Shown piece by piece: positions 1-64,000 of a stretch of DNA of 64,000 nt. The notes beneath the pieces were generated by a model. That model was not told where the DNA came from. It was given only the letters and a program-made list of their open reading frames with translations, and made no database searches. A program made the translations under genes and the position numbers. Source of the DNA: an uncultured Acidobacteriota bacterium (GTDB lineage: Bacteria > Acidobacteriota > Vicinamibacteria > Vicinamibacterales > SCN-69-37); contig CAVTWK010000005.1 in assembly GCA_963738485.1 (NCBI GenBank), positions 64,549-128,548 of the forward strand, written 5' to 3'. Every line of letters begins with the position of its first letter. Positions within the stretch are counted from its first letter, which is position 1.

Positions 1-254
1 CCAGCGGGTGTCCGGTGGTCTGCAGCAACACGACCAGCCTGCCGGAGATCGCGGGTGAGGCGGCCCTCCAGGTGTCGCCGACCGACGCCGAGGCCATGGC
101 GAGCGCGATAGCTCGGGTGCTCGACGACTCCGAACTGCGGACCACTCTGGGCGCGCGCGGCCTTCGCCGCGCCGCCGAATTCTCATGGCGTCGCCACACG
201 CTCGAAACCATTGCCGTGCTCCGGCGCGTGCACGACCAGACCAGGCACCTCTGA
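1..254 (+). CDS. Glycosyltransferase family 4 (GT-B fold), C-terminal fragment; 5' end lies outside the window
   Basis: Open frame from the window edge. 'TSLPEIAGEAAL..' matches the conserved C-terminal EX7E region of GT1/GT4 enzymes. The stop overlaps the next start (TGATG at 252-256). Confidence 0.7.
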   Translation, partial: SGCPVVCSNTTSLPEIAGEAALQVSPTDAEAMASAIARVLDDSELRTTLGARGLRRAAEFSWRRHTLETIAVLRRVHDQTRHL

Positions 255-1588
255 TGTCCACCCCGTTGCCGCGTATCTCCATCGTCACCAGCTCCTACCA
301 GCAGGCGGAGTTCATCGGCCGAACGATCGACAGCGTCCTCGCGCAGGACTATCCGAACGTCGAACACATCGTGGTGGACGCCATGTCCACGGACGGGACC
401 GCGGAGGTCCTGGCCCGGTACTCGCACCTGACGGTGATTCGCGAGAAGGATCGCGGCCAGGCGGACGCCATCAACAAGGGCTTCCGGGCGGCGACCGGAC
501 AGATCTTCGGCTTCCTCAACTCCGACGACACGCTGATGCCCGGCGCGCTGCACCAGGTGGCGCGCGCCGTCGATCCGGCCGCGGGCCGGCACATCGTGAT
601 GGGCCGCTGCCGGTTCATCGACGAGCAGGATCGGTTTCTCGGCGTGGAGCATCCCAGTGCCTTCGAGAGCCATCGCCGCGTCCTGGAGATCTGGCGCGGG
701 CACTGGCTGCCGCAGCCGTCAACGTTCTGGACCCGCGAGGTCTGGGAGACGTGCGGGCCGCTCGATGTCGAGGAGCAGCTGATGCTCGACTACGACCTGT
801 TCTGCCGGTTCTCGCGGCGCCATGTCTTTCATCCGATCGACAGCGTGCTGGCGAACTATCGCCTTCACACCCAGTCGAAGACCAGCTCGGTCACTGATGC
901 GGAGCGGCTGAATCAGGCCGTCACCGTCAGTCGCCGCTACTGGGGATCCCCCTTCAGCTGGCAGTACTGGCGCATCCGCGCCTCCTACGCGCGGTTCCGC
1001 CTCAACCGGCGGGCGCGCGCCGTCGAGCTGATGCGCACCGGCCGCGCGCTCTATCGCCAGGGACACTGGGGACCGGGCGTGGTCCGCATGACCTCCGGCG
1101 TGACCCTGGCGCCCGATGTGGCGGCAGATTTCGCCGTGCCGGTCGTCCGGCCGCTGATGGCCCGCCTGCGTCGCCGGCGGATCCGCAAGGCCGAACCTCG
1201 CACCAGCCCGCAGACGAATGCCTGGCTCAGTCTGGAGCAGTTGCATCCGGACGGGTGGGCCGGTCCGACGCTCGTGCGGGCGGTGATCATCGACGGCCCG
1301 GCGGCCAGCCTCGTGCTTCGGGCGGCCGGGCCTCCCGGACCGCCGCCGCGCTCGATGCAACTCGAAGCGTTCCTCGACGGCCGGTCGCTCGGCGCGTTTC
1401 CCGTGGCCGGCGCCGGCGCGGACATCAACATGACATGGCGGCTCGACGCGGCCGCTCCGGGGCCCCACCAACTGCGCATCGCCGCCAATGCCTTTGTCGT
1501 CCCACACGATCAGGTCGGCAACCAGGACTACCGCCCACTCGCGTATCACGTCACGGCGCTGGACGTCCTTGGTGGCCGGTTCACGTGA
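254..1588 (+). CDS. Family 2 glycosyltransferase with an extra ~105-aa C-terminal domain
   Basis: N-terminus 'ISIVTSSYQQAEFIGRTIDSVLAQDYPNVEHIVVDAMSTDGT...LNSDD' is a typical GT2 (GT-A, DxD) signature. The start is taken at ATG 254, coupled to the upstream stop. The C-terminal part, 'DGWAGPT...EAFLDGRSLG...GPHQLRI...VPHDQVGNQDYRPL', is shared with the next gene. Confidence 0.85.
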   Translation: MSTPLPRISIVTSSYQQAEFIGRTIDSVLAQDYPNVEHIVVDAMSTDGTAEVLARYSHLTVIREKDRGQADAINKGFRAATGQIFGFLNSDDTLMPGALHQVARAVDPAAGRHIVMGRCRFIDEQDRFLGVEHPSAFESHRRVLEIWRGHWLPQPSTFWTREVWETCGPLDVEEQLMLDYDLFCRFSRRHVFHPIDSVLANYRLHTQSKTSSVTDAERLNQAVTVSRRYWGSPFSWQYWRIRASYARFRLNRRARAVELMRTGRALYRQGHWGPGVVRMTSGVTLAPDVAADFAVPVVRPLMARLRRRRIRKAEPRTSPQTNAWLSLEQLHPDGWAGPTLVRAVIIDGPAASLVLRAAGPPGPPPRSMQLEAFLDGRSLGAFPVAGAGADINMTWRLDAAAPGPHQLRIAANAFVVPHDQVGNQDYRPLAYHVTALDVLGGRFT

Positions 1589-1667
1589 CCGCCCGTGTGC
1601 CGCTCTTCCCTCCGGGACTTCGCCGAGCGCAGTGCGCGTCCGGGCTATGATCCGGAGCTGAATCCGC

Positions 1668-2672
1668 ATGCACACCCACGAACTCGTTGACAGGATTGCG
1701 AATCTGCCCGGAGACTGGCATGGGGCAGGGTCGGTCACGCGCAACGTACTCAGCGCGATCGTCCGCCACGCGTCGCCGCTCGGCCCGTTGCAGCATTCGG
1801 TCGAGACCGGATCGGGACGCACGACGCTGCTGCTGTCGCACCTGTCGGCGGATCACACGGTGTTTGCCGTGGACGCCGGCGGGTCCATGTCGCAGGTGAA
1901 GACGAGTGCGCTGTTCAACGCCCCGACGACGACGTTCGTCGAGGGCCCGACGCAGCGGACGCTGCCGGCGCATACGTTCGCGCATTCTCTGCAGCTGGCC
2001 CTGATCGACGGGCCTCATGGCTACCCGTTCCCGGACCTCGAGTACTTCTATCTCTACCCCAGGATCGCGACCGGTGGCCTGCTGCTCATCGACGATCTGC
2101 TGATCCCGACGATCCAGCGGATGTTCGAGATCATCAAGGCCGAGGCCATGTTCGAGTTGCTCGAGGTCGTCGATGACAACACGGCGTTCCTGCGGCGCAC
2201 CACGGCGCCCGTCATCGACCCGCACAGCGACAGCTGGTGGCTGCAGGGTTACAACCGGCCGTACTACGAGCAGATTGCCGGCCCGGCGGCCGTGGAGCGG
2301 CCCGGCGCCGACGTCGCGGGTGCACGAGGCTCGATGCCGGTCCACGGCGACGGCTGGGCGGGTCCGACGGTCGTCACCGAGATCCTGGCCCAGGGTGGCG
2401 ACAAGACCCTCCGACTTGCAGGCTCGACCTCGATGGGTGATGTCGTCAGGTCCGTCAGCGTCGAGGCGTTTGTGGACGGACGGTCGATCGGACGACGGGC
2501 GCTCGAGCCGGGCGCCGAGTTCATGGTGACCTGGCCGGCCGGATCCCTGACCGCCGGCCCACATGACGTCCGTCTGGTGGCGGACGCCTCCACGGTTCCG
2601 CATGACGTGCTGGGCAACAGCGACCACCGGCCGCTGTCGTACCGCGTGACGCGCCTGGAGTTCGGGGCCTAG
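1668..2672 (+). CDS. Class I SAM-dependent methyltransferase-like protein carrying the same C-terminal domain as the preceding GT2
   Basis: 'VETGSGRTTLLLS' (SAM motif I-like) and 'LALIDGPHGYP...GGLLLIDD' resemble Methyltransf_24-type enzymes of polysaccharide loci. The C-terminal ~105 aa align with residues ~335-440 of the 254..1588 product. Confidence 0.6.
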   Translation: MHTHELVDRIANLPGDWHGAGSVTRNVLSAIVRHASPLGPLQHSVETGSGRTTLLLSHLSADHTVFAVDAGGSMSQVKTSALFNAPTTTFVEGPTQRTLPAHTFAHSLQLALIDGPHGYPFPDLEYFYLYPRIATGGLLLIDDLLIPTIQRMFEIIKAEAMFELLEVVDDNTAFLRRTTAPVIDPHSDSWWLQGYNRPYYEQIAGPAAVERPGADVAGARGSMPVHGDGWAGPTVVTEILAQGGDKTLRLAGSTSMGDVVRSVSVEAFVDGRSIGRRALEPGAEFMVTWPAGSLTAGPHDVRLVADASTVPHDVLGNSDHRPLSYRVTRLEFGA

Positions 2673-2854
2673 AGCGCGTTTCAGCACTCCTCGCTGTGGG
2701 TGACGCCAAACGGGGCGCCCCACGCGACGCGCATGAGAGGGGGTCGTACCTGCCTTTCGGCGAGCGAGGTACGACCCCGTGCCAGTGGCCGGCGAGCATC
2801 GCGTGGGGCTGTTTGGCGGCAGGACCCGCAGCGAGGAGTGCTGAAACGCGCTCT
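2671..2854. repeat. 184-nt extended imperfect palindrome between convergent genes
   Basis: Perfect 26-nt inverted arms: agagcgcgtttcagcactcctcgctg (2671-2696) and its reverse complement (2829-2854). Inner matching blocks are gccaaac / ccccacgcga. A central 12-bp hairpin is ggggtcgtacct...aggtacgacccc (2739-2777). Confidence 0.85.
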
Positions 2855-2917
2855 CAGTGGTACGAGGCTGTTGCGGCTGCCGGCAACAGGGTGGTCAGCG
2901 GTGCCCCCGCGGGCACC

Positions 2918-3616
2918 TCAGGTGCGAAGTTCCCGGCGCAGATCCGCCAGGTAGGTCGTCACCGTCTTGTAGATGCGCCACAGCCGGCCGAGTTCGTGGC
3001 TGGACACGCCGGCCTTGCGCGGCTCCTGAGCGACCTCGACCTCGGCCATCCGGAAGCCGCCGAGCCTGGCGCGCACGAAGAGCTCCGGGTTCACCAGGTT
3101 CACCTTGTGCCGGATCTCGAGGGCGTCTGCGTAGCGCCGATTGAACCCGCGGATGCCGCAGTTGACGTCGTGGAGGTTGAAGCCGGTGTACCACCACGCC
3201 AGGGTCCACAGCACGCGGGACATCACCAGGCGCTGAACGCCCTCGGCGCGTTGCCGCCGCCACCCGAAGACGAGGTCATGGCCTTCGTCGAGCTTGGCGT
3301 CGAACTTCCAGATGTCCACCGGCGGGTGCTGGCCGTCCGAATCGAGGATGAAGACCCGATCGCCGCTCGACGCCTTGACGCCGGTCAGGCAACTGCCGGC
3401 ATAGAGGCGGTTGGTCTCGTGGCGCAGCAGACGGACCCGCGGATCGGCCGCCGCCATGCGCTCGACGATCGCCGCCGTGTCGTCGCGTGAGGCGTTGTCG
3501 ATGACCAGGATCTCGAACGGATCGGCGGCCCGCTCGCAGGCCGCGATCGTGCGGTGGACCATTTCCTGGATGTAGCCGGACTCATTGAATGCCGGCAGGA
3601 TGATCGAGCGCTTCAT
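2918..3616 (-). CDS. Family 2 glycosyltransferase (polyprenol-phosphate hexosyltransferase-like)
   Basis: 'MKRSIILPAFNESGYI...ILVIDNASRDDT...FILDSDGQH' is a GT2 signature. ATG at 3616 overlaps the upstream stop (ATGA). Confidence 0.8.
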   Translation of the reverse strand: MKRSIILPAFNESGYIQEMVHRTIAACERAADPFEILVIDNASRDDTAAIVERMAAADPRVRLLRHETNRLYAGSCLTGVKASSGDRVFILDSDGQHPPVDIWKFDAKLDEGHDLVFGWRRQRAEGVQRLVMSRVLWTLAWWYTGFNLHDVNCGIRGFNRRYADALEIRHKVNLVNPELFVRARLGGFRMAEVEVAQEPRKAGVSSHELGRLWRIYKTVTTYLADLRRELRT

Positions 3617-4515
3617 GCCTGGTCGCTCACCGGCGCGGTCGCGCGCGTGCGCCACCAGGCCGCAGTCCGTGCGACACCGTCCCGCCAGCGCACCTCGGGT
3701 TGCCAGCCGGCGACGGTGGTGGCCTCCGACACGGGCGGCGCGCACTGCACATCGGGCTCGCCGGCGCGTCGAGAACGACGGCCGAACGAGAAGCGGGCGG
3801 CAGGGAACTCTTCTGCGACGGCAGTGACCACGTCCCGAATCCTCACACCTTCCCCGCGGCCCAGATGATGGATCGCACATCCGCGCGCGGGCAGGCGGTC
3901 GGGAGCAAGCGCCCGAAGACACCACGACACGAGATCGTCAATATACAGGAGGTCGCGGGTCTGCAGCCCGTCCGAGAATTCTCCCTCACGGCCGTTGGAG
4001 GCCGCATCGAACGCGTACGGGATCAGCATCGATCCCGTCTGTCCCGGCCCGTACACCACGAATGGCCTCATCCAGTCGATCGCAATGGCCGACCGGCGTG
4101 CCGCGTGCTCGCTCACACGACGCAGCAGGTCCTTGCACAGGCCGTAGGTGGACCGTGGGTCGGCCGGCGTCGCCACACCCAGCACGCCTTCGGCCGGACC
4201 CAGTTCATCAATCGATCCGGCGATGATCAGTCGAGGCACGCTGGCGGCTTCGGCCTCCCCGACCAGCGTGACGCCGGCGTGAAACGTATCGCGCCACTGG
4301 GCCGCGCGCGCCCGTTCGTCCTCGCCCTTCCCGACCGATCCAGCCAGGTGCACCACGACCCGGGGCGAGGTGGCCTCCAGCAGGCGGCGCACGGCCGCCG
4401 CGTCAGAGAGGTCGAGGTCGGTGCGTGACACCGCGCGGTGCGGCACGCCGGCGCGCGAGAGCGACGCGCACAGGGCGCCGCCGATGAACCCGGAGGCGCC
4501 GGTGACGACGATCAT
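3613..4515 (-). CDS. NAD-dependent epimerase/dehydratase family protein (SDR)
   Basis: '[15 protein letters not shown]' Rossmann motif and 'STYGLCK' (YxxxK catalytic motif). ATGA overlaps at both ends. Confidence 0.8.
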   Translation of the reverse strand: MIVVTGASGFIGGALCASLSRAGVPHRAVSRTDLDLSDAAAVRRLLEATSPRVVVHLAGSVGKGEDERARAAQWRDTFHAGVTLVGEAEAASVPRLIIAGSIDELGPAEGVLGVATPADPRSTYGLCKDLLRRVSEHAARRSAIAIDWMRPFVVYGPGQTGSMLIPYAFDAASNGREGEFSDGLQTRDLLYIDDLVSWCLRALAPDRLPARGCAIHHLGRGEGVRIRDVVTAVAEEFPAARFSFGRRSRRAGEPDVQCAPPVSEATTVAGWQPEVRWRDGVARTAAWWRTRATAPVSDQA

Positions 4516-5837
4516 GACGTCGGCAGCGAGGTCATCCGCGCGATCGCCTCGTCGGCCGCCTTCCAGCCGCTCTTCACCGCGTCGTCCGTCCACGCGTACG
4601 CCCACTGGCCGTACCGGCCGGCGAGCAGGATGCCCTGGCCGGCCAGCCAGCTGGTGATGGTCTCCACGGCCGCGGCGCGTTCGTGGGTGAACACGACGTT
4701 GGCGTACTGCACGTCGCGCCAGCGCGTCCACCGCACCTCCTCGCGCGATCGAAGGATGCCGAGGTCGATCAACTCCCCGACGACGCGCTCGGCGACCGCC
4801 GCGGGGGAGTCGGGCAGGGGACGGTGCTTCGAGTGATACACCTCGAGCTGGATCGCGCCGCAGCCGTCCGGCGCGTTGGACGGCGACAGCATGTGCGGAA
4901 AGTACCCCCTCGAGATCAGCTTGTCCTCGTCGTACACGTAGAACCAGTGGTGATCGAAGAGCGCCCGCCGGTTCACCGCCACGTCCACGAGCACCACCGA
5001 ACTGCAGAGCAGCCGTCCGGCGGCCTCGCGCACGTCAGCCGGCACCTGGCTGGCCGGAATGGCGCGCACCAGATCGGGCAGCGGCATCGTGGAGATCAGC
5101 GTGGCGTAGGGCAGGCGTGACCCGTCGGCGAGCGTGACCGTGCGGCCTGCCAGGTCCACCTGCACGACGCCAGCGCCCAGGCGAAGGACGTCAGGCACGA
5201 GCAGGTCGCGCATGAAGGCCTGGAATCCACCCTGCTTCGGATACCGGAAACGGCTGAGATAGTGGAAATCGCCGCGTTGCTCCGGCAGGAGCGCGCCGCG
5301 CACGACGTCCTCGAGCTTGGGTGGGTACATCCGGTTCCCGACCCAGTCGGTGGTCATGGCCTCAGCCTCGACCGTCCAGTATTTCCGCGTGTACGCGAAG
5401 GGAAACGTCTCAGCAAACGCACGGCCGAACATCGCCGTACACCAGTCGGCATAGGTCCGGACCTCGGGCGGCGACATCTGCGCGCGCACGAAGTCGGTGA
5501 CGCACCGCGCGACCAGGTCTGGGTCGAGGCCGTACAGATGGCACTGCGCCGGATGCTCGATCCAGCGGCCACGGAATGCGTTGGTGATCCGGGCCGGGAA
5601 CTCGATCCATTCGCCGGCACCGCGTTCGAACAGGGCGATGACGTCGGCGTCCCTGGTGAATGAGACGTGCGGCCCTTCGTCGAAGACGAATCCGTCGTGC
5701 TCGATCGAGGTGGTGTGCCCGCCCCACGCCTTCCGCGCGTCGAATACCTGCACGGCGACCCGGGCCTCGGTCAGCCGCTTGGCCGCCGCCATGCCGGCCA
5801 TGCCGGCTCCGATGACCACGACCGGCGCCGTGCTCAC
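4512..5837 (-). CDS. FAD-dependent oxidoreductase (amine-oxidase / UDP-galactopyranose-mutase-like fold)
   Basis: '[17 protein letters not shown]' dinucleotide-binding motif. 441 aa. Translationally coupled within the sugar-nucleotide operon. Confidence 0.65.
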
Positions 5838-6843
5838 GGGCGAGTCCGCACCGGCAGATCCCCAGCCGGGCCACGCGGCGCGAGCGCCGCACGGTACCAG
5901 GCAATCGTCTCGATCAGACCCTGATCGAGGGTGTGATGCGGCGACCAGCCCAGCCGTTGCCGGGCCTTCGCGGCGCTCAGGTACTGGTGACGGATCTCGC
6001 TCTTGACTTCGTTCTTGATCACCGGCTGCAGGTCGGACTGCATCAGCGCGAGGATCCGGGTCACCAGATCGAGCACGCTCACCTGGATCTCGTTGGAGAA
6101 GTTGAAAGCCTCACCGGCGACATGGCCCCCCACCGTCGCTTCCGCCAGTTCGATGTAGGCGTGAACCCCGTCCATCACGTAGAAGTAGTCCCGGATCAGG
6201 GATCCGTCGGAACGGATGATCGGCGCCTCGCCACGCAGAATGGAGCGGATCGTCCCCGGGACGATGCGGTTGAAGTTGAGGTCGCCAGGCCCGTAGAGAT
6301 TGCCGCAGCGGGTGATGCAGACCGGCAGGTGGTAGGTGTGGAAGTAGGCCTGGCTGATCAGGTCCGCGCAGGATTTCGAGACATCGTACGGATGCCGACC
6401 GATGAGCGGCGTCGTCTCGTCGTACGGCAGGACGTCGCTGTCGCCGTAGGCCTTGTCGGACGACGCGATGATCACGGCCTTGACGCCGCCGACCTGCCGG
6501 CACGCCTCGAGCAGGTGGTAGGTGCCGCGGATGTTCGCCTCGAACGTCTGCAGCGGGCCGCGGTTGGCGACCGTGACCACCGTCTGCGCACCGAGGTGGA
6601 AGACGACCTCGACCTCGTATTCCTGGATGGCGCGCGTCAGGACGGGAAAGTCTTCGAGGGCGCCGAACACGCAGCTCACACGGCTGAGCAGGCCATCCGC
6701 GACGAGACGTGATTCCGGCACGTGGTCGCGCACGAGTGCCACGACGCGCGCGCCCTTGGTGAGCAGGGTCTCGACCAGGGCCGACCCCAGCAGGCCGGTG
6801 GCCCCGGTGACCAAAACGGACCGGTCCTGCCAGACGAACGGAG

Positions 6844-6859
<16 letters not shown>
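5834..6859 (-). CDS. rfbG: CDP-glucose 4,6-dehydratase
   Basis: '[14 protein letters not shown]', 'SSDKAYG', 'PYDVSK' and '[11 protein letters not shown]' are typical of RfbG. Start chosen at MEELV (ATG 6859). The gene lies downstream of rfbF. Confidence 0.85.
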
Positions 6860-10872
<4,013 letters not shown>

Positions 10873-10874
10873 CC

Positions 10875-12098
10875 GTGGCGCCGTTGCGAATTGGCATCGA
10901 CGGGCGTGCATTCGGGACCCCGGCCGGCGGCGTGCGGCGCTACGCCACCGAGCTCTTCGCCGCCATGGTGGCGCTCGAGCCCGCCCTCGACCTCGTGGTC
11001 ATCGGCGGTGAGGGAGCAGGCACGACCGGGCGCTGGCAGCCGGCGGCCTCGCTGCTGCCGACCAACCTGGGCTGGTGTGTCGGTGGCCTTCCAGTTGCCG
11101 CGCGTCGCGCGCAGCTCGATCTCTTTCACGCGCCCGCCTATACGGGACCGCTGTGGGGCGTCCACCCATTGGTGCTGACCCTGCACGACGTCAGCTACGC
11201 ACTGCATCCCCACTGGTCGCCGCATCCGAATGGCGTCGGACGCGTCCGGCAGGCGTTCTATCGGGCGTGTGCGGCGCAGGCCGATCGGATCATCACGGAC
11301 TCGACCTTCTCGAAGACCGAGATCATCGCGGCCTACGGGATCGACGAGCGTCGGATCGACGTGGTGCCCCTGGGCGTCGCCGACGTCTTCCGCCCGGACG
11401 CGACCGTGCCGCGCGAACCGGTCGTCCTGCACGTCGGCGATCTCCATCCACGGCGCAATCTGCTGATGCTGCTCGACCTGGTGGTCGATTCGGCCAGGCA
11501 CGAGCCGCGACTGTCCGGCCTGCAACTCGTGCTGGCGGGCCGGGATCTCGGCCTGCTCGACGCCCTGCAGGCGCGGGCGGCCGCACTCGAGGCCACCGAT
11601 CGTCTCCGATACGTCGGTCGTCCTGACGACGCCGGGCTCGCCGACTGGTATCGCCGGGCGGGGGTCATGGCGTATCCGTCGATGTACGAGGGTTTCGGTC
11701 TGCCCGTGCTGGAGGCCCTCGCGTGCGGGACGCCCGTCGTGGCGTCCGACGCCGCCTCGATTCCCGAGGTGACGGGCGACGCGGCGGTCCTGCTGCCGCC
11801 GGACGCCGCCCCGCGTTGGGCCGAGGCCGTGAGGGAGATCCTCCTGCTCGACGATTCCCGGCGCGCGCTGATCTCGGCGCGTGGCATCGCCCGCGCGCGC
11901 GCATTCACCTGGACGCAGACCGCGGCCCGTACGCTCGAGACCTACGAACGGCAGCGACAGCGTTTTCGGAATGCGTGTAGCGGCGCGGACGCGCGACTTC
12001 CGCGCAGTGCTCGCACGGAAGGCGCGCGGGCCTGCGCGGGGAGCGCGGAGCGGCGCTACACGCATTTCGAAAACGCTCTCGTGTCCCGGACGCTATGA
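10875..12098 (+). CDS. Glycosyltransferase family 4 (GT-B)
   Basis: 'MAYPSMYEGFGLPVLEALACGTPVVASDAASIPEVTGDAA' is the EX7E motif region. GTG 10875 follows directly after the upstream stop. The conserved part ends near 11950; the last ~48 codons run through a palindromic element. Confidence 0.8.
   Translation: MAPLRIGIDGRAFGTPAGGVRRYATELFAAMVALEPALDLVVIGGEGAGTTGRWQPAASLLPTNLGWCVGGLPVAARRAQLDLFHAPAYTGPLWGVHPLVLTLHDVSYALHPHWSPHPNGVGRVRQAFYRACAAQADRIITDSTFSKTEIIAAYGIDERRIDVVPLGVADVFRPDATVPREPVVLHVGDLHPRRNLLMLLDLVVDSARHEPRLSGLQLVLAGRDLGLLDALQARAAALEATDRLRYVGRPDDAGLADWYRRAGVMAYPSMYEGFGLPVLEALACGTPVVASDAASIPEVTGDAAVLLPPDAAPRWAEAVREILLLDDSRRALISARGIARARAFTWTQTAARTLETYERQRQRFRNACSGADARLPRSARTEGARACAGSAERRYTHFENALVSRTL
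11957..12077. repeat. ~120-nt imperfect palindrome at the junction of two convergent genes
   Basis: agcgttttcggaatgcgtgtagcggcgc (from 11958) pairs with gcgctacacgcatttcgaaaacgct (to ~12076). There is an inner cttccg...cggaag pairing. The element lies inside the 3' tail of the 10875..12098 ORF. Confidence 0.7.
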
Positions 12099-12944
12099 CC
12101 GCCACCAGCCCCTGAACGTGAGGGCCGCCCACGCCAGGCCCCTGGCCGGATGCCAGCGGCGCGGCTCGGTGTGCGTGGCGAAGTAGCGATAGGCGCTGCG
12201 ATGAAAGGCGCGCACGGACTGTCGCCGGGCCGTCGCGCTGCTGCGGCCTCCCGGGTGATCCACGCGGGCGCCCGGCACGTATCCAATGGAGGCGCCGCGC
12301 GCGCGCAGGCGCCGGCACAGGTCCGCGTCCTCCCAATACAGGAAGTAGCGCTCGTCGAATCCGCCGACCGTGTCGAACTGATCGCGGCGGATGAGCATGG
12401 CCGCACCCATCACCCAGTCCACTTCGGCGCTGTCCACGCCCCGCTCGACGATGGCGCGCGCACGCAGGTTGTCCTTGGCCCGGGCGGCACCGGGGAAGAA
12501 TCGCGTCAGGAACCCATGACGACCGAAGAGTCCCGTCCACGCCGTAGGTTCGCCGCGCGCGCTTTCCTGGGTCGTGCCATCGGCATTGAGCAGTTGCGGC
12601 GCCGCGACGGCGCATGACGCATCCGACGCCATGACGCGCCAGAGCGCGGCGACCGTCCCGGGTTGGACCACGCAGTCCGGATTCAGCAGCCAGAGCAGCG
12701 GCGCTCGGCGCAGGCGGGCGGCCTGGTTGACCGCCGCCCCGAACCCGACGTTGACCGTGTTCCGCACGACCTCGATCGCCGGCGAGGGCGGGAGCAGGCT
12801 CAGGCTGTCGTCCGTGGACGCGTTGTCCACCACCACGGCGCTCCAGGTCACGCCATCGAGGTCGGCGGCCGCCGAGGCGAGGCAGTCGCGCAGCGCGTCG
12901 CCCGCGTTGAAGTTGACGACGACGATCGTCACGGCCGGCGTCAT
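12093..12944 (-). CDS. Family 2 glycosyltransferase (rhamnosyltransferase-like)
   Basis: 'VTIVVVNFNAGDAL...VVVDNASTDDS...NVGFGAAVN...YWEDADLCRRLRARG' is the typical GT2 WbbL-like pattern. Confidence 0.85.
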   Translation of the reverse strand: MTPAVTIVVVNFNAGDALRDCLASAAADLDGVTWSAVVVDNASTDDSLSLLPPSPAIEVVRNTVNVGFGAAVNQAARLRRAPLLWLLNPDCVVQPGTVAALWRVMASDASCAVAAPQLLNADGTTQESARGEPTAWTGLFGRHGFLTRFFPGAARAKDNLRARAIVERGVDSAEVDWVMGAAMLIRRDQFDTVGGFDERYFLYWEDADLCRRLRARGASIGYVPGARVDHPGGRSSATARRQSVRAFHRSAYRYFATHTEPRRWHPARGLAWAALTFRGWWRS

Positions 12945-12954
12945 GGACGGGACC

Positions 12955-14730
12955 CTAGCGAATGTCGAGGTAGAGCCGTCGCACCTCGACCTCGTGCGAG
13001 GTACAGACGCGGCGGATCTGCGCCTCGAGGACCGCGTCGATTGCCGGTGAGCTGATCAGCACCTCATCGACCGCGTGCGCCGCGAGCGCCTTGTCGAGGG
13101 ACGTGAACGACCCATGAACCCGCACGCCGAGGATCCGTTTGGCCCGCATGCCGTCGTTGTCGTCGAGAAAGCCGACCGGATCGAGCGACCACGCGTCGTT
13201 GGCCAGCAGTTCGCGCACGAGCATCTGGCCGCGGGCTCCGGCCCCGTAGATCATCACGCGCCGCCGGCCGCCGCCCGACCGGGCGGCCATCCGCGCCAGG
13301 ATCCGGAAGGACAGCCGCGTGACGATGATGGCCGAGGTGAGCAGGACGGCGTCGATCAGGAACACGCTCCGCGAGAAGCGTTCGAACTTGTAGAGCCACG
13401 TCGCCGCCAGGACCGACATCATCGACCCCAGCGCGACGCCCCGCAACACCGTGGAGAGATCATGAAATCCGAACGTCGCCCACGATCGCGAGTAGAGCCC
13501 GGACGTGTAGAGCGCCGCGAGCTTGCAGCCGAGCACGGCCGGCAGCGACAGCGCGAACGTGGACATGAAGACGGGCAGGGCCTCGCCCTCGAACCGCACG
13601 CGATACGCGGTGTAGTAGCAGATGCTGATGAGCACGAGGTCGAGCAGGACCTCCCCCGCATGCCAGCGGAAGGTCAGGTCGGAGAGCAGCGGGGCGAACG
13701 GCGCGCCCTGCAACGCGCGGAACTCCTGGCCGCCGTACGCCGGCACGCGCGCAAGATACAGCCCGAAGATCAGAACGCCCACGCCGACGAACGCCGCCAC
13801 CGGCCAGACCGGGGCGCCCCGCGTGTGCAGCAGGTAGCCGGCGGCGGCGCCGACCAGGCCGACGACGTACAGGATGAGCACCGCGCGCGATTCAGAGAAG
13901 CCAGCTGAGACGAGCCGATGCGACGTGTGGTCGATGTTGCCCCGCGTCGTGCTGCGGCCCGCCAACCGACGCAGCAGGACGACGAACGCCGTGTCGAACA
14001 GCGGCATGATCACGATCGAGACCGCGGCGATGGCGGAGGTCAGCGTGCCGGCGCGCAGCACCGCAACCGACGCGCAGCCGGCCAGCACCGCGCCAATCGC
14101 CAGGCTGCCGCAGTTGCCCATGAACAGGCGTGCCGGCGACCGGTTCCAGAAGAGGAAGCCGCAGAGCCCGCCGGCCAGCGCGACGAGCACCATGGTCAGG
14201 CCGGGTCCCAGTTCGACGTGGAACGTCACCGCCAGACCCACCGCGGCGATGGCCACGACGCCGGCGGCCAGCCCGTCCATGTTGTCCAGCAGGTTGACGG
14301 CGTTGTCGAGACCGCCGAACCAGACGATGGCGACCAGGCTCACGGCCGGCGCGATCACGCCCGCTTCGAAGTACGTGAGCGCGAAGACGAAGAACGAGGC
14401 CACGGCGAGCGAACTGACCATCTTCGCCATCGCCGACAGCGGGCGGAGGTCGTCGTACCAGCCCACGCCGAACAGCACGGCCGTCGCCGCGAGCACGGGC
14501 AGCGCACCGTACAGGGTGGTGAGGGACCCGGGTGTGGTGAGGTAGGCGAGGAGCCCCGCGCCGAGTCCCGCGAGGACAGCGATGCCGCCGTACGTCGGCG
14601 TGGGATACCGGTGCCAGCGATTGGGTCTCGGCGCGACGACGGCGCCGAGGGTCGTGGCCACGCGCCTCACGGCCGCCGCGACGGCGAGTGCTACAATCGC
14701 GCTCGTCGCGAAAACGAGAGTGACATTCAT
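12955..14730 (-). CDS. WecA/MraY-family polyprenyl-phosphate HexNAc-1-phosphate transferase fused to a WbaP/CapD-N-terminal-like TM + Rossmann-like domain
   Basis: N-terminal half has 'TPTYGGIAV', 'NAVNLLDNMDGLAAG' and 'LFMGNCGSLAIG' (PNPT family). C-terminal half has 4 TM segments plus 'RVMIYGAGARGQMLVRELL...VGFLDDN...ISSP'. Start taken at MNVTL (ATG 14730). Confidence 0.75.
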   Translation of the reverse strand: MNVTLVFATSAIVALAVAAAVRRVATTLGAVVAPRPNRWHRYPTPTYGGIAVLAGLGAGLLAYLTTPGSLTTLYGALPVLAATAVLFGVGWYDDLRPLSAMAKMVSSLAVASFFVFALTYFEAGVIAPAVSLVAIVWFGGLDNAVNLLDNMDGLAAGVVAIAAVGLAVTFHVELGPGLTMVLVALAGGLCGFLFWNRSPARLFMGNCGSLAIGAVLAGCASVAVLRAGTLTSAIAAVSIVIMPLFDTAFVVLLRRLAGRSTTRGNIDHTSHRLVSAGFSESRAVLILYVVGLVGAAAGYLLHTRGAPVWPVAAFVGVGVLIFGLYLARVPAYGGQEFRALQGAPFAPLLSDLTFRWHAGEVLLDLVLISICYYTAYRVRFEGEALPVFMSTFALSLPAVLGCKLAALYTSGLYSRSWATFGFHDLSTVLRGVALGSMMSVLAATWLYKFERFSRSVFLIDAVLLTSAIIVTRLSFRILARMAARSGGGRRRVMIYGAGARGQMLVRELLANDAWSLDPVGFLDDNDGMRAKRILGVRVHGSFTSLDKALAAHAVDEVLISSPAIDAVLEAQIRRVCTSHEVEVRRLYLDIR

Positions 14731-14850
14731 CGACCCCGGCGGCCCTCCCGAGGCTCCAGCGCGGAAGACGTGGCCGACATCTACAGCCACGACAAGCAGT
14801 TACGCGAAGTCTAGCGTCCGCTCCGTCACCGGTCAAGACAGGATCGACCG

Positions 14851-15857
14851 GTGACCGTGCTCCCCGTCAGTCTCATCATCCTCAATTGGAACGGGCACGC
14901 CTGGCTGGATGGCTGTCTCCGCGCCGTGCTCGCCCTCGACCCGGCGCCGGCCGAGGTGATTGTGGTGGACAATGCCTCGACCGACGAGAGCGTGGCCTTC
15001 GTCCGGCGCGCGTTCCCCACCGTCAGGGTCGTGGCGCTCGACCACAACGTCGGCTTCGCCGCCGGCAACAACGCCGGGGCCCGCACCTGCGCGACGACCT
15101 TCCTCGTCTTCCTGAACAACGACACCCGCGTCCACCCGGACTGGCTCGGCCGTCTCGTCGCGCCGGCCGACGCCTCGTCCGACGTCGGTCTCGTGACGTC
15201 GCGTGTCGTCTTCATGGAGCCGCCCGGCGTCCTCGACTCGGCCGGTGACGGGTACCTGCGATGCGGCGGCGCCTTCAAGCACCACCACGGGCAGGCCGAG
15301 GCGGAGGCACTGACGTCGCGCGAGGTCTTCAGCGCCTGCGGCGCGGCGTTGCTCATCAGGCGGGATCTCTTCGAAGCGCTCGAGGGGTTCGATGAGGATT
15401 TCTTCATGGTCTACGAGGACGTGGACCTCTCGTACCGCGCACGCCTGCGCGGGGCGCGGTGCGTCTATGCCGCCGACGCGATCGTGCTGCACGCCGGCAG
15501 CGCGAGTCTCGGACGCGTCAGGTACCGGCGGCCGTCTTCTACGGTCAGCGCAATCTCGAGTGGACATGGCTCAAGAACTCGCCCGGTCCGCTGCTGTGGC
15601 GATCGCTCGTGCCGCACCTGCTCTACGATCTCGCGGGAGCGGCCGGCTACGCGCGTCGCGGCCAGTTGCTGACCTGGTGCCGGGCCAAGTGGGCCGTCGT
15701 CCGATCGTGGCCGGCCCTTCGTCGCAAGCGCCGGCAGGTGCAGCAGCGGACGTCGGTGGACCCCGAACGGCTCTGGGCGCTGATGGATGCGGACTGGGTG
15801 TCGATCAAGCGCCGTGAGAAGCGCTTTGATTTCGGCAGCTACTCGCGTCGCCCGTAG
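14851..15857 (+). pseudogene. Family 2 glycosyltransferase, reading frame broken once (~15515-15535)
   Basis: The frame from GTG 14851 gives 'LIILNWNG...VVDNASTDES...NVGFAAGNN...YEDVDLSYR...HAGSASLG'. The conserved continuation 'AAVFYGQRNLEWTWLKN...' is in the 15459..15857 frame. Confidence 0.75.
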
Positions 15858-15864
15858 AGTCTGC

Positions 15865-17403
15865 CTACGGGCGCCGAGCAGCGGCGCCTGGCTCGGGCGC
15901 GCGGTGCACGCTGGCGATCCGGATCGGCAGCGCCATCAGCAGGCCGAGCAACAGCACGAGACCCACGCGAGCGCGGCCAGGTGCCGACGGGCCGGCCGCC
16001 CCCGCGTGCCAGGCCGTGGTCAGGCCGAGCACCGCACAGAACGCGAAGAGCACCTGCGTGATGATCAGGGGGTGTCCGAGCAGGCACGACAACAGGAAGG
16101 CCAGCAGGCCTCCGGCGAGTGCGAGGCCCTCTGGGGTCGCGGTTGACGACCGGATCGCAGCCGCCACGCCGGTCGCCGCCGACGCGAGCAGCCACACCCA
16201 CAGGCCGAAGCCGACGAGGCCAAGTTCGGCGAGGATTTGGACGAACTGGTTGTGCGCGTTCTCTCCGGCCGCCGCCGAGGGGAACCGTGCGGCGAACTCG
16301 GGCGTGATGAGTGCGGACGATGCGCGCCTGAACTGGCCAACGCCGACGCCGAAGACCGGATCTTCGACAGCGAGTTGCAGCCCGATCCGGGACAACTCGA
16401 CGCGGATCCCTGCGGCGACCGCTGGCGAGGCGCGCGTCCGTCCGTACTGGCTGGTGATCACGCCGGCTGCCAGGATCGCCAGGCCGAGGGCTCCTGCGAG
16501 CACGATTGGGCGAGGGCGGCGCTCCAGGGCCCAGAGCGCCGCGAGACTCACCAGCGCGGCGCCGATGGCCGCCCGTGACCCCGTCATCCACAGCGCCAGC
16601 AGCGGCACCGGCGTGAGCGCCAGGACCCAGCGCCATCGCGGGTGCCAGCCGAGCCACACCATCGGGACCAGGCAGAGCACATAGAATGACCCGGCCGCGT
16701 TCGCGTCGCCGTAGTGCGGGTTCATCCGCAACGTGCTCAGGTATGTGAAGGCGCTCCGCCACGGGTCGAGCGTGCGGATGGACACTTCACTCAGGCGGAG
16801 GACCGCAAACGCCGCGGCCGCCGCGCCGCCAATCAGCAGCAGGCGTGTCGCCGCCGCCCGACTGTCCGCGTCGCGCCGCAGGACGCGCTCGACGAGCACG
16901 GCCAGCAGCAGCGCCTCGCTCCAGCGGATGGCCATGCGGAGGCCCGCGAACGCCGCCGGGTCGGAGTAGTACGTGCGGTCGAGGTGGCCCGCGAGCGCGG
17001 CCGGCGTGACCGTGTCAGCGGAGCCACCCGACGCCAGGCCGACGGTCGCGGACCCCAGAACGGTCGCCGCGAGCAACGCCGCCGGCCACGCGAGACGCGA
17101 GGCCGCGGCCTCGCCCGTGAGCGCGGCGTGAAGCGTGGCGGCCAGCAGGAACGGGACCACGAGCAGTTCGGCCGACTCGGCGCCGGAGAACGGCGAGCCC
17201 GACAACACCTGGATTTGGGTGGCCAGCGGCAGCAGGGCCACGACCACCAGGAGGCCATGGGCTGGCCGCATGGCGGTCAGCACCAGCACGGCCGTGCTGA
17301 GGATTTGGAGCAGCGGCGTGACGGCGTCTCCGCGCCAGGTGGCCCACCAGGGCCCGACGACCAGGAGCGCAGGCAGAGCGAGAAGAACGCGCGGAAGGAT
17401 CAC
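15865..17403 (-). CDS. O-antigen ligase / polymerase family (Wzy_C) membrane protein
   Basis: 512 aa, polytopic. 'NPHYGDANAAGSF' and 'WMTGSRAAIGAALVS...AHNQFVQILAELG' are typical of the O-antigen ligase-like family. Confidence 0.7.
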   Translation of the reverse strand: MILPRVLLALPALLVVGPWWATWRGDAVTPLLQILSTAVLVLTAMRPAHGLLVVVALLPLATQIQVLSGSPFSGAESAELLVVPFLLAATLHAALTGEAAASRLAWPAALLAATVLGSATVGLASGGSADTVTPAALAGHLDRTYYSDPAAFAGLRMAIRWSEALLLAVLVERVLRRDADSRAAATRLLLIGGAAAAAFAVLRLSEVSIRTLDPWRSAFTYLSTLRMNPHYGDANAAGSFYVLCLVPMVWLGWHPRWRWVLALTPVPLLALWMTGSRAAIGAALVSLAALWALERRPRPIVLAGALGLAILAAGVITSQYGRTRASPAVAAGIRVELSRIGLQLAVEDPVFGVGVGQFRRASSALITPEFAARFPSAAAGENAHNQFVQILAELGLVGFGLWVWLLASAATGVAAAIRSSTATPEGLALAGGLLAFLLSCLLGHPLIITQVLFAFCAVLGLTTAWHAGAAGPSAPGRARVGLVLLLGLLMALPIRIASVHRAPEPGAAARRP

Positions 17404-17472
17404 GGCACGGGATCGAGCGGGGAGCGACGCGAGTCTAGCATGTGCGCCCTCCGCCCGATCCCGCGCGGGCCC

Positions 17473-19393
17473 TCACCGCGGCTCGTCGGGCGGATACCAG
17501 TTGCCGCCGATGCAGCGGCCGCCACCGAGAATCACGAACGGATCGGGCGTGGGACATCCCCCGGACGTGGGCGGCGTCGGCGCGGGCGCCGGCGTGTTTC
17601 CGGGCGGCGTGATCCCGGGCGGGTACCAGTTGCCGCCCACGCACGTCCCCCCACCGAAGATCGCAAACGGGTCCAGTGTGGCGCAGCCGGCCGGCGGCGT
17701 CGGCGGCGTCGGGGCCGGAGGATTGGGTGTGGGCGCCGGTGGAACCGGGGTCGGCGCCGGAGGAGCAGGCGTCGGCGGCACCACTGGCGGCGGGGGCGCG
17801 ACACCCGGCGGCGCGATGCCGGGCGGATACCAGTTCCCACCCGCGCACACGCCGCCGCCGAGACCGGCAAACGGATTGCTGCCCGGGCAACTGATGTCCA
17901 CCGGTGGCGTCGGCGGCGTCGGTGGATTGACGGGAGCCGGTGGGGGTGGGTTGGGCGTCGGTGTGGGCAAGCCTGGCGGCGGCGGCGCCGGCGGCTCGGG
18001 CGTGGAGGGGGGCGGCTCGGGCGTCGGCACCGGCGGGACGGGCGGCGTCGGCTCCGCCGGGGGCGTCATGCCCGGGGGTACCAGTTGCCCCCCGCGCACG
18101 TCCCTCCGCCCAGAATCGCGAACGGGTCTGGCGACGTGCACGTGCCCGGCGGGGCGGGCGTGCCCGGCACAGACGGGGCGGGCGTGGGAGCGGTCGCCGT
18201 GTCGAGCACGATGCGGTGCACCGTCCCGCTCCTGTAGTTCACGACGTAGATCTCACCGCCGGCATCGACGCCGAAGCTCGAGGGGAACTGCGCGCCATCG
18301 TCGAGGCCGTCGGTGTGCTCCTGGAGGTCACCCACCGAACCCGGGTCCGCCCCGGCATCCACCGCGAGCGACCAGATGCGGCTGCGCACGAAGTCGCCGA
18401 AGAAATATCGCCCGATGTAGGCCGACCCGAGCGCGGAGCCCCGATAGACCACGCCGCCCGTGATCGACCGGCCCTCGACGTGCGAGTACTGGAAAATCGG
18501 ATCGGTCAGCGATGGCGAGAAGGGCTCCAGGTCCGTGAGGTAGTCCTGCGCCCCCTCGCGATTCCGCCAGCCGTAGTTCCGCCCGCCGGCGCCGGCCGGC
18601 TCGGTGTTGATCTCCTCCCAGCCGCCCTGTCCCACGTCGGCTGAGACCAGACCACCCGAACCGCCCCGCGCCGGATCATCGAAACTCCACCGCCAGGGGT
18701 TGCGCCAGCCGAACGACCAGATCTCGCCGAGCACCCCCTCGTGACCCACGAAGGGGTTGTCAGCCGGCACGTCGTACCCCTCCGGATCGTCGTCGCCGAC
18801 CGAGACGTCGATTCGCAGGAACTTGCCGAGCAGCGACCGCGGATCCTGGGCGAGATGATCCGGGTCGTCTCCCGACCCGCCATCGCCGAGCCCCACGTAC
18901 AGGTAGCCGTCAGGCCCGAACGCGAGTTGGCCGCCGTGGTGGTTGGCGGACGGCTTGTCGATGAACGGCTGGCCGTCGGGCCACACGAGATCGAAGCGCG
19001 AGGCCGGATCGGCCCGCAACGGATCGTCGCCGGATCGGAGGAAGCGCGCGATGACGGTGCGCCCCGACAGATCGATGAAGTTGATGTAGAGCCGGCCGCT
19101 CGAAGCGTAGTCGGGCGCAAACGCCAAGCCGAGCAGGCCCTTCTCGCCGTCGCTATCGACGTCAATCGCGAGGAAGTCCGACTCCTGCAGGACGCCGTCC
19201 TTCAGTGTCCGGACCCGGCCGCCCTTCTCCACGAGGACCTGGACGGTGGGATCCGACGGATCCTGGACGAACGCCACCGGGGAGGACAGTCCCGAGACCA
19301 CCAGTTCGGCGCGCAACGGCCATTGCACCGTCGAAGCCCCGAGAGCGACACCAGCGATGGCGAGGACGAGCGCGAGAAGGGAACGGACCACAC
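17473..19393 (-). pseudogene. Secreted PQQ-dependent (GSDH-type) sugar dehydrogenase with 4 C-terminal Cys mini-modules; one frame break at ~18075-18082
   Basis: '[22 protein letters not shown]', '[11 protein letters not shown]' and 'NYGWRNREG' form a beta-propeller GSDH signature. A signal peptide follows GTG 19393. 'GGNWYP' (frame of 18066..19487) continues as 'PGMTPP' in the 17473..18141 frame, across a G5 run. Confidence 0.75.
17482..18140 (-). repeat. Coding repeats: 4 copies of a 24-aa two-cysteine module separated by Pro/Thr-rich linkers (paralog 1)
   Basis: The four copies are [22 protein letters not shown](P)[49 protein letters not shown] and [24 protein letters not shown]. Confidence 0.85.
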
Positions 19394-19584
19394 GACCCCC
19401 TGAAGTTAGACCCCGGTCCTTCGCGATCGATACATGCGGGTGCACGGCCGTGCGGGTGCCGCGGTCTGGCTCGATCGACAACTGCAAACGAAGGGCCGTC
19501 GGCGCTGGGGGGCCTCAGCGCTGCTCGTCCGGCCGCACTCCGTCGTCAGTGCGCGTCACTGCCCGTATCCGCGACGGACCTGGT

Positions 19585-19615
19585 CGCGATCACGCGCGCC
19601 GAGCGCGTGATCGCG
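19585..19615 (-). terminator. 13-bp perfect stem hairpin immediately 3' of paralog 2; candidate terminator or processing site, no U-tract
   Basis: cgcgatcacgcgc-gccga-gcgcgtgatcgcg, located 3 nt after the stop codon at 19618-19620. Confidence 0.35.
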
Positions 19616-19617
19616 TG

Positions 19618-21414
19618 TCAGATTGACTGCACGATGTGTCGGACCGGCGACAGCCGGTGACGGGTCGCCGACATGGCGGCCTCGACCGCGAGCGTGCCAT
19701 CCGGCGGATACCAGTTGCCGCCGATGCACCGGCCGCCGCCGAGGATCACGAACGGATCGAGCCCGGGACACCCGCTCGTCGGCGGCGCGACCGGCGGCGT
19801 CGGCGTGCCGGGAGGCGTCAGTCCGGGTGGGTACCAGTTCCCGCCGACGCAGGTGCCGCCACCGAGGATGGCGAACGGGTCCGCTCCCGGGCACCCGCCG
19901 GGCGATGGTGTGGGCGGCGCGGGCACCGGTAGCGTCGGCGGCGTGGGTGGCACTGGCACACTCGGCGCGCCCGGCGGCGTGATGCCCGGTGGGTACCAGT
20001 CGCCGTTGGCGCAGGTGCCGCCACCGAGGATGGCAAACGGATCCGGTCCGGGGCAGGTGCTCGGCGCCGCTGTGGGAGGCGCCGGGGTCGGCGTGGGTGG
20101 AGTTGGCGGGATCGGCGCGGGTGTTCCGGGAGGTGTGATGCCGGGTGGGAGCCAGTTGCCGTCGGCGCAGGTGCCGCCGCCGAGGATGGCGAACGGATCC
20201 GCCCCGGGGCAGCTCGCCGCCTCGTCGAGGACGACCTGATGGATGGCGCCGTCGACATAGTTCAGGACGTAGAGTTCGCCGGCCGCGTCCACGCCGAACG
20301 CCGATGGCGAGGAGGCACCGGCGACTAGCGAGGCCGTGTGGTCTTGCAGGTCGCTGGCGATTGCCGGATCGAAGCCCGCGTTGAGGGCGAGTGACCACAC
20401 GCGGTTCGCGGCGAAATCGCCGAAGAAGTATCGCCCGCGGTAGCCGGCACCGAGCGCCGTGCCGCGATAGATCACGCCACCGGTGATGGACCGGCCCTCG
20501 GCATGCGAGTACTCGAACACTGGATCGGTCAGAGGCGTGGCGAAGGGTGGCAGCGACGTGACGTGGTCGTGGCTGCCTTCGCGATTGCGCCAGCCGTAGT
20601 TGCGTCCGCCGACGCCGGCCGGCTCGTAGTTCACTTCTTCCCACTGCCCTTGACCGACGTCGCCCATGATCAGGCCGCCGGTGCCGCCGAACGCCGGGTC
20701 ATCGAACGACCATCGCCACGGGTTTCTCACACCGAACGCCCAGATCTCGCCGAACACGCCGCTGGTGGCCGCGAAGGGGTTGCCAGCCGGCACGTCGTAG
20801 CCCTCGGGATCCGAGTCGGGCACAGACGTGTCGAGCCTCAGCATCTTGCCGAAGAGCGACAGCGGATGCTGGGCCAGATGGGACGGGTCGTTGGAGCTGC
20901 CGCCGTCGCCCACGCCGATGTAGAGGTAGCCATCCGGCCCGAACGCGAGGTGTCCGCCGTTGTGGTTGCCGAACGACTTGGGCAGATAGGGCAGTCCACC
21001 GGGCCAGACGAAGTCCTTGCGGGTGGTCGGATCCGCCTGCAACGGGTCGCTGCCGGACCGGACGAACCGTGCGACGACGATGTGACCGGATGGGTTGTTG
21101 AAGTAGACGAATACGCGCCCGCTCGTCGCGTGATCGGGCGCGAAGGCCAGTCCGAGCAGTCCCTGTTCGCCGCTGCTGGCGACGCTGATCGAGAGGAAGT
21201 CGTGGGCCTGGAGGACGCGGTTCCTCAGGACCCGGACGCGGCCGCCCTGCTCGACGACGAACTGCACCGCCGGATCGACGGGATGCTGAACGAAGGCGAC
21301 GGGGGCGGAGAGTCCGTTGACGACGAACTCGGCGCGCAACTGAGCGAAGCCCCGATTGGGCGGGAGGAGGAGCGCGAGGGCGACGAGCACGAGCCGGACG
21401 CGGCTCCGCAGCAT
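19618..21414 (-). CDS. Secreted PQQ-dependent (GSDH-type) sugar dehydrogenase with 4 C-terminal Cys mini-modules
   Basis: Signal peptide '[19 protein letters not shown]'. '[23 protein letters not shown]', '[11 protein letters not shown]' and 'NYGWRNREG' are GSDH motifs. It is a close paralog of the adjacent gene along the whole length. Confidence 0.85.
19699..20211 (-). repeat. Coding repeats: 4 copies of the 24-aa two-cysteine module (paralog 2)
   Basis: The four copies are [72 protein letters not shown] and [24 protein letters not shown], with P/T/A-rich linkers. Confidence 0.9.
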
Positions 21415-21576
21415 GAAGGTACCTCCAATCGCAGCCGGTCGTCAGGGAGGCCGCATCGAGCTGCTGCTTCCAAATATACGCTCCCACACGTAGCCAGCGG
21501 CCAGGAAAATCGAGTAGGATTTCTGCTTGTTCGTGGCGCGAACAAGCGTGGCGCGCCAGGGCGGAGATCTCAGGCC

Positions 21577-21933
21577 ATGGAAGGCTATACCTTCATCCTC
21601 TTAATGATCGGGTTCGGCCTGGCGTTTTCCGCGGGGAACGTCCTGCTGTCCCAGTTTCTGGGACCGAAGAAGCCGAGTCCCGAGAAGAGCGCGCCCTACG
21701 AGTGCGGGATGCCGCCCGTGGGGGACGCGCGCGAGCGGATGTCGGTCAAGTTCTACCTGGTCGCGATGATCTTCCTGCTGTTCGACATCGAGGTCGCGTT
21801 CCTCTACCCGTGGGCGATTGCGCTGCGGGACCTCGGGGTCGTCGGGTTCTGGCAGATCGTGACGTTCTTCGCGTTGCTCGTCACCGGCTACATCTACGTC
21901 TGGCGCAAGGGCGCCTTCGACTGGAGCCGCTAG
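21577..21933 (+). CDS. nuoA: NADH-quinone oxidoreductase subunit A
   Basis: '[41 protein letters not shown]' is a canonical NuoA sequence. ATG at 21577. Confidence 0.9.
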
Positions 21934-21952
21934 GCGCCCCGGTTCCTCCGTT

Positions 21953-22417
21953 ATGGCAGATATCGAAATTCCCGTCCTGACGACCAGCGTCGAGAAGATG
22001 GTCCAGTGGGCCCGTCGCTCGGCCATCTGGCCGGTGACGTTCGGCCTTGCGTGCTGCGCCATCGAGATGATGGCGATGAGCTGCGGCCGCTACGACATCG
22101 CCCGCTTCGGCGCCGAGGTCTTCCGCGGGTCGCCCCGGCAGGCCGACCTGATGATCATCGCCGGTCGCCTCTCTCGCAAGATGGCGCCCGTGCTTCGCCG
22201 CATCTACGACCAGATGCCGGAACCCAAGTGGGTCATCTCGATGGGCGCCTGCGCCAGTTGCGGCGGCGTGTTCGACAACTACGCCATCGTCCAGGGCGTC
22301 GAGCAGGTGGTGCCGATCGACGTGTTCGTGCCCGGCTGCCCGCCGCGGCCCGAGGCGCTGATCTACGGCATCGTGCAGCTCCAGCGGAAGATCGATAACC
22401 AGCGGATGAGCGCGTGA
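21953..22417 (+). CDS. nuoB: NADH-quinone oxidoreductase subunit B
   Basis: '[14 protein letters not shown]...MGACASCGG...VPGCPPRPE' carries the N2 cluster ligands. Confidence 0.95.
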
Positions 22418-23049
22418 GCGGCCTGGCCCTCGACCCGTCGCCCGTCATCGCGGTCCTCGGCGCGGCCGTGCCCGACGCGGTGATCGCGCCGGCGCCGGCC
22501 GTGGACATGCCGGCCATCTCGGTGGACCGGGAGCACGTCCTCGAGGTCATGACCGCGCTGCGCGATCATCCGGGCCTCCAGTTCGGGTTTCTCGTGGACG
22601 TCATCGGCGTGGACTATCTGCCGGAGGAGCCGCGTTTCGAGATCGTCTACCTGCTCGCGTGTCTGGGCGACGCGTTCCGGACCGCGGGCGCGGCGACGAG
22701 CGCGCCGTCGCGTCGGCTGCGCGTCAAGGTCCGTGTGCCGGAGGGGGACCCCCGGATCGAGACGATGACGGGCCTTTTTCCGGGCGCCGGCTGGCCGGAG
22801 CGCGAGGTATTCGACCTGCTCGGGATTTCGTTCGACAATCATCCCGACCTGCGCCGGATCCTCACGGCCGACGGCTGGGTGGGCCACCCGCTGCGCAAGG
22901 ACTACCCGGTGCAGATCCGCAAGGACACGGCGACCTGGTCGCCGATCCAGCTGACGGCCGAGGAGTTCGCGGCCAACGTGCGCGGCGCGCACGATCGCGC
23001 GGCGCGCCAGGCACAGGGGAGTGGGCCGACGCCCCCGACGCGTGACTGA
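22414..23049 (+). CDS. nuoC: NADH-quinone oxidoreductase subunit C
   Basis: 'FEIVYLL...[27 protein letters not shown]...[11 protein letters not shown]'. The GTG start overlaps the nuoB stop (GTGA). Confidence 0.9.
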
Positions 23050-23611
23050 TCGCGAGGTGCTCGCCGGCGCGTTCGCGCGGACGACCGAACTGCACGCGCA
23101 GGTGGCGGCCAGCCAGGCAGAGACGATTCTCGCCGCGGCCGCCGCGTTGCGTGAGGCGCTCGGTGCGGGACGCACGGTGCTGGTGTTCGGCAACGGCGGC
23201 AGCGCCGCCGACGCGCAGCACCTGGCCACCGAGCTGGTCGGGCGGTTCCTTCGGGAGCGTCGGGGACTGCCGGCGATCTCCCTGACGGCTGACAGCGCCG
23301 TGCTGACCAGCGTCGCCAACGACTACGGCTACGCCGCGGTCTTCGCCCGGCAGGTCGAGGCGCTCGGACGACCGGGCGACGTCGCCGTGGCGATGACGAC
23401 GAGCGGCGCGTCGGCGAATGTGAACGCGGGATTGCGCAAGGCCCGGGAGATGGGTTTGCGCACCGTGGGATTGACCGGTCGCGACGGCGGAGAGACGGGA
23501 CGACTCGTGGACGTGCACGTGAACGTGCCCGACGCCAGTTCCCCGCGCGTGCAGGAAGTGCATCGCACGATCCTGCATGTGATGTGCGAGCTGGTCGAAG
23601 CAGGTTTCTGA
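23021..23611 (+). CDS. gmhA: SIS-domain D-sedoheptulose-7-phosphate isomerase (GmhA-like), inserted between nuoC and nuoD
   Basis: 'VLVFGNGGSAADAQHLATELVGRF...LPAISLTADSAVLTSVANDYGY..VFARQVEALGRPGDVAVAMTTSG.S.NV' is close to the GmhA consensus. The likely start is GTG 23042, overlapping the nuoC stop. Confidence 0.8.
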   Translation: MGRRPRRVTDREVLAGAFARTTELHAQVAASQAETILAAAAALREALGAGRTVLVFGNGGSAADAQHLATELVGRFLRERRGLPAISLTADSAVLTSVANDYGYAAVFARQVEALGRPGDVAVAMTTSGASANVNAGLRKAREMGLRTVGLTGRDGGETGRLVDVHVNVPDASSPRVQEVHRTILHVMCELVEAGF

Positions 23612-23623
23612 GAGCCAGGATTC

Positions 23624-24811
23624 ATGCCAGAGATTCGCACCGAAACGATGACCGTCAACATGGGGCCGCAGCACCCCAGCACGCACGGCGTGCTGTCGCT
23701 GGTGCTCGAACTCGACGGCGAGACCCTGGTCTCGATCAAGCCGACGATCGGGTTCCTCCACACCGGCATCGAGAAGACGGCCGAACAGAAGAAGTGGCAG
23801 CAGGTCATCCCGCTCGTCGAGCGCATGGACTACCTGGGCCCCCAGTCCAACAGCCTGGCGTTCTGCCTCTCGGTGGAGCGTCTGATCGGCCTCGAAGCGA
23901 TCATGCCGGATCGGGTCATCTGGATCCGCGTGCTCATCGCCGAGCTGCAGCGCCTGAGCAGCCACCTGGTGTGGCTGGGCACGCACGGCATGGAGATCGG
24001 CGCGATCTCCGTGATGATGTACTGCTTCCGCGAGCGCGAGCAGCTCCTCAATCTGAACGAGATGCTGGCCGGGTTCCGCATGTTCCCGAGCTACCTGCGG
24101 ATCGGCGGCCTGCGCGAGGACCTGCCGCGCGGCTTCCACGCGGCGGTCAAGGAGTTCCTCGACAAGTTCCCGGGCAAGCTCGACGAGTACGAGAAGCTGC
24201 TCACCAAGAACCAGGTGTGGACCAAGCGCACCAAGGGCGTCGGCAAGCTCTCGGCCGAGGACACATTGGGCATGAGCCTGGTCGGGCCGATCGCGCGAGC
24301 GGTCGGCATGCCGTACGACGTGCGCAAGATGTTCCCGTATCTGAAGTACGACACGTTCGAGTTCAAGGTGCCGATGGCCACCGAAGGCGACGTCTTCGCG
24401 CGCTACACGGTCAAGGTGGCCGAGATGCGGGAGAGCGTGAAGATCTGCCAGCAGGCCCTCTCGCGGATCTCGCCGAGCGGCGTGTACGACTGCGCCGACT
24501 ACCGCTACGTGCCGCCGCCGAAGGATCGCGTCTACACGGAGATGGAGGCGCTGATTCAGCACTTCCTCCTGTACTCGCAGGGCTTCAACGTGCCGAAGGG
24601 CGAGAGCTACGTGCCGGTCGAGGGGCCGCGCGGCGAACATGGCTTCTACATCGTGTCGGACGGCGCCAATCGCCCGATCCGCGTCAAGGCGCGCGCGCCG
24701 TCGTTCTTCGCCTGCCAGGCGCTCCCGAAGATGGTGGTCGGCGGCCTGGTCGCCGACCTGATCGCCGTCATCGGTTCGACGGACGTCGTCATGGGAGACG
24801 TCGATCGATGA
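23624..24811 (+). CDS. nuoD: NADH-quinone oxidoreductase subunit D
   Basis: 'MTVNMGPQHPSTHGVL...IGFLHTGIEK...RAPSF' is a canonical NuoD; 395 aa. Confidence 0.95.
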   Translation: MPEIRTETMTVNMGPQHPSTHGVLSLVLELDGETLVSIKPTIGFLHTGIEKTAEQKKWQQVIPLVERMDYLGPQSNSLAFCLSVERLIGLEAIMPDRVIWIRVLIAELQRLSSHLVWLGTHGMEIGAISVMMYCFREREQLLNLNEMLAGFRMFPSYLRIGGLREDLPRGFHAAVKEFLDKFPGKLDEYEKLLTKNQVWTKRTKGVGKLSAEDTLGMSLVGPIARAVGMPYDVRKMFPYLKYDTFEFKVPMATEGDVFARYTVKVAEMRESVKICQQALSRISPSGVYDCADYRYVPPPKDRVYTEMEALIQHFLLYSQGFNVPKGESYVPVEGPRGEHGFYIVSDGANRPIRVKARAPSFFACQALPKMVVGGLVADLIAVIGSTDVVMGDVDR

Positions 24812-24899
24812 CGCCGCGAGGCCCTGAGCGTAGCGAAGGCGCTGAGCGCCGTCAGCGCTGGGGGTGGGCCCCCAGCGCATTGGAAGGAAGCGGACGCGA

Positions 24900-25503
24900 A
24901 TGAGTTTTCATCCGGCGATGGACTACGGCCGCGGCCGGCATCAGTCGGCAGCGGCAGCTGCCCGACGAAGGGCCGGCGTTCGTCTACACGGCCGAGCGTC
25001 GCGCGAAGCTGGAGGAGATCTGCGCGCGGTATCCGCCCGAGCAGCGCAAGTCGGCGATCCTGGCGGCGCTCTACCTCGCGCAGCACCAGCAGGGCTACCT
25101 CACCCGCAACGCGATGCGCCACGTGGCCGAGGCCATCGGCTGCACGCCGGCCGACGTCGAGGACGTCGTGACGTACTACACGATGTTCTACACGCGCCCG
25201 GTGGGGCAGCACGTGCTGCTGGTGTGCCGGACGCTGTCGTGCGCGCTGATGGGCGCCGAGCGGGTGACCGAGGAGCTGTCGAAGACGCTCGGCATCGCGC
25301 CGGGCGAGACCGACGCGGCCGGCGAGTTCACGCTGCTCGAGGTCGAGTGCCTGGGCGCCTGCGACCGCGCGCCGGTGGTCGGCGTCAACGACCACTGGCA
25401 CGAGTGCCAGAAGCCCGAGGACGTGCACGCGCTCGTCGAGGGCCTGCGCACGAACGGCCCGAGCGTGCTCACAGGCTGCCACCTCAACCGGGAGCGCGGC
25501 TAG
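24900..25503 (+). CDS. nuoE: NADH-quinone oxidoreductase subunit E (N-terminus uncertain; probable 1-nt frame problem between ~24920 and 24960)
   Basis: '[20 protein letters not shown]...[12 protein letters not shown]...[13 protein letters not shown]' includes the 2Fe-2S ligands. The NuoE frame is open from 24904 but has no start codon. The nearest ATGs (24900, 24918) are in the -1 frame. Confidence 0.8.
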
Positions 25504-25521
25504 GCCGCCGGCCTGCGCCTT

Positions 25522-25587
25522 CACATCACATCACCACATCTCACATCACCACATCACCACATCACCACATCACCACATCACCACATT
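25522..25587. repeat. Tandem 8-nt repeat (CATCACCA, ~8 units, 5 perfect) in the nuoE-nuoF spacer
   Basis: tcacatca catcacca catctca (catcacca)x5 catt, read directly from the sequence. It ends 4 nt before the nuoF ATG (25591). Confidence 0.95.
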
Positions 25588-25590
25588 CCC

Positions 25591-26902
25591 ATGGATCCAC
25601 TGCTCACCAAGCACATCCGCGAGCCGAACAGCTTCACGCTGGATCATACGTCCAGCACGGCGGAGGCTACGGCGCGCTGAAGAAGGCGCTGGGCATGACG
25701 CCCGACGCGGTCATCGACGCCGTCAAGGCGTCGGGGCTGCGCGGCCGCGGGGGCGCCGGCTTCCCGACCGGGATGAAGTGGCAGTTCGTGGACAAGAAGT
25801 CGCCGAAGCCCAAGTACATCTGCTGCAACGCGGACGAGAGCGAACCGGGCACGTTCAAGGACCACGTGCTGATGGAGCGCAACCCGCACCTGCTGTTCGA
25901 GGGCTGCCTCATCGGCTGCTACGCGATCGGCGCGAAGGTGGCCTACATCTACATCCGCGGCGAGTTCTACCACGTGCAGGAGAGTCCTCGAGGCCGAGAT
26001 CGAGAAGGCGCGCGCGGCCGGCTTCATCGGCAAGAACATCTTCGGCAGCGGCTTCGACTGCGAGATCTACGTGCACCGCGGCGCCGGCGCGTACGAGGCC
26101 GGCGAGGAGACGGCGCTCATCGAGTCGCTCGAGGGCAAGCGCGCGCAGCCGCGCATCAAGCCGCCGTTTCCGGCGGTCGCGGGGCTCTACCAGTGCCCGA
26201 CCGCCGTCAACAACGTCGAGACGCTCTGCAACGTGCCGCTCATCATCGACCACGGCGCCGAGTGGTTCGCGAAGATCGGGCCCGAGAAGAACGGCGGGCC
26301 GAAGCTCTACTGCATCAGCGGCCACGTGCGGAAGCCGGGGGTCTACGAGGCGTCCGATGCACACGACGCTGCGCGAGCTGGTCTACGACGACCGGTTCGG
26401 CGGCGGCATCCGCGACGGCCACGCGCTCAAGTGCGTCATCCCCGGCGGGTCGTCGGTGCCCGTGCTGCTGCCCGACCAGCTCGACATCCCGGCGAGCTTC
26501 GACGGCGTCGCCGCGGCCGGGTCGCTGCTCGGGTCGGCCGGCATCATCGTCATGGACGAGACGACGTGCATGGTGTGGGCGGCGGAGAACCTGCTGCACT
26601 TCTACCGCCACGAGTCGTGCGGCAAGTGCACGCCGTGCCGCGAGGGCGGCGACTGGCTGCACCGGATCCTCGGCAAGATCGAGCGCGGCGACGGCCAGAT
26701 GCGCGACCTCGACCTGCTGCTGTCGATCAGCAACAACATCATGGGCAAGACGCTGTGCGCCTTTGGCGACGCGGCGGCCACGCCCGTGCTGTCCACCGTC
26801 AAGACGTTCCGTGCCGAATACGAGGCGCACATCCGCGAGGGTCGCTGCACGCTGCCGGCTCCGTGGCGCGCCTCGTCGCGCACCCATGCGGGGGCCCACT
26901 AG
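25591..26902 (+). pseudogene. nuoF: NADH-quinone oxidoreductase subunit F, frame broken three times (~25645, ~25980, ~26352)
   Basis: The protein is split across four frame segments. Segment 1: '[18 protein letters not shown]'. Segment 2: '[13 protein letters not shown]...[17 protein letters not shown]...[10 protein letters not shown]'. Segment 3: 'VLEAEIEKA...[32 protein letters not shown]...VYEA'. Segment 4: 'MHTTLRELV...[12 protein letters not shown]...'. Confidence 0.9.
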
Positions 26903-27979
26903 ATGCTCGCGCCGTTTGCCCAGTGGCTGACCACCTGGGGCGTCACGCCGGACATCCTGCGCCTCGTCGTGCAGGTCAGTCTGATCGGCGTCGTCTTCCT
27001 CGCGCTGCAGATCTCGGCCGCCGTCCTGGTCTACATGGAGCGCAAGGTCGCGGCCCTCGTGCAGCAGCGCTACGGGCCGTACCTGGTCGGGCCGAGCGGG
27101 CTGCTCCAGCCGCTGGCGGACATCCTCAAGCTGATCATGAAGGAGGAACTGCGGCCGAAGGCGGCCGACACGTTCCTCTTCTATCTGGCGCCGGTCCTGT
27201 CGGCGACGGCCGCGTTCGCGGCCTTCGCGGTCGTGCCCTTCGGCGCCGACACGACCTTCTTCGGCCTGCTCGATCGGCCGATCCACCTGGCCGCCGCCGA
27301 CGTGAACGTCGGGCTGCTCGTCATCTTCGCGATCACCTCGATGGGCGTCTACGGCATCGTGCTCGCCGGCTGGGCCTCGAACAGCAAGTACGCGCTGCTC
27401 GGCGGGCTGCGGTCGTCGGCGCAGATGATCAGCTACGAGATCTCCTACGGCCTCTCGTTCGCGGCGGTCATCATGCTGGCCGGCACGCTCTCGTTGCGCG
27501 GCATCGTCGATGCGCAGTCCGGCTACTGGTTCGGGTTCATCCCGCAGTGGTACATCTTCCTGCAGCCGGTGGGCTTCCTCGTCTTCCTGATCGCCGGCAT
27601 CGCCGAGACCAATCGCGCGCCCTTCGACTTCCCTGAAGCCGAGCAGGAACTGGTGGCCGGGTACCACACCGAGTACAGCTCGATGAGCTTCGCGCTGTTC
27701 TTCCTGGCGGAGTACGTGAACATGGTCACCGTCTCGGCCGTGGCCACGGACCTCTTCCTCGGCGGCTGGCATGGGCCGTTCCCGCTGCCGGCCGGGTTCG
27801 GGTGGATCTGGTTCTTCGTCAAGCTCTTCGCGCTGCTCTTCTTCTATATCTGGATGCGGTGGACCTTGCCGCGGTATCGGTACGACCAGCTGATGGAATT
27901 CGGCTGGAAGTGGCTGCTGCCCGTCGCGGTCATCAACCTGCTCGTCACGGCCGGTGTGGTCGTGTACTGGGGCTGGTAG
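26903..27979 (+). CDS. nuoH: NADH-quinone oxidoreductase subunit H
   Basis: '[14 protein letters not shown]...[24 protein letters not shown]...[25 protein letters not shown]'. The start directly abuts the nuoF stop. Confidence 0.95.
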
Positions 27980-27993
27980 GCGGACGGACTGAC

Positions 27994-28510
27994 ATGGACG
28001 CCCTCATCTTCTGGCTCCTCGCGGCGCTGATGGTCGCCGCCTCGCTGTTCGTCGTGTTCCAGCGGAACCCGATGTACAGCGTGCTCTCGCTCATCGTGTC
28101 GTTCATGGCCCTCTCGGCCATGTACGTGCATGCTCGGAGCGCCGTTCGTCGCGGCGATTCAGATCATCATCTACGCCGGCGCCATCATGGTGCTCTTCCT
28201 GTTCGTCGTCATGCTGCTCAACGTGCCGACGGAGGACCCGCCGACCGGCTATCACGCGCGGCTCCTCGGCGGCGCCGGGCCGCGCCGGTTCGGCGCGGTG
28301 CTGTCCGGGCTCCTGGCGCTCGAGCTGTTCTGGGCGGTCAGTCAGCTCGACGGCGCCCGGATGCCGGTGATGAACACGCCTGGCTCCTCGGTGCACGACA
28401 TCGGCGTGCGGCTTTTCCGTGACTACGCGTTCGCCTTCGAAGCGACCTCGGTGCTGATCCTGGTCGCCATGGTCGGCGCCATCGTGCTCGCGAGGAAGGA
28501 ACAGTCGTAA
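27994..28510 (+). pseudogene. nuoJ: NADH-quinone oxidoreductase subunit J, one frame break (~28122-28133)
   Basis: 'MDALIFWLLAALMVAASLFVVFQRNPMYSVLSLIVSFMALSAMYV' continues in another frame as 'LGAPFVAAIQIIIYAGAIMVLFLFVVMLL...'. Confidence 0.85.
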
Positions 28511-28515
28511 CGCTG

Positions 28516-28827
28516 ATGCTGCCCGAACCCACGCTCAACTCGTATCTGCTGCTCTCGGCCGTGCTCTTCGCGATCGGGACGGCGGGCGTGTTCCTCCGGC
28601 GCAACCTGATCACGATCCTGCTCTCGGTCGAGATGATGCTCAATGCGGTCAACCTGACGTTCATCGCCGTGGACCGGTTCCTCGGCACCGTTGACGGCCA
28701 GATCATCGTCTTCTTCGTCATGACGGTGGCCGCGGCCGAGGCGGCCGTCGGGCTGGCGATCATCATCGCGCTCTTCCGGCACAAGGAATCGCTGAATCCG
28801 GACGTCTTCACGACGCTGAAGTGGTGA
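28516..28827 (+). CDS. nuoK: NADH-quinone oxidoreductase subunit K
   Basis: 'LLLSAVLFAIGTAGVFLRRNLITILLSVEMMLNAVNL...AAAEAAVGLAIIIALFR'. Confidence 0.95.
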   Translation: MLPEPTLNSYLLLSAVLFAIGTAGVFLRRNLITILLSVEMMLNAVNLTFIAVDRFLGTVDGQIIVFFVMTVAAAEAAVGLAIIIALFRHKESLNPDVFTTLKW

Positions 28828-28831
28828 CCGC

Positions 28832-30863
<2,032 letters not shown>

Positions 30864-30867
<4 letters not shown>

Positions 30868-32507
30868 ACATGCCCCTCCTGACCCTGCTCATCGTGCTGC
30901 CGGTCGTCGGCGCCCTCCTGGTGCTGCTGCTCGGTCGCGGCCGCGATGGCCTTTCGCGCCAGCTCGGACTGGGCGTGTCGCTGGTCACCTTCGCGGCGAG
31001 CCTCCTGCTCTGGTGGCAATTCGACCCGGCGTCTGCGGAGTACCAGTTCGTCGAGCGGCTGTCGTGGCTGCCGGACTTCGGGGTCTCCTACCACCTTGGG
31101 GTGGACGGCATCAGCCTGCTGCTGGTCGTGCTCACGACGTTCCTGACCCCCATCGCGCTCCTTTGTTCGTGGGAGTCGATCGACGACCGCGTGCGCGAGT
31201 TCACGTTCTTCATGCTCTTCCTCGAAGCGGCCATGATCGGCGTGTTCGTCTCGCTCGACCTGTTCCTGTTCTACATCTTCTGGGACGCGATGCTGATTCC
31301 GATGTATTTCCTCATCGGGATCTGGGGCTACGAGCGCCGCATCTACGCCGCCATCAAGTTCATGCTCTACACGATGGCGGGCAGCGTGCTGATGCTCATC
31401 GCCATCATCTGGATCGCCTACTACCACCAGTCGGTCACCGGGGTGCCGAGCTTCGACCTGCTCGACCTGCTGGCGCTGTCGATTCCGGCCGGCGTCCAGA
31501 CGTGGCTGTTCCTGGCGTTCGCCGTGGCCTTCGCGATCAAGGTCCCGCTCTTCCCGTTCCACACGTGGCTGCCGGATGCCCACGTCCAGGCCCCGACGGC
31601 CGGGTCGGTCATCCTCGCCGGCGTACTGCTGAAGATGGGCACCTACGGGCTGCTGCGCTTCGCCTTCCCGCTCTTCCCGGCCGCCGCGCTCGAGTTCGCG
31701 CCGTGGATCGCGCTGCTCGCGGTCATCGGCGTCGTCTACGGCGCGCTGGTGGCGATGGTCCAGCCGGACATGAAGAAGCTGGTGGCCTACTCCTCGGTCA
31801 GCCACCTCGGCATCGTCGTCCTCGGCATCTGCGCGCTGAACATCAACGGCGTGCAGGGCGCCGTCTACCAGATGCTGGCGCACGGCATTTCGACCGGCGG
31901 CCTGTTCCTGGTGGTCGGCATGCTGTCCGATCGACGGCACACCAAGCTCATCGCGGAGTACGGCGGGCTCAAGGCGGTCACGCCGAAGCTCGTCGGCGTG
32001 TTCCTGCTCATCACGCTGGCGTCCGTCGCGCTGCCGGGCACCAACGGGTTCGTCGGCGAGTTCCTGATTCTCGTCGGCGCCTTCGACGGCGTGTTCGCGA
32101 ATCACCGGCTCTACACGTCGATCGCCGCCACCGGCGTGATCCTCTCGGCGGTCTACATGCTGTGGATGTTCCAGCGCGTCAACTACGGCCCGATCACCAA
32201 CGACAAGAACCGCGGCCTGCGCGACCTCAGCCCGCGCGAGTGGGTGGTCATCGCGCCGATCTGCGCCATGGCGGTCTTCATGGGCGTCATGCCCGGCATC
32301 TTCCTGAAGCCGATGGAGCCAGCGGTGAAGAAGACCGTCGAGCGCATCGTCGGCACGAACCGGCCGCTCAATGCCGCGGTGCCCATCCCGCCCGGGACCG
32401 TCGCCCGCGGTGACGTCACCGCGCTGGAGGCCGGCAGCGCGGCCGCCGGGACGTCCGCCATCCCGTCTGCGCCCGTCGGTGCGGCGAACCCAGGGAGCGG
32501 TCGCTAA
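30864..32507 (+). CDS. nuoM: NADH-quinone oxidoreductase subunit M
   Basis: 'HLGVDGISLLLVVLT...FFMLFLEAAMIGVF...PFHTWLPDAHVQAPTAGSVILAGVLLKMG...KKLVAYSSVSHLG'. ATGA overlap with nuoL. Confidence 0.95.
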
Positions 32508-33944
32508 TGTTGAACGACATCATTCCAATCATCCCGGTCCTGATGGTCGTGCTGTCGGCCTGCGCCGTGCTGCTGGCCGAGGCTTTCCGCCGCGAGCACG
32601 ACTGGATGCCCGTGGGGCTGCTCGGCCTGGTGGGCGTCCTCGGGGGCATCGCCTCGTCCGTGCCACTCTGGAACCGCAACGCGGTGGCGTTCGGCGTCAT
32701 CACCGTGGACAACTTCACGGTCTTCTTCAACATCCTGCTCTGCGGGATCGGCCTGCTGACGATCCTGATCTCGTCCGGCACGGCCGAGCGCGACAAGCTG
32801 CCGACGGGGGAGTACTACGCGCTGATGCTCTTCTCGCTGGCCGGCATGATGCTGATGGGCGCGACGAAGGACCTGCTGGTCATCTTCATCGCGCTCGAGA
32901 TCATGTCGCTTGGGGTGTACGTGCTGACGGCCATCAAGCGCACGAGCGAGGCAGGCGCGGAAGCCGGCTTCAAGTACCTTCGTGCTCGGTGCGTTCTCGA
33001 GCGCGTTCTTTCTCTACGGCATCGCCATGACCTACGCGGCGACCGGCACGACCAAGCTCGACGAAGTGGGCATGCGTGTCGCCAGCACCGCCCAGGACCC
33101 GAGCGTGCTGCTCGTCCTCGCGATGGTCCTGCTGCTCGTCGGCTTCGCCTTCAAGATCTCCGCCGTGCCGTTCCACATGTGGACGCCAGACGCCTATCAG
33201 GGCGCGCCGACGCTGGTGACCGGCTTCATGTCCACGGGCGTCAAGGCGGCGGCGTTCGCCGCGTTCATCCGGGTCTTCCTGTCCGCGCTCGAGCCGCTGC
33301 GCCTCGACTGGCTGCCGGTCGTCTCGGCGCTCGCTGGCCTCACGATGATTCTCGGCACCGTCGTCGGCGTGGCGCAGACCAGTGTCAAGCGCATGCTCGC
33401 GTACTCGAGCATCGCGCACGCCGGCTACCTGCTCGTCGGCCTGGTGGCCGCCAGCAGCGCGGGCAAATCCGCGATTCTCTTCTACCTGGTGGCTTACGCG
33501 GTCACCAATCTCGGCGCCTTCGGCGTCCTCGCCGCGCTGTCCACCGCGGATCGGCCGCACGATGACGTGCGCGACTTCGCCGGCCTGTGGAAGGAACGCC
33601 CCGGCATGGCCGGGCTCCTGACGGTGTTCCTGCTCTCGCTGGGCGGCTTCCCGCCGACCGTGGGCTTCGTGGCGAAGTGGTACATCTTCAACGCGGCCGT
33701 GCAGGAGAACCTGATCGCGCTGGCCATCCTCGGCGTGCTGACGAGCGTGGTCTCGGTCTTCTTCTATCTGCGCATCGTCGTGCAGATGTACATGACGGAC
33801 GAACACGCCCCGGGGCATCGCCCGACCGTTCCGGCGCTCGCGCTCACCGGCATCGTGCTCGCCCTCGTCGCGGTCTTCTACCTCGGCGTGCTGCCGGGAC
33901 GACTCATCTCCATCTCCGCAGCGGCAGTCGCGGCGATCTTCTGA
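32507..33944 (+). pseudogene. nuoN: NADH-quinone oxidoreductase subunit N, one frame break (~32972-32982)
   Basis: '...LEIMSLGVYVLTAIKRTSEAGAEAGFKY' continues in the 32982 frame as 'VLGAFSSAFFLYGIAMTY...PFHMWTPDAYQGAPT...'. Confidence 0.9.
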
Positions 33945-34230
33945 ACTGACGCAGGAGTCCCGGCGCTGACGCAGGGACTGACGAAGAAGTCCCGGCGCTG
34001 ACGCTCAAGTCCCGGCGGACAAGCACTCAGGTCCCGGGGGCTTCGCCGAAGTCCTGGGGACTGACGGCGAGCCTGAACTGACGCTCGAGTCCCGGTGGAC
34101 AGGCACTCAAGTCCTGCGGAGCTTCGCTGAAGTCCTGGGCTGACGCAGGGACTGACGAAGAAGTTCCGGCACTGACGTCCAAGTCCCGGCGGACAAGCAC
34201 TCAGGTCCCGGAGCTTCGCAGAAGTCCTGA
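33945..34230. repeat. Array of ~12 short words (AGTCCYGG cores, ~19-23-nt spacing) organised as 3 copies of a 62-nt block and 2 copies of a ~92-nt block
   Basis: 33966-34059 and 34140-34230 are ~90% identical direct repeats. The 62-nt body 'ctgacgctcaagtcccggcggacaagcactcaggtcccgg..gcttcgc.gaagtcctgg' also occurs at 34076-34139. Confidence 0.85.
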
Positions 34231-34679
34231 CGCCCATCGGGTCACTCCTACGCGACCCGCCCGACGACCCCACCCGCGCCGGCCGGCGGTCCCGTGCTCC
34301 GCGGCCTCCGCGTCTTCGCCTGATCGTCGTTGTCCCTCTCCGCAGCCTTCGCGTCCCCGGGATGATCGTCCGTCGCGTGCGGGGTCGTCCGGCGGGTCGC
34401 CGGGAGCTGACCCTCGACCGCCGCGCCTCCGTCCGCTCGCGGTTCACCCTGGCGCCCATCGCCCGAGGCCTACGCGGCTTCGAAACCAAACATGCCTACG
34501 GCCTCGGGCTCGAACCGCTCGCTCCCTGCGGCGCGCGGTCACCCTGACGCTCATCGGGTCACTCCCACGCGACCCGCCCGACGACCCCACCCGCGCCGGT
34601 CGGCGGTCCCGTGCTCCGCGGCCTCCGCGGCCTCCGCGTCTCCGCCTGATCGTCGTTGTCCCTCTCCGCGGCCTCCGCG
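34231..34679. repeat. Pair of ~123/132-nt direct repeats (34231-34353 and 34548-34679) separated by ~190 nt
   Basis: Both copies read 'cgc.catcgggtcactcc.acgcgacccgcccgacgaccccacccgcgccgg.cggcggtcccgtgctccgcggcctccgcg...tgatcgtcgttgtccctctccgc'. Identity is >90%, with a 9-nt cctccgcgg duplication in copy 2. Confidence 0.85.
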
Positions 34680-34726
34680 CCCTCCGCGTGACCGCGTGAC
34701 CGCGCTTGCGTTTCACGGAAAGTACT

Positions 34727-34756
34727 GTTACGTTCTGTCACATGACAGTCCGTAAC
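34727..34756. promoter_or_regulatory. Candidate BlaI-family operator: 14-nt inverted arms (2 mismatches) centred on the repressor gene's start codon
   Basis: GTTACGttCTGTCA-ca-TGACAGtcCGTAAC overlaps ATG 34742. Confidence 0.45.
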
Positions 34757-35125
34757 ACATCGGGCAGGCTCCTCACGACGCTTCAGCAGGCCATCCTGGA
34801 TTTGCTGTGGACGCGTGGGGCGTCCACCGCGGAACAGGTGCGTGAGGGGCTGGTGCCGGCGCACCGTCTGAAGGACTCGAGCGTGCGCACGCTGCTGCGG
34901 CGTCTCGAGGCCCGCGGGCTCGTCCGGCATCGCGTCGAGGGCAAGGTGTTCATGTATGAGGCCAAGGCCGCACCCCGCAGCGTGGCGGCGCGCACCGTGC
35001 ACCAGCTCATCGACCGCGTGTGGGCGGGATCGGTGGAGCAGTTCCTGGTCGGGATGGTGGACGAGAAGCTGGTCACGGCCGAGGAGCTGGCACGGCTGGC
35101 GAAGAAGGTGAAGGCCCGCAAATGA
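34742..35125 (+). CDS. BlaI/MecI/CopY-family transcriptional repressor
   Basis: Winged-helix 'LQQAILDLLWTRGASTAEQVREGL...SSVRTLLRRLEARGLVRHRVEGKVFMYEA' is typical of the Penicillinase_R family. The stop overlaps the next start (ATGA). Confidence 0.85.
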   Translation: MTVRNTSGRLLTTLQQAILDLLWTRGASTAEQVREGLVPAHRLKDSSVRTLLRRLEARGLVRHRVEGKVFMYEAKAAPRSVAARTVHQLIDRVWAGSVEQFLVGMVDEKLVTAEELARLAKKVKARK

Positions 35126-37449
35126 TCCCGACCTACTGGCTCGAGGTGCTGGAGTTCGCGTTCCGGACGACCCTCATGGCGGCGGCCGTGGGCGGAGTCC
35201 TGTGGGTGACGCGCATGCGGGCGAGCGCGACGCGTCACGCCGTCTGGACCGCGGTGTTGGTGGCGATGCTGACCATGCCCCTGGCCATGCGTACGGCGCC
35301 TGCGATTCCGGTTCCATGGCCGACGTTGCCTGCAGCGGAGGTCGATCCATCGCGTCAACCCGTGGCGCTCCCGCGGACCACGCCGCTGGTCGGGACATCC
35401 GAACTGGTCTCGACGCTTCCGGCGGCACCGGCGGACGCCGCGACACGAATCGCGCGGCCGCTCGCGTCGCCCGCACCTGCCGCGTCGGCGCGGCCATGGC
35501 CGTGGGCGCCCACGCTGCTCACGCTCTGGGCGATGGTGTCGGTCGTGATGCTGGGACGCCTGGTCGTCGGCTGGCGCGCCGCTCGGCGTCTGGTCGCTGA
35601 GAGTCGGCCGGTCGACGACCTCGGCCTGGTGCGTGAGTCAGGCGCCGTGTCGGTGCCGGTGACCGTGGGCATGCTTCGTCCTGCGATTCTCCTGCCGCCG
35701 CGGTGGCGCATCTGGACGGCAGACAAACTGGAGGCTGTGCTCGCGCACGAGCGCGCACACGTGGCCCGGCACGATGTGCTGGTCCTCCTTCTTGCGCATA
35801 TCAACCGTGCGGTCTTCTGGTTCCATCCGTTGGCGTGGTGGCTCGAGCGCCGCCTCGCGGCCACGGCCGAGGACGCCGCCGACGACGTGGCGGCTGCCCG
35901 GGTGGGCGAGCCTGGCCGGTACGCGGAACTGCTTCTGGAGATCGCGGCCGCGGCGGTGCAGGGCGCGAGGCCGCGCGCCGCCTGGCACGGCGTGGGCATG
36001 GACGGGGCCAGCCGGCTTAGCGAACGGGTCGATCGGTTGCTGCAGGGCGAGGGCTCGGGGCCGGTTTCGCGCGTGCGCAAGATCGTGGTCGCCTGCGGAT
36101 GTGTGCTCTCGGTGGTGGTGGCGATCGCGTGTGAACGGCAGAGACGCGAGGTGACGCCACTGCGTGAGCATCCGGCGGATCTCGAGCGGCGCGAGTCGGC
36201 TGCCGCGAGCCAGGCGCGTCTGGCCCTCCAGCGCGAGGTGCAGTCGCTGGTCGCCGCGCCCGAGGCCATTGCGGCGCTACAGGACACCTGGGACCGTTCG
36301 CCTGGCGATCTGGCGACCGCTGAAAAACTCCTCTCGACATACCGCGGTCCGGCTGCCGCGCCCACCCGGCGACGCGTGGCCCTGTGGCTGATCGAACACC
36401 AGCCGAGCAGCAGTCTGAATCGCCTCGCCAATATCGTTCCCGGTGGCAACATGCCGGACCCAGCCGGGCACGACGCCGCCGGCCGGTTGTGGACGTCACA
36501 GCTCGCACGCGAGGATCTCAGCCCGCAGGCACTGGGCAATGCCGCAGCCTTCTTCGCCCCCTTCGACCCGTTCAAGGCGGAAGACGCCCTGGTTCGGGCC
36601 GAGCGGCGCGACCCAGGCGGGCAATCGAAGCCGACAGGCACGTGGGTGTCCGGGCAGTCGTGGACGGCGCAACTGGGCGACCTCTACGGCAGTTGGATCG
36701 CTGAGGGGATCAGGACCAAGGCCGAGAGTCCGTTCGCCGCGGCCGCGCGGCGCACCTTGGAGACGACCACACAGCCTGCCGTGCTCGTCGCCGCGGCCGT
36801 GCGGTTGGGCCGGCCCAGGGCTTTCGAGATGACCTCAATTCCCCAGGATCGTCGCGTGTTCACGCTGACGTCAGCGGCGTTGACCGAGGGCGTCACGCTG
36901 GCGCGGACCTACCTGACGCGCGCCCTCGAACTCGATCCCGCCAATATCCAGGCCGCGAACTGGTTTGCAGAGCAGGACCGTGAAGCGCGCTTCGTCCGCC
37001 TGAATGCCCTCGTGCCGGATGGACGTGCGACAGCCGCGGAGCAACTGGCCCCGTTGACCGGTCTGCCGAAGGAGGAGCAGATTCCGCTGCTCCTCGAGCT
37101 GGCGAACCGCGCGTACCGCAACGCGGAGGGACTGGACCATGCGGCGCGTCGGCCAGTGGCTGAGCCCGGCCGAGGGCAGGCCGTGGGCACGAAAATGGTG
37201 GCCTCCGCAGGGCGCTTCCAAGGCGCCCTGACCGCCTCCGAACTGGCCGCTCGGGCGCAAACGGCGTTTGATGTCTGCCGGGCCGCCGCGGAGCGTGTGC
37301 TCGAGATCGCTGACGGTCGAGGCACGGCTCGTGAACGCCTGTCCATCTACGAGGCCCACGTCGTGCTGGGCCTGCTTCGACTTCGTGAGGGCGATGGCCG
37401 AGGAGCGCTCGCCCGCCTGCGTGACGCGGCGTCCACCGCCGCCACCTGA
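35122..37449 (+). CDS. M56-family (BlaR1-like) membrane metalloprotease/sensor with a ~480-aa non-PBP C-terminal domain
   Basis: N-terminal TM segments and 'LAHERAHVARHD' (HExxH), followed by 'FWFHPLAWW'. I saw no SxxK/penicillin-binding motifs in the C-terminal region. Confidence 0.8.
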   Translation: MIPTYWLEVLEFAFRTTLMAAAVGGVLWVTRMRASATRHAVWTAVLVAMLTMPLAMRTAPAIPVPWPTLPAAEVDPSRQPVALPRTTPLVGTSELVSTLPAAPADAATRIARPLASPAPAASARPWPWAPTLLTLWAMVSVVMLGRLVVGWRAARRLVAESRPVDDLGLVRESGAVSVPVTVGMLRPAILLPPRWRIWTADKLEAVLAHERAHVARHDVLVLLLAHINRAVFWFHPLAWWLERRLAATAEDAADDVAAARVGEPGRYAELLLEIAAAAVQGARPRAAWHGVGMDGASRLSERVDRLLQGEGSGPVSRVRKIVVACGCVLSVVVAIACERQRREVTPLREHPADLERRESAAASQARLALQREVQSLVAAPEAIAALQDTWDRSPGDLATAEKLLSTYRGPAAAPTRRRVALWLIEHQPSSSLNRLANIVPGGNMPDPAGHDAAGRLWTSQLAREDLSPQALGNAAAFFAPFDPFKAEDALVRAERRDPGGQSKPTGTWVSGQSWTAQLGDLYGSWIAEGIRTKAESPFAAAARRTLETTTQPAVLVAAAVRLGRPRAFEMTSIPQDRRVFTLTSAALTEGVTLARTYLTRALELDPANIQAANWFAEQDREARFVRLNALVPDGRATAAEQLAPLTGLPKEEQIPLLLELANRAYRNAEGLDHAARRPVAEPGRGQAVGTKMVASAGRFQGALTASELAARAQTAFDVCRAAAERVLEIADGRGTARERLSIYEAHVVLGLLRLREGDGRGALARLRDAASTAAT

Positions 37450-37468
37450 CCCGGCGGATCGGGTGGTG

Positions 37469-37666
37469 ATGATCACCTCACTCGAGGCGCGCCTGACCGC
37501 GACGCTGCTCAAACATGGCGAACGTGAGACCGTCGCGGCGTTCCTCGAGCGCTCGGCCCCCTTCAAGGGCATCCATGCGCAACAGGCAATCGACGATGCC
37601 GCCGCGATTCGCGCGGGCATGGCACCGTCGTTCTACGGCGCGTATTACCCATCGACGCCGCGCTGA
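37469..37666 (+). CDS. Small hypothetical protein (65 aa) downstream of the BlaR1-like gene
   Basis: ATG 20 nt after the upstream stop, in the ORF 37268..37666 frame. No recognisable motif. Confidence 0.3.
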   Translation: MITSLEARLTATLLKHGERETVAAFLERSAPFKGIHAQQAIDDAAAIRAGMAPSFYGAYYPSTPR

Positions 37667-37960
37667 CCTGCAGGGGCTTCGCGAAGTCCTGGCGAACAAG
37701 CACTCGGGCGCTGCGCAGACGTCCGGGAACTGACGCTCAAGTCCCGGTGGAACAGGCCCTCAAGTCCCGGAGGCTTCGCTGAAGTCCCGGAGCTTCGCTG
37801 AGGTCCGCGAATCGGAGCCTGCTGACGCGCGCGGCGCCCGCTTCTGTACGCGTCGGTCCCAGTCCGTCTGCGCGCCATGCGCGCCTCCGCGTGATCGTCT
37901 TCGCGTGCGCGTGAACCGGTTGCGGCCCGCCGACCGACGGGATACCATTTCCCCTCGTCG
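37655..37960. repeat. Further copies of the AGTCCYGG / GCTTCGCnGAAGTCC word family, including one 62-nt block (37730-37790), same orientation as at 33945-34230
   Basis: 'ctgacgctcaagtcccggtggaacaggccctcaagtcccggaggcttcgctgaagtcccgg'. In addition, 'cctccgcgtgatcgtcttcgcg' resembles 34300-34330. Confidence 0.8.
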
Positions 37961-37980
37961 GTCCCCGCGCTCGACTGCTG

Positions 37981-38428
37981 ATGTCAGATTCCCCGAAACC
38001 ACCCGATCGCGTCCTGCCCGACCAGCCGGTCTACCGGCCGCTGGAGCGGTTCTGGCCGTACGCGGAGCTGACGGAGCAGCCGACGGACGAGGAACTCGCG
38101 GCGCTCCATCCGGAGCTGCGCGATGCGCTCTTCGGATCGCGCGCCCTGCCGTTCTCGATCTCGGTCGTGTTCCCGGCGTTCGCGGGCGAGGACTACACGA
38201 AGGCCGTCGAGCTGGCCAAGGCCGCCGACGAGTACGTCGAGGCGCAGGGCGGACGGCGCCAGGTTCGCCATCGCGCGCGGTTCTATCCCCGGCGATCGGC
38301 CGCTGCGATTGCGTGAACTGTACGAACTGGTGTCGGCTCAGCCGGACCACGAGGTGCTCGTGGACGACCGTCCCGTCCCCTTCGCGAGGGAACTGTGGTT
38401 GCCGCTGGTCTGGTTTCTGATTCGGTGA
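37981..38428 (+). pseudogene. Hypothetical protein (~149 aa), one probable frame break (~38245-38290)
   Basis: 'MSDSPKPPDRVLPDQPVYRPLERFWPY...AADEYVEAQGG' (frame of 37981) continues plausibly as 'ARFAIARGSIPGDRPLRLRELYELVSAQPDHEVLVDDRPVPFARELWLPLVWFLIR' (frame of 38123..38428). Confidence 0.4.
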
Positions 38429-38508
38429 GCGCGGGTGGGGTGGGAGCGCGGCGTGCCCGGCGGAAGGTTGAGGGACCGGAACATCCGGCTCCGGTCCCCC
38501 AAGGTGGT

Positions 38509-38715
38509 CTAGCTCGGCTTGGTGACGTTGCCGGCCTGCGGCCCCTTCGGACCGTCGACGATCTCGAATTCGACCGCTTGGCCTTCCTCGAGCGTCCTGA
38601 AGCCAGAGCCCTGAATCGCAGAGAAGTGAACGAATACGTCGTTCCCGCCTTCGCGCTCGATGAACCCGTAGCCCTTCGCGTTGTTAAACCACTTGACCTT
38701 GCCGGTGATACGCAT
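38509..38715 (-). CDS. cspA: Cold-shock protein (CspA family)
   Basis: '[64 protein letters not shown]' carries the RNP1/RNP2 motifs. Confidence 0.95.
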
Positions 38716-38861
38716 ACTACTTGCCTGCCTTGCGAAAAAAGCGGCGTGAATCGCCGCCCTTCCCTCCGCCGACCTGAAACAGCGGGCGCGACGGAGTACA
38801 AAAAAAGACCGCAACTTGCGGCCTCTGAAATCGACACCGGCCCGCCCGGTGTCAATCGGGG

Positions 38862-38890
38862 AATATACCCACCGTCAAGTGGTTTGTCAA
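38862..38890 (-). promoter_or_regulatory. Sigma-70-type promoter for the csp gene, implying a ~140-nt 5' UTR
   Basis: On the minus strand: TTGACA (38890-38885), a 17-nt spacer, then TATATT (38867-38862). Confidence 0.55.
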
Positions 38891-38960
38891 CTTGGGGGCA
38901 GTACCCCACCCCAGGGGAGTCCGGGGCGGCAAGTCCCGTGAGAACCGAGAGAGAGTGTCC

Positions 38961-40538
38961 ATGCGTGCGCTGCTGAGTGTGTCCGACAAGACTGGCCTGG
39001 TGCCGTTTGCCACCGAACTGGTTCGCCTCGGCTGGGAGCTGGTGTCCACCGGGGGAACGGCCAAGGCCCTTGCCGCCGCCGGGTTGCCGGTCATCGGCGT
39101 CTCCGATGTCACCGGGTTTCCGGAGATGATGGACGGTCGCGTCAAGACCCTCCATCCGAAGATCCACGCCGGCATCCTCGCGCGGCGCCATCAGCCCGAG
39201 GATCTGGCGGCGCTGCTGTCGCACGGCATCGGGACGATCGACCTGGTGGTGGTCAACCTCTATCCGTTCGCGAAGGCCGCGGCTCGGCCCGATCTGGCCT
39301 TCGACGCGCTCGTCGAGGAGATCGATATCGGCGGACCGAGCATGGTGCGCGCGGCGGCCAAGAACTTCCGCGACGTGCTGGTCGTCGTCGAGCCTCCCGA
39401 CTACGAGCCGGTGCTGCGCGCCCTCGAGGCGCCCGGTGGCGTGCCGTTGTCCCTGCGCTTCGACCTCGCGCGGCGCGCCATCGCGCACACTGCGGCCTAC
39501 GATCAGATGATCGCGACGACCCTGGGGGCGGTGACGGTGGATGACGCCACGGGACAGTTCACGCGCGGCGCCGCCGACGTGATGCCCGCGATCTGGGTGC
39601 CGCGTCTCGAGAAGCGCCGGGACCTCCGTTACGGCGAGAATCCGCACCAGCGTGGCGCGTGGTACGCCGACGTCGCCGCCGGGTTTGGCGCAGCGGTCGT
39701 CCATCAGGGCAAGGAGCTGTCGTTCACCAACCTCCTCGACCTGGATGCGGCCGCGCGGATCGCGCTCGAGTTCGACGAGCCGGCGGCCGTTGTGATCAAG
39801 CACACCAATCCCTGTGGCGTGGCCACAGCGGCCTCGCCGGCCGAGGCGTACGGGCGTGCCCGCGAGGCTGATCCCTTGTCAGCCTTCGGCGGGATCGTCG
39901 GACTCAATCGGCCGATCGACGTCGCGACGGCGCGTGCGCTGACGCAGACGTTCATCGAGGCGGTCATCGCGCCGGCGATCGACACGCCGGACGAGGTCCT
40001 GGCGATCCTCGGCACGAAAGCCAACCTGCGGGTCGTGACCGCGTCGTTCGACGGCCTCGAGTCGGCGCGCGATGTGCGCTCCATCCTGGGCGGTTGGCTC
40101 GTGCAGGGCCGCGACCGCGTGGTCGAGGCGGCCGGGCCGTGGCCGGGCGCCGACGGCCCGCGCGTGGTGACGAAGCGGGCGCCGACGCCGGACGAGTGGG
40201 CCGCGTTGCGGTTTGCGTGGCGGGTGTGCGCGCACGTCAAGTCGAACACGGTCATCTTCACGGGCCGGGACGTGACGCTCGCGGTCGGCGCCGGGCAGAT
40301 GAGCCGCGTCGATGCCGTGAACACGGCCGTCCGCAAGGCGGCTGACGGCCTGCGCGGGTCGGTGGCGGCCTCCGACGCGTTCTTCCCGTTCCGCGACGGC
40401 CTGGACGCCGTGGCGGCCGCCGGGGCGACCGCCGTGGTCCAGCCTGGCGGGTCGGTGAAGGACGCCGAGGTCATCGCCGCCGCCGACGAGCACAACCTCG
40501 CCATGGTCTTCACCGGCCGTCGTCACTTCAGACATTAG
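38961..40538 (+). CDS. purH: Bifunctional AICAR formyltransferase / IMP cyclohydrolase
   Basis: 'MRALLSVSDKTGLVPFA...STGGTAKAL...GFPEMMDGRVKTLHPKIHAGIL...KHTNPCG...QPGGS.KD' is a canonical PurH. Confidence 0.95.
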   Translation: MRALLSVSDKTGLVPFATELVRLGWELVSTGGTAKALAAAGLPVIGVSDVTGFPEMMDGRVKTLHPKIHAGILARRHQPEDLAALLSHGIGTIDLVVVNLYPFAKAAARPDLAFDALVEEIDIGGPSMVRAAAKNFRDVLVVVEPPDYEPVLRALEAPGGVPLSLRFDLARRAIAHTAAYDQMIATTLGAVTVDDATGQFTRGAADVMPAIWVPRLEKRRDLRYGENPHQRGAWYADVAAGFGAAVVHQGKELSFTNLLDLDAAARIALEFDEPAAVVIKHTNPCGVATAASPAEAYGRAREADPLSAFGGIVGLNRPIDVATARALTQTFIEAVIAPAIDTPDEVLAILGTKANLRVVTASFDGLESARDVRSILGGWLVQGRDRVVEAAGPWPGADGPRVVTKRAPTPDEWAALRFAWRVCAHVKSNTVIFTGRDVTLAVGAGQMSRVDAVNTAVRKAADGLRGSVAASDAFFPFRDGLDAVAAAGATAVVQPGGSVKDAEVIAAADEHNLAMVFTGRRHFRH

Positions 40539-40650
40539 GGGGTCAGATCTGTTTTCCACAGATTCGGGCCCGTCGGTGCCAGATCTCCCGCCCCCGTCGG
40601 CGAGATCTGGCACCGGTGTGCCCGAATCTGTGGAAAACAGATCTGACCCC
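40539..40650. repeat. 112-nt near-perfect palindrome (31-nt perfect outer arms) between purH and the GT39 gene
   Basis: ggggtcagatctgttttccacagattcgggc (40539-40569) pairs with gcccgaatctgtggaaaacagatctgacccc (40620-40650). There is an inner ggtgccagatct / agatctggcacc pair. Confidence 0.9.
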
Positions 40651-42267
40651 TTCCTCTGGCCCCTGCTCTGCCTGGCGATCCCGGTCTTCTTTCTCTGGCT
40701 CGGCGCGAACACGATCTGGGACGCGAATGAGGCGTTCTATGTCGAGACGCCGCGCCAGATGCTGCAGTCGGGCGACTACGTCGCGCCGAGCTTCAACGGC
40801 GAGCCGCGCGTCAACAAGCCGATCCTCAGCTACTGGATCGTCGCCGCGTTCTATCACCTGTTCGGCGTGTCGGTCGGCGTCGAGCGTCTCGCCATCGCGC
40901 TTGGCGCGATGCTCATCATCCTCTCGGCCTTCCTGATCGGCCGCGCACTCCGGTCCACCGCCACCGGTGTTCTGGCCGCGCTCATCGTCGCCTCCGCGCC
41001 GCGTGTGGTGATGCACAGCCGGCGCATCTTCATCGACGTCTACATCACGGCCTTCACCTCGCTGGCCCTGGCCGGCTTCGTGCTCGCGGAGCGCCATCCC
41101 GAGCGGCGTCGCTGGTATCTGCTGCTCACCTACCTCGCGCTCGGGGCAGGGGCGGCGATCAAGGGCCCGGCCTATGTGATCCTGGCCGCAGCCGCGTGCC
41201 TCATCTGGCTGGCCATCGAAGGGCGGCTCGGAGACCTGCGCCGCCTGCACGTCGTGCCGGGGGCGTTGACCATCCTGGCGTGCGTCGCGACGTGGCACGT
41301 CCCCGATGCGCTGCAGCACGGCTGGCCCGCCGCGTGGACGCACATGCGCCAGTTCTACCTGGGCGAGAACCTGGTCCGGGCCGCCAGTTCGGTGACGGGC
41401 GATCGGCCGGTGTTCTTCTACGTCCAGGTTCTGCTCACCGACCTGTTGCCGTGGGCGTTGCTGCTGCTCGTGCCCCTCACCACGGCCTGGCGACGGGGGG
41501 CGGCCACCAGTCCCATTCGGCGGCTGCTGTGGATTTGGATCGTCACGATCACGGGCGCGTTCTCACTGGCCCAATCCAAACAGGATCTCTACATCTTCCC
41601 GGTGGTCGCGGCTGCGGCCGTGCTCATCGCCGACACGCTCGCCGCCACGGGATACGGTGCCCGCCACCGCGGTGTGCGTGCACTGTTGGCGACGTCGGCG
41701 GGTCTCGTGTCTGCTGCGGGCCTGGTCATCGGCTGGCTCTTCACGAGCGGCTATTACGCCCTTGACGGCGCGCGCCTGGCCTCGGCGGTGGCGATCGGGA
41801 CGGGCCTGGTCAGCCTGGGGCTCGTCATGCGATCGCGTCCAGCCGCGGCCGTGACGACGCTGGCCGGCGGCATGATCGCGTTCAACTACCTCTTCGTCGT
41901 GGCGCTCCTGCCGAGTACCGAGCGATTGAAGCCGGTGCCAACCCTGGCGCGCGCCTTCCACGCCCGCGCCACGGCCCGCGCGCAGATCGGCCAGTACAGC
42001 TACTCGTTGCCGAGCGTGACGTACTACTTGAACCGGCGCGTCGAGGACATCAGCGCCGTCGGCCACGCCACGGCCTTCTTCGCCGACAACCACGAGTCCT
42101 ACGCGATGATGCGGCAGGCCACGTTCGAGATGCTGCGTGCAACGGGGCTGCCGCTCTGCATCGCCGCCCGGCATCCCGCGTTCACGTTCGAGCCGGGGCT
42201 GCTCGTCCAGGGCCAGCCTCCGGAGGACGTGCTGCTCGTGACGAATCAATGTGGTGCCATTCGCTGA
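40576..42267 (+). CDS. Glycosyltransferase family 39/83 (ArnT / PMT-like GT-C membrane transferase)
   Basis: 'ANTIWDANEAFYVETPRQMLQSGDYVAPSFNGEPRVNKPILSYWIVA' is the GT-C DE-loop motif; the protein is polytopic. All candidate starts (GTG 40576, 40618, 40630) lie inside the palindrome, so the true start is uncertain. Confidence 0.8.
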   Translation: MPDLPPPSARSGTGVPESVENRSDPFLWPLLCLAIPVFFLWLGANTIWDANEAFYVETPRQMLQSGDYVAPSFNGEPRVNKPILSYWIVAAFYHLFGVSVGVERLAIALGAMLIILSAFLIGRALRSTATGVLAALIVASAPRVVMHSRRIFIDVYITAFTSLALAGFVLAERHPERRRWYLLLTYLALGAGAAIKGPAYVILAAAACLIWLAIEGRLGDLRRLHVVPGALTILACVATWHVPDALQHGWPAAWTHMRQFYLGENLVRAASSVTGDRPVFFYVQVLLTDLLPWALLLLVPLTTAWRRGAATSPIRRLLWIWIVTITGAFSLAQSKQDLYIFPVVAAAAVLIADTLAATGYGARHRGVRALLATSAGLVSAAGLVIGWLFTSGYYALDGARLASAVAIGTGLVSLGLVMRSRPAAAVTTLAGGMIAFNYLFVVALLPSTERLKPVPTLARAFHARATARAQIGQYSYSLPSVTYYLNRRVEDISAVGHATAFFADNHESYAMMRQATFEMLRATGLPLCIAARHPAFTFEPGLLVQGQPPEDVLLVTNQCGAIR

Positions 42268-42520
42268 GGTGCAGGGCGAGGACCTCGACGTACTGGAACC
42301 TCAGTGCGGTGCTGGGCGGTGACGTGACGGTGCAGGAGGCCTCGCCGATGTGCTGGCGGCTGCGCACGGCGCTGCGCCGACGTGCGGGAACCTCAGTGAG
42401 GTCCGGCGCCGACCTGAAGAGCTGGGGGCTGCGCCGGATGCGCAGGGCGCTGACGCGGACGTGCGGGAGGCTCAGTGAAGTGCTGGGGGCTTGGCCCATG
42501 TGCTGGTGGCTTCGCGAGCC
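42268..42520. repeat. Three degenerate tandem units (~80-92-nt period) between convergent genes
   Basis: The core 'gacgtRcKggaaSctcagtgNRgtSc.gg' occurs at 42287, 42379 and 42458. In addition, 'atgtgctgg.ggct.cgc' occurs at 42347 and 42497. Confidence 0.75.
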
Positions 42521-42547
42521 CGACGGGACGCGGGCCGTCCCTTCAGC

Positions 42548-43753
42548 CTACGAGATCCGCGGCAGATACGGGCCGATCGTCAGTCTCGCGATCATCAGGG
42601 CCAGCCACAAGACGGCGGGCAGGGCGACAACGCGGGCGTCGCACCAGTGCAGGCATCGGCGCAGCCACGTCCAGTCACGGTAGGCGATGACGATGCCGGC
42701 CGTCGCGAGGGCGTAGGTGGCGGAGAACGCGTAGCGCTCCGCGAATCGGCTCGACGGCAGCAGAATCGCCACGGACGTCAGGGTGAACAGCGCGACGAAC
42801 ACGAGGGCCCGTCGCGTCGGTTCCGGTGACCCTTGCCACCAGGTGCGCGCCGACCCGCGATAGTGCCAGGCCGCCAGTGCCACAGCCGCGCTCCACGGGG
42901 CCGGATGCCAGGCGAGGCGCAGCGCATAGAAGATCGCGTGATTGAGCAGCACCGACGCGCCGGCGCCATCGGTGGGCGTGGCGATTTCGAGAGGGCCGAG
43001 CTGCCGCTGCCAGTACGCCAACCAGAAGCGCTCACCGGTCGCGCTCAGGTAGATGCCGTCGTAGAGATACGCCATCACGGCGACCACCACCAGCGTCAGC
43101 ACACCGGCGGCGATCGGACGCGCGATCGATCCGCGCTGCCGCGTGGGATTGATGATCGCCCACCACCCCGCCGCGATCAGGACCATCACGACGAACACGC
43201 CTTTGACCAGCACGGCCATGGTCACGCTGGCCGCCACGACCCACGCCCAGGCCCACGATCGCCTCACCTCATCGATCGCGACCAGGCCCAGCAGCAAGCA
43301 GACCAGCATCGGATACTCGTGGTTCGCGCGAATGCGGAACAGGAACGCGACCGGCATCAGTTGCAGGAGCACCAGCACCGCGCGGCCGTCGGCTGGCGTC
43401 GTCACGCGGCGGACCAGATGGCCGGCGAGCAGCACGGAGAGCAGGCCCGCGGCGATGCCCACGATGTACGACGCCTGAATCGCGGGAATGCCGAGGGCGC
43501 CCATCGCCGTCGGCAGCAGGAACACGCCAGCGGGATGCTCGCGGAACCACCCCTCGCTGTTCCACTGGCCCCACCACTGCGGGGCGATCCATTCGCGCAC
43601 AGGCAATTCAGCCAGGCGCGTCGCCAATTCCGCATAGAGGGCCGAATCCGGGTCGTCGCTCGCGAAGCCCGTGACGACCAGCAGGACGGAGACCACCACG
43701 AACGCGACTGCCCAGACGGCGACGTCGCGGCGGGTCAGCATGACGTCCGGCAT
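42548..43753 (-). CDS. Polytopic membrane protein, GT-C (ArnT-like) glycosyltransferase family
   Basis: 401 aa with ~10 TM segments and 'ASDDPDSALYAELA' as the first periplasmic-loop motif. It is the last gene of the heptose/LPS-core operon. Confidence 0.55.
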   Translation of the reverse strand: MPDVMLTRRDVAVWAVAFVVVSVLLVVTGFASDDPDSALYAELATRLAELPVREWIAPQWWGQWNSEGWFREHPAGVFLLPTAMGALGIPAIQASYIVGIAAGLLSVLLAGHLVRRVTTPADGRAVLVLLQLMPVAFLFRIRANHEYPMLVCLLLGLVAIDEVRRSWAWAWVVAASVTMAVLVKGVFVVMVLIAAGWWAIINPTRQRGSIARPIAAGVLTLVVVAVMAYLYDGIYLSATGERFWLAYWQRQLGPLEIATPTDGAGASVLLNHAIFYALRLAWHPAPWSAAVALAAWHYRGSARTWWQGSPEPTRRALVFVALFTLTSVAILLPSSRFAERYAFSATYALATAGIVIAYRDWTWLRRCLHWCDARVVALPAVLWLALMIARLTIGPYLPRIS

Positions 43754-43810
43754 GATCCTCGAAGCGTATCAGGCAGCGGTCTGCGTGCGAGCCGGGCCCG
43801 GCCTCGAGCG

Positions 43811-44803
43811 TCAGGCGCGCGACGGTCCCGGGAGGGCGGCGGCCAGTTCATCGCGCGTGACCGTGGCCGGTCCGAACCGCGCGACGACGAGGCCCGCGGC
43901 CGCGTTCGCGACACGCGCGGCTTCCGCGAGTCGCGCCCCGGCGGCGAGTCCCAGGGCCAGCGTGGCGATCACGGTGTCGCCGGCACCGGTCACATCCGAG
44001 ACCTCGCGCGCCTGGGCCGGCAGGGCCTCCTCGATGAACGGCGTCTCCGAGGCGTCGCAGACCCACATGCCGTGCTCGCCCCACGTGATGAGCACGCTGG
44101 CACCCGTCTGCTCGTGCAGACGACGCGCCGCGCGCCGCGCGTCGTCGGGCGTGCGGATCGCGATCTGCGTCATCTGCTCGGCTTCGTGATGGTTGGGCGT
44201 GATGACGGTGACGCCGCGGTAGCGTTCGGCCTGCGGCACCTTGGGATCGACGAGCAGCGGCACCCTCCGCGCCGCGGCGACCCGCGCCGCGGCGCGGAGG
44301 ACGTCCGGCGTCACCACGCCTTTGCGGTAGTCCGAGAGCACGAGCGCGTCGGCGGTTGCGCCGACGCGCTCGATGCCGGCGATGAGCGCGTCCCGCGCCG
44401 GACCCGCGGCCTCGGCGTCGTGCTCGTGATCGACCCGCGCGACCTGCTGATTGCGCGACGTGACGACCCGCATCTTGCGGGTCGTCACGCGCGTCTCGTC
44501 GGTGACGAGGCCGTCAGCCGGCAGGCCGGCGGCCTCGAGGGCGGCGCGCAGTACGCGCGCCGCCTCGTCTGCGCCGCACAGGCCCACCAGACTCACGCGT
44601 GCCGCGAGCGACGCGAGGTTGGCTGCGACGTTGCCCGCCCCGCCCAGCCGGTACTCGTCGCGCGCGTAGCGCACCACGGGGACCGGCGCTTCGGGCGAGA
44701 TCCGATCGACGTGTCCGATCAGGAAGTGGTCGAGCATCACGTCGCCGATGACGGCGACGTGCACCGTGGAGAATCGATCGATCAGCGCGGACAGGGTCGT
44801 CAT
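43811..44803 (-). CDS. rfaE1: D-glycero-beta-D-manno-heptose-7-phosphate kinase (RfaE domain I type, kinase only)
   Basis: 'VIGDVMLDHFLIGHVDRISPEAPVPVV...LGGAGNVAANL...TPNHHEAE...DVTGAGDTVIATLALGLAAG' is the PfkB-family HldE kinase domain. ATGA overlap with the upstream gene. Confidence 0.85.
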   Translation of the reverse strand: MTTLSALIDRFSTVHVAVIGDVMLDHFLIGHVDRISPEAPVPVVRYARDEYRLGGAGNVAANLASLAARVSLVGLCGADEAARVLRAALEAAGLPADGLVTDETRVTTRKMRVVTSRNQQVARVDHEHDAEAAGPARDALIAGIERVGATADALVLSDYRKGVVTPDVLRAAARVAAARRVPLLVDPKVPQAERYRGVTVITPNHHEAEQMTQIAIRTPDDARRAARRLHEQTGASVLITWGEHGMWVCDASETPFIEEALPAQAREVSDVTGAGDTVIATLALGLAAGARLAEAARVANAAAGLVVARFGPATVTRDELAAALPGPSRA

Positions 44804-46065
44804 TCGATGGACGTGCCGGCGTGGAGCCGCGGCGTGGTCGGCGCGCTCGCAGGCACGAAGGGGTCGGCCGGCGCCGCCTCGCCGCTCCGGGCCGCGAACG
44901 GCAGCGTGATCAAGCCCAGGAACAGCATCAGGAACTCGGAGTCGCCGAAGTTGTACTCGAAGAGGCCGGCGGTCATCATCGCGATGATGGCGCCGACGGC
45001 CGCGCCGGCGACGGCACGGAACGGGCCGCGCCGCAGTTGCCGCCAGGCGTCCGAGAACGACGCGCCAACGAACCAGAGGAACAGCACCAGCGCGGGCAGG
45101 CCGCGTTCGGCCGCGATCTGCATCGGCACGTTGTGCAGATGCGGGTTGTAGGTGTGGACCGGGTTGGGCCGCAGGTACTTCCCGTAGACGACGCCCACCA
45201 TCTCGGGGCCCACCCCGAACACCGGGTGATCGCGCACCATGTCGGCGCCCATGGCCAGCATCTGCAGGCGATCCCGATTCGACTCGGTCTCGGGGCTGAA
45301 CCCGCGCGCGGCCCGGTCGCGCACCTCGGCCGGGGCGACGAGGAACGCCAGGCCCAGCACGACGGGTGCGAACAGCAGCAACTTCACCTGCCGCACGGCG
45401 ACGAGGCAGCCGACCGCCACCAGCGTGCCCACCCAGGCGTTCTGTGTCAGCGTCAGTGCGAGGGCGGCGACGAGGGCCGGCATCGCGACGGCCGGCCACA
45501 CGCGCTGACCGGTGAAGAACAGCAGCCGCGCCGCGGCAGCGCACGTCACCAGCATCAGCACGCCAGCGAAGGTCATGTAGTGGGTGAGCAGCCCGGTCGG
45601 ACGTTCGTTCAGGTGGTCGTAGCCGAGCATGGCGTACTGAATCACGCCGACCAGCGCGCCGGCCGCGCCCAGGGCCATGATGACGTCGATCGTCGTGACG
45701 GCACGTCGTCCGCGCGCGAAACGTGCGACCACGGGCACCATCAGGAACAACCACAGTTGTTTGGAGTCAACGAGGCCGCGCAGGGGTTCGTCCGACATCG
45801 CTGCGCTCACCAGCGTCCAGCCGGCATAGAGCGCCAGCGGGAGCGCGAACGTGGGCCAGGCGGACGCCGGTGTGACGCCGACGGCCGCCGCCCCTGGCGC
45901 GGCCGCGGGCGCCTTGCGATCCTCGAGCGCGAGCACCAGCCAGCAGATCGCCGCGAGGCCGAACAGGATCTGCGCCGGGCCCAGCTTGAACTGCACGACG
46001 CCCAGCGAGGCGGTGACGAGCCAGAATCCCACGCGTTCGAGCGTCGCGACCGGTGTCGCGCTCAT
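44800..46065 (-). CDS. O-antigen ligase-like (WaaL/Wzy_C family) membrane protein
   Basis: 421 aa, polytopic. The loop 'TYNPHLHNVPMQIAAERGLPALVLFLW' is typical of the family. Confidence 0.7.
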   Translation of the reverse strand: MSATPVATLERVGFWLVTASLGVVQFKLGPAQILFGLAAICWLVLALEDRKAPAAAPGAAAVGVTPASAWPTFALPLALYAGWTLVSAAMSDEPLRGLVDSKQLWLFLMVPVVARFARGRRAVTTIDVIMALGAAGALVGVIQYAMLGYDHLNERPTGLLTHYMTFAGVLMLVTCAAAARLLFFTGQRVWPAVAMPALVAALALTLTQNAWVGTLVAVGCLVAVRQVKLLLFAPVVLGLAFLVAPAEVRDRAARGFSPETESNRDRLQMLAMGADMVRDHPVFGVGPEMVGVVYGKYLRPNPVHTYNPHLHNVPMQIAAERGLPALVLFLWFVGASFSDAWRQLRRGPFRAVAGAAVGAIIAMMTAGLFEYNFGDSEFLMLFLGLITLPFAARSGEAAPADPFVPASAPTTPRLHAGTSIE

Positions 46066-47135
46066 GCGGACGACCCCGCGAGCAGTCGCTCGGACGCGAG
46101 AGCGACCTCATCAGACGAAATGCCGCCCAGGCACCGGAAGTCTCCCGGCAGGCACGCCCGCTGATCGCACGGGCGGCACGGCAGGTCGCGGACGAACACC
46201 GACGAGGTCGGCAGGTGGCGAGGGCGCCACGGCGCCGACCGCTCCGCCAGCGTCGGTCCGTAGAGGCCGACGATCGGGACGTCGGAGGTGGCGGCGATGT
46301 GCAACGGGCCGCTGTCGCCGCCGACGTAGAGCGCGGCGCGGTCCATCAGGGCGCGCAGGTCGTCGAGGGAGAGGCCTTCGCCATCGACGATGCGCGTGTG
46401 GGCGTCACCGGCCCGGGCGCGTGCCGTGGCGATGACACGGGCGGCTGCGTCGCGATCGGACGGTCCCCCGGTGATGACGATCCATCGATCGGGCGCGGCG
46501 GCCACCAGGCGGCTCGCCAGGTCGGAGAACGCCTCCTCGGGCCACCGACGAAACGGATTGCCCGCACTCACGTGCAGGACGATCACGCGATCCGAGGGCG
46601 CCACGCGCCAGTTGGCCAACCGCCGCTGCACGGTGGCGGCCCCGGCGTCCGTCACGCGCATGATCACCCGGTCGCGTGCGGGGTCCGCCGGTGCGACGCC
46701 GACGTCGAGGGCCTGCAGGAGGTCCCACTGGTTCTCAACCGAATGCCGCGGTTGAAACTCGCGCGATCGGTGCACGACATGCGTGTACATCCAGGCTCGA
46801 CCGGGGACATCGTAGCCCACCCTGACGCGGGCTCGCGTCGAGAACGTCAGAAGCGCGCTGCGTGGTCCCCCGTGCAGATCGAGCACGACGTCGAACCGCC
46901 GGCGCCGCAGGTCGGCGGCCAGGCGCAGATCGTCGCGCACGCGCCGCCAGCCACGGCGATGCGGCACGACGATGACGTCGGAGAGATCAGGATGGCCCGT
47001 CACGACCGGAGCCGCGGCCGATTCGACCAGGTAGGTGAGACGCGCCGATGGGTAGAGACGACGCAGGGCGCCCGGGATGGGCGTCGTGAACACCACGTCG
47101 CCGATCAGGCGCAACCGGACCAGCAGGATGTTCAA
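46062..47135 (-). CDS. Glycosyltransferase family 9 (LPS heptosyltransferase)
   Basis: 'MNILLVRLRLIGDVVFTTPIP...YVGGDSGPLHIAATSDVPIVGLYGPT' is the GT9 signature. Confidence 0.85.
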   Translation of the reverse strand: MNILLVRLRLIGDVVFTTPIPGALRRLYPSARLTYLVESAAAPVVTGHPDLSDVIVVPHRRGWRRVRDDLRLAADLRRRRFDVVLDLHGGPRSALLTFSTRARVRVGYDVPGRAWMYTHVVHRSREFQPRHSVENQWDLLQALDVGVAPADPARDRVIMRVTDAGAATVQRRLANWRVAPSDRVIVLHVSAGNPFRRWPEEAFSDLASRLVAAAPDRWIVITGGPSDRDAAARVIATARARAGDAHTRIVDGEGLSLDDLRALMDRAALYVGGDSGPLHIAATSDVPIVGLYGPTLAERSAPWRPRHLPTSSVFVRDLPCRPCDQRACLPGDFRCLGGISSDEVALASERLLAGSSA

Positions 47136-47142
47136 CGCCGCA

Positions 47143-47325
47143 TCAGGCCTGGAGGGCTGGTTCGATCGTCGCCTCGTCCACCAGCATCACCGGGATGTCG
47201 TCCTTGATGGCGTAGACACGGTGGCACGCACCGCACTGCAGGGCCGTGCCCTCCTTCACCAGCCGGACCGGCACTTTACAGGCTGGGCAGACCAGAATAT
47301 CGAGCAGGGCGCGATCGACGGGCAT
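47143..47325 (-). CDS. Trm112/YcaR-family zinc-ribbon protein (UPF0434)
   Basis: 'LLDILVCPACKVPV...LQCGACHRVYAIKDDIPVMLVDEA' is the canonical Trm112p-like fold sequence. Confidence 0.85.
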   Translation of the reverse strand: MPVDRALLDILVCPACKVPVRLVKEGTALQCGACHRVYAIKDDIPVMLVDEATIEPALQA

Positions 47326-47390
47326 CCGAGGACTATAGCAGTCCCGGACCCTCCCCCGGCGCGCCGGATGTGCCAGAATCGGAGCGGGTC

Positions 47391-48749
47391 ATGACCACGT
47401 CTGCCGTGCTGCTGCTCGTTGCCCTCGCGGCGCAGGCCCCGGGGGTGCCGACGCCGGCCGTGGTCGCGCCGATGACCCCGGCCGAGCGATCCGGCGAAGT
47501 CTATTTCCTGTTCCTGCAGGCGCGCACGCAGGAGGACCGCGGGGCCACCGCCGAAGCAGAGGCCACCTACCGGCGCGCCATCGCGCTCGCCCCGAGCGTC
47601 GCCGACCTCCACGCGGATCTGGCCGCCCTGCTCGCGCGCGCCGGGCGCATCGAAGACTCGGTCGCGGAAGCTCGCGCGGCGCTGCGTCTCGACGACGGCA
47701 ATCGCGAGGCGCACCGCATCCTGGGCCTGGTGCAGGCCACCCTGCTCGATCAGAGGAGCGCCCCGGCTGATGCGCTGACGCTGGCCGAAGCCGTCGATCA
47801 CCTGGAGCGCACGCTGTCGGATGGGACGCGCGATCCGGGCGCCCAGGCGACGCTCGGCAGTCTGTACGTGCGGGGCGGACAGCACGGGAAGGCCATCAAG
47901 ATCCTGAACGCGTTTCTGATCGACCAGCCCGGTCATCCACAGGGGGTCATGCTGCTCGCGGAGGCCTACCGCCTGAACGGTCAGCCCGCTGAAGCGGCTG
48001 CGGTCCTGCGCGAAGCCATGGCGCCGGCCGGCGCTGCGTTCGACCTGCAGGCCGAACTGCGTCGGGCCGAGCAGGCCGAGGTCGCCGATCGCTGGGAGGA
48101 AGCCGCAGCGATCTGGAATGGCATCGTGACGAGCGGCCCAGCCGGCGCCACCTATCGGCAGGCCTATGCGATCGCCCTGGTCAACAGCGGCGATCTCGAG
48201 GCCAGTCGCCGCGTCCTCCGTGACCTGACGCGCGACGAGCCGACGGAGGCCGGATCGTGGTTTCTGCTCGCCGAAGTCGAGACGCGGGCCGGCAATGCCG
48301 ACGCCGTCGAGGATGCGGGCCGGCGCCTGGTGGCGCTCAAGTCCGATGACCCCCGCGGGCCGATCGCGCTCGCGCAGGCCCGCAGCCTGCGTGGCGATGC
48401 GCGCGGCGTGATTGCCGTCCTCGACGGCCCGGTCACGGCGGCGCGCCAGGCCGATCGGTCCTCCGGCGCCTACGCGCGCATGGCCGTGTTGCTCGGCCGG
48501 GCCTACGCGCAGAGTCAGGACGTCGGGCGCGCGCGGGTGGTGCTGGAGCGCGCGGCTTCGACCGTGCCCGAGAGCTCCGCGGTCCAGAGCTCGCTGGCCG
48601 ATCTCCACTTCGACGCGAAGCGGTACAAGGAAGCGGCCCAGGCCTGGGACCGCGCGTTGGCCGGCGATCAGCAGGGGATTGATGTCGCCGACATCACGCG
48701 CAAGCGGGACCGCGCCCGCGCGCTCTCCGGTAGCTCCGGAGTCCGGTGA
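47391..48749 (+). CDS. TPR-repeat protein, secreted or periplasmic
   Basis: Signal-like N-terminus 'MTTSAVLLLVALAAQAP' and multiple 34-aa Ala/Leu/Arg-rich TPR-like repeats. An alternative start is ATG 47370. Confidence 0.7.
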   Translation: MTTSAVLLLVALAAQAPGVPTPAVVAPMTPAERSGEVYFLFLQARTQEDRGATAEAEATYRRAIALAPSVADLHADLAALLARAGRIEDSVAEARAALRLDDGNREAHRILGLVQATLLDQRSAPADALTLAEAVDHLERTLSDGTRDPGAQATLGSLYVRGGQHGKAIKILNAFLIDQPGHPQGVMLLAEAYRLNGQPAEAAAVLREAMAPAGAAFDLQAELRRAEQAEVADRWEEAAAIWNGIVTSGPAGATYRQAYAIALVNSGDLEASRRVLRDLTRDEPTEAGSWFLLAEVETRAGNADAVEDAGRRLVALKSDDPRGPIALAQARSLRGDARGVIAVLDGPVTAARQADRSSGAYARMAVLLGRAYAQSQDVGRARVVLERAASTVPESSAVQSSLADLHFDAKRYKEAAQAWDRALAGDQQGIDVADITRKRDRARALSGSSGVR

Positions 48750-49636
48750 CCGGTTCCGCCCGCGGCCGTTCCCGCACTACGCCGCGCGTCGCTGAGGTCC
48801 CGGAACTGACGCCCAGGTCCCGGAGGCGGCGCCCCTTCCTGGCGTTGGTCGTCGTGGCGGTGATGGCCTCGTCCCTCGCGGGCTGTGCCGTTCGGCGGTA
48901 CACCGTGCCGACGGGCCCGTGGCAACCAGCGACCGACGCCTCGGTCGCCTGGCAGGAAGCGACGGCCGACTGCGCCGGCCTCCTGGCCCTGCGCGCGTCG
49001 GTGCGGCTCTCCGGCCGAGTCGGTCCCCAGGCGATTCCCGGATTCCGCAGCGCCACGCTCGGCGTAGCCGTCACCGCCGCCGACCAGGTCGGCCTCGAGG
49101 CGCGCCACTCGGGTCAGTTGCTGTTCAGGCTCGGGGGGACGGCCGATCGCACGGTGCTGTTCTGGAGCGAGGGCCCGCGCACGCTCACGGCCCCGGCCGC
49201 CGATCTGGTCGATGCGCTGATTGGCGTCAAGGTCACCCCGCGCCGCCTGCTGGCCATCCTCGCCGGGTGTGCCGGCACCGGCGGTCCAGTCGATCGCGCC
49301 GAGCGCAGCGGCGGCGACCTCCGCGTGACCACTCCCGACGCCGTCGTGTACCTGTCGCGGGTCGCCGGCGCATGGCGCGTGCGCGCGGCGCGCCTCGAGG
49401 GCATGTACGTCAGTTACGACCTCAGCCGCGGGCGGGCCGCGCCCGCGGCCGTCCGCATCGACTCTCTCCCGGAGGCCTCGCTCGTCGTGGCGCTGTCCCT
49501 GCGGCTCGTGGATGTCGAGCACAACCCCGAACCGGCGCTGCCGCCGGCCGCGTTCGCGGTCAACGTGCCGCCAGAGGCCTTGCCGATGACGCTCGACGAA
49601 CTGCGATCCTGGCGCAGCGGAGGCGAACTCCGATGA
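48746..49636 (+). CDS. Outer-membrane lipoprotein, LolB/DUF4292-like (positional equivalent of lolB upstream of ispE)
   Basis: Lipobox 'SSLAGC'. 'TAPAADLVDALIGVKVTPRRLLAILAGCA' resembles the LolB '[27 protein letters not shown]' segment. The synteny TPR-lolB-ispE-tRNAGln-prs-ctc-pth is known from beta/gamma-proteobacteria. GTG start overlaps the upstream stop. Confidence 0.55.
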   Translation: MTGSARGRSRTTPRVAEVPELTPRSRRRRPFLALVVVAVMASSLAGCAVRRYTVPTGPWQPATDASVAWQEATADCAGLLALRASVRLSGRVGPQAIPGFRSATLGVAVTAADQVGLEARHSGQLLFRLGGTADRTVLFWSEGPRTLTAPAADLVDALIGVKVTPRRLLAILAGCAGTGGPVDRAERSGGDLRVTTPDAVVYLSRVAGAWRVRAARLEGMYVSYDLSRGRAAPAAVRIDSLPEASLVVALSLRLVDVEHNPEPALPPAAFAVNVPPEALPMTLDELRSWRSGGELR

Positions 49637-50527
49637 GCGCGGCGCGATCGCTGGTGCTGCGACCGTCGGCCAAGGTCAACCTCACGCTGCGCGTAGGGCC
49701 GCTGCGGGCCGACGGGTTCCACGATGTGCGAACCCTGATGCAGTCGATCGCGCTCAACGACACGTTGACGATCTCGCCGCGTCGCGGGCCGTTCAAGTTC
49801 GAGACGCGCGCGCCCGGCATCCCGTCCGATCGGACCAACCTCGTCTGGCGTGCCGCCGAGGCCCTGTGGCGGTCGCTCAAGCGCCCGGGCGATCCGCGCG
49901 ACGTGCACATCCGCCTGGAGAAGCAGATTCCGTCGGCCGCTGGACTCGGCGGGGGCAGCGCGGATGCCGCCGCCGCGCTCGTCGGACTGAACGTGGCGTG
50001 GGAGGGCAGGCGGTCGCGGTCCGACCTGATGGAGCTGGCCGCTGAACTCGGGTCGGATGTGCCGTTCTTCCTCCAGGGGGGCACGGCCCTGGCCTCCGGG
50101 CGCGGCGAGGAGATTCTATCCCGTCGATGACGTCGATCGCCTGGGCCTGGTGGTCATCAAGCCGTCGTTCGGCGTCCCCACGGCCGATGCCTACCGATGG
50201 CTCGACGAGGACCGGGCGGCCGGGCACGCCGACGGCCGGGCCGTGCCGCGCGTGGCCCTGGGCTGGGCGGCCGGTCCGGTCGCCCTGGTCAACGACCTGC
50301 AGGCGCCGGTGGGGCGCCGGCACCCGGGCGTGGCCGAGATGCTGGAGGCCTGCCAGCGGGAAGGGGCACGGGGGGCGGCCATGACCGGGAGCGGATCCGC
50401 GGTATTTGGCGTGTTTTCGGAAAGTTCCGCCAGAAATGCCGTCCGCCGCCTTGCCCGCCCGGACTGGCTGGTGCTCCTGACCAGGACCCTGACCAGGCAG
50501 GAGGCTGCCCGCCGCCTGGGCCTGTGA
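49633..50527 (+). pseudogene. ispE: 4-diphosphocytidyl-2-C-methyl-D-erythritol kinase, one frame break (~50110-50118)
   Basis: 'AKVNLTLRV...DGFHDVRTLMQSI...KQIPSAAGLGGGSADAAAAL...GSDVPFFLQGGTALASGRGEEI' continues in the 50057..50527 frame as 'YPVDDV...VVIKP...TGSGSAVFGVF'. Confidence 0.9.
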
Positions 50528-50581
50528 TAGAATTCCGCGTTTGCGATGCTCTCGGCCGGACCCCATGGGGGGCGTCCTCGG

Positions 50582-50656
50582 TGGGGCGTGGCCAAGCGGT
50601 AAGGCGCGGGTCTTTGGAACCCGTATTCGAAGGTTCGAATCCTTCCGCCCCAACCA
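50582..50656 (+). tRNA. tRNA-Gln (anticodon TTG), CCA encoded
   Basis: Cloverleaf: acceptor tggggcg/cgcccca, D-arm gccaagcggtaaggc, anticodon stem cgggt/acccg with loop cTTTGGa (TTG), T-arm gaagg-ttcgaat-ccttc, then discriminator A + CCA. Confidence 0.9.
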
Positions 50657-50675
50657 CTCTTTTTCGTCAACCTAC

Positions 50676-51620
50676 ATGGCTCACGGTCCGTTAAAGCTGT
50701 TCTCGGGGAGTGCCCATCCGGCACTGGCGAAGGAGATGGCCGAGCATCTCGGGATTCCGCTTGGGATCGCGCGCCTCCATCGATTCCCCGACAGCGAGGT
50801 CTCGTTCCAGATTGACGAGAACATCCGCGGGACGGATGTGTTCATCGTGCAGCCGACGTCGGCGCCGGTGGACGAGCACCTGGTCGAGCTGTGCGTGATG
50901 ATCGATGCGTTCCGCCGGTCGTCGGCGTCGCGCATCACGGCGGTGATTCCGTACTACGGATATGCGCGGCAGGACCGCAAGGACAAGCCGCGGGTGCCGA
51001 TTTCGGCCAAGCTCGTGGCGAACCTCCTGAGCGCGGCGGGCACGAACCGGGTCTTGACGATGGACCTGCACAAGGCGCAGATCCAGGCGTTCTTCGACAT
51101 CCCGGTGGACCACCTGTTCGCCGCGCCGGTGATCATCGACTACCTGGCGCGTCAGAATCTCGGACCGGTGACCATCGTGTCGCCGGACGCCGGCGGCGCG
51201 GAACGCGCGCGGGCGTACGCCAAGCGGCTCGACGCGGATCTGGCGATCATCGACAAGCGCCGGAGTGAGGACGGCGTGGCCGAAGTGATGAACGTCATCG
51301 GCGATGTGCGCGGCAAGGTCTGCGTCATCGCCGACGACATCATCGACACGGCGGGCACGATTCAGAAGGCGGCGCAGGCCCTCAAGGACAACGGGGCGAC
51401 GCGCGTCTTCGCCACGGCGGTCCACGGGGTGCTCTCGGGACCCGCCATGAAACGCATCGAGGCGGCGCCGATCGACCGGCTGATCGTCGCCAACACGATT
51501 CCGCTCACGCCGGAGAAGGCGTCGTGCGAGAAAGTCGTGGTGCTGTCCGTGGCGCGCCTGCTCGCGCAGGCCATCCGCAGCATCCACGAAGAGACCTCCG
51601 TATCGAAGTTGTTTGTGTAG
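50676..51620 (+). CDS. prs: Ribose-phosphate pyrophosphokinase
   Basis: 'KLFSGSAHPALA...RITAVIPYYGYARQDRK...DLHKAQIQAFFDIPVDHL...VIADDIIDTAGT'. Confidence 0.95.
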   Translation: MAHGPLKLFSGSAHPALAKEMAEHLGIPLGIARLHRFPDSEVSFQIDENIRGTDVFIVQPTSAPVDEHLVELCVMIDAFRRSSASRITAVIPYYGYARQDRKDKPRVPISAKLVANLLSAAGTNRVLTMDLHKAQIQAFFDIPVDHLFAAPVIIDYLARQNLGPVTIVSPDAGGAERARAYAKRLDADLAIIDKRRSEDGVAEVMNVIGDVRGKVCVIADDIIDTAGTIQKAAQALKDNGATRVFATAVHGVLSGPAMKRIEAAPIDRLIVANTIPLTPEKASCEKVVVLSVARLLAQAIRSIHEETSVSKLFV

Positions 51621-51631
51621 AGGACAGACCC

Positions 51632-52294
51632 ATGGAAGCGATTCTCGAAGCAGTGCGTCGTGACACGTTCGGCAAGAACGAAGGCAACCGGCTCCGCATG
51701 AAGGGGCAGATTCCCGCGACGGTGTACGGCGGCGCGGACAAGCAGCCCGAGTCCCTGTCGGTCGATCCGAAGGAGCTGTCGCGGCTGCTGCACTCCAAGT
51801 CGGGCGCCAACACGCTGATCTCCCTGAAGATCGACGGCGGCGGCGCGACGCAGGTGCTCGTCAAGGAGTACCAGCTGCATCCCGTGTCCCACACCCTGCT
51901 GCACGCCGACTTCTACCGCGTGGCGATGGACAAGCTCATCAAGGTCACCGTACCGGTGCATCTGGTGGGCGAGGCCAAGGGCGTCAAGATCCAGGGCGGC
52001 ATCATCGACTTCGTGCATCGCGAGCTGTCGGTCGAATGTCTGCCGGCGGACATCCCGCAGGAAGTGGCGGTCGATGTCACGGAGTTGATGCTGTACGACG
52101 GCATCCGGGTGCGTGACGTCCAGACCGGCGGCAAGTGGAAGGCGCTGTCGGACGCCGACATGCTGATCGTCCACGTCATCGCGGCCAAGACGGAAGCCGA
52201 GCCGGCCGCCGCCGAAGCGGCGCCGGGCGCGGCGGCGACGGCCGAGCCCGAGGTCATCAAGAAGGGCAAGACCGACAAGGACGACGAGAAGTAG
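51632..52294 (+). CDS. rplY: 50S ribosomal protein L25 / general stress protein Ctc
   Basis: 'RRDTFGKNEGNRLRMKGQIPATVYG...LVKEYQLHPVSHTLLHADFYRV' with an acidic/Lys-rich tail. Confidence 0.9.
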   Translation: MEAILEAVRRDTFGKNEGNRLRMKGQIPATVYGGADKQPESLSVDPKELSRLLHSKSGANTLISLKIDGGGATQVLVKEYQLHPVSHTLLHADFYRVAMDKLIKVTVPVHLVGEAKGVKIQGGIIDFVHRELSVECLPADIPQEVAVDVTELMLYDGIRVRDVQTGGKWKALSDADMLIVHVIAAKTEAEPAAAEAAPGAAATAEPEVIKKGKTDKDDEK

Positions 52295-52314
52295 TCGTCG
52301 TTCCGGTCGTGGCG

Positions 52315-52893
52315 ATGAAGCTGGTGGTGGGCCTCGGGAATCCCGGGGAGGAGTATCGCGACACGCGCCACAACGTCGGCTTCGACGTCATCGACCGCGT
52401 GGCCGCCGATCACCGCCTGTCGTTCGAGGTGGGACCGGCGCGCGCGGTGCAGGCGAAGTGGCGGCTGGCCTCGGGCGACGCGGTGCTGCTGGCCAAGCCC
52501 CTCACGTTCATGAACCTGAGCGGCGAGGCGGTCGGCAGTCTGTGTCGGTACTACAAGGTGGCTGTCGAGGACCTGTTCGTGGTCTGCGACGACGTGAACC
52601 TGCCCCTGGGCCGGTTGCGCGCGCGAGCGAACGGGTCCGAAGGCGGACACAACGGATTGAAGTCGGTGGCGCAGCACCTGGGCACCACCGACTACGCCCG
52701 GCTCAGGATCGGCGTGGGCCGCGGAGACAACCGGCGCGATCTGGCGGATCATGTGCTCGCCAGGTTCGCGTCGGCCGAACGTCCCGGGATTGATGATGCG
52801 GTGGTCCGGGCCGCGAACGCCGTCGAGACATGGGTCGCCGACGGCCTCGCGAAGGTGATGAACACCTTCAACCGCGTCGAAGAAGGCACGTAG
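52315..52893 (+). CDS. pth: Peptidyl-tRNA hydrolase
   Basis: 'MKLVVGLGNPGEEYRDTRHNVGF...KPLTFMNLSGEAV...DDVNLPLGRLRARANGSEGGHNGLKS'. Confidence 0.95.
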   Translation: MKLVVGLGNPGEEYRDTRHNVGFDVIDRVAADHRLSFEVGPARAVQAKWRLASGDAVLLAKPLTFMNLSGEAVGSLCRYYKVAVEDLFVVCDDVNLPLGRLRARANGSEGGHNGLKSVAQHLGTTDYARLRIGVGRGDNRRDLADHVLARFASAERPGIDDAVVRAANAVETWVADGLAKVMNTFNRVEEGT

Positions 52894-52914
52894 GTCCGGG
52901 CAGGGTGCCCGGAC
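52894..52914 (+). terminator. 9-bp perfect hairpin directly after the pth stop; candidate terminator or attenuator, no clear U-tract
   Basis: gtccgggca-ggg-tgcccggac starts 1 nt after TAG 52891-52893. Confidence 0.3.
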
Positions 52915-52926
52915 CCCTTACTCCTT

Positions 52927-52948
52927 GCCACGCCCCCTGGGGCGTGGC
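52927..52948 (+). promoter_or_regulatory. 9-bp hairpin 12 nt upstream of the rpsF Shine-Dalgarno; candidate S6:S18 autoregulatory leader element
   Basis: gccacgccc-cctg-gggcgtggc, followed by AAGGAGG (52960-52966) and ATG 52970. Confidence 0.3.
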
Positions 52949-52969
52949 CGTATGTCCACAAGGAGGCAT

Positions 52970-53456
52970 ATGAGCACGGTCCGTCAGGTACGAACTGATC
53001 TACATCACTCCCCCGGAGACGACCGAAGAGGTCCTCGCCGACATCCACCAGCAGGTCCTCGTCGTCGTCGAGCGGTTCGGCGGCACCATCGAGCGCACCG
53101 AGAACTGGGGCCGCCGCAAGCTCGCGTACGAGATCGCGCGTCATCGGGACGGCGTCTACGTGCTCGAGGTCATCAACGGTCCCGGCAGCCTGACCACCGA
53201 GCTGGATCGCCGGCTTCGCGTGCTCGACGCGGTCATCCGTCACATCGTCGTCCGCGTGGACGAGGAGCTGGGCGTGGCCGAGCGTGCGCGCACGCGGCGC
53301 AAGGAAAGCATGGCGCGGCGTCGTGTCAAGCGCGGCCTTCCACCTGAGCAGACCGAGGGCGAGCGTCGGCGTCACGCGGAAGAAGACGATGATTCGGACG
53401 GCGGGATGGAGACGGGCTTCCGTCAGGATCGGGACCGGGATCGGGGGGAGCGATGA
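52970..53456 (+). pseudogene. rpsF: 30S ribosomal protein S6, one frame break right after the start (~52986-52990)
   Basis: ATG 52970 has a good SD and gives 'MSTVRQ'. The conserved 'YELIYITPPETTEE...RTENWGRRKLAYEI...GVYVLEVI...' is in the +1 frame, which has no start codon of its own. Confidence 0.9.
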
Positions 53457-53758
53457 GCGACATGGATCGGGATTCGAGAGGCGGCGGCGGACGCGGCGGC
53501 AGCAAGGACAAGAAGGACGGCGAGAAGGGCGGCCGGCGCGGCGGCTTCTTCCGTCGGAAGCGCGTCTGCAAGTTCTGCGTCGAGAAGATCGACTACATCA
53601 ACTACAAGGACACGAAGGTGCTCGCACCGTTCATTCCGGAGCGCGGCAAGATCCAGCCGCGCCGCATCTCCGGCGTGTGCGCGACGCACCAGCGGGCGCT
53701 GCAGACGGCCATCAAGCGGGCGCGTCAGATCGCCCTCGTCCCCTACGTCACGGAGTAA
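53453..53758 (+). CDS. rpsR: 30S ribosomal protein S18
   Basis: '[60 protein letters not shown]'. ATGA overlap with rpsF. Confidence 0.95.
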
Positions 53759-53767
53759 GGCGGGACC

Positions 53768-54220
53768 ATGGCCATCGAAATCATCCTCAAGGAACACGTC
53801 GAACACCTCGGCGAACGCGGCCAGATCGTCAAGGTCGCCCCCGGCTACGCGCGGAACTATCTGTTCCCGCGCAAGCTGGCGCTCGCGGTGACGGCGGAGA
53901 ACAAGCGGCAGGTCGAGCGCGAACGCGTGAAGGCCGAGGCGCGTGAGCAGGACGAGATCAAGGCGGCGCGCGTCGTGGCCGCCACGATCGAGGCCCTCGA
54001 GGTCGCCATCGGGCGGCGCGTGGGCGAGAACGAGACGCTCTACGGGTCGGTCACCGCGGCCGACATCGCCGATGCGCTCGCCGCGCGCGATCTGAACATC
54101 GATCGCCGCAAGATCACGCTGGCCGAGCCGCTTCGGACGCTCGGCGAGCACGCGGTGCCCGTGAAGCTGCACCGCGACGTCATCGCGACCATCAAGCTGA
54201 AGATCGTTCCTGCCGAGTAG
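53768..54220 (+). CDS. rplI: 50S ribosomal protein L9
   Basis: 'MAIEIILKEHVEHLGERGQIVKVAPGYARNYLFPRKLA'. Confidence 0.95.
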   Translation: MAIEIILKEHVEHLGERGQIVKVAPGYARNYLFPRKLALAVTAENKRQVERERVKAEAREQDEIKAARVVAATIEALEVAIGRRVGENETLYGSVTAADIADALAARDLNIDRRKITLAEPLRTLGEHAVPVKLHRDVIATIKLKIVPAE

Positions 54221-54281
54221 CGCGGCCGATCGATCGTCAGTTCGTCGTCAGTCCACCGTCCGTTCGCGGTAGTCTGTCCTC

Positions 54282-55637
54282 ATGGATCGCACCCTCCCGC
54301 ACAACCTCGAAGCCGAGAAGTGCGTGCTGGGTGCGATCCTCATCAACAACCACGCGTTCAACCAGGCCGCGGAAGTCATCGACGCCCAGGACTTCTTCCG
54401 GGATGCGCACCGCCGCATCTTCGAGAAGATGGTCGGGCTCAGCGAGCGCAGCCAGCCGATCGACCTCGTCACCCTCAAGGACGAGCTGCTCAAGTCCGGC
54501 GACCTCGACGAGGTCGGCGGCCCGGCCTACATCTCGGCCCTGACCGACGGCGTCCCCCGTTCGGCGAACATCGAACACTACGCAAAGATCGTCAAGGAAC
54601 GTTCGACGCGACGCCGGCTGATTCTCTCGTCCAACGAGATCATCGGGCGCGCCTACGACGACGGCGAGGAAGACGCCGATCTGCTGCTCGACGAGGCCGA
54701 GAAGGCCATCTTCCAGATTGCGGAGCACCGGCTGCGCACGGGCTTCGTGCGCGTGGGCGAGCTGGTGGACAGCGGCTATCAGCTCATCGAGCAGCTCCAG
54801 CAGCACAAGGGCACGGTCACCGGCGTGCCGAGCGGCTTCGTCGATCTCGATGAGATGACGTCCGGCTGGCAGAAGTCCGACCTGGTCATCGTCGCCGCGC
54901 GCCCGGCGATGGGCAAGACCAGCTTCGTGCTCAACATGGCGATGAACAGCGGCATCGACCACGGCCGCTCGGTCGGCATCTTCAGTCTCGAGATGTCGAA
55001 GGAGCAGCTGTTCATGCGCATGATCACGTCCGAGGCACGCGTCGATGCCCACCGGTTCCGCGGCGGCTTCCTCGGCGAGCAGGACTACGCGCGTCTGGTC
55101 GAGGCGTTTGCGCGGATGCACGACGCGAAGGTGTTCATCGACGACACCCCAGGCCTCGGCATCCTCGAGATGCGCGCCAAGGCCCGGCGCCTGAAGATGG
55201 AGCACGGGCTCGACCTGCTCATCATCGACTACCTGCAGCTGATGCAGGGGCGGGGCCGCTTCGACAACCGTCAGCAGGAGATGGCGTCCATTTCCCGGTC
55301 GCTGAAGATCCTGGCGAAGGAACTGAACATCCCGATCCTCGCGCTCAGCCAGCTCAGCCGCGCGACGGAATCGCGCGGTGACCATCGTCCGCAGCTCTCG
55401 GATCTGCGCGAGTCGGGCGCGCTCGAGCAGGACGCCGACATCGTGCTGTTCATCTTCCGCGAGGAGATGTATCCGGTGGATGGCGAGCGCAATCCCGAGA
55501 CCGAGGGCATCGCCGAGATCATCATCGGTAAGCAGCGCAACGGGCCGACCGGCACCGCGAAGCTCGCGTTCCTCAAGCAGTACACCCGGTTCGAGAACCT
55601 CGCGGCCGGCCAGTACGACCGGCGCGGAGGCGAGTGA
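54282..55637 (+). CDS. dnaB: Replicative DNA helicase
   Basis: 'LPHNLEAEKCVLGAIL...AARPAMGKTSFVLNMA...IIDYLQLM...SRSLKILAKELNIPILALSQLSR...SDLRESGALEQDADIV'. Confidence 0.95.
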   Translation: MDRTLPHNLEAEKCVLGAILINNHAFNQAAEVIDAQDFFRDAHRRIFEKMVGLSERSQPIDLVTLKDELLKSGDLDEVGGPAYISALTDGVPRSANIEHYAKIVKERSTRRRLILSSNEIIGRAYDDGEEDADLLLDEAEKAIFQIAEHRLRTGFVRVGELVDSGYQLIEQLQQHKGTVTGVPSGFVDLDEMTSGWQKSDLVIVAARPAMGKTSFVLNMAMNSGIDHGRSVGIFSLEMSKEQLFMRMITSEARVDAHRFRGGFLGEQDYARLVEAFARMHDAKVFIDDTPGLGILEMRAKARRLKMEHGLDLLIIDYLQLMQGRGRFDNRQQEMASISRSLKILAKELNIPILALSQLSRATESRGDHRPQLSDLRESGALEQDADIVLFIFREEMYPVDGERNPETEGIAEIIIGKQRNGPTGTAKLAFLKQYTRFENLAAGQYDRRGGE

Positions 55638-56851
55638 TCCGGCCGACGGTCGCGCGGGTGGATCTGGACGCGCTGCGCGGCAACGTCCGCGCGCTCCGGG
55701 ACCTGCTGGCGCGCGAGTCGGTGGCGCTTGCGCGTCCAGGGACAGCACGACCCGTTGTGGCCGGTGCTGTCGGATCCGGCGAGAGCGGGTCCGGTGGCCA
55801 ATCCGCAGGTGCGCCGCGCGTCATTGCCGTCGTCAAGGCCAATGCGTACGGACACGGTGCGGCCGAGGTCGGTCTCGCCTTCGAAGCGGCGGGCGCGGCC
55901 ATGCTGGCGTGTGCGGACATCGAGGAGGGCGTCGGGTTGCGCGACGCCGGTGTCGAGATTCCGATCCTCGTGTTCGGCGCCCTCAGTGTGAGCGATCTCG
56001 ACGGCGTGTTCACCCATCGACTGACGCCGACGGTGTCCACCCCGGCGGCCGCGCGCGCGCTCGAGGCGGCGGCGACGCGCCGCGACGTGCGTTTGACGTG
56101 TCACCTCAAGATCGACACGGGGATGAACCGGCTCGGTTTCAGGCACGACAATCTGACGCGTACACTGCCGGAGGTGCTGGCGAGCCCGAGCCTCACCTTC
56201 GAGGCGGTCTACACGCACTTTGCGACGGCCGACGAGCCGGAGTCGCCGTTCCTCGAGGAGCAACGGGTCCGATTCGAGCGCGCCTGCGCGGCGCTGGGTG
56301 CGATGGGCCTGCGCGGACTCTGGCGACACGCGGCCAACTCCGCCGCCCTGCTCCGTGACACGCGGACCTGGTACGACGCGGTGAGGCCAGGGCTCTTGCT
56401 CTACGGCATCGTGCCGCCGCCACTCGCCGCTGCGGATCTGGCGTTGCAGCCCGCGCTCTCGCTGCGCAGTCGCGTCGTCGCCGTCAAGGGCCTGCGCCCA
56501 GGTGAAGGGACCGGCTATGGGCTCCGCTGGCGCGCGGACGGGTCTCGCACGATCGCGATCGTGCCGGCCGGATATGCCGATGGTCTCGACACCCGACTCG
56601 CGGGGCGCGGACACGCGCTGGTGCGCGGACGCCGCGTGCCGATCCTCGGGTCGGTCTGCATGGACTCGATCATGGTGGACGTCACGGGTCTCGACGTCTC
56701 ACCCGGCGACGAGGTCGTTCTCATCGGCGAGCAGGGCGATGAAGCGCTGACGGCCCGCGAGATGGCCGCCGAGATCGGCGCGATTCCGTGGGAGATCGTC
56801 TGTCGGCTCGGGTCGCGCATCGAACGCCGGTTCACCGGCGCGGCCGACTGA
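55634..56851 (+). CDS. alr: Alanine racemase
   Basis: 'VIAVVKANAYGHGA' (PLP lysine), 'HLKIDTGMNRLGF', 'VRPGLLLYG' and 'GYADG'. The GTG start overlaps the dnaB stop. A ~35-aa low-complexity insertion follows residue ~25. Confidence 0.9.
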   Translation: MIRPTVARVDLDALRGNVRALRDLLARESVALARPGTARPVVAGAVGSGESGSGGQSAGAPRVIAVVKANAYGHGAAEVGLAFEAAGAAMLACADIEEGVGLRDAGVEIPILVFGALSVSDLDGVFTHRLTPTVSTPAAARALEAAATRRDVRLTCHLKIDTGMNRLGFRHDNLTRTLPEVLASPSLTFEAVYTHFATADEPESPFLEEQRVRFERACAALGAMGLRGLWRHAANSAALLRDTRTWYDAVRPGLLLYGIVPPPLAAADLALQPALSLRSRVVAVKGLRPGEGTGYGLRWRADGSRTIAIVPAGYADGLDTRLAGRGHALVRGRRVPILGSVCMDSIMVDVTGLDVSPGDEVVLIGEQGDEALTAREMAAEIGAIPWEIVCRLGSRIERRFTGAAD

Positions 56852-56968
56852 GGATTCACCGCGAAGATACGAACGAAGACGCGACAAAGGGCAGTTCACC
56901 GCGGAGCGGCGGAGGAGAGCCTAGGGTAGGGCTTTCACTGCGGAGGGACGGAGGTCGCGCCGCAAGAC
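56852..56968. repeat. Three 39-nt-spaced copies of the word GNNTTCAC(C/T)GCG(A/G)AG
   Basis: ggattcaccgcgaag (56852), gcagttcaccgcggag (56891) and ggctttcactgcggag (56930). Only the first ~16 nt of each 39-nt unit are conserved. Confidence 0.75.
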
Positions 56969-57004
56969 CCCCATTCGGTCAGGCGCGCTGTTTCGCCCAC
57001 TCAG

Positions 57005-57490
57005 TCACTTTTGTTCCGCTGCCTTTCGCTCGTATTCCATACGCGGCGCGTTGTCCGGATCTCCCAGATAGTCGTAGAGGTAGGAAGCCCAGCGCCAGTC
57101 CCGCCCGACTTCGACAAAGCCACCAAATTGTCGTTTAGCCGTGATGTCGGGGCGGCTCGACATTTGTGAAAAATGGAGGTCCAGACGCCATCCCTCGTAG
57201 GTAGAACCGCTCACGGACCAGACGCCACGACCGCTCTCCAGGTACGGCGTACCCTCCTCGCTCCAGGTAACGGGCAGATCCGACACCATGAACGAGCCAT
57301 CCGGCTTCACCGTGAGAGTGGTCTTCGCTGTTCGCATCGCGGACGGCAGCCGCGCCCGAGAGCCACCAGTCAGGCTCCACACTCCGACAACGTCAGCGGG
57401 TTCGATTCGGCGACAACTCACGAGGGCAATGCATAGACACAACACCGCCCCCAAGCCCACCGCACGACGCGACACCGGAGCCATGCGCAT
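57005..57490 (-). CDS. Hypothetical lipoprotein
   Basis: Signal peptide plus lipobox 'LCIALVSC'. 161 aa with no recognised domain. Confidence 0.6.
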   Translation of the reverse strand: MRMAPVSRRAVGLGAVLCLCIALVSCRRIEPADVVGVWSLTGGSRARLPSAMRTAKTTLTVKPDGSFMVSDLPVTWSEEGTPYLESGRGVWSVSGSTYEGWRLDLHFSQMSSRPDITAKRQFGGFVEVGRDWRWASYLYDYLGDPDNAPRMEYERKAAEQK

Positions 57491-57707
57491 CGCGCCTGAT
57501 TCTAACCGCCAGGCCGCCCTTCCCTCGGCCTCGATCGGAGCCCCGCCTGCACCAGGCTAACCCTTGGTGCTCTTGCTCCATCGATCGGTGGCAGCTCTCT
57601 TTCCGATTTCCACGCGGCCTCCGGCCCTCTGCCCCTCCGTGGTGAACCCGATCTCCGCATCTTCGTGGCGAAATCCGTCGGCCTCGCACCAAGCCCCTCG
57701 CCCGGCT

Positions 57708-59090
57708 ATGCTTGCCCTAAGCCGCATGCGTGCACCTCGAACCGTCTTTGCCTGTCAGGAATGCGGCGCCCAGTCCCCGAAGTGGCTGGGCAGGTGCCCG
57801 GACTGCAACGCGTGGAACAGTTTCGTCGAGGAGAAGCCACCGGCCGCGGTGCCGGAACAGCGCGGCGCGGCCACGCCGATGGGCGGGCAGAAGGCGCGCT
57901 TGATTGCCGACGTCGAGGCGACGTCCGCCGAACGTCTCACGACTGGCATCAGCGAGTTCGATCGTGTGCTCGGCGGTGGCATCGTGCCCGGGTCGCTTGT
58001 GTTGCTCGGCGGTGAACCGGGCATCGGCAAGTCCACGCTGCTCCTGCAAGCCGCGTCTCACTTCGCCGCGACCTTCGGTCCCGTCCTGTACTGCTCGGGC
58101 GAAGAGTCTGAGCACCAGATCAAGATGCGTGGCGATCGCCTCGGCGTGCGCCCCGACAGGTTGTATCTGCTCGCCGAGACCTGCGTCGAACGCCTGCTCG
58201 AGGAAGTGGATCGTCTCAAGCCGGCGCTGCTCATCGTGGACTCGATTCAGACAGTCTTCTCGCTGAAGCTGCAGTCGGCGCCTGGCAGCGTCAGCCAGGT
58301 CCGACAGGCCGCGACTGATCTGCTGTTCACGGCCAAGGGCCGGAACCTGCCGACGATTCTGGTAGGCCACGTCACCAAGGACGGCGCTCTGGCCGGCCCG
58401 AAAGTGCTCGAGCACGTCGTGGACACGGTGCTGTACTTCGAGGGCGAACAGCACCACGCGCACCGCATCGTCCGCGCCGTCAAGAACCGCTTCGGCGCGG
58501 TCAGCGAACTCGGCGTGTTCGAGATGACGGGCGAGGGGCTCTTGCCCGTCCCGAACCCGTCGAAGCTGTTCCTGGCCGAACGACCCGCCAGCGCGCCCGG
58601 CTCCGCGGTGCTTTCGACGATCGAGGGCTCGCGCCCGATCCTGGTCGAGGTGCAGGCGCTCGTCAGCAGCGCGACCTTCGGCAACGCGCAGCGCACGGCC
58701 AACGGCCTCGATCGCAGCCGCCTGACGCTGCTCCTCGCCGTGCTCGACAAGCGCGTCGGCCTCAGCGTGGCGACTGACGACGTGTTCGTGAATGTGGCCG
58801 GCGGCCTCAGCGTGGACGAGCCGGCCGCCGACCTGGCTGTCCTCGCGGCCGTGGCCTCGAGCATGCGCAACCGCGTCATCGCCTCGGACGTCGTCGTCTT
58901 CGGGGAGGTTGGACTGGCAGGTGAGGTGCGGTCCACGACGCAGGCCGCCTTACGCGTGCGCGAGGCCGCGCAACTCGGGTTCAAGCGCTGCGTCCTTCCG
59001 CATGGCAACCTCGCGGCGAAGGACGTGCCCGCGGGGATGGTCGTCACCGGCGTCAAGACAGTGGCAGAGGCGATTGATGAACTTATGTAG
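57708..59090 (+). CDS. radA: DNA repair protein RadA (Sms)
   Basis: Zinc finger 'FACQECGAQSPKWLGRCPDCNAWNS', Walker A 'GGEPGIGKSTLLLQ', 'KNRFG', and a Lon-like C-terminal domain. An alternative start is ATG 57726. Confidence 0.95.
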   Translation: MLALSRMRAPRTVFACQECGAQSPKWLGRCPDCNAWNSFVEEKPPAAVPEQRGAATPMGGQKARLIADVEATSAERLTTGISEFDRVLGGGIVPGSLVLLGGEPGIGKSTLLLQAASHFAATFGPVLYCSGEESEHQIKMRGDRLGVRPDRLYLLAETCVERLLEEVDRLKPALLIVDSIQTVFSLKLQSAPGSVSQVRQAATDLLFTAKGRNLPTILVGHVTKDGALAGPKVLEHVVDTVLYFEGEQHHAHRIVRAVKNRFGAVSELGVFEMTGEGLLPVPNPSKLFLAERPASAPGSAVLSTIEGSRPILVEVQALVSSATFGNAQRTANGLDRSRLTLLLAVLDKRVGLSVATDDVFVNVAGGLSVDEPAADLAVLAAVASSMRNRVIASDVVVFGEVGLAGEVRSTTQAALRVREAAQLGFKRCVLPHGNLAAKDVPAGMVVTGVKTVAEAIDELM

Positions 59091-59091
59091 C

Positions 59092-59247
59092 GGGTCCGAC
59101 AGGTGCGGCGGGTACGACGGGTACACGGGTGCGACAGGTAATCAGGTACGCCGGGTACGCGGGTACGCCGGGTACGCGGGTACGCCAGGTGCGTCAGGTA
59201 CGCCAGGTACTCAGGTACGCCGGGTACGCGGCTACGGCAGGTACACG
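59092..59247. repeat. Array of ~18 tandem 8-9-nt units, consensus (G)GGTACGCN
   Basis: ...ggtacgcc gggtacgc gggtacgcc gggtacgc gggtacgcca ggtgcgtca ggtacgcca ggtactca ggtacgcc gggtacgc... Confidence 0.9.
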
Positions 59248-59266
59248 GAAGGACCGAGGAGCAGCG

Positions 59267-61193
59267 ATGAAGGTCCGAGGCGTCATGGTCATCGGCAACG
59301 TCGTCGTGTCGGGGCTGGTGCTTGCGGCGCAGGCGCCGGCCCCAGTGGTGCCGGGCGCGCCGCCGCCGCAGGCGACGTTTCGTGCGGGCGTAGATATCGT
59401 ACCAGTTCGACGTCACCGTTCTCGACCGTGACAGGAAGCCCGTGCGCGGACTGACGGCCGCGGACTTCACCGTCATCGAAGACGGCAAGCCGAGGCCCAT
59501 CGTCGCGTTCACGCCGGTGGATGTGCCGGGACCCGCGCCAGTGTCCGCGCCGTGGATACGCGAGGTGGCGCCAGATGTCGTGTCGAACGCGACCGACACG
59601 CGACGACTAGTCATGATTCTGTTGGACGACGCCATCTCGAGCCCGGCGTACGGCGGACCGCCGGTCTCGCGGACCATTGCGCACAAGGTGGTCGATGGCC
59701 TCGGCCCAGACGACTTGGCGGCCATCGTGTTCACGCGGATGGGCAATGCGCAGAACTTCACCGCCGATCGAGCCGCCTTGCGACGCGCGATCGACAGGTT
59801 CGCACCCAAGATCCCGGCCGACCCAACAATCGCCGCCGTGGCTGGTCCGCCTCTGGCGTGTAGCAACAATCACGGCGTCGGCTGCAGCGTGCCTCAGGTT
59901 GCCCTGGCGGCACGTGCCCTGCTCAACGCCGCGGCTGGGCGCAAGGTGCTCGTGTACGTGAGCCCTGGCGGCGTGCCCGCGATGGACGGCACGGACCGAG
60001 ACGACCTCAATCGCCTGGTGGAGGTGGGCGACATGCTCCGCGACGTGCAGCGCACAAACCTGACGGTCTATTCCTTCAATCCAGACGGCATGATGAGGGG
60101 GGCGTTCTCCAACCCGCATGGGGCCCGTTGGCTGGCGGAGAATACCGGCGGGCGCGCGATCACCGACACCAACAGGCCCGAGGAGCACGTCGAAGCGGTG
60201 ATGGCAGAGAGTTCGCACTACTACCTGTTGGGCTTCCAGGCGGCTGACCTCGACAGGGGCGCGGCTGACTTCCGACGGGTCAAGGTCCACGTCAATCGTC
60301 CCGGCCTCGAGGTGCGGGCGCGCAGCGGATACTTCCCGCCGGCCGTGGCCAAGCCGTCGCGAAAGGCGCCACCTGCGCCCATTGACGCCGCGGTCGCGGG
60401 GGCGCTACCCAGATCGGATCTGGCCCTGGGCCTGCACGTGCTGCCATTCGCCGCGTCGAACGGCAAGGACGCCGAGATCGCCATCGTCGTGCGCGTCACC
60501 GAGACAGCCAACGGTGACCCTGCGATCGCGCCAGGTCAGCCGTGGCCACGGCGCAACGCGCGAGTGCTCGCCGTGGCCTACGACGACGGCTACAGCGTCA
60601 AGGGATCGACGAACAAGACGATGTCGTTTCGCCTGCAGCCTCCCGCCGGGCGCGGCGCCGTGCGATCGCTCACTACGAGTTGTTGTCCAGGCTGCCGATC
60701 AAGCCCGGTCGCTACGAACTGCGCGTCGCCGCCGAGGTGGATGGTCGCGTAGGGAGCGCCTACACGTCGGTCGAGGTGCCCAACTTCGCGAGAGACGCGC
60801 TCTCCCTCTCCCCGATCGCGGTCGTCGCGCACACCTGCCATCGCGACGGCGCCGAGCGATGCGCTGCACGGTCTCCTCCCCATCGTGCCCACCGCCGTGC
60901 GCGAGTTCGCTCAGACCGATCGCCTCGAAGCCTTCATCCGCGTCCACCAGCGAGGGAACCGCCCGGCCAGCCCCGTCGCGCTCACGTCCACCATCACCGC
61001 CGAGGACAACCGGCAGGTGTTCAGCGAGACCTCCCGCCTCGCGGCCGACACGTTCACACGGGAAGCCGGTACCGATTTCCGTCTCGGACTGCCCCTCACG
61101 CGCCTGACACCCGGGCAGTATCTGCTCACGATTCACGCCACAGCCGCTCCGGCAGCCTCAGTCACCAAGACCCTCCGCTTCACGGTGCGCTGA
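59267..61193 (+). pseudogene. VWFA-related acidobacterial-domain protein (TIGR03436-like), frame broken about three times (~59400, ~60660, ~60835)
   Basis: A signal peptide, then 'FRAGVDIV'. Next comes 'FDVTVLDRDRKPVRGLTAADFTVIEDGKPRPIVAF... LVMILLDDA...' (vWA-like). Then 'YELLSRLPIKPGRYELRVAAEV'. Finally '...TPGQYLLTIHATA...TLRFTV'. These pieces are spread over four frames. Confidence 0.8.
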
Positions 61194-61195
61194 GC

Positions 61196-61378
61196 CGCAC
61201 CCGGCGTACCTGGTGTACCTGGTGACCTGACGTACCCGGCGCACCTGCCGTACCTGTGTACCCGGCGTACCTGGCGTACCCGTCGTACCTGTGTACCGGT
61301 CGCACCCGAGCACCCGTCGTACCCGGGTACCTGCCGTACCTCTGTACCTGGCGTACCCGCTGTACCCAACGGACCCGT
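61196..61378. repeat. Array of ~21 tandem 8-9-nt units NGCGTACC(C), the reverse complement of the 59092-59247 array
   Basis: ...ggcgtacc tggtgtacc tggtgacc tgacgtaccc ggcgcacc tgccgtacc tgtgtaccc ggcgtacc tggcgtaccc gtcgtacc... Confidence 0.9.
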
Positions 61379-61382
61379 TACA

Positions 61383-62468
61383 ATGGCTTTCGTGATGCGC
61401 GGCTTCTACCTCGTTCGTCTCGTCTTCATCATCGTCGTCGCCTACTCGGCCTCGCTGATCGAGCCGATCGTGGGACCGGTGTGGCTGAATGCGTTGCTCG
61501 GCATGGGCGTCGGTCTGCTGATCGTCGTCGCCGAGTCGCGCTTGCGCGATGCGGCGGTGCCGAACATCCTCGGCGCGCTCATCGGATTTGGCGTCGGATT
61601 GCTGATCTCGCGGACGATGGGCGAGGCGCTGTTCTGGGCGGACACGACCAGCCCGAAGGTCCGGTTCCTGCACAGCCTCATCGTCTACATCCCGCCGTAC
61701 CTCGGCACGGTGTTCGGCGCGCGCAAGGGCGAATGGCTGGAGCCGGCGAAGTTCGCCTCGCTCTTCCGGGACGCGCGGCCGCAGCGGCGCTATCGCATCC
61801 TCGACACGAGCGTGATCATCGACGGCCGCGTGGCGGACATCGTCGAGACGGGCTTCCTCGATGGCACCCTCGTCGTGCCGCAGTTCGTGCTCAAGGAACT
61901 CCAGTTCGTCGCGGATTCGTCCGACCCGCTCAAGCGTAATCGCGGCCGCCGAGGCCTCGACGTGCTGCATCGCATCCAGAAGATGTCGGGCGTCGAGGTC
62001 ATCATCTCTGACGTCGATTTCCCGCAGGTCAAGGAAGTGGACCTCAAGCTCATCGAGCTGGCGCGCACGATGCTCGCGCGGATCGTCACCAACGACTTCA
62101 ACCTGAACAAGGTCGCGCAGCTGCGGGGCATCGAGGTGCTGAACATCAACGAGCTGGCCAACGGGTTGAAGCCCGTCGTGCTGCCCGGTGAGGTGATGCA
62201 TGTGTTCATCCTGAAGGAAGGCAAGGAGTACAACCAGGGTGTCGCGTATCTCGATGACGGCACCATGGTCGTCGTTGACAATGCGAGGAGCCGCATCGGC
62301 CGGAACCTCGACATCGTGGTCACGAGCGTGCTCCAGACCACGGCGGGCCGGATGATCTTCGGCCGGCACATCGACAACTCTTCGAGCGGTGACGCCTCGG
62401 GCAAGTCCGAGTCCCGAGTGGACCGCGACGAGTCCGGCCGGCGGCCCCGGCCGGCGGCGCAGGGCTGA
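61383..62468 (+). CDS. PIN/TRAM-domain membrane-anchored protein (YacL-like)
   Basis: N-terminal TM segments, a PIN domain '[38 protein letters not shown]...[12 protein letters not shown]', and a TRAM-like C-terminus. It follows the radA neighbourhood, as in many bacteria. Confidence 0.8.
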
Positions 62469-62517
62469 CGCCCGAGCCCGGCCCACTGGCGGACGCGATG
62501 CCGTCCCGCGCTGCCGC

Positions 62518-64000
62518 CTGAACGAGTTCGCGCCTTCTGTTCGTGAGTGGTTTGCGCAGTCCTTTGGTGCGCCGACCGACGCGCAGTTCCAGGGATGGCC
62601 GGCCATCGCGCGCGGCGACTCTACGCTCATCCTGGCGCCGACCGGCTCGGGCAAGACGCTCGCGGCGTTCCTCTGGTGTCTGAACCGGCTGATGTTCTCG
62701 CCCGTCCCCCCGGCCGGACGACGGTGCCGCGTCCTGTACGTCTCGCCACTGAAGGCGCTGGCGGTGGACGTCGAACGCAACCTGCGCGCGCCGTTCGTGG
62801 GCATTGCGGCCCGGGCGCAGGCCACCGGTGCGGCGTTTGCGTCGCCGACGATCGCGATTCGCACGGGTGACACGCCGCAGGCCGAGCGGGCCCGGTTTCA
62901 GCGCGCGCCTGCCGACATCTTGATCACGACGCCCGAGTCGCTCTACCTGCTGCTGACGTCGAACGCCCGTGAGGCCCTGCGATCGATCGAGACGGTGATC
63001 ATCGACGAGATCCACGCGCTCGTGCCGTCCAAGCGCGGGGCGCATCTGGCGCTGTCGCTCGAGCGGCTGCAGGCGATCACCGCCGCCCCCCTTCAGCGCA
63101 TCGGCCTCTCGGCGACCCAGCGCCCGCTGGACGAAGTGGCGCGCTATCTCGGCGGCGTCGCGGCTTCGTCGAGTGCTCTGCCGGTCTCCTCGACGAAGAG
63201 GCGCGCCGGCTCCAAGGCCCGAAAGGGGCCCACGGCCAGGAGCAAGGCCAGCGCGGCGCTCGTGGCCGCGGAAGCAGCGCCGCAGTCCGTGCACGACGAG
63301 TTCGCCGATACGCGCCGGGGGATCAAGTACCGCCCCGTGACGATCGTGGACGCCGGGCAGCGGAAGCCGCTCAAGCTGTCGATCGAGGTCCCGGTCGAGG
63401 ACATGGCCCGGATCGGGACGCCGGTTGAGCTTGCCAGTGGACCGACGTCAGCCGCGCCGCGATCTTCGATCTGGAGCGCGATCCATCCACGGCTGGTCGA
63501 GCTGATTCGATCGCATCGGTCAACGCTGATCTTCGTCAACAGCCGCCGCCTGGCCGAGCGCCTCGCCGGCGCGATCAACGAGCTGGCGGGGGAGACCCTG
63601 GCGCTCGCGCACCACGGGTCGGTCGCGCGTGAGCAGCGCAACGAGATCGAAGACCGGCTGAAGGCGGGCACGCTGCCTGCGCTGGCCGCGACCTCCTCAC
63701 TCGAACTCGGCATCGACATGGGCGCGATCGATCTCGTCATCCAGATCGAGGCGCCACCCTCGGTGGCCAGCGGGTTGCAGCGCATCGGTCGCGCCGGGCA
63801 TCAGGTGGGTGCCGCCAGCGAAGGCATCATCTTTCCCAAGTTCCGCGGCGACCTGCTGGCTTGTGCGGCCGTCGCGCGCGCGATGTTCGACGGACGCGTC
63901 GAGGCGACCCGCTATCCGCGCAACCCGCTCGACGTGCTCGCCCAGCAGATCGTGGCGATGGTGGCGGTCGAGCCCTGGGACGTTGATGCCCTGTTCGCGC
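62518..64000 (+). CDS. lhr: ATP-dependent DEAD/DEAH-box helicase Lhr, 5' part (3' end outside the window; start unresolved)
   Basis: Open frame to the window end, so it is absent from the ORF track. 'FAPSVREWFAQSFGAPTDAQFQGWPAI..GDSTLILAPTGSGKTLAAFL', 'IIDEIHAL', 'GLSATQRP', 'LIFVNSRR' and 'HHGSVAREQRNEIEDRLKAG' match Lhr. The only nearby ATG (62498, 'MPSRAAA') is one base out of frame. Confidence 0.85.
   Translation, partial: MNEFAPSVREWFAQSFGAPTDAQFQGWPAIARGDSTLILAPTGSGKTLAAFLWCLNRLMFSPVPPAGRRCRVLYVSPLKALAVDVERNLRAPFVGIAARAQATGAAFASPTIAIRTGDTPQAERARFQRAPADILITTPESLYLLLTSNAREALRSIETVIIDEIHALVPSKRGAHLALSLERLQAITAAPLQRIGLSATQRPLDEVARYLGGVAASSSALPVSSTKRRAGSKARKGPTARSKASAALVAAEAAPQSVHDEFADTRRGIKYRPVTIVDAGQRKPLKLSIEVPVEDMARIGTPVELASGPTSAAPRSSIWSAIHPRLVELIRSHRSTLIFVNSRRLAERLAGAINELAGETLALAHHGSVAREQRNEIEDRLKAGTLPALAATSSLELGIDMGAIDLVIQIEAPPSVASGLQRIGRAGHQVGAASEGIIFPKFRGDLLACAAVARAMFDGRVEATRYPRNPLDVLAQQIVAMVAVEPWDVDALFA

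Follow-up and report, generated by a model that had tools for sequence, protein, structure and literature searches.

Two neighbouring genes on the minus strand of a 64,000-nt stretch of DNA from an uncultured Acidobacteriota bacterium (hereafter the window) encode putative secreted sugar dehydrogenases that end in arrays of a short, two-cysteine module. This raises the question of what the module is, how widely it occurs, and what it may do for the proteins that carry it.

Two GSDH-type paralogs carry eight modules

We examined the two genes, referred to as gene A and gene B, for their catalytic domains and their C-terminal arrays. Gene A (19618..21414, minus strand) is an intact ORF; its 598-aa product, a putative secreted dehydrogenase of the GSDH type, ends in four modules and matches a public protein from a 966-kb contig (P0155) at 100%. 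Its hydrophobic N-terminus reads as a signal-peptide-like leader (aa 1-24; 21343..21414, minus strand), which AF2 models with a helix at aa 2-15 preceding the propeller. The leader is followed by a six-bladed GSDH/PQQ-sugar-dehydrogenase-like beta-propeller (aa 25-398; 20221..21342, minus strand; PF07995, E=2e-28, 100 bits versus a Pfam cut-off of 25). The full-length AF2 model has a mean pLDDT of 85 and exceeds 90 across most of aa 30-400, and Foldseek matched the propeller to 2ISM (TM 0.86), 3A9G (0.84) and 3DAS (0.83), with AA12 structures also among the matches. PDB sequence matches were the vertebrate Hedgehog-interacting protein HHIP, 3DAS, 2ISM and 2G8S. By AF2 and Foldseek, protein A thus adopts an Asd/sGDH-like six-bladed beta-propeller fold. 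Gene B is 62% identical to gene A and likewise has a GSDH propeller (PF07995, E=4e-35, 122 bits versus 25), and both catalytic domains alone exceed the PF07995 gathering score. Furthermore, the His/Gly block 'NHNGG' is invariant in 66 GSDH orthologues. On sequence grounds, both domains are predicted to have GSDH-type, that is soluble PQQ-dependent sugar dehydrogenase-type, activity.

The array of gene A (19699..20211, minus strand), located by HMM and by sequence, consists of the module cores A1 (20140-20211), A2 (19984-20055), A3 (19822-19893) and A4 (19699-19770), with Pro/Thr/Ala linkers between them that measure 31, 33 and 20 aa. In the full-length model the module fold recurs four times (pLDDT ~78-89), and the linkers between are disordered (pLDDT <50).

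In the deposited sequence, gene B is interrupted by a 1-nt frameshift. Its first frame (18066..19391, minus strand) encodes a leader, the GSDH propeller and module B1 (18075-18140), and terminates as '...GGNWYPRA*' at a premature TGA (18066-18068) inside this first module; the publicly available annotation of the contig lists gene B as a shortened 441-aa product (P0199). The linkers and modules B2 (17818-17889), B3 (17614-17685) and B4 (17485-17556), followed by a stop codon, lie in the -1 frame on the same strand (17473..18073, within an ORF at 17473-18141) and were recovered by ORF and HMM analysis. The site is a C5 homopolymer run within B1 (18074..18078, minus strand) in which one base is missing. 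Indeed, adding one C to this run gave a 671-aa ORF with four modules and restored 'NWYPPGMTPP'. A preliminary description of the locus, which had spliced the two frames, reported tandem paralogs with four modules each; the eight modules and two GSDH genes stand, but gene B is not one ORF. Since the frame past the lesion is open for 222 codons with each conserved residue intact, the frameshift is either a homopolymer assembly error or a very recent lesion.

A six-frame HMM search of the whole window showed exactly eight modules, with hmmsearch i-E values from 2e-11 to 1e-14 and 32-42 bits each against the family HMM, arguing that they are not chance or low-complexity noise. All eight fit the pattern C-x3-[DN]-P-F-x3-G-G-G-x-C-x2-G-x-W-x-P-P and have two Cys exactly 14 residues apart, as first described. 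When a linker is counted as starting one residue past the Trp+1 position and running up to the next Cys, those in the window span 20-63 aa, rather than the 15-45 aa given earlier. The last modules, A4 and B4, agree at 22/24 aa and are 91% identical in DNA, and each shares only 16-19/24 aa with any other module, in agreement with the earlier statement that the last module is more alike between the paralogs. However, A1-A3 are 86-88% identical to each other in DNA and only 68-77% identical to the B modules, and thus one-to-one positional orthology was shown for the last module and not for modules 1-3. The conclusion that the array predates the gene duplication was therefore an over-reading; the likeness of A4 and B4 reflects a terminal-module subtype found throughout the family, possibly with gene conversion.

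The module defines an uncatalogued family

An exhaustive HMM search of 1.84 billion (1.84e9) proteins yielded 283 representative protein clusters at E<=1e-3, 185 at E<=1e-10 and 55 at E<=1e-30, with diverse partner domains. As a working definition of the family we used C-x3-D-P-F-x3-G-G-G-x-C-x-N/G-G-x-W-x-P(-P-G) in at least two copies with P/G/S/T-rich linkers between them; the eight window modules all conform to it. In the 572 modules from which the consensus was built, conservation was 97% for the first C, 94% for D, 98% for P, 97% for F, 90-96% for GGG, 99% for the second C, 97% for G and 99% for W. Hundreds of independent carriers from many assemblies thus share the same near-invariant positions, showing that the module is a genuine, uncatalogued family.

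Both Cys are kept in 546/550 modules. An additional Cys directly after Cys2 occurs in 43/550, and each of these 43 also has a Cys 7 residues past the Trp. This strict pairwise covariation points to disulfide-type pairing and to an oxidising, extracytoplasmic location. Modelled alone by AF2, the module forms a helical turn and a beta-hairpin (pLDDT 86; 20/34 residues >=90). Covariation and model together support the earlier proposal of a disulfide-stapled mini-domain. In the predicted hairpin the invariant Trp lies opposite Cys2, where it may pack on the disulfide structurally rather than form a sugar-stacking platform.

Among 152 carriers analysed, the copy number ranges from 2 to 8. No more than 15 aa follow the last module in 106 of these carriers; ~70% have the array at their very C-terminal end, and ~30% have more domains past it. 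Across the family, the median linker is 24 aa long, and linker residues are 35% P, 14% G, 13% S, 11% T and 10% A. A C-terminal hydrophobic helix was found in none of the 152 carriers. The last module of the arrays is a distinct subtype family-wide, often ending W-[VI]-P-x-[KR].

The partner domains are diverse, and the module is therefore not oxidoreductase-specific. The preliminary description had proposed a module for oxidoreductases; it does occur on GSDH proteins, but these are a minor partner among 150 representative carriers, 62 of which have an unannotated ~360-aa domain, with fn3/Ig, beta-helix, PLD, GH30C and more among the others. Partners also include the Haft 'choice-of-anchor' families, among them the GloVer family (TIGR03803, E=3e-96), and relatives of PEP-CTERM or MYXO-CTERM proteins. 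Homologues of the choice-of-anchor families bear other C-terminal anchors elsewhere. Two further unannotated domains accompany the module. GSDH orthologues carry 3-6 modules or quite different C-terminal extensions, e.g. FG-GAP/VCBS. Where source annotation was checked, carriers were called 'hypothetical protein' or named for the N-terminal domain. Nearly all carriers with a name or bin, known from a handful of named MAGs and a single narrow scan of genomes, belong to Vicinamibacterales or to other Acidobacteriota MAGs. Two arrays occur in 7/85 loci; the unknown 360-aa domain with modules followed by GSDH with modules recurs in three of the loci (L014, L032, L051), and one (L072) has a tandem GSDH pair resembling that in the window.

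The polysaccharide locus reported beside the gene pair is indeed present and comprises Wzy_C, GT4/sugar-phosphate transferase, GT2, GT1 and epimerase genes. Its first gene, immediately downstream of gene B, encodes a Wzy_C (O-antigen ligase/polymerase family) membrane protein (15865..17403, minus strand; PF04932, E=9e-16). In a second MAG (L006) Wzy_C is also near a GSDH-module gene, with thiG and a methyltransferase gene between. This adjacency may be plain conserved gene order.

Comparison with known modules

Pfam-A and NCBIfam 20 gave zero matches to the module across the window modules and 150 diverse carriers, and the PDB sequences gave none. A Foldseek search of the module model against the PDB returned circulin B only (E=9.3), the sensitivity being low for a 34-residue model, and searches of the literature for the module motif strings found none. 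The module was thus undescribed, as first suspected. The preliminary description had named a match to an existing family and poorly conserved Cys pairs as the observations that would count against it; no Pfam family matched and the two Cys are 97-99% conserved family-wide, so neither was made.

Described CBMs (CBM1, CBM10, CBM5/12, hevein etc.) were rejected for lack of any Pfam match to the module in the window proteins and the 150 carriers and of any PDB sequence match, and the fold of a solved CBM on the same low-sensitivity 34-residue Foldseek query. Resemblances exist: like CBM1, CBM10 and CBM104, the module is tiny, predicted to be disulfide-stabilised and has conserved aromatics, and like CBM1-type modules it sits C-terminally on secreted enzymes, behind a Pro/Thr/Ser-rich linker. 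New families of small CBMs continue to be defined, e.g. CBM104 (PMC13575373). The closest architectural parallel is the Coprinopsis cinerea PQQ pyranose dehydrogenase CcPDH (AA12, GSDH-like fold), whose C-terminal CBM1 binds cellulose; it shares with genes A and B a GSDH-like PQQ beta-propeller followed by a C-terminal mini-module (PMC4332668). However, the module has two Cys, whereas CBM1 and CBM104 have at least four, and ~25 aa, against their 36-55. It is also bacterial and occurs in 2-8 tandem copies, in contrast to the single CBM of fungal AA12-CBM1 proteins. Unlike for CBMs, binding by the module is putative, and most of its partners are not recognisable CAZymes.

SLH, LysM, choline-binding/cell-wall-binding repeats (PF01473) and GW modules likewise occur as multiple copies at one terminus of unrelated exoproteins within one lineage. 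Their logic, retention on envelope polymers by avidity, is the one proposed below for the module. They have no homology to it and are larger or contiguous solenoids without disulfides, whereas the module forms putative disulfide-stapled units with disordered linkers between them. PEP-CTERM, MYXO-CTERM, T9SS CTD and LPXTG signals share with the module a C-terminal position, lineage specificity and N-terminal domains of the same types, NCBIfam choice-of-anchor families among them. Membership among PEP-CTERM, MYXO-CTERM, LPXTG or GlyGly-CTERM signals was rejected, since the module is multicopy, has no transmembrane helix or basic tail (0/152) and is unmatched by NCBIfam sorting-signal models.

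Dockerins consist of a ~22-aa Ca-binding loop-helix motif (DxNxDGxxxxxD) in duplicate. The module, with only one conserved Asp, no EF-hand-like motif and no Pfam match to PF00404, was rejected as a dockerin. HHIP, the top Foldseek and PDB-sequence match for propeller A, has a GSDH-like propeller followed by EGF repeats and is thus another case of small disulfide-rich modules after a propeller. We take the 'C-x-N-G-G' hairpin turn of the module to resemble the EGF major hairpin motif. The EGF domains have six Cys in a different topology, versus two in the module (four in 43/550), and neither homology nor a Pfam EGF match was detectable. The resemblance is probably convergent.

A proposed multivalent tether and its alternatives

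The features above are most consistent with a multivalent surface or glycan tether, which we infer to be the most likely function; the anchoring or glycan-binding role suggested in the preliminary description remains plausible. In the form we favour, at about even odds, the module would be an autonomously folding single-disulfide mini-domain whose arrays tether exoproteins to an envelope or matrix polymer. Its core of ~24-26 aa (~30 aa with the trailing PPG) would form a helical turn and a beta-hairpin stapled by a Cys1-Cys15 disulfide, with 2-8 such units on flexible Pro/Gly/Ser/Thr-rich linkers, usually at the C-terminal end of Sec-exported proteins. A single module would be a weak binding unit, and the array would tether through avidity, retaining diverse secreted proteins on a polymer of the cell envelope or extracellular matrix. 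The most probable ligand would be a glycan, e.g. EPS, O-antigen or peptidoglycan, and the specialised module at the end may act as a cap or form a contact of its own. In its mode of action such a tether would resemble tandem CBM, LysM, SLH or choline-binding repeats, and also the lone CBM1 that holds the fungal AA12 dehydrogenase on cellulose. Recognisable carbohydrate-active enzymes make up only a minority of the partner domains, which disfavours a classical substrate-targeting CBM. More tentatively, with perhaps half the support of the tether itself, the array could be the address tag of a Vicinamibacterales-specific surface-display system, in which the terminal module is the recognition element or cap and co-tagged neighbours are surface-assembled units.

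Among other explanations, arrays might act like dockerins in protein-protein docking, plugging carriers into a surface receptor, scaffold or S-layer and thereby assembling related enzymes. One tag on many unrelated exoproteins of a single lineage would fit, as would the recurrence of adjacent array-bearing genes (unknown-360 and GSDH pairs, GSDH tandems), expected for components of a complex, and the terminal subtype suggests a specific contact. Still, we consider docking unlikely: no candidate cohesin-like receptor was seen beside carriers in the neighbourhoods examined, 2-8 copies joined by long, flexible linkers suit avid binding to a repetitive polymer better than a one-to-one contact, and the module lacks a Ca-binding or dockerin signature. 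We give a similarly low rating to an inert structured spacer, in which a long Pro/Thr/Ser stalk, perhaps O-glycosylated, is studded with protease-resistant modules as 'beads' and projects or solubilises the catalytic domain. The linkers are indeed PT/S/G-rich and predicted to be disordered, and Wzy_C genes lie beside or near GSDH-module genes in two genomes. PglL-type O-OTases are members of the Wzy_C family, and the neighbouring protein could be an O-oligosaccharyltransferase that glycosylates the linkers; however, it matches the NCBIfam O-glycosylation ligase model PEP_O_lig_1 only weakly (29.7 bits versus a cut-off of 188). Moreover, a stalk requires an anchor at its far end, where no transmembrane helix, lipobox or sorting signal was found, and ~12 near-invariant positions in 572 modules together with a specialised terminal subtype imply selection for more than bulk.

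An export or sorting signal, with the array or its last module read by a lineage-specific secretion or processing machine as for T9SS CTDs or PEP-CTERM/exosortase, appears less probable again. It would explain the extreme C-terminal position in ~70% of carriers, the distinct last module with its frequent W-[VI]-P-x-[KR] end, and the partners related to choice-of-anchor, PEP-CTERM and MYXO-CTERM proteins. But such signals are single-copy, ~30% of carriers have domains beyond the array, the transmembrane-helix and basic-cluster architecture is lacking, and the neighbourhoods showed no conserved gene for such machinery. Finally, GC-rich, Pro-rich repetitive DNA could have produced the repeats through its composition or through misassembly, or gene B could be a decaying pseudogene. 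Gene B is frameshifted, and the arrays of two MAG loci (L002 and L003) are also broken across reading frames. This highly improbable explanation is effectively refuted for the module by the hundreds of independent carriers with common near-invariant positions and the intact arrays in gene A and most orthologues; the 222 open codons of gene B, with complete conserved residues, also count against it.

Implications

Vicinamibacterales and their relatives in the Acidobacteria rank among the most abundant and least cultured bacteria of soil, and to our knowledge little is understood of how they use enzymes outside the cell. Being compact and easy to recognise, a tag on hundreds of their secreted proteins would offer annotators a new domain model and define a candidate surface- or matrix-retained exoproteome straight from sequence. 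The ~25-residue single-disulfide scaffold might also serve as a fusion tag if its ligand is found. By analogy, the parallel with fungal AA12-CBM1 suggests that PQQ sugar dehydrogenases of bacteria, too, can be kept close to polymeric substrates by a tether. If the address-tag reading is true, the arrays would represent a general, unrecognised route by which a diderm soil phylum keeps many and varied exoproteins attached to its envelope or EPS, with dehydrogenases, beta-helix enzymes, nucleases, adhesin-like proteins and an unknown 360-aa family as tagged cargo.

Two adjoining dehydrogenase genes, one interrupted by a frameshift

ORF analysis resolved 17473-21414 into a pair of adjoining genes, both on the minus strand. 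Gene A (19618-21414, minus strand) is an intact ORF of 598 aa, and its product has an N-terminal hydrophobic leader ([24 protein letters not shown]), contains a GSDH domain (PF07995, 100 bits against a Pfam cut-off of 25) and, past residue 398, carries four copies of a short motif with Pro/Thr/Ala-rich linkers between them. Gene B, a 62% identical paralog, has the same layout, yet it is split over more than one ORF. It had been taken for one unbroken gene, which does not hold: a 1-nt shift in a C5 run (18074-18078, minus strand), inside module B1, divides its modules between two frames. The first frame, with the propeller and B1, ends in '...GGNWYPRA*' at a stop codon at 18066-18068 (minus strand), and the remaining three modules lie in the -1 frame, in an ORF at 17473-18141 (minus strand) that is open for 222 codons. 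With one C added to the run, the sequence reads 'NWYPPGMTPP' and all four modules fall within a single protein of 671 aa. The same contig, 966 kb long, is publicly annotated with an identical protein A (P0155) and, for gene B, a truncated product of 441 aa (P0199).

All conserved module residues 3' of the frameshift are intact, encoding three perfect modules. Furthermore, the arrays of two module-bearing MAG loci, L002 (5992-6574) and L003 (5649-6559), are broken by several frameshifts, which suggests that arrays so rich in GC and in repeats are easily misassembled. On both grounds, we favour an assembly error at the homopolymer, or else a mutation of very recent date, in gene B. Programmed -1 frameshifting at the C5 run, via tRNA-Pro slippage, is conceivable, but the site has no canonical X XXY YYZ heptamer, and the likewise frame-split arrays of L002 and L003 again make assembly error or recent mutation the preferred explanation. 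The plus-strand ORFs that overlap genes A and B are the usual antisense ORFs of ~70% GC DNA.

The catalytic part of both proteins is of the ordinary GSDH type. The AF2 model of protein A, based on 66 orthologues, had a mean pLDDT of 85, with values >90 over most of the propeller. Foldseek matched it to PQQ sugar dehydrogenases (2ISM, TM 0.86; 3A9G, 0.84; 3DAS, 0.83; also 2G8S), to HHIP and, more distantly, to fungal AA12. PDB sequence matches agreed with this assignment, and close relatives bear the source name 'PQQ-dependent sugar dehydrogenase [Vicinamibacterales bacterium]'.

Sequence and database searches of the module

The eight modules claimed for the two genes (A1-A4 and B1-B4) all fit the pattern C-x3-[DN]-P-F-x3-G-G-G-x-C-x2-G-x-W-x-P-P, and an HMM scan of the whole 64-kb window in all six frames confirmed them (32-42 bits, i-E 2e-11 to 1e-14) without finding any more. 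Module B1 entered the analyses truncated at the frameshift. The module had been proposed to be undescribed, and the searches bear this out. Neither the single module nor the array, nor the module region of full proteins A and B, matched Pfam-A or NCBIfam 20 even at E<=10. No Pfam family covered it in 150 diverse carriers, i.e. proteins with module arrays, and no NCBIfam family did so in 75. Its profile had no match among PDB sequences, its 34-residue AF2 model retrieved nothing from the PDB with Foldseek (best E=9.3), its motif strings were absent from 8 million full-text papers, and literature searches on Vicinamibacter gave nothing relevant to it. Weak antibody-CDR and sushi-like string matches in the PDB profile and Foldseek searches were dismissed as noise. 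CBM104, compared by its description as a fungal module of ~55 aa with four Cys, was rejected as its identity.

An exhaustive hmmsearch of 1.84 billion cluster representatives (50% identity) with the eight-module profile returned 283 proteins at E<=1e-3; of these, 185 reached E<=1e-10 and 55 reached E<=1e-30. A word-indexed search with 40-column profiles had yielded only 1 + 3 short fragments from 61 + 193 candidates; this meagre yield reflects the word index rather than rarity, and the exhaustive search was used instead. Family statistics were derived from the best 150 of the 283 matches together with A and B. These 152 proteins contain 572 modules, 2-8 per protein (mode 3-4), with the consensus C-[TAS]-T-P-D-P-F-[VA]-[AS]-[LIM]-G-G-G-[TV]-C-[VY]-N-G-G-W-[LVY]-P-P-G-M. 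Conservation was highest for Cys2 and Trp (99% each), followed by Pro (98%), Cys1, Phe and the later Gly (97% each), Asp (94%) and the Gly-Gly-Gly stretch (90/92/96%). The linkers have a median length of 24 aa and are richest in P (35%), followed by G (14%), S (13%), T (11%) and A (10%). The tail after the last module is <=15 residues long in 106 of the 152 proteins, none of which has a C-terminal hydrophobic helix. A multi-core RiPP precursor with cyclotide-like repeats was also considered and rejected, since large, Sec-exported, multidomain proteins, varied in their N-terminal domains, carry the module. As judged by its sequence, the module is a real, uncatalogued domain family.

A predicted disulfide-stapled fold

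The two Cys of the module, 14 residues apart, were expected to be conserved in relatives, and both are present in 546 of 550 modules anchored on the DPF...GGG motif. An extra Cys directly after Cys2 occurs in 43 of the 550, and all 43 also have a Cys exactly seven residues past the Trp, so that none of the extra Cys is unpaired. This all-or-none pairing is the behaviour of disulfide partners and implies a second disulfide. Other apparently extra Cys are Cys1 of the following module after a short linker. The four-Cys variant has the form 'GGGTCCNGGWLPPGMxC', for example at L004 5683-6408.

The AF2 model of the 34-residue module, from 91 module sequences, reached pLDDT 86, with 20 residues >=90. 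In this model, 'A-I-L' adopts a helical turn, and T-C-x and x-W-x form a hairpin around an N-G-G turn. In the full-length model of protein A, this fold recurs four times (pLDDT 78-89), separated by linkers with pLDDT <50. The proposed disulfide-stapled mini-domain is thus supported by Cys covariation (43/43 paired) and by a confident model; together they show an extracytoplasmic unit that is predicted to fold autonomously and to be stapled by a disulfide.

A short-loop variant, 'C-T-T-P-Q-P-x-S-D-W-T-C-V-N-G-N-W-L-P-P-G-F' (C-x10-C), was seen at L006 9219-9770 and L005 6295-6372. Here the DPF...GGG loop is replaced, and one L005 module is without Cys2. Its existence indicates that the constant core is the C-x-N-G-x-W-x-P-P hairpin.

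Carriers and gene neighbourhoods

The preliminary description had suggested that the module might serve oxidoreductases. In contrast, GSDH is a minor partner among the 150 representative carriers, and the partners are heterogeneous. Pfam identified fn3, Big_7/Big_13, Flg_new_2, Pur_ac_phosph_N, DUF11, GH30C, PLDc_2, DMFA2_C, CEMIP beta-helix/G8, Beta_helix/NosD, Exo_endo_phos and BACON beside GSDH. Among 75 carriers examined, NCBIfam identified the 'choice-of-anchor' GloVer family (TIGR03803, E=3e-96), weaker matches to NxxGxxAF and choice_anch_R, and a weak resemblance to PEP-CTERM- or MYXO-CTERM-anchored families. The commonest partner, in 62 of the 150 representatives, is an unannotated ~360-aa domain that matches nothing in Pfam or PDB sequences; the domain occurs in P0003, P0007, P0009, P0015, P0016, P0027 and others, and 'YSPD..NG.GGFLV.W' and 'AWNP.TNEFGV' are among its recurring motifs. 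In some carriers (26 of 216 proteins), the array is followed by an unannotated, beta-rich domain of ~68 aa with the pattern 'T.TV.F....GGFWAL..DDGR.F.P..GL...F...GLRV.F.G', as at the C-terminus of P0193 (L006 ~9900-10109) and at L002 6575-6781. Its Pfam matches were sub-threshold only (SsfX3_N and DUF5818, with DUF1344 in one carrier). Among the GSDH orthologues arrays are common, with 3-6 modules from about residue 400, and orthologues without an array have another C-terminal extension (FG-GAP/VCBS, others) or none.

Named carriers are Vicinamibacterales MAGs. A scan of 185,579 species genomes, which was no census since its narrow pattern used only residues seen in the window, found four loci, in three Acidobacteriota MAGs and one MAG labelled Acidimicrobiia. 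A metagenome scan with 12 consensus-like modules gave 141 confirmed stretches, from which 79 loci were kept. Two arrays occur in 7 of 85 loci. A gene for the ~360-aa domain with modules lies directly upstream of a GSDH-module gene in L014 (2-1810), L032 (283-2130) and L051 (1199-3163), and L072 has a tandem GSDH pair as in the window.

The reported position of the pair beside a polysaccharide locus was confirmed. In the Vicinamibacterales MAG GCA_035633215.1 (L006, 110-14296), the GSDH-module gene again stands with the nuo operon to one side and a Wzy_C gene to the other and is flanked by thiS and thiG, with thiS, thiG and a methyltransferase gene interposed; in L001 (506-1303), thiG follows the GSDH-module gene. 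The conserved order is nuoA-H, GSDH-module gene, (thiG, methyltransferase), Wzy_C, spanning 15865-22417 in the window, where thiS and thiG are both absent and the second GSDH paralog stands in their position. The adjacency to the polysaccharide locus is therefore conserved gene order, and may be no more than that. Within this locus, three long ORFs (8680-10872, plus strand; 10185-12065 and 14833-15567, minus strand) had no Pfam or NCBIfam match, and the first two overlap on opposite strands.

A terminal subtype at the end of the array

Across the family, the last module of the array is a distinct subtype. A K or R within four residues past Trp+1 is found in 46% of terminal modules (n=129) versus 4% of internal ones (n=546), and a 15-residue 'I-P-G-L-x-G-x' loop in 27% versus 0.2%, whereas W-x-P-P is present in 41% versus 79%. 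Besides the basic residues past the Trp, terminal modules often have this longer 'IPGLxGx' loop or a 'GGGRCI' motif. Modules A4 (19699-19770, minus strand) and B4 (17485-17556, minus strand), with '[20 protein letters not shown]', are of a terminal subtype shared with the non-GSDH proteins P0017, P0020, P0027 and P0059.

The array had been argued to predate the gene duplication. A4 and B4 are indeed closest to each other (22/24 aa, 91% DNA identity), but the argument does not extend to the age of the whole array, as A1-A3 resemble one another (86-88% DNA identity) rather than the B modules (68-77%). Taken together with the presence of the subtype in non-GSDH proteins, this pattern points to positional constraint; gene conversion and intragenic homogenisation possibly contributed as well. 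The distinctive features of terminal modules suggest that they have a role in capping or recognition.

A possible tether

The module is present in multiple copies on flexible linkers, mostly at the C-terminus, of many unrelated exoproteins of one lineage, and its arrays have neither a membrane anchor nor a classical sorting signal. We give about an even chance to the array being a multivalent tether whose ligand is a repetitive component of the envelope or matrix, most likely a glycan. In its mode of action such a tether would resemble tandem CBM, LysM, SLH or choline-binding repeats. This enzyme class has a functional precedent in the fungal AA12 PQQ dehydrogenase, which owes its cellulose binding to a C-terminal CBM1 (PMC4332668). 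A classical, substrate-targeting CBM role is disfavoured, as a majority of the partners cannot be recognised as CAZymes; the invariant Trp, placed opposite Cys2 in the modelled hairpin, may be structural, which also counts against a classical CBM.

Of the criteria applied for known CBMs, dockerins, EGF domains and C-terminal sorting signals, the module satisfied none, and it is like these groups in logic only. Dockerin-like protein docking by the array is unlikely in our estimate. We regard an inert spacer, possibly glycosylated, as similarly improbable; that the Wzy_C neighbour could be the O-glycosyltransferase of the linkers is speculation, and it scored only 29.7 bits against PEP_O_lig_1 (NCBIfam cut-off 188). 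A role as an export or sorting tag appears very unlikely. The most fitting description of the module is a new domain family in an established class, that of small accessory modules for binding or anchoring. By itself this family overturns no concept; it travels with two further unannotated domains and gives an abundant, poorly understood soil group a lineage-wide tag that is clean and testable.

What the first reader, a model, noticed from the sequence alone, without database searches (positions are those of the whole stretch)
33945..34700. 760-bp non-coding region built from nested direct repeats and a ~20-nt periodic AGTCCYGG word array, upstream of the BlaI/BlaR1 pair
Between nuoN and the BlaI-family gene there is no credible ORF. 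Instead the region contains three layers of repeats:
(i) About 12 copies of the words (A/G)AGTCC(C/T)GG, CTGACGC and GCTTCGCnGAAGTCC, at spacings of mostly 19-23 nt, about two helical turns.
(ii) These words are grouped into three copies of a 62-nt block and two copies of a ~92-nt block (33966-34059 and 34140-34230, ~90% identical).
(iii) A separate pair of ~125-nt direct repeats (34231-34353 and 34548-34679).
The same words recur at 37655-37815, at 38925-38950 (upstream of purH) and at 48785-48825. Related words recur at 42268-42520. This looks like a dispersed, genome-specific repeat family. It could be REP/BIME-like, an array of protein-binding sites, or a structured ncRNA locus, and I cannot place it in any known class.
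Basis: seen in the sequence. Interest (0 to 1): 0.6.

Follow-up and report, generated by a model that had tools for sequence, protein, structure and literature searches.

The report
Mosaic of selfish intergenic DNA repeats
The 760-base gap between nuoN and blaI in this soil acidobacterium is non-coding filler made of three different repeat families, one peculiar to this genus and one a hairpin element shared across the order; it is an ordinary kind of bacterial junk or mobile DNA and is not tied to the BlaI/BlaR1 genes.

Summary
The repeats are real and far beyond chance, but the region is a mosaic of three things.

1. **Word array, 33945-34230.** It holds 12 words with the core GAAGTCCCGG and starts one base after the nuoN stop. 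The family has about 750 words in about 60 arrays in this Vicinamibacterales genome. Only 3.7% of clustered words lie in predicted genes. The family is absent from 40 relatives. Arrays tend to follow stop codons in sense orientation and cluster regionally. As RNA the array folds no better than shuffles.

2. **Palindromic element, 34355-34611.** This is one copy of a roughly 250-nt rod-folding element. It is multi-copy and patchy across at least three families of the order. 43 of 56 pairs show compensatory change, and G-U pairs are almost absent, which points to DNA rather than RNA.

3. **Tail, 34612-34704.** A short tail of CTCCGCG-type words.

The genome carries three RAYT-like transposase genes, each flanked by its own repeat family, but none is flanked by GAAGTCCCGG words. 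Best reading: lineage-specific REP-like or minisatellite repeats plus a MITE-like palindrome. These are new members of known kinds, of modest interest.

The parts
33945..34230 (+). Unidirectional array of 12 words with the core (G)A(A/G)GTCC(C/T)GG. Between the cores lie CTGACGC, GCTTCGC and CGGACAAGCACTC spacer modules. The array starts 1 nt after the nuoN stop (TGA at 33942-33944).
   Evidence: Genome-wide family.
33960..34211 (+). Higher-order units of the array. 33960-34037 and 34134-34211 are 92% identical; 34040-34117 is a 63% copy.
   Evidence: family D1; 107 nt at 89.7%.
34037..34058 (+). Small hairpin word GGGGCTTCGCCGAAGTCCTGGG (stem GGrnCTTC/GAAGTCC, 3-nt loop). Further copies lie at 34118-34139 and 34210-34231. 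GCTTCGCNGAAGTCC occurs 98 times in this genome.
   Evidence: (D6).
34226..34353 (+). Partial copy of the palindromic element. It holds the element's 3' arm from the word CTGACGC onward (34228-34296) plus the downstream tail. It joins the word array at a shared CTGACGC.
   Evidence: D3, D4, I2; profile positions 170-242.
34355..34611 (+). Full copy of a ~250-nt rod-folding palindromic element. The 5' arm is 34358-34413, the central hairpin is 34451-34499 (GCCCGAGGCC...GGCCTCGGGC), and the 3' arm is 34556-34611.
   Evidence: (I1).
34612..34704 (+). Tail of short words. The 9-nt word CTCCGCGGC occurs about 2.8 times at 34614-34638 and again at 34664-34688. The 8-nt word CCGCGTGA occurs about 2.6 times at 34684-34704. 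A similar tail follows the element copy at C6:490441-490502.
34726..34757 (.). Operator-like palindrome TGTTACGTTCTGTCA / TGACAGTCCGTAACA over the ATG at 34742 of the BlaI-family gene. It is context for the repeats, not part of them.
   Evidence: BlaI matches PF03965 and BlaR1 matches PF05569.
37655..37815 (+). Second array of the same word family, in the same orientation, after the BlaR1/small-ORF unit. It is the closest relative of the 33945-34230 array anywhere in the genome.
48785..48825 (+). Two-word mini-array: GAGGTCCCGG, then AACTGACGCC, then CAGGTCCCGG.

Best explanation
The nuoN-blaI spacer is non-coding DNA that three unrelated families of selfish or neutral intergenic repeats have colonised in turn.

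(1) Word array. A head-to-tail array belongs to a genus-specific REP-like/minisatellite family. A 10-nt core, GAAGTCCCGG, is kept, while 10-40-nt spacer modules differ from array to array.
- Shown: the arrays are confined to intergenic DNA.
- Shown: they tend to start within a few tens of bases after the stop codon of a co-oriented gene, and they favour gaps between convergent genes.
- Shown: units are more alike within a locus and between neighbouring loci than across the genome.
- Inferred: arrays grow by replication slippage or unequal recombination and spread mostly locally.
- Inferred: they were perhaps seeded by a RAYT-type Y1 transposase. The genome has three such genes, each flanked by its own repeat family.

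(2) Palindromic element. One full and one partial copy of a ~250-nt imperfect palindrome is present. It is multi-copy and patchily spread through Vicinamibacterales.
- Shown: it keeps strict Watson-Crick complementarity through many compensatory changes.
- Inferred: it behaves as a MITE-like or foldback mobile DNA hairpin.

(3) Tail. A short tail of CTCCGCG-type words follows.

Inferred: the repeats have no specific link to BlaI/BlaR1. Any function is incidental, for example hairpins and repeat tracts that insulate or terminate the long nuo transcript before the blaI promoter.
For: Word family:
- There are 752 AAGTCCYG words genome-wide, 546 of them clustered. Only 3.7% of clustered words lie in predicted CDS, against 80% of the genome called coding. 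Singletons are 74% coding, which is chance background.
- GCTTCGCNGAAGTCC occurs 98 times here and 0-1 times in each of 40 relatives.
- Paired cores occur 260 times here and at most 3 times in each relative, with 0 in the own-genome control.
- Convergent gaps hold 23 of 56 occupied gaps, although only 17% of all gaps are convergent.
- 41 of 62 runs follow a co-oriented gene's stop (p=0.015), at a median of 32 nt.
- Regional clustering: 33 occupied gaps have a neighbour within 10 kb, against 16 +/- 4 expected.
- The best non-self match of this array is the array 3.4 kb away.
- Units are locally homogenised, as in the 42-word array of a 48-nt unit at C1:724755-725801.

Coding and RNA checks:
- No ORF or Pfam match and no Rfam match.
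- The array fold has z = -1.1.

Palindromic element:
- Copies lie at C6:490119, C2:259490(-), C3 (three in tandem) and C1:83251(-).
- It is found in 23 of 71 genomes of the family and in two other families of the order. One cross-family copy is 88% identical. Many copies sit at contig ends.
- 91% of cells are paired, against 73% in shuffles and 33-44% when slid. 43 of 56 pairs carry compensatory change.
- In the inner helices G-U pairs number 6 and A-C mismatches 9, among 870 cells.
- Fold z = -6.5 on the + strand and -6.3 on the - strand.
- No neighbouring gene recurs.

RAYT-like genes: all three are flanked by their own repeats.
Against: - No RAYT or other transposase gene is flanked by GAAGTCCCGG words, so the seeding mechanism is only an analogy.
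- The core is far better kept than the spacers. Pure neutral satellite decay does not predict this, so selection on the core (a binding site) or a core-specific generating process remains possible.
- For the palindromic element, no target-site duplication, exact empty site or cognate transposase was found.
- Its internal loops are conserved in sequence and its outer stem covaries, which is also what a functional RNA would show.
- The gene calls are my own codon-usage caller on an indel-prone assembly.
Confidence: 0.72

Rival explanations
1. The arrays are multivalent binding sites for a lineage-specific DNA- or RNA-binding factor that reads the GAAGTCCCGG core. The factor could be a nucleoid-organising, insulating or titrating protein. 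The spacers would then be free to drift.
For: - The core positions carry about 1.5-2 bits each, while the spacers carry 0.0-0.7 bits, across about 60 arrays with unrelated spacer modules.
- The commonest spacing is 20-21 nt.
- Arrays are unidirectional.
Against: - Spacings of 23-24, 28-30 and 48-49 nt are also common, so there is no constant helical phase.
- The core's information content is partly circular, because words were found by the core.
- The family is absent from all 40 relatives, so any factor would have to be equally young.
- The arrays sit next to unrelated housekeeping genes.
- No candidate protein was identified.
Confidence: 0.12
2. The ~250-nt palindromic element (34355-34611) is a structured non-coding RNA gene or cis-acting RNA. 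It would act, for example, as a strong bidirectional terminator or insulator, or as a protein-binding RNA, rather than as mobile DNA.
For: - Covariation is very strong in nine helices.
- Internal loops are conserved in sequence, for example TCCGTCCGCTC, CTCCCT and CTGACGCnCATCGG.
- Fold z = -6.5.
- Three of the own-genome copies lie upstream of co-oriented genes.
Against: - G-U pairs are as rare as A-C mismatches (6 vs 9 of 870 cells), and both strands fold equally well. This fits DNA-level symmetry, not one RNA strand.
- The distribution is patchy within genera, and a cross-family copy is 88% identical.
- Copies occur in tandem and in tail-to-tail inverted pairs, and many lie at contig ends.
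- No neighbouring gene is conserved.
- There is no Rfam match.
Confidence: 0.1
3. The word arrays are classical REP/BIME elements made and moved by a dedicated RAYT. The cognate gene is simply missing from this assembly, which is estimated to be 62% complete.
For: - Three RAYT-like genes (best match NF047646) are present, and each is flanked by inverted repeats.
- One of them is flanked by inverted tandem arrays of another 11-nt word family (GGGGTCAGAC), which likewise sits right after stop codons.
- The hairpin word GGrnCTTCGCnGAAGTCC resembles a small REP.
Against: - Arrays are head-to-tail, not inverted dimers.
- Most words have no palindromic partner, and the array does not fold better than shuffles.
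- There is no GTAG tag.
- tblastn finds only the three RAYT-like genes, none near these words.
Confidence: 0.2
4. The region is a degraded coding sequence or an assembly artefact.
For: - The assembly has frame errors, such as the nuoN frameshift near 32990-33010.
- Long ORFs cross the region on the minus strand.
Against: - The ORFs have no Pfam match and fail the codon-usage test.
- The repeat periods are mostly not multiples of three.
- The same families recur at about 60 loci on 7 of the 9 contigs, with consistent structure.
- The palindromic element is found in independent assemblies of other genera.
Confidence: 0.03

Closest known systems
REP/BIME elements and REPINs mobilised by RAYT (Y1, IS200/IS605-type) transposases; GTAG- and CGTC-tagged REP superfamilies (Di Nocera et al. 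2013, PMC3733652)
   Same: - The words are short, extragenic and high in copy number.
- They are specific to a species or genus.
- They lie mostly downstream of coding regions and in clusters.
- The genome carries RAYT-like genes flanked by repeats.
- A subset of words forms a small G+C-rich hairpin.
   Different: - Arrays are head-to-tail rather than inverted dimers.
- The conserved core is not a palindrome.
- There is no terminal GTAG. The word CTGACGC does contain the complement of CGTC, but not as a hairpin tag.
- No RAYT gene is flanked by this family.
Long intergenic simple-sequence or heptamer repeat arrays: GGGAATC of Xanthomonas and Nostoc (PMC4692102), TAACTGA direct repeats of Beggiatoaceae (PMC4679880)
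   Same: - They are direct tandem arrays at many intergenic loci.
- They are lineage-specific and of unknown function.
- The same genome also holds ACGGNNN heptamer arrays.
   Different: The unit is 20-48 nt with a fixed 10-nt core and variable spacer modules. It is not a uniform 7-nt unit.
Mycobacterial MIRU-type intergenic minisatellites
   Same: - They are tandem 40-100-nt units in intergenic DNA within or after operons.
- Units are locally homogenised.
   Different: - MIRUs lie at a few dozen loci and often carry small overlapping ORFs that link stop and start codons.
- No such coding logic is seen here, and the periods are mostly not multiples of three.
For the 34355-34611 element: ERIC/IRU and enterobacterial RU imperfect palindromes, Correia and RPE elements, and bacterial MITEs (reviewed in PMC3184786; RU elements in PMC2759123)
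   Same: - It is a 100-300-nt imperfect palindrome.
- It is intergenic, multi-copy and patchily distributed.
- It is predicted to fold into a long hairpin on either strand.
   Different: - The interior, not the termini, is the most conserved part.
- The outer stem covaries between genera.
- No target-site duplication or matching transposase was found.
Plasmid iterons (17-22-bp direct repeats at about 22-bp spacing that bind Rep initiators; from my own knowledge)
   Same: They are direct repeats with a modal spacing near two helical turns.
   Different: - The arrays lie at about 60 chromosomal loci.
- Spacing is variable, with no adjacent rep gene or origin features.
- Arrays reach 42 words.

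Membership tests
REP/BIME-RAYT system | The unit is a 20-40-nt imperfect palindrome (stem-loop). | tested here: inconclusive
   Only the hairpin word GGrnCTTCGCnGAAGTCC is palindromic (98 copies). Most of the ~750 cores have no inverted partner. The whole array folds at z = -1.1.
REP/BIME-RAYT system | A conserved GTAG (or CGTC) tetranucleotide tag sits at one end of the hairpin (PMC3733652). | tested here: not met
   There is no GTAG in the words. GACG occurs inside CTGACGC, but not at a hairpin end.
REP/BIME-RAYT system | Units are organised mainly as inverted (head-to-head or tail-to-tail) dimers. | tested here: not met
   Runs are unidirectional. Opposed runs occur only where two arrays meet between convergent genes.
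REP/BIME-RAYT system | A RAYT gene is flanked by the same repeats. | tested here: not met
   There are three RAYT-like genes. They are flanked by GGGGTCAGAC arrays, CACCTCGGAGGTG palindromes and 56-nt TIRs respectively. None is flanked by GAAGTCCCGG. The assembly may be incomplete.
REP/BIME-RAYT system | The repeats are extragenic, high in copy number, lineage-specific and mostly downstream of genes. | tested here: met
Minisatellite / long simple-sequence repeat | Copies are head-to-tail and tandem, with local homogenisation of units. | tested here: met
Minisatellite / long simple-sequence repeat | Copy number is polymorphic between strains. | not testable with these tools
   There is no second genome of the genus. 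The metagenome scan gave only chance single hits.
Structured non-coding RNA (word array) | The fold is more stable than shuffles, or the sequence matches a described family. | tested here: not met
   z = -1.1. The only Rfam match has E = 8.3.
MITE / foldback element (34355-34611) | Terminal inverted repeats are present. | tested here: met
   The 56-nt arms are 75% complementary here (I1). The outer stem is about 37 bp and perfect in G013 copies. Helix 1 covaries.
MITE / foldback element (34355-34611) | The element is multi-copy, with a patchy distribution suggesting mobility. | tested here: met
   There are 2-8 copies per genome, in 23 of 71 genomes and 16 of 24 genera of the family, plus two other families of the order. 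It is absent from some congeners.
MITE / foldback element (34355-34611) | There is a target-site duplication or an exact empty site. | tested here: inconclusive
   The orthologous gene ends in congener G044 lack the element, but the downstream genes differ, so no exact empty site could be defined.
MITE / foldback element (34355-34611) | An autonomous element with the same ends encodes a transposase. | tested here: not met
   No neighbouring gene recurs. The gene between one inverted pair is an HD-domain-like protein by eye.
Structured RNA family (34355-34611) | Covariation is strand-specific, with G-U tolerated. | tested here: not met
   Covariation is strong. However, G-U pairs (6) about equal A-C mismatches (9) among 870 inner-helix cells, and both strands fold equally well.
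Iteron / phased protein-binding array | Spacing is constant and helically phased, next to a cognate gene or origin. | tested here: not met
   Spacing peaks lie at 20, 24, 28, 40 and 48 nt. The neighbours are housekeeping genes.

The most novel reading that the evidence does not exclude
Two readings remain open.

First, the invariant 10-nt core GAAGTCCCGG, kept across about 60 arrays whose spacers have diverged beyond recognition, could be a recognition code read by a young, genus-specific factor. That factor could be a DNA- or RNA-binding protein, or a Y1/HUH enzyme that builds head-to-tail arrays. If so, these arrays would be a functional post-stop-codon insulator or terminator system rather than junk.

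Second, the ~250-nt rod element, with conserved internal loops and perfectly Watson-Crick covarying stems, could be an undescribed class of hairpin-borne mobile DNA, or a structured RNA, of Vicinamibacterales.
Probability: 0.12. Interest if true: 0.6.

Novelty: new member of a known kind. Interest (0 to 1): 0.3.

Why it matters
This explains a puzzling 760-bp gap and, with it, a good share of the long intergenic gaps of this genome. Of 570 called gaps of at least 500 bp, 48 carry this one word family.

It shows that the apparent bracketing of BlaI/BlaR1 by repeats is a by-product of a general habit of the arrays to sit after stop codons.

It also documents an undescribed, order-wide palindromic element with unusually clean covariation. 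Genome annotators should mask this element, and RNA-motif hunters should not mistake it for a riboswitch-like RNA.

Finally, it links the word-array phenomenon of Vicinamibacterales to RAYT-type transposases for at least one sister family (GGGGTCAGAC).

The biology is not surprising for a specialist in bacterial repeats. What remains open is why the cores are conserved and how the head-to-tail arrays are made.

Tried and rejected
- **Rfam.** Searches at gathering and permissive thresholds found only a tRNA elsewhere in the window and a chance E = 8.3 hit.
- **Promoter and terminator scan** of 33800-34800 found nothing.
- **Plasmid and phage collections** gave no match to the region.
- **Metagenome scan** for the hairpin word returned only single chance hits in coding DNA of unrelated organisms.
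- **Synteny.** No relative has nuoN followed by blaI. Their post-nuoN spacers are short, and some carry their own unrelated hairpin words.
- **BlaI-binding idea.** Rejected, because the operator-like palindrome is separate and the arrays occur at about 60 unrelated loci.
- **Coding remnant.** Rejected.
- **Genes between opposed arrays.** These are ordinary genes, or there are none.
- **Transposase between palindromic-element copies.** None was found.
- **Empty-site analysis** in a congener was inconclusive.
- **Conserved array termini.** No conserved 5' terminus of the arrays was found beyond the words themselves.
- **Rho-utilisation-like C-richness.** The skew is weak, C 36.7% against G 33.5%.

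Full report
**Setting.** The window is C5:64549-128548 of a 4.46-Mb, 9-contig, 68% G+C assembly. NuoN relatives place it in Vicinamibacterales (Acidobacteriota). The nearest genome has 81% NuoN identity, and no other member of its genus is held. The finding lies between the stop codon of nuoN (PF00361; TGA at 33942-33944) and a BlaI-family repressor gene (PF03965), which is followed by a BlaR1-type M56 protease gene (PF05569). No ORF across 33945-34700 matches Pfam or passes a codon-usage gene caller that I trained on the genome's long ORFs.

**Observation.** There are nine exact and three one-mismatch RGTCCYGG words, all on the + strand, mostly 19-22 nt apart. Two blocks are 92% identical over 78 nt (107 nt at 89.7% by blastn), with a weaker third copy. 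A pair of direct repeats is 88.9% identical over 144 nt. The window holds 33 RGTCCYGG matches against 15.4 +/- 3.9 in shuffles.

**The word array is one member of a genus-specific intergenic family.**
- *Abundance and position.* The genome has 752 AAGTCCYG words. 546 of them sit in clusters, giving about 60 arrays of three or more words and up to 42 words at C1:724755-725801. Only 3.7% of clustered words lie in predicted coding sequence, although 80% of the genome is called coding. The 206 isolated words are 74% coding, which is chance background.
- *Restriction to this genus.* The 14-specified-base hairpin word GCTTCGCNGAAGTCC occurs 98 times here and 0-1 times in each of 40 relatives. Two cores 8-32 nt apart occur 260 times here and at most 3 times in any relative. 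A scan of public metagenome contigs returned only single chance hits.
- *Unit structure.* Aligning on the words gives a core (C)GCnGAAGTCCCGG. Flanks are nearly uninformative, and spacing peaks lie at 20-21, 23-24, 28-30, 39-41 and 48-49 nt. Arrays at different loci use different spacer modules (CTGACGC, GCTTCGC, CTCGCTGCGCTCG and others). Units are homogeneous within an array.
- *Nearest relative.* The best non-self match of the 33945-34230 array is the array 3.4 kb downstream, at 37655-37815.
- *Which gaps are occupied.* Occupied gaps are enriched for convergent gene pairs: 23 of 56, although only 17% of all gaps are convergent.
- *Orientation.* 41 of 62 unidirectional runs follow the stop codon of a co-oriented gene (binomial p=0.015), at a median of 32 nt.
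- *Regional clustering.* 33 occupied gaps have another within 10 kb, against 16 +/- 4 expected.
- *Neighbours.* Flanking genes are ordinary housekeeping genes.
- *Folding.* As RNA the array folds no better than shuffles (z = -1.1). Only a small hairpin word (GGrnCTTC-GCn-GAAGTCC) recurs.
- *Other checks.* There is no Rfam match and no consensus promoter or terminator.

**The "125-nt direct repeats" are a different element.** The segment between them (34371-34545) has 86-90% identical copies at C6:490129, C2:259699(-) and C3:64461, with partial copies elsewhere. A profile search shows a ~245-nt unit (window 34355-34611). In this unit the 5' arm (34358-34413) is complementary to the 3' arm (34556-34611), around a central hairpin at 34451-34499. 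Segment 34226-34353 repeats only the 3' arm, starting exactly at the word CTGACGC, plus the downstream tail. The locus therefore holds one partial and one full copy. The partial copy is joined to the word array at a shared CTGACGC.

The element is not genus-specific.
- It occurs in 23 of 71 genomes (16 of 24 genera) of the family, at 2-8 copies each.
- It is often at contig ends and often in tail-to-tail inverted pairs.
- It also occurs in two other families of the order, including an 88% identical cross-family copy.
- It is absent from some congeners.

An alignment of 24 copies from 8 genomes gives a rod-like consensus of 56 pairs in nine helices. 91% of cells are paired, against 73% in column shuffles and 33-44% when partners are slid. 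43 pairs show changes on both sides. In the inner helices G-U pairs (6) are as rare as A-C mismatches (9) among 870 cells. Both strands fold about equally well (z = -6.5 and -6.3). In one genus the outer stem is about 37 bp and perfect.

That symmetry, the patchy distribution and the tandem and inverted arrangements argue for a DNA-level palindromic, MITE-like or foldback repeat rather than a one-strand RNA gene. An RNA is not excluded, however. The interior loops are conserved in sequence, and I found no target-site duplication, exact empty site, cognate transposase or recurring neighbouring gene. The region has no match in plasmid or phage collections, and earlier notes of this scan do not describe the element.

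**The tail.** Segment 34612-34704 consists of CTCCGCGGC and CCGCGTGA words. A similar tail follows the C6 copy. It resembles, weakly, a further array family of this genome, CTCCGYGGTGA, which has 225 words in 19 arrays.

**The wider picture in this genome.** The most frequent intergenic 10-mers belong to several word families: ACGGNNN heptamers, GAAGTCCCGG (second most abundant, 412 intergenic against 25 coding), CACATCAC, GGGGTCAGAC and CTCCGCGGTG. This agrees with earlier notes on this genome.

The genome has three Y1 transposase genes whose best NCBIfam match is REP-associated tyrosine transposase. One scores above the curated cut-off. Each is flanked by inverted repeats.
- One is flanked by tandem arrays of GGGGTCAGAC. 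This word family forms short direct arrays closed by an inverted unit, lies right after stop codons, and is patchily shared by 10 of 24 genera.
- One is flanked by CACCTCGGAGGTG palindromes.
- One is flanked by 56-nt terminal repeats. Their gene-less fusion is the 112-nt palindrome at window 40539-40650.

REP/RAYT-type biology is therefore active in this lineage. However, no such gene is flanked by GAAGTCCCGG words, and these arrays fail the REP criteria of palindromic units, a GTAG tag and inverted dimers as described in PMC3733652.

**Interpretation.** The best-supported reading is that the nuoN-blaI spacer is a dumping ground for three families of selfish or neutral intergenic repeats.
- Shown: the arrays' confinement to non-coding DNA, their post-stop bias, their local similarity and their regional clustering.
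- Inferred: growth by slippage or unequal recombination, and local spread.
- Analogy only: seeding by a Y1 transposase.
- Inferred: any role as insulator or terminator between the long nuo operon and blaI.

BlaI has its own operator-like palindrome over its start codon (34726-34757). The direct arrays on both sides of blaI-blaR1 follow from the general post-stop habit of the family.

The main unexplained point is that the 10-nt core stays intact while the spacers diverge. That keeps a protein-recognition reading alive at low probability.

**Limits.**
- The gene calls are my own.
- The assembly shows frame errors, such as the nuoN frameshift.
- Estimated completeness is 62%.

Noticed in passing
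window 40539-40650; G000 C9:340845-341504 (L008 1366-1421 and 2078-2133): The 112-nt near-perfect palindrome after purH consists of the two 56-nt terminal inverted repeats (AGGGGGTCAGATCT.TTTTCCACAG...) that flank a RAYT-like Y1 transposase gene on contig C9. Here they are joined without the gene, so the palindrome is a MITE derivative of that element.
   Followed up: yes
G000 C2:128670-129326 (L009 1186-1239 and 1993-2039); for example C2:126162, C5:277319, C9:252897: A RAYT-like gene is flanked by inverted tandem arrays of the 11-nt word GGGGTCAGAC(N), in a REPtron-like layout. The same word forms 26 short arrays in this genome. A typical array has 3-5 direct units closed by an inverted unit and lies right after a stop codon. 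The tandem word occurs in 12 of 71 genomes (10 of 24 genera) of the family, including upstream of a blaI homologue in G011 (L107).
   Followed up: partly
G000 C1:31714-32460 (L007 1210-1269 and 1938-1964): A third RAYT-like gene (NF047646, 84.5 bits, above the cut-off) is flanked by GATCACCTCGGAGGT inverted repeats. The core CCTC[CG]GAGGTG occurs 62 times in the genome. It resembles the CTCCGYGGTGA array words (225 words, 19 arrays).
   Followed up: partly
window 32507-33944: nuoN is split between two frames. The switch is near 32990-33010, where ORF 32507-33565 overlaps ORF 32982-33944. This is probably a one-base assembly error. A response-regulator gene at C6:583146-583985 similarly runs into a repeat array at its 3' end. 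Runs of ten or more G or C are frequent (429 intergenic and 241 coding 10-mers). Together these fit an indel-prone long-read assembly and the low completeness estimate (62%).
   Followed up: partly
window 34726-34757: An operator-like palindrome (15-nt arms, 87% complementary) is centred on the ATG at 34742 of the BlaI-family gene. Upstream lies a possible TTGCGT-17 nt-TACGTT promoter, which would give a leaderless or near-leaderless mRNA.
   Followed up: partly
L010, L014, L019 (about 3960-4100 in each): Other Vicinamibacterales genomes carry their own, unrelated short hairpin-word repeats directly after the nuoN stop. Examples are GTAGTGCAGCCCTTCAGGGCTGC (GTAG-tagged, REP-like) in L014 and GGCTTCAGGGCTCAAGGCCTCAGGGCTCAGG with its inverted partner in L019.
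   Followed up: no
G000 C3:63797-64694: Three to four tandem copies of the palindromic element (spacing about 245 nt) lie next to a 20-word GAAGTCCCGG array. This shows that different repeat families pile up in the same permissive gaps.
   Followed up: partly
G000 C7:23499-23936: A small gene that by eye resembles the four-helix-bundle '23S rRNA intervening sequence protein' type lies between two opposed GAAGTCCCGG arrays. It was not scanned against any protein-family library.
   Followed up: no

Follow-up and report, generated by a model that had tools for sequence, protein, structure and literature searches.

Inverted GGTAC arrays around an acidobacterial VWFA-domain gene as probable members of a dispersed, strand-asymmetric intergenic repeat family

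Introduction

In an uncultured soil bacterium of the acidobacterial order Vicinamibacterales, a gene for a VWFA-domain protein is enclosed by two tandem arrays of a short G-rich unit, the second array being inverted relative to the first. This layout raises the question of whether the arrays form a device that serves the enclosed gene, or whether the gene merely lies between two repeats whose position is governed by something else. The window considered here is a stretch of 64,000 nucleotides (contig CAVTWK010000005.1 of assembly GCA_963738485.1, positions 64,549 to 128,548), and all coordinates below are counted from its first letter. A first-pass annotation of the window, made from the letters and open reading frames only, had drawn attention to the locus and had listed inversion of the gene, slippage, quadruplex-dependent control and arrays of binding sites as possible roles.

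The two arrays and the genes around them

Array A (59093-59248, plus strand) consists of about 18 units of the form RGGTACNNN, each 8 or 9 nt long, and starts directly 3' of the stop codon of radA, the gene for the DNA repair protein RadA/Sms (57699-59090, plus strand; TIGR00416, 589 bits; TAG stop at 59088-59090, start codon uncertain). Its first unit, GGTCCGACA, occupies 59093-59101 and is followed by GGTGCGGCG, GGTACGACG, GGTACACG, GGTGCGACA and GGTAATCA; after this ordered head come repeats of about 17 nt, among them about 2.5 near-identical copies of the unit GGTACGCCGGGTACGCG, and the last core lies at 59240-59244. From the tail of the array, 7 nt separate it from the GAGGAG ribosome-binding site (59256-59261, plus strand) of the VWFA gene. 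Array B (61194-61375, minus strand) is the same polar element with about 20 reverse-complement units. Its head lies at 61367-61375, reads GGTCCGTTG, GGTACAGCG, GGTACGCCA, GGTACAGA, GGTACGGCA, GGTACCCG and onwards, and adjoins the putative promoter region of the next gene, while its tail touches the TGA stop codon of the VWFA gene at 61191-61193. Tandem Repeats Finder scores array A at 99-180 and array B at 108-134. The octamer and nonamer arrays reported in the first-pass annotation are therefore present, and so is the long degenerate inverted repeat that they were said to form: the two arms are 78% complementary across 144 nt (59086-59229 versus 61239-61382), rising to 88% in the best 52-nt stretch.

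The enclosed gene (59267-61193, plus strand) belongs to the acidobacterial TIGR03436 family of VWFA-domain proteins, with a score of 145 bits against a cut-off of 81, and is one of about 30 paralogues. It is single-copy, as is its internal 1.95 kb, and its best relatives are at most 45% identical. A recent duplication was considered and rejected, there being no near-identical copy and the paralogues reaching at most about 70% nucleotide identity over short stretches. A metagenome scan with the protein returned only relatives of at most 34% identity; a search for near-identical contigs elsewhere found none, and an exact-protein look-up of the downstream PIN/TRAM protein was also empty. The three frame breaks noted earlier in the VWFA gene are real in the assembly (about 59408, 60655-60664 and 60825-60831), and they may represent either assembly indels or real decay. 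The same genome has intact rpoB and rpoC, but NuoL-, NuoN- and IspE-like genes on the same contig are also frame-split, at about one break per 5.9 kb.

Downstream, array B ends 3 nt short of a TACAAT box (61379-61384, plus strand), a putative -10-like element that lies 7-10 nt 5' of the likely start of a gene for a YacL-like membrane protein with Pfam PIN and TRAM domains (61395-62468, plus strand; 62-80% identical in 24 relatives). The start of this gene is placed at 61392 or 61395, because the alignments of its relatives begin at residue 5 of an ORF opening at 61383. A TAnAAT word stands in the same position in most relatives of the family whose spacer sequences were compared, and the GTAA in front of array B's head comes from the complement of the TACAAT box. 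Simple consensus scans of 58900-61700 gave no promoter or terminator within the arrays, and an Rfam search at E<=1 gave two sub-threshold chance matches, both outside them.

Recombination between the inverted arms might be expected to invert the VWFA gene, or gains and losses of units to switch its expression, and the copies of the 17-nt unit do show that slippage occurs within arrays of this type. Nevertheless, the longest exact inverted match between A and B, within their degenerate sequences, is 16 nt, short of the length for RecA exchange; efficient RecA-dependent exchange usually needs roughly 20-30 bp. The earlier statement that no recombinase gene is nearby is confirmed, the neighbours (prs, pth, rpsF, rpsR, rplI, dnaB, alr, radA, the PIN/TRAM gene and lhr) being housekeeping genes, and a flipped VWFA gene would lie antisense between two that are co-directional. 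Moreover, neither array lies within the ORF: array A stops 7 nt upstream of the ribosome-binding site, so that a change in its unit number leaves the reading frame unshifted, and array B lies between the stop codon and the TACAAT box. Arrays of the family also accompany the most varied genes, efp, radA and rsmH among them. An invertible or phase-variable segment is extremely improbable, and the inversion proposed in the first-pass annotation can be set aside as unlikely.

A genome-wide family with an ordered head

When the whole genome (4.46 Mb) is considered, arrays A and B turn out to be two of about 78 GGTAC arrays, in which successive units are spaced by 9 nt in 368 cases and by 8 nt in 178. 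Little or no overlap with called ORFs is seen for 61 of the 78 arrays, and about 56 of them stand alone. The pattern is specific to its core word: the genome contains 19 runs of six or more exact GGTAC cores set 7-10 nt apart, whereas 52 of 60 permutations of the word, used as a control, gave no run at all, the exceptions being sub-words of the GGTAC array itself or of a second heptamer family. Read backwards, the pattern has no match in 41 genomes.

The members of the family share more than a core. Each copy is polar and begins with an ordered series of units, GGTCCGCCR, GGTACGGCR, GGTACRYCR, GGTACAGR, GGTGCGRCR and GGTACYCG, which then gives way to a variable run of 17-nt (9+8) repeats. This order is common to 33-47 copies, array A (copy label C5+123640) being among the 33 heads in strict register and array B (C5-840130) likewise following it, which suggests that the copies derive from a common template by copying. 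The number of units per array ranges from 4 to more than 40, and runs of identical 17-mers point to local growth by slippage or duplication; the slippage invoked earlier for this locus is accordingly evident, with about 2.5 copies of the 17-nt unit in array A and about 18 copies of a 17-mer of the same type at another locus. Single arrays fold no better than shuffled sequences (z = 0.4, 0.9, -1.9 and 1.3). A hairpin within the head, CCGCCG-GGTA-CGGCGG, was rejected as a candidate structure: the consensus can pair, but many of the pairs are broken in individual copies.

These family-wide counts also bear on the idea that the G-rich strand, which is the coding strand upstream and the template strand downstream of the VWFA gene, folds into G-quadruplexes that modulate transcription or translation. 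The G3-N5-6 spacing on which this idea was based exists in array A, where a single canonical motif (GGG-N5-GGG-N6-GGG-N5-GGG; GGGTACGCGGGTACGCCGGGTACGCGGG, 59153-59180, plus strand) is found, but array B has none, so that this motif is the only one in the two arrays together. The heptamer repeats of Xanthomonas and Nostoc, which obey the same placement rule, do form quadruplexes in vitro (PMC4692102), which lends the idea some plausibility. Across the GGTAC family, on the other hand, only 20 of the 78 arrays carry the motif, 52% of units have G ahead of the core and 43% have A, and so start with AGG, and the commonest value for the longest run of GGG units in an array is one or two. GGG and AGG units alternate in relatives as well, and four units are not preferred as an array length. 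Because GGG tracts are not maintained and a four-unit preference is lacking, quadruplex formation is not a trait of the family, and quadruplex control of the VWFA gene becomes very improbable.

Placement relative to gene boundaries

The polarity of the arrays is matched by a polarity in their placement. With crude ORF and GC3 gene calls on an assembly that contains indel errors, the median distance is 15 nt from the head to the gene on the 5' side and 151 nt from the tail to the gene on the 3' side, the nearer gene being at the head in 43 cases and at the tail in 18 (p=0.002). Of the 5' neighbours within 40 nt, 35 turn their stop and 11 their start towards the array. Arrays are over-represented in convergent spacers (23 of 61 versus 19% background) and under-represented in divergent ones (6 of 61, again versus 19%). 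The stop codons that adjoin heads are TAG in 27 cases, TAA in 11 and TGA in one, so that 38 of 39 are TAG or TAA in a genome in which 59% of stops are TGA (p=3e-14), and the word GTAG precedes 13 of these 39 heads. For radA and efp, the same C-termini and TAG stops, identical in position, are found in relatives without arrays, which indicates that the TAG stops next to arrays are native. In relatives the bias is weaker, with 8 of 15 in a small sample, a value not clearly different from expectation.

Such a rule has a direct consequence for spacers that hold two arrays. As heads lie at the gene boundary and tails point inward, a spacer colonised from both sides will carry a head-out, tail-in pair, and this is the arrangement that prevails: within 2 kb there are 11 pairs in the order (+,-) and a single one in the order (-,+), and the (+,-) layout is also dominant in three related genomes (G001, G012 and G017). 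Genes other than VWFA are bracketed in the same way, namely rsmH in the present genome and an ORF of 423 aa in G001, in both cases with the heads on the stop codons of the outer genes. Array B departs from the majority in that its head faces a gene start rather than a stop and that it lies antisense after the TGA of the VWFA gene. The suggestion that the arrays are a device specific to this gene thus does not survive the genome scan, which returned about 78 copies in fixed placement relative to the outer genes; because A and B are two of these gap-filling copies between genes, a switch built for the VWFA gene is very unlikely.

The spacer in related genomes

GGTAC arrays occur in 15 of 25 genomes of the family (15 of 24 genera), the present one included, and in none of 16 other families of the order. 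Across the 15 genera the core RGGTAC(G)NC is kept while the spacer letters differ between genomes: the variable letters read GAC in G001, G004, G012 and G017, GCC in G013 and GTC in G019. Conservation of the core alongside variable spacer letters hints at a sequence-specific machinery or binding factor, a hint that a neutral or structural reading leaves unexplained. It has accordingly to be considered whether the arrays present phased GGTAC sites (or GGUAC in RNA), at 8-9 nt, to a putative family-specific multimeric protein, such as a nucleoid protein or a factor that acts in 3' UTRs or in termination. The fixed order of head units would agree with this; so would the unremarkable folding of single arrays, since conservation is then not explained by self-structure, and the word AGGTACGAC appears also in the stem of a REP-like hairpin family of the same genome. 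Yet no candidate protein was found, the number of units varies from 4 to more than 40, and homogenisation within a genome would be just as expected of selfish repeats that undergo copying or gene conversion, so that a binding-site array is tentative and, on balance, unlikely.

In every one of the 20 relatives with both genes legible on a single contig, radA directly neighbours the PIN/TRAM gene, 4-160 nt apart, and in none of these 20 does the spacer contain the 2.29-kb block 59093-61375. Two of the relatives have arrays at this very site without a gene: in G004 the spacer holds a minus-strand array, and in G012, which represents a sister genus, it holds a small (+,-) pair, TAG/GGTACGC(GGTACGACA)3...GTACCCGCCGTGCCCGTCGTACCCG/ATTAGAAT.

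The absence of the whole block from the relatives invites a further explanation, according to which A and B are the outward-headed terminal inverted repeats of an element that brought the VWFA gene to the spacer, or the centre of a palindrome of arrays already present was a fragile landing pad that captured it. The outward heads with their near-symmetric flanks (GTAG-CG-GGTCCG versus GTAA-CG-GGTCCG on the other strand) would suit such an element, as would the exact fit of the gene between the tails, with its ribosome-binding site 7 nt past array A and array B right after its TGA, and its nature as a divergent paralogue with no close relative elsewhere. What makes this quite improbable is that the sister genus has the pair at the same site free of cargo, that the flanks TAG-CG and CG-TTAC are not direct repeats, so that a target-site duplication is missing, that the gene is single-copy with no transposase or integrase within 9 kb, that similar brackets surround the housekeeping gene rsmH and the ordinary ORF of G001 and are tied to outer stop codons, and that about 56 of the 78 arrays are solo.

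Origin and possible roles of the arrays

Taken together, arrays A and B are best regarded, with a probability of roughly 0.8, as ordinary members of a lineage-specific, dispersed and strand-asymmetric family of intergenic repeats, the bracket being a by-product of placement. The placement rule and the cargo-free pair of the sister genus are what favour a by-product over an invertible cassette or a G-quadruplex switch. New copies would arise by copying of a common template and then grow by slippage or duplication of the 17-mer. They stand with the head against the nearest gene boundary, in this genome nearly always right after a TAG or TAA stop and less often at a promoter, and with the tail extending into the spacer. 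At this locus the radA-PIN/TRAM spacer is ancestrally short; the pair of the sister genus is empty, and in the present genome the tails enclose a divergent TIGR03436 VWFA gene.

As far as function can be read from sequence, the arrays would probably, though this is tentative, serve in 3' UTRs and between cistrons as modules of RNA or DNA structure. Two paired arrays might close into a very long, imperfect hairpin able to halt or insulate transcription and to shield 3' ends; the predicted gain from pairing A with B is -142 kcal/mol, against -18 +/- 4 when B is shuffled. Arrays that stand alone may for the most part be neutral or selfish DNA, or targets of a GGTAC-recognising factor. Canonical hairpin-plus-U terminators are not detectable; in 20 kb of the window, terminator-like sites are no more frequent than in shuffled sequence.

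A bolder proposal, and a distinctly unlikely one, is that a family-wide, sequence-specific system installs polar GGTAC arrays right after UAG and UAA but not UGA stops. Singly or paired as head-out, tail-in hairpins, they would serve the family as its chief modules for 3' ends and insulation, and the middle of an array palindrome may be a fragile landing pad that captures genes such as VWFA. Were this so, both a GGTAC-recognising factor and a stop-codon-linked rule of targeting or selection would exist, and to our knowledge neither has been described for bacterial repeats.

Significance

The single locus matters little, as its bracket marks no switch. The family, by contrast, extends a poorly understood class of 6-9-nt intergenic arrays to Acidobacteria and adds testable features to it, namely a fixed unit order at one end, which points to template copying and not to slippage in each array separately, a polarity of head towards gene like that of the repeats of Xanthomonas and Nostoc, and, in the present genome, a near-exclusive association with TAG and TAA stops. 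With these features the possible mechanisms come down to three: copying directed by microhomology or by the target, selection against read-through into arrays that lack stop codons, and a GGTAC-binding factor. They also offer a handle on the organisation of gene ends in GC-rich bacteria without classical terminators.

Comparison with known repeat systems

Several classes of bacterial repeats resemble the GGTAC arrays in part. The compact (+,-) pairs recall MITEs and composites with long terminal inverted repeats, such as Correia/NEMIS and ERIC, in that they look like palindromic miniature elements, border on gene ends and might be transcribed together with the gene and form RNA folds; unlike these, GGTAC arrays have neither a target-site duplication nor a fixed length, occur mostly as single arms and have no cognate transposase that could be found. 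With GTAG-tagged REP/BIME sequences (Di Nocera et al. 2013, PMC3733652) they share a high copy number, an extragenic location mostly 3' of coding regions in unidirectional or convergent spacers, frequent inverted neighbours that can fold into larger structures, and a GTAG-like word at one end. However, a REP is a palindrome of 20-40 bp, whereas the GGTAC unit is a tandem array, and single arrays lack a significant fold. Mobilisation of the RAYT/IS200 type was rejected for the family: of the three PF01797 (Y1_Tnp) genes in the present genome, none comes closer than 8 kb to an array or has GGTAC units in its flanks, and the occurrence of Y1_Tnp, in 14 of the 15 array-bearing genomes and in 18 of the 26 others, does not follow that of the arrays.

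The TAACTGA heptamers of Beggiatoaceae, Cyanobacteria and Bacteroidetes (MacGregor 2015, PMC4679880), proposed to be post-transcriptional protein-binding sites, are likewise abundant intergenic direct repeats at gene boundaries with a patchy occurrence among related genomes. They lie mostly a few nucleotides 5' of start codons in 2-6 copies, while GGTAC arrays mostly follow stops, open with an ordered head and may comprise as few as 4 or more than 40 units.

The closest counterparts are the heptamer repeats GGGAATC of Xanthomonas and GGGGA(C/T)T of Nostoc/Anabaena (STRR type), for which the same placement rule has been published (Rehm et al. 2015, PMC4692102). Both systems consist of short-unit, strand-asymmetric, G-rich tandem arrays that are spread genome-wide, mostly in non-coding DNA, with the 5' end nearer the neighbouring ORF irrespective of its orientation: the repeat lies on the coding strand after or overlapping a stop, or on the non-coding strand just 5' of a start. 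Array A, in sense after a stop, and array B, in antisense before a start, both fit this scheme. Depletion between divergent genes, the occurrence of inverted pairs and variation of length and sequence among related genomes are also common to the two. The GGTAC arrays differ in their units of 8 and 9 nt around a GGTAC core instead of 7 nt, in a conserved head with a fixed unit order followed by a 17-nt super-repeat, in maintaining neither GGG tracts nor a preference for four units, in their strong tie to TAG and TAA stops in the present genome, and in their acidobacterial host family. The GGTAC family is best placed, as a structured 8/9-nt form, among the G-rich intergenic arrays with units of 6-9 nt that Xanthomonas and Nostoc carry.

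Inverted arrays between radA and the PIN/TRAM gene

The first-pass annotation placed inverted octamer arrays on both sides of a VWFA-domain gene, and this arrangement is borne out. Array A, on the plus strand, begins 2 bases past the TAG of radA (59088-59090), ends at 59248 and consists of tandem units of 8 or 9 nt built on a GGT(A/G)C core, while array B, the reverse complement of such units, extends from the first base after the TGA of the VWFA gene to 61375. The gene itself runs from an ATG at 59267, with GAGGAG ahead of it at 59256-59261, to the TGA at 61191-61193. The units of array A read, in order, GGTCCGACA GGTGCGGCG GGTACGACG GGTACACG GGTGCGACA GGTAATCA and so on, including about 2.5 near-identical copies of GGTACGCCGGGTACGCG; those of array B, on the minus strand, read GGTCCGTTG GGTACAGCG GGTACGCCA GGTACAGA GGTACGGCA GGTACCCG and continue likewise. 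The two arms are 78% complementary across 144 nt.

Three nucleotides beyond array B, immediately ahead of the PIN/TRAM gene, lies a TACAAT box (61379-61384). In most family members a TAnAAT box (TACAAT, TAGAAT or TAAAAT) is found 7-10 nt ahead of the conserved PIN/TRAM start (window 61379-61397; L010-L033 in relatives), with no recognisable -35 element, and this short distance suggests a leaderless or near-leaderless transcript.

A genome-wide family of GGTAC arrays

A locus-specific reading of the two arrays is not supported; it is the family to which they belong that is interesting. The genome scan proposed in the first-pass annotation, covering the whole assembly (4.46 Mb, 9 contigs; the window spans C5:64549-128548), recovers about 78 arrays with at least 4 cores, nearly all of them intergenic. 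Cores are spaced by 9 nt (n=368), 8 nt (n=178) or 17 nt (n=65), the last representing one degenerate unit passed over. The arrays are far above chance expectation: the genome has 19 runs in which 6 or more exact GGTAC cores follow one another at 7-10 nt, 52 of the 60 permuted words yield none, and the pattern read backwards has no match in the 41 genomes searched. The permutations that do score are sub-words either of the GGTAC array or of GTAGCCC heptamers, a separate family that accounts for the non-zero controls CGTAG, GTAGC and GGCTA and whose arrays (CCGTAGCCCGTAGCCCGTAG...) abut a GGTAC array tail at C1:1314400-1314460 and elsewhere. Within its own taxonomic family, 15/25 genomes (15/24 genera), this one included, carry the four-unit pattern, as against 0/16 for other families of the order; the variable letter differs by genome, with GGTACGACR in four relatives (G001, G004, G012, G017), GGTACGCCR in G013 and GGTACGTCG in G019. 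Two further repeats were seen in the window, namely an octamer array without sequence kinship to this family (CACATCAC x 7.6, 92% matches; 25527-25586) and a GC-rich, possibly coding 162-nt tandem repeat (2.6 copies, 75% matches, TRF score 444; 19800-20208).

When copies are aligned by units, most share the order GGTCCGCCR, GGTACGGCR, GGTACRYCR, GGTACAGR (8 nt), GGTGCGRCR, GGTACYCG (8 nt), and this ordered head is followed by a variable tail in which 9- and 8-nt units alternate with a period of 17 nt. Arrays A and B both belong to the strict-register set of 33 copies. The shared order indicates that copies are related along their length, rather than each being born from octamer slippage, with local slippage or duplication on top. 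Recent in-place expansion is clearest in the family's longest array (C6:571238-571591, about 354 nt), where a normal head precedes a 17-nt unit, GGTACGACGGGTCCTCG, repeated about 18 times with hardly any change. Slippage, one of the roles first proposed, is evident as a mode of growth, but neither the ORF nor the stretch from RBS to start codon contains any part of the arrays.

Placement and stop codons

Judged against crude ORF and GC3 gene calls, the median distance to the neighbouring gene is 15 nt at the head (5') and 151 nt at the tail (3'), with 43 arrays nearer at the head and 18 nearer at the tail (p=0.002). A gene stop on the same strand lies within 40 nt of the head in 35 cases, and a gene start on the opposite strand in 11. 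Arrays are over-represented in convergent spacers (23/61) and under-represented in divergent ones (6/61), each against a background of 19%. Because heads occupy the outer edges, inverted pairs within 2 kb are nearly always of the (+,-) kind, heads outward and tails inward (11 versus one (-,+)); the same layout recurs in G001, G012, G015 and G017.

The stops at heads are also biased. Among 39 arrays whose first core lies no more than 38 nt from the end of a clean, high-GC3 ORF, TAG occurs 27 times, TAA 11 times and TGA once, although TGA makes up 59% of all stops in the gene calls (p=3e-14). Mostly the stop falls within a unit-like word such as (G)GTAGACCA, (G)GTAGATCA, GTAGCG or GTAACG; on the strand of array B, the GTAA-CG ahead of the head complements the TTAC in the TACAAT box. 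These stops are native: relatives without arrays have an identical radA C-terminus and TAG, and the C-terminus and stop of efp, whose array is found only in this genome, are likewise the same in relatives. The bias may have arisen because GTA(R) microhomology seeds the copying, because certain targets are preferred, or through selection against a stop-free array behind a leaky UGA. Its weakness in a small sample from relatives (8/15) means that it may be specific to the head variant of this genome.

History of the locus

PIN/TRAM orthologues occur in 24/26 genomes searched, and in 20/20 relatives with both genes readable on one contig radA and PIN/TRAM are adjacent, with a spacer of 4-160 nt; the 2.29-kb block between them is present only here among the genomes compared. 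The spacer of G012 reads TAG|GGTACGC GGTACGACA x3, about 50 nt, GTACCCGCC GTGCCCGTC GTACCCG|ATTAGAAT, that is, a head-out, tail-in pair of the same layout without a gene, while that of G004 has a minus-strand array ahead of GTTAGAAT and that of G008 a single unit. The VWFA gene, a TIGR03436 member (145 bits), belongs to a set of about 30 paralogues, has no second copy at the nucleotide level and shows at most 45% identity to anything in relatives or metagenome contigs. Read most economically, the spacer would be home to two arrays, as a pair or independent of each other, with the VWFA gene lying between the tails. Two further brackets support spacer-owned arrays: rsmH in this genome, flanked by a plus array at the left-hand gene's stop and a minus array at the right-hand gene's stop, and a 423-aa ORF in G001 (C8:241528-243237, L071) enclosed in the same way, where GGTTGCGACAGGTTTGTAGCA is common to both heads and the TAG of each outer gene falls within that head word.

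The VWFA gene contains three frame breaks in 1.9 kb. This has to be weighed against an assembly with an estimated completeness of 62% (9 contigs), in which 29 conserved genes compared over 35 kb with a 99%-complete relative show 6 frame switches, including genes resembling NuoL, NuoN and IspE (GHMP kinase) within the window (28826-30864, 32507-33905 and 49636-50524); rpoB and rpoC are intact. These switches point to about one assembly indel error for every 5.9 kb of conserved coding DNA. At about nine times that rate, the breaks in the VWFA gene may plausibly reflect genuine decay, or else clustered assembly errors.

Possible roles and mobility

Recombination-mediated inversion and G-quadruplex control, both initially suggested, find no support. 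The longest exact inverted match between the arrays is 16 nt, and no recombinase gene occurs among the neighbours prs, pth, rpsF, rpsR, rplI, dnaB, alr, radA, PIN/TRAM and lhr, as already noted at first reading. A canonical quadruplex motif occurs once in array A (59153-59180), not at all in array B and in only 20/78 arrays overall, and units starting with AGG make up 43%; quadruplex formation is not a maintained property of the family.

Single arrays show no more predicted folding than shuffled sequences and have no match in Rfam, and a scan around the arrays found no consensus promoter or terminator. Pairing of arrays A and B in one transcript has a predicted gain of -142 kcal/mol, against -18 +/- 4 with B shuffled. 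Since hairpin-plus-T terminator-like sites in 20 kb of the window are not in excess (5 versus 5.7 +/- 2.5 in shuffles), long array hairpins might plausibly substitute for terminators.

The suggestion of binding-site arrays is compatible with the conserved core and genome-specific spacer letters, and also with a REP-like hairpin family that uses the array word in its stem (GGGGTCGTACCT...AGGTACGACCCC). This family, GGGGTCGTACCTyGmyyGCCGnrAGGCAGGTACGACCCC, has about 38 copies genome-wide (e.g. C6:122880-122930, C9:580600-580650, C2:410720-410770), often followed by CTAGACA; its 12-bp stem is AGGTACGAC plus complement, and several copies adjoin GGTAC array tails or heads.

Mobilisation by Y1_Tnp was considered and rejected, since arrays flank 0/3 such genes in this genome and the gene, present in 14/15 array-bearing and 18/26 array-free genomes, does not track with them. 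The radA and efp junctions show no target-site duplication. One Y1_Tnp (PF01797) gene has GGTCTGACCC-type 10-mers beside it in a short array (C2:129330-129480), and the word also follows a REP-like hairpin at C1:284560.

Comparison with known repeats

The GGGAATC repeats of Xanthomonas and the GGGGAYT repeats of Nostoc lie nearer to the 5' neighbouring ORF whatever its orientation; on the coding strand they follow or overlap the stop, on the non-coding strand they precede a start, and they are rarer between divergent ORFs (PMC4692102). The GGTAC arrays obey the same placement rule, array A being the sense-after-stop case and array B the antisense-before-start case. Arrays A and B belong to a known kind of bacterial intergenic repeat, of which they represent a new, structured variant marked by 8/9-nt units, an ordered head and an association with TAG/TAA.
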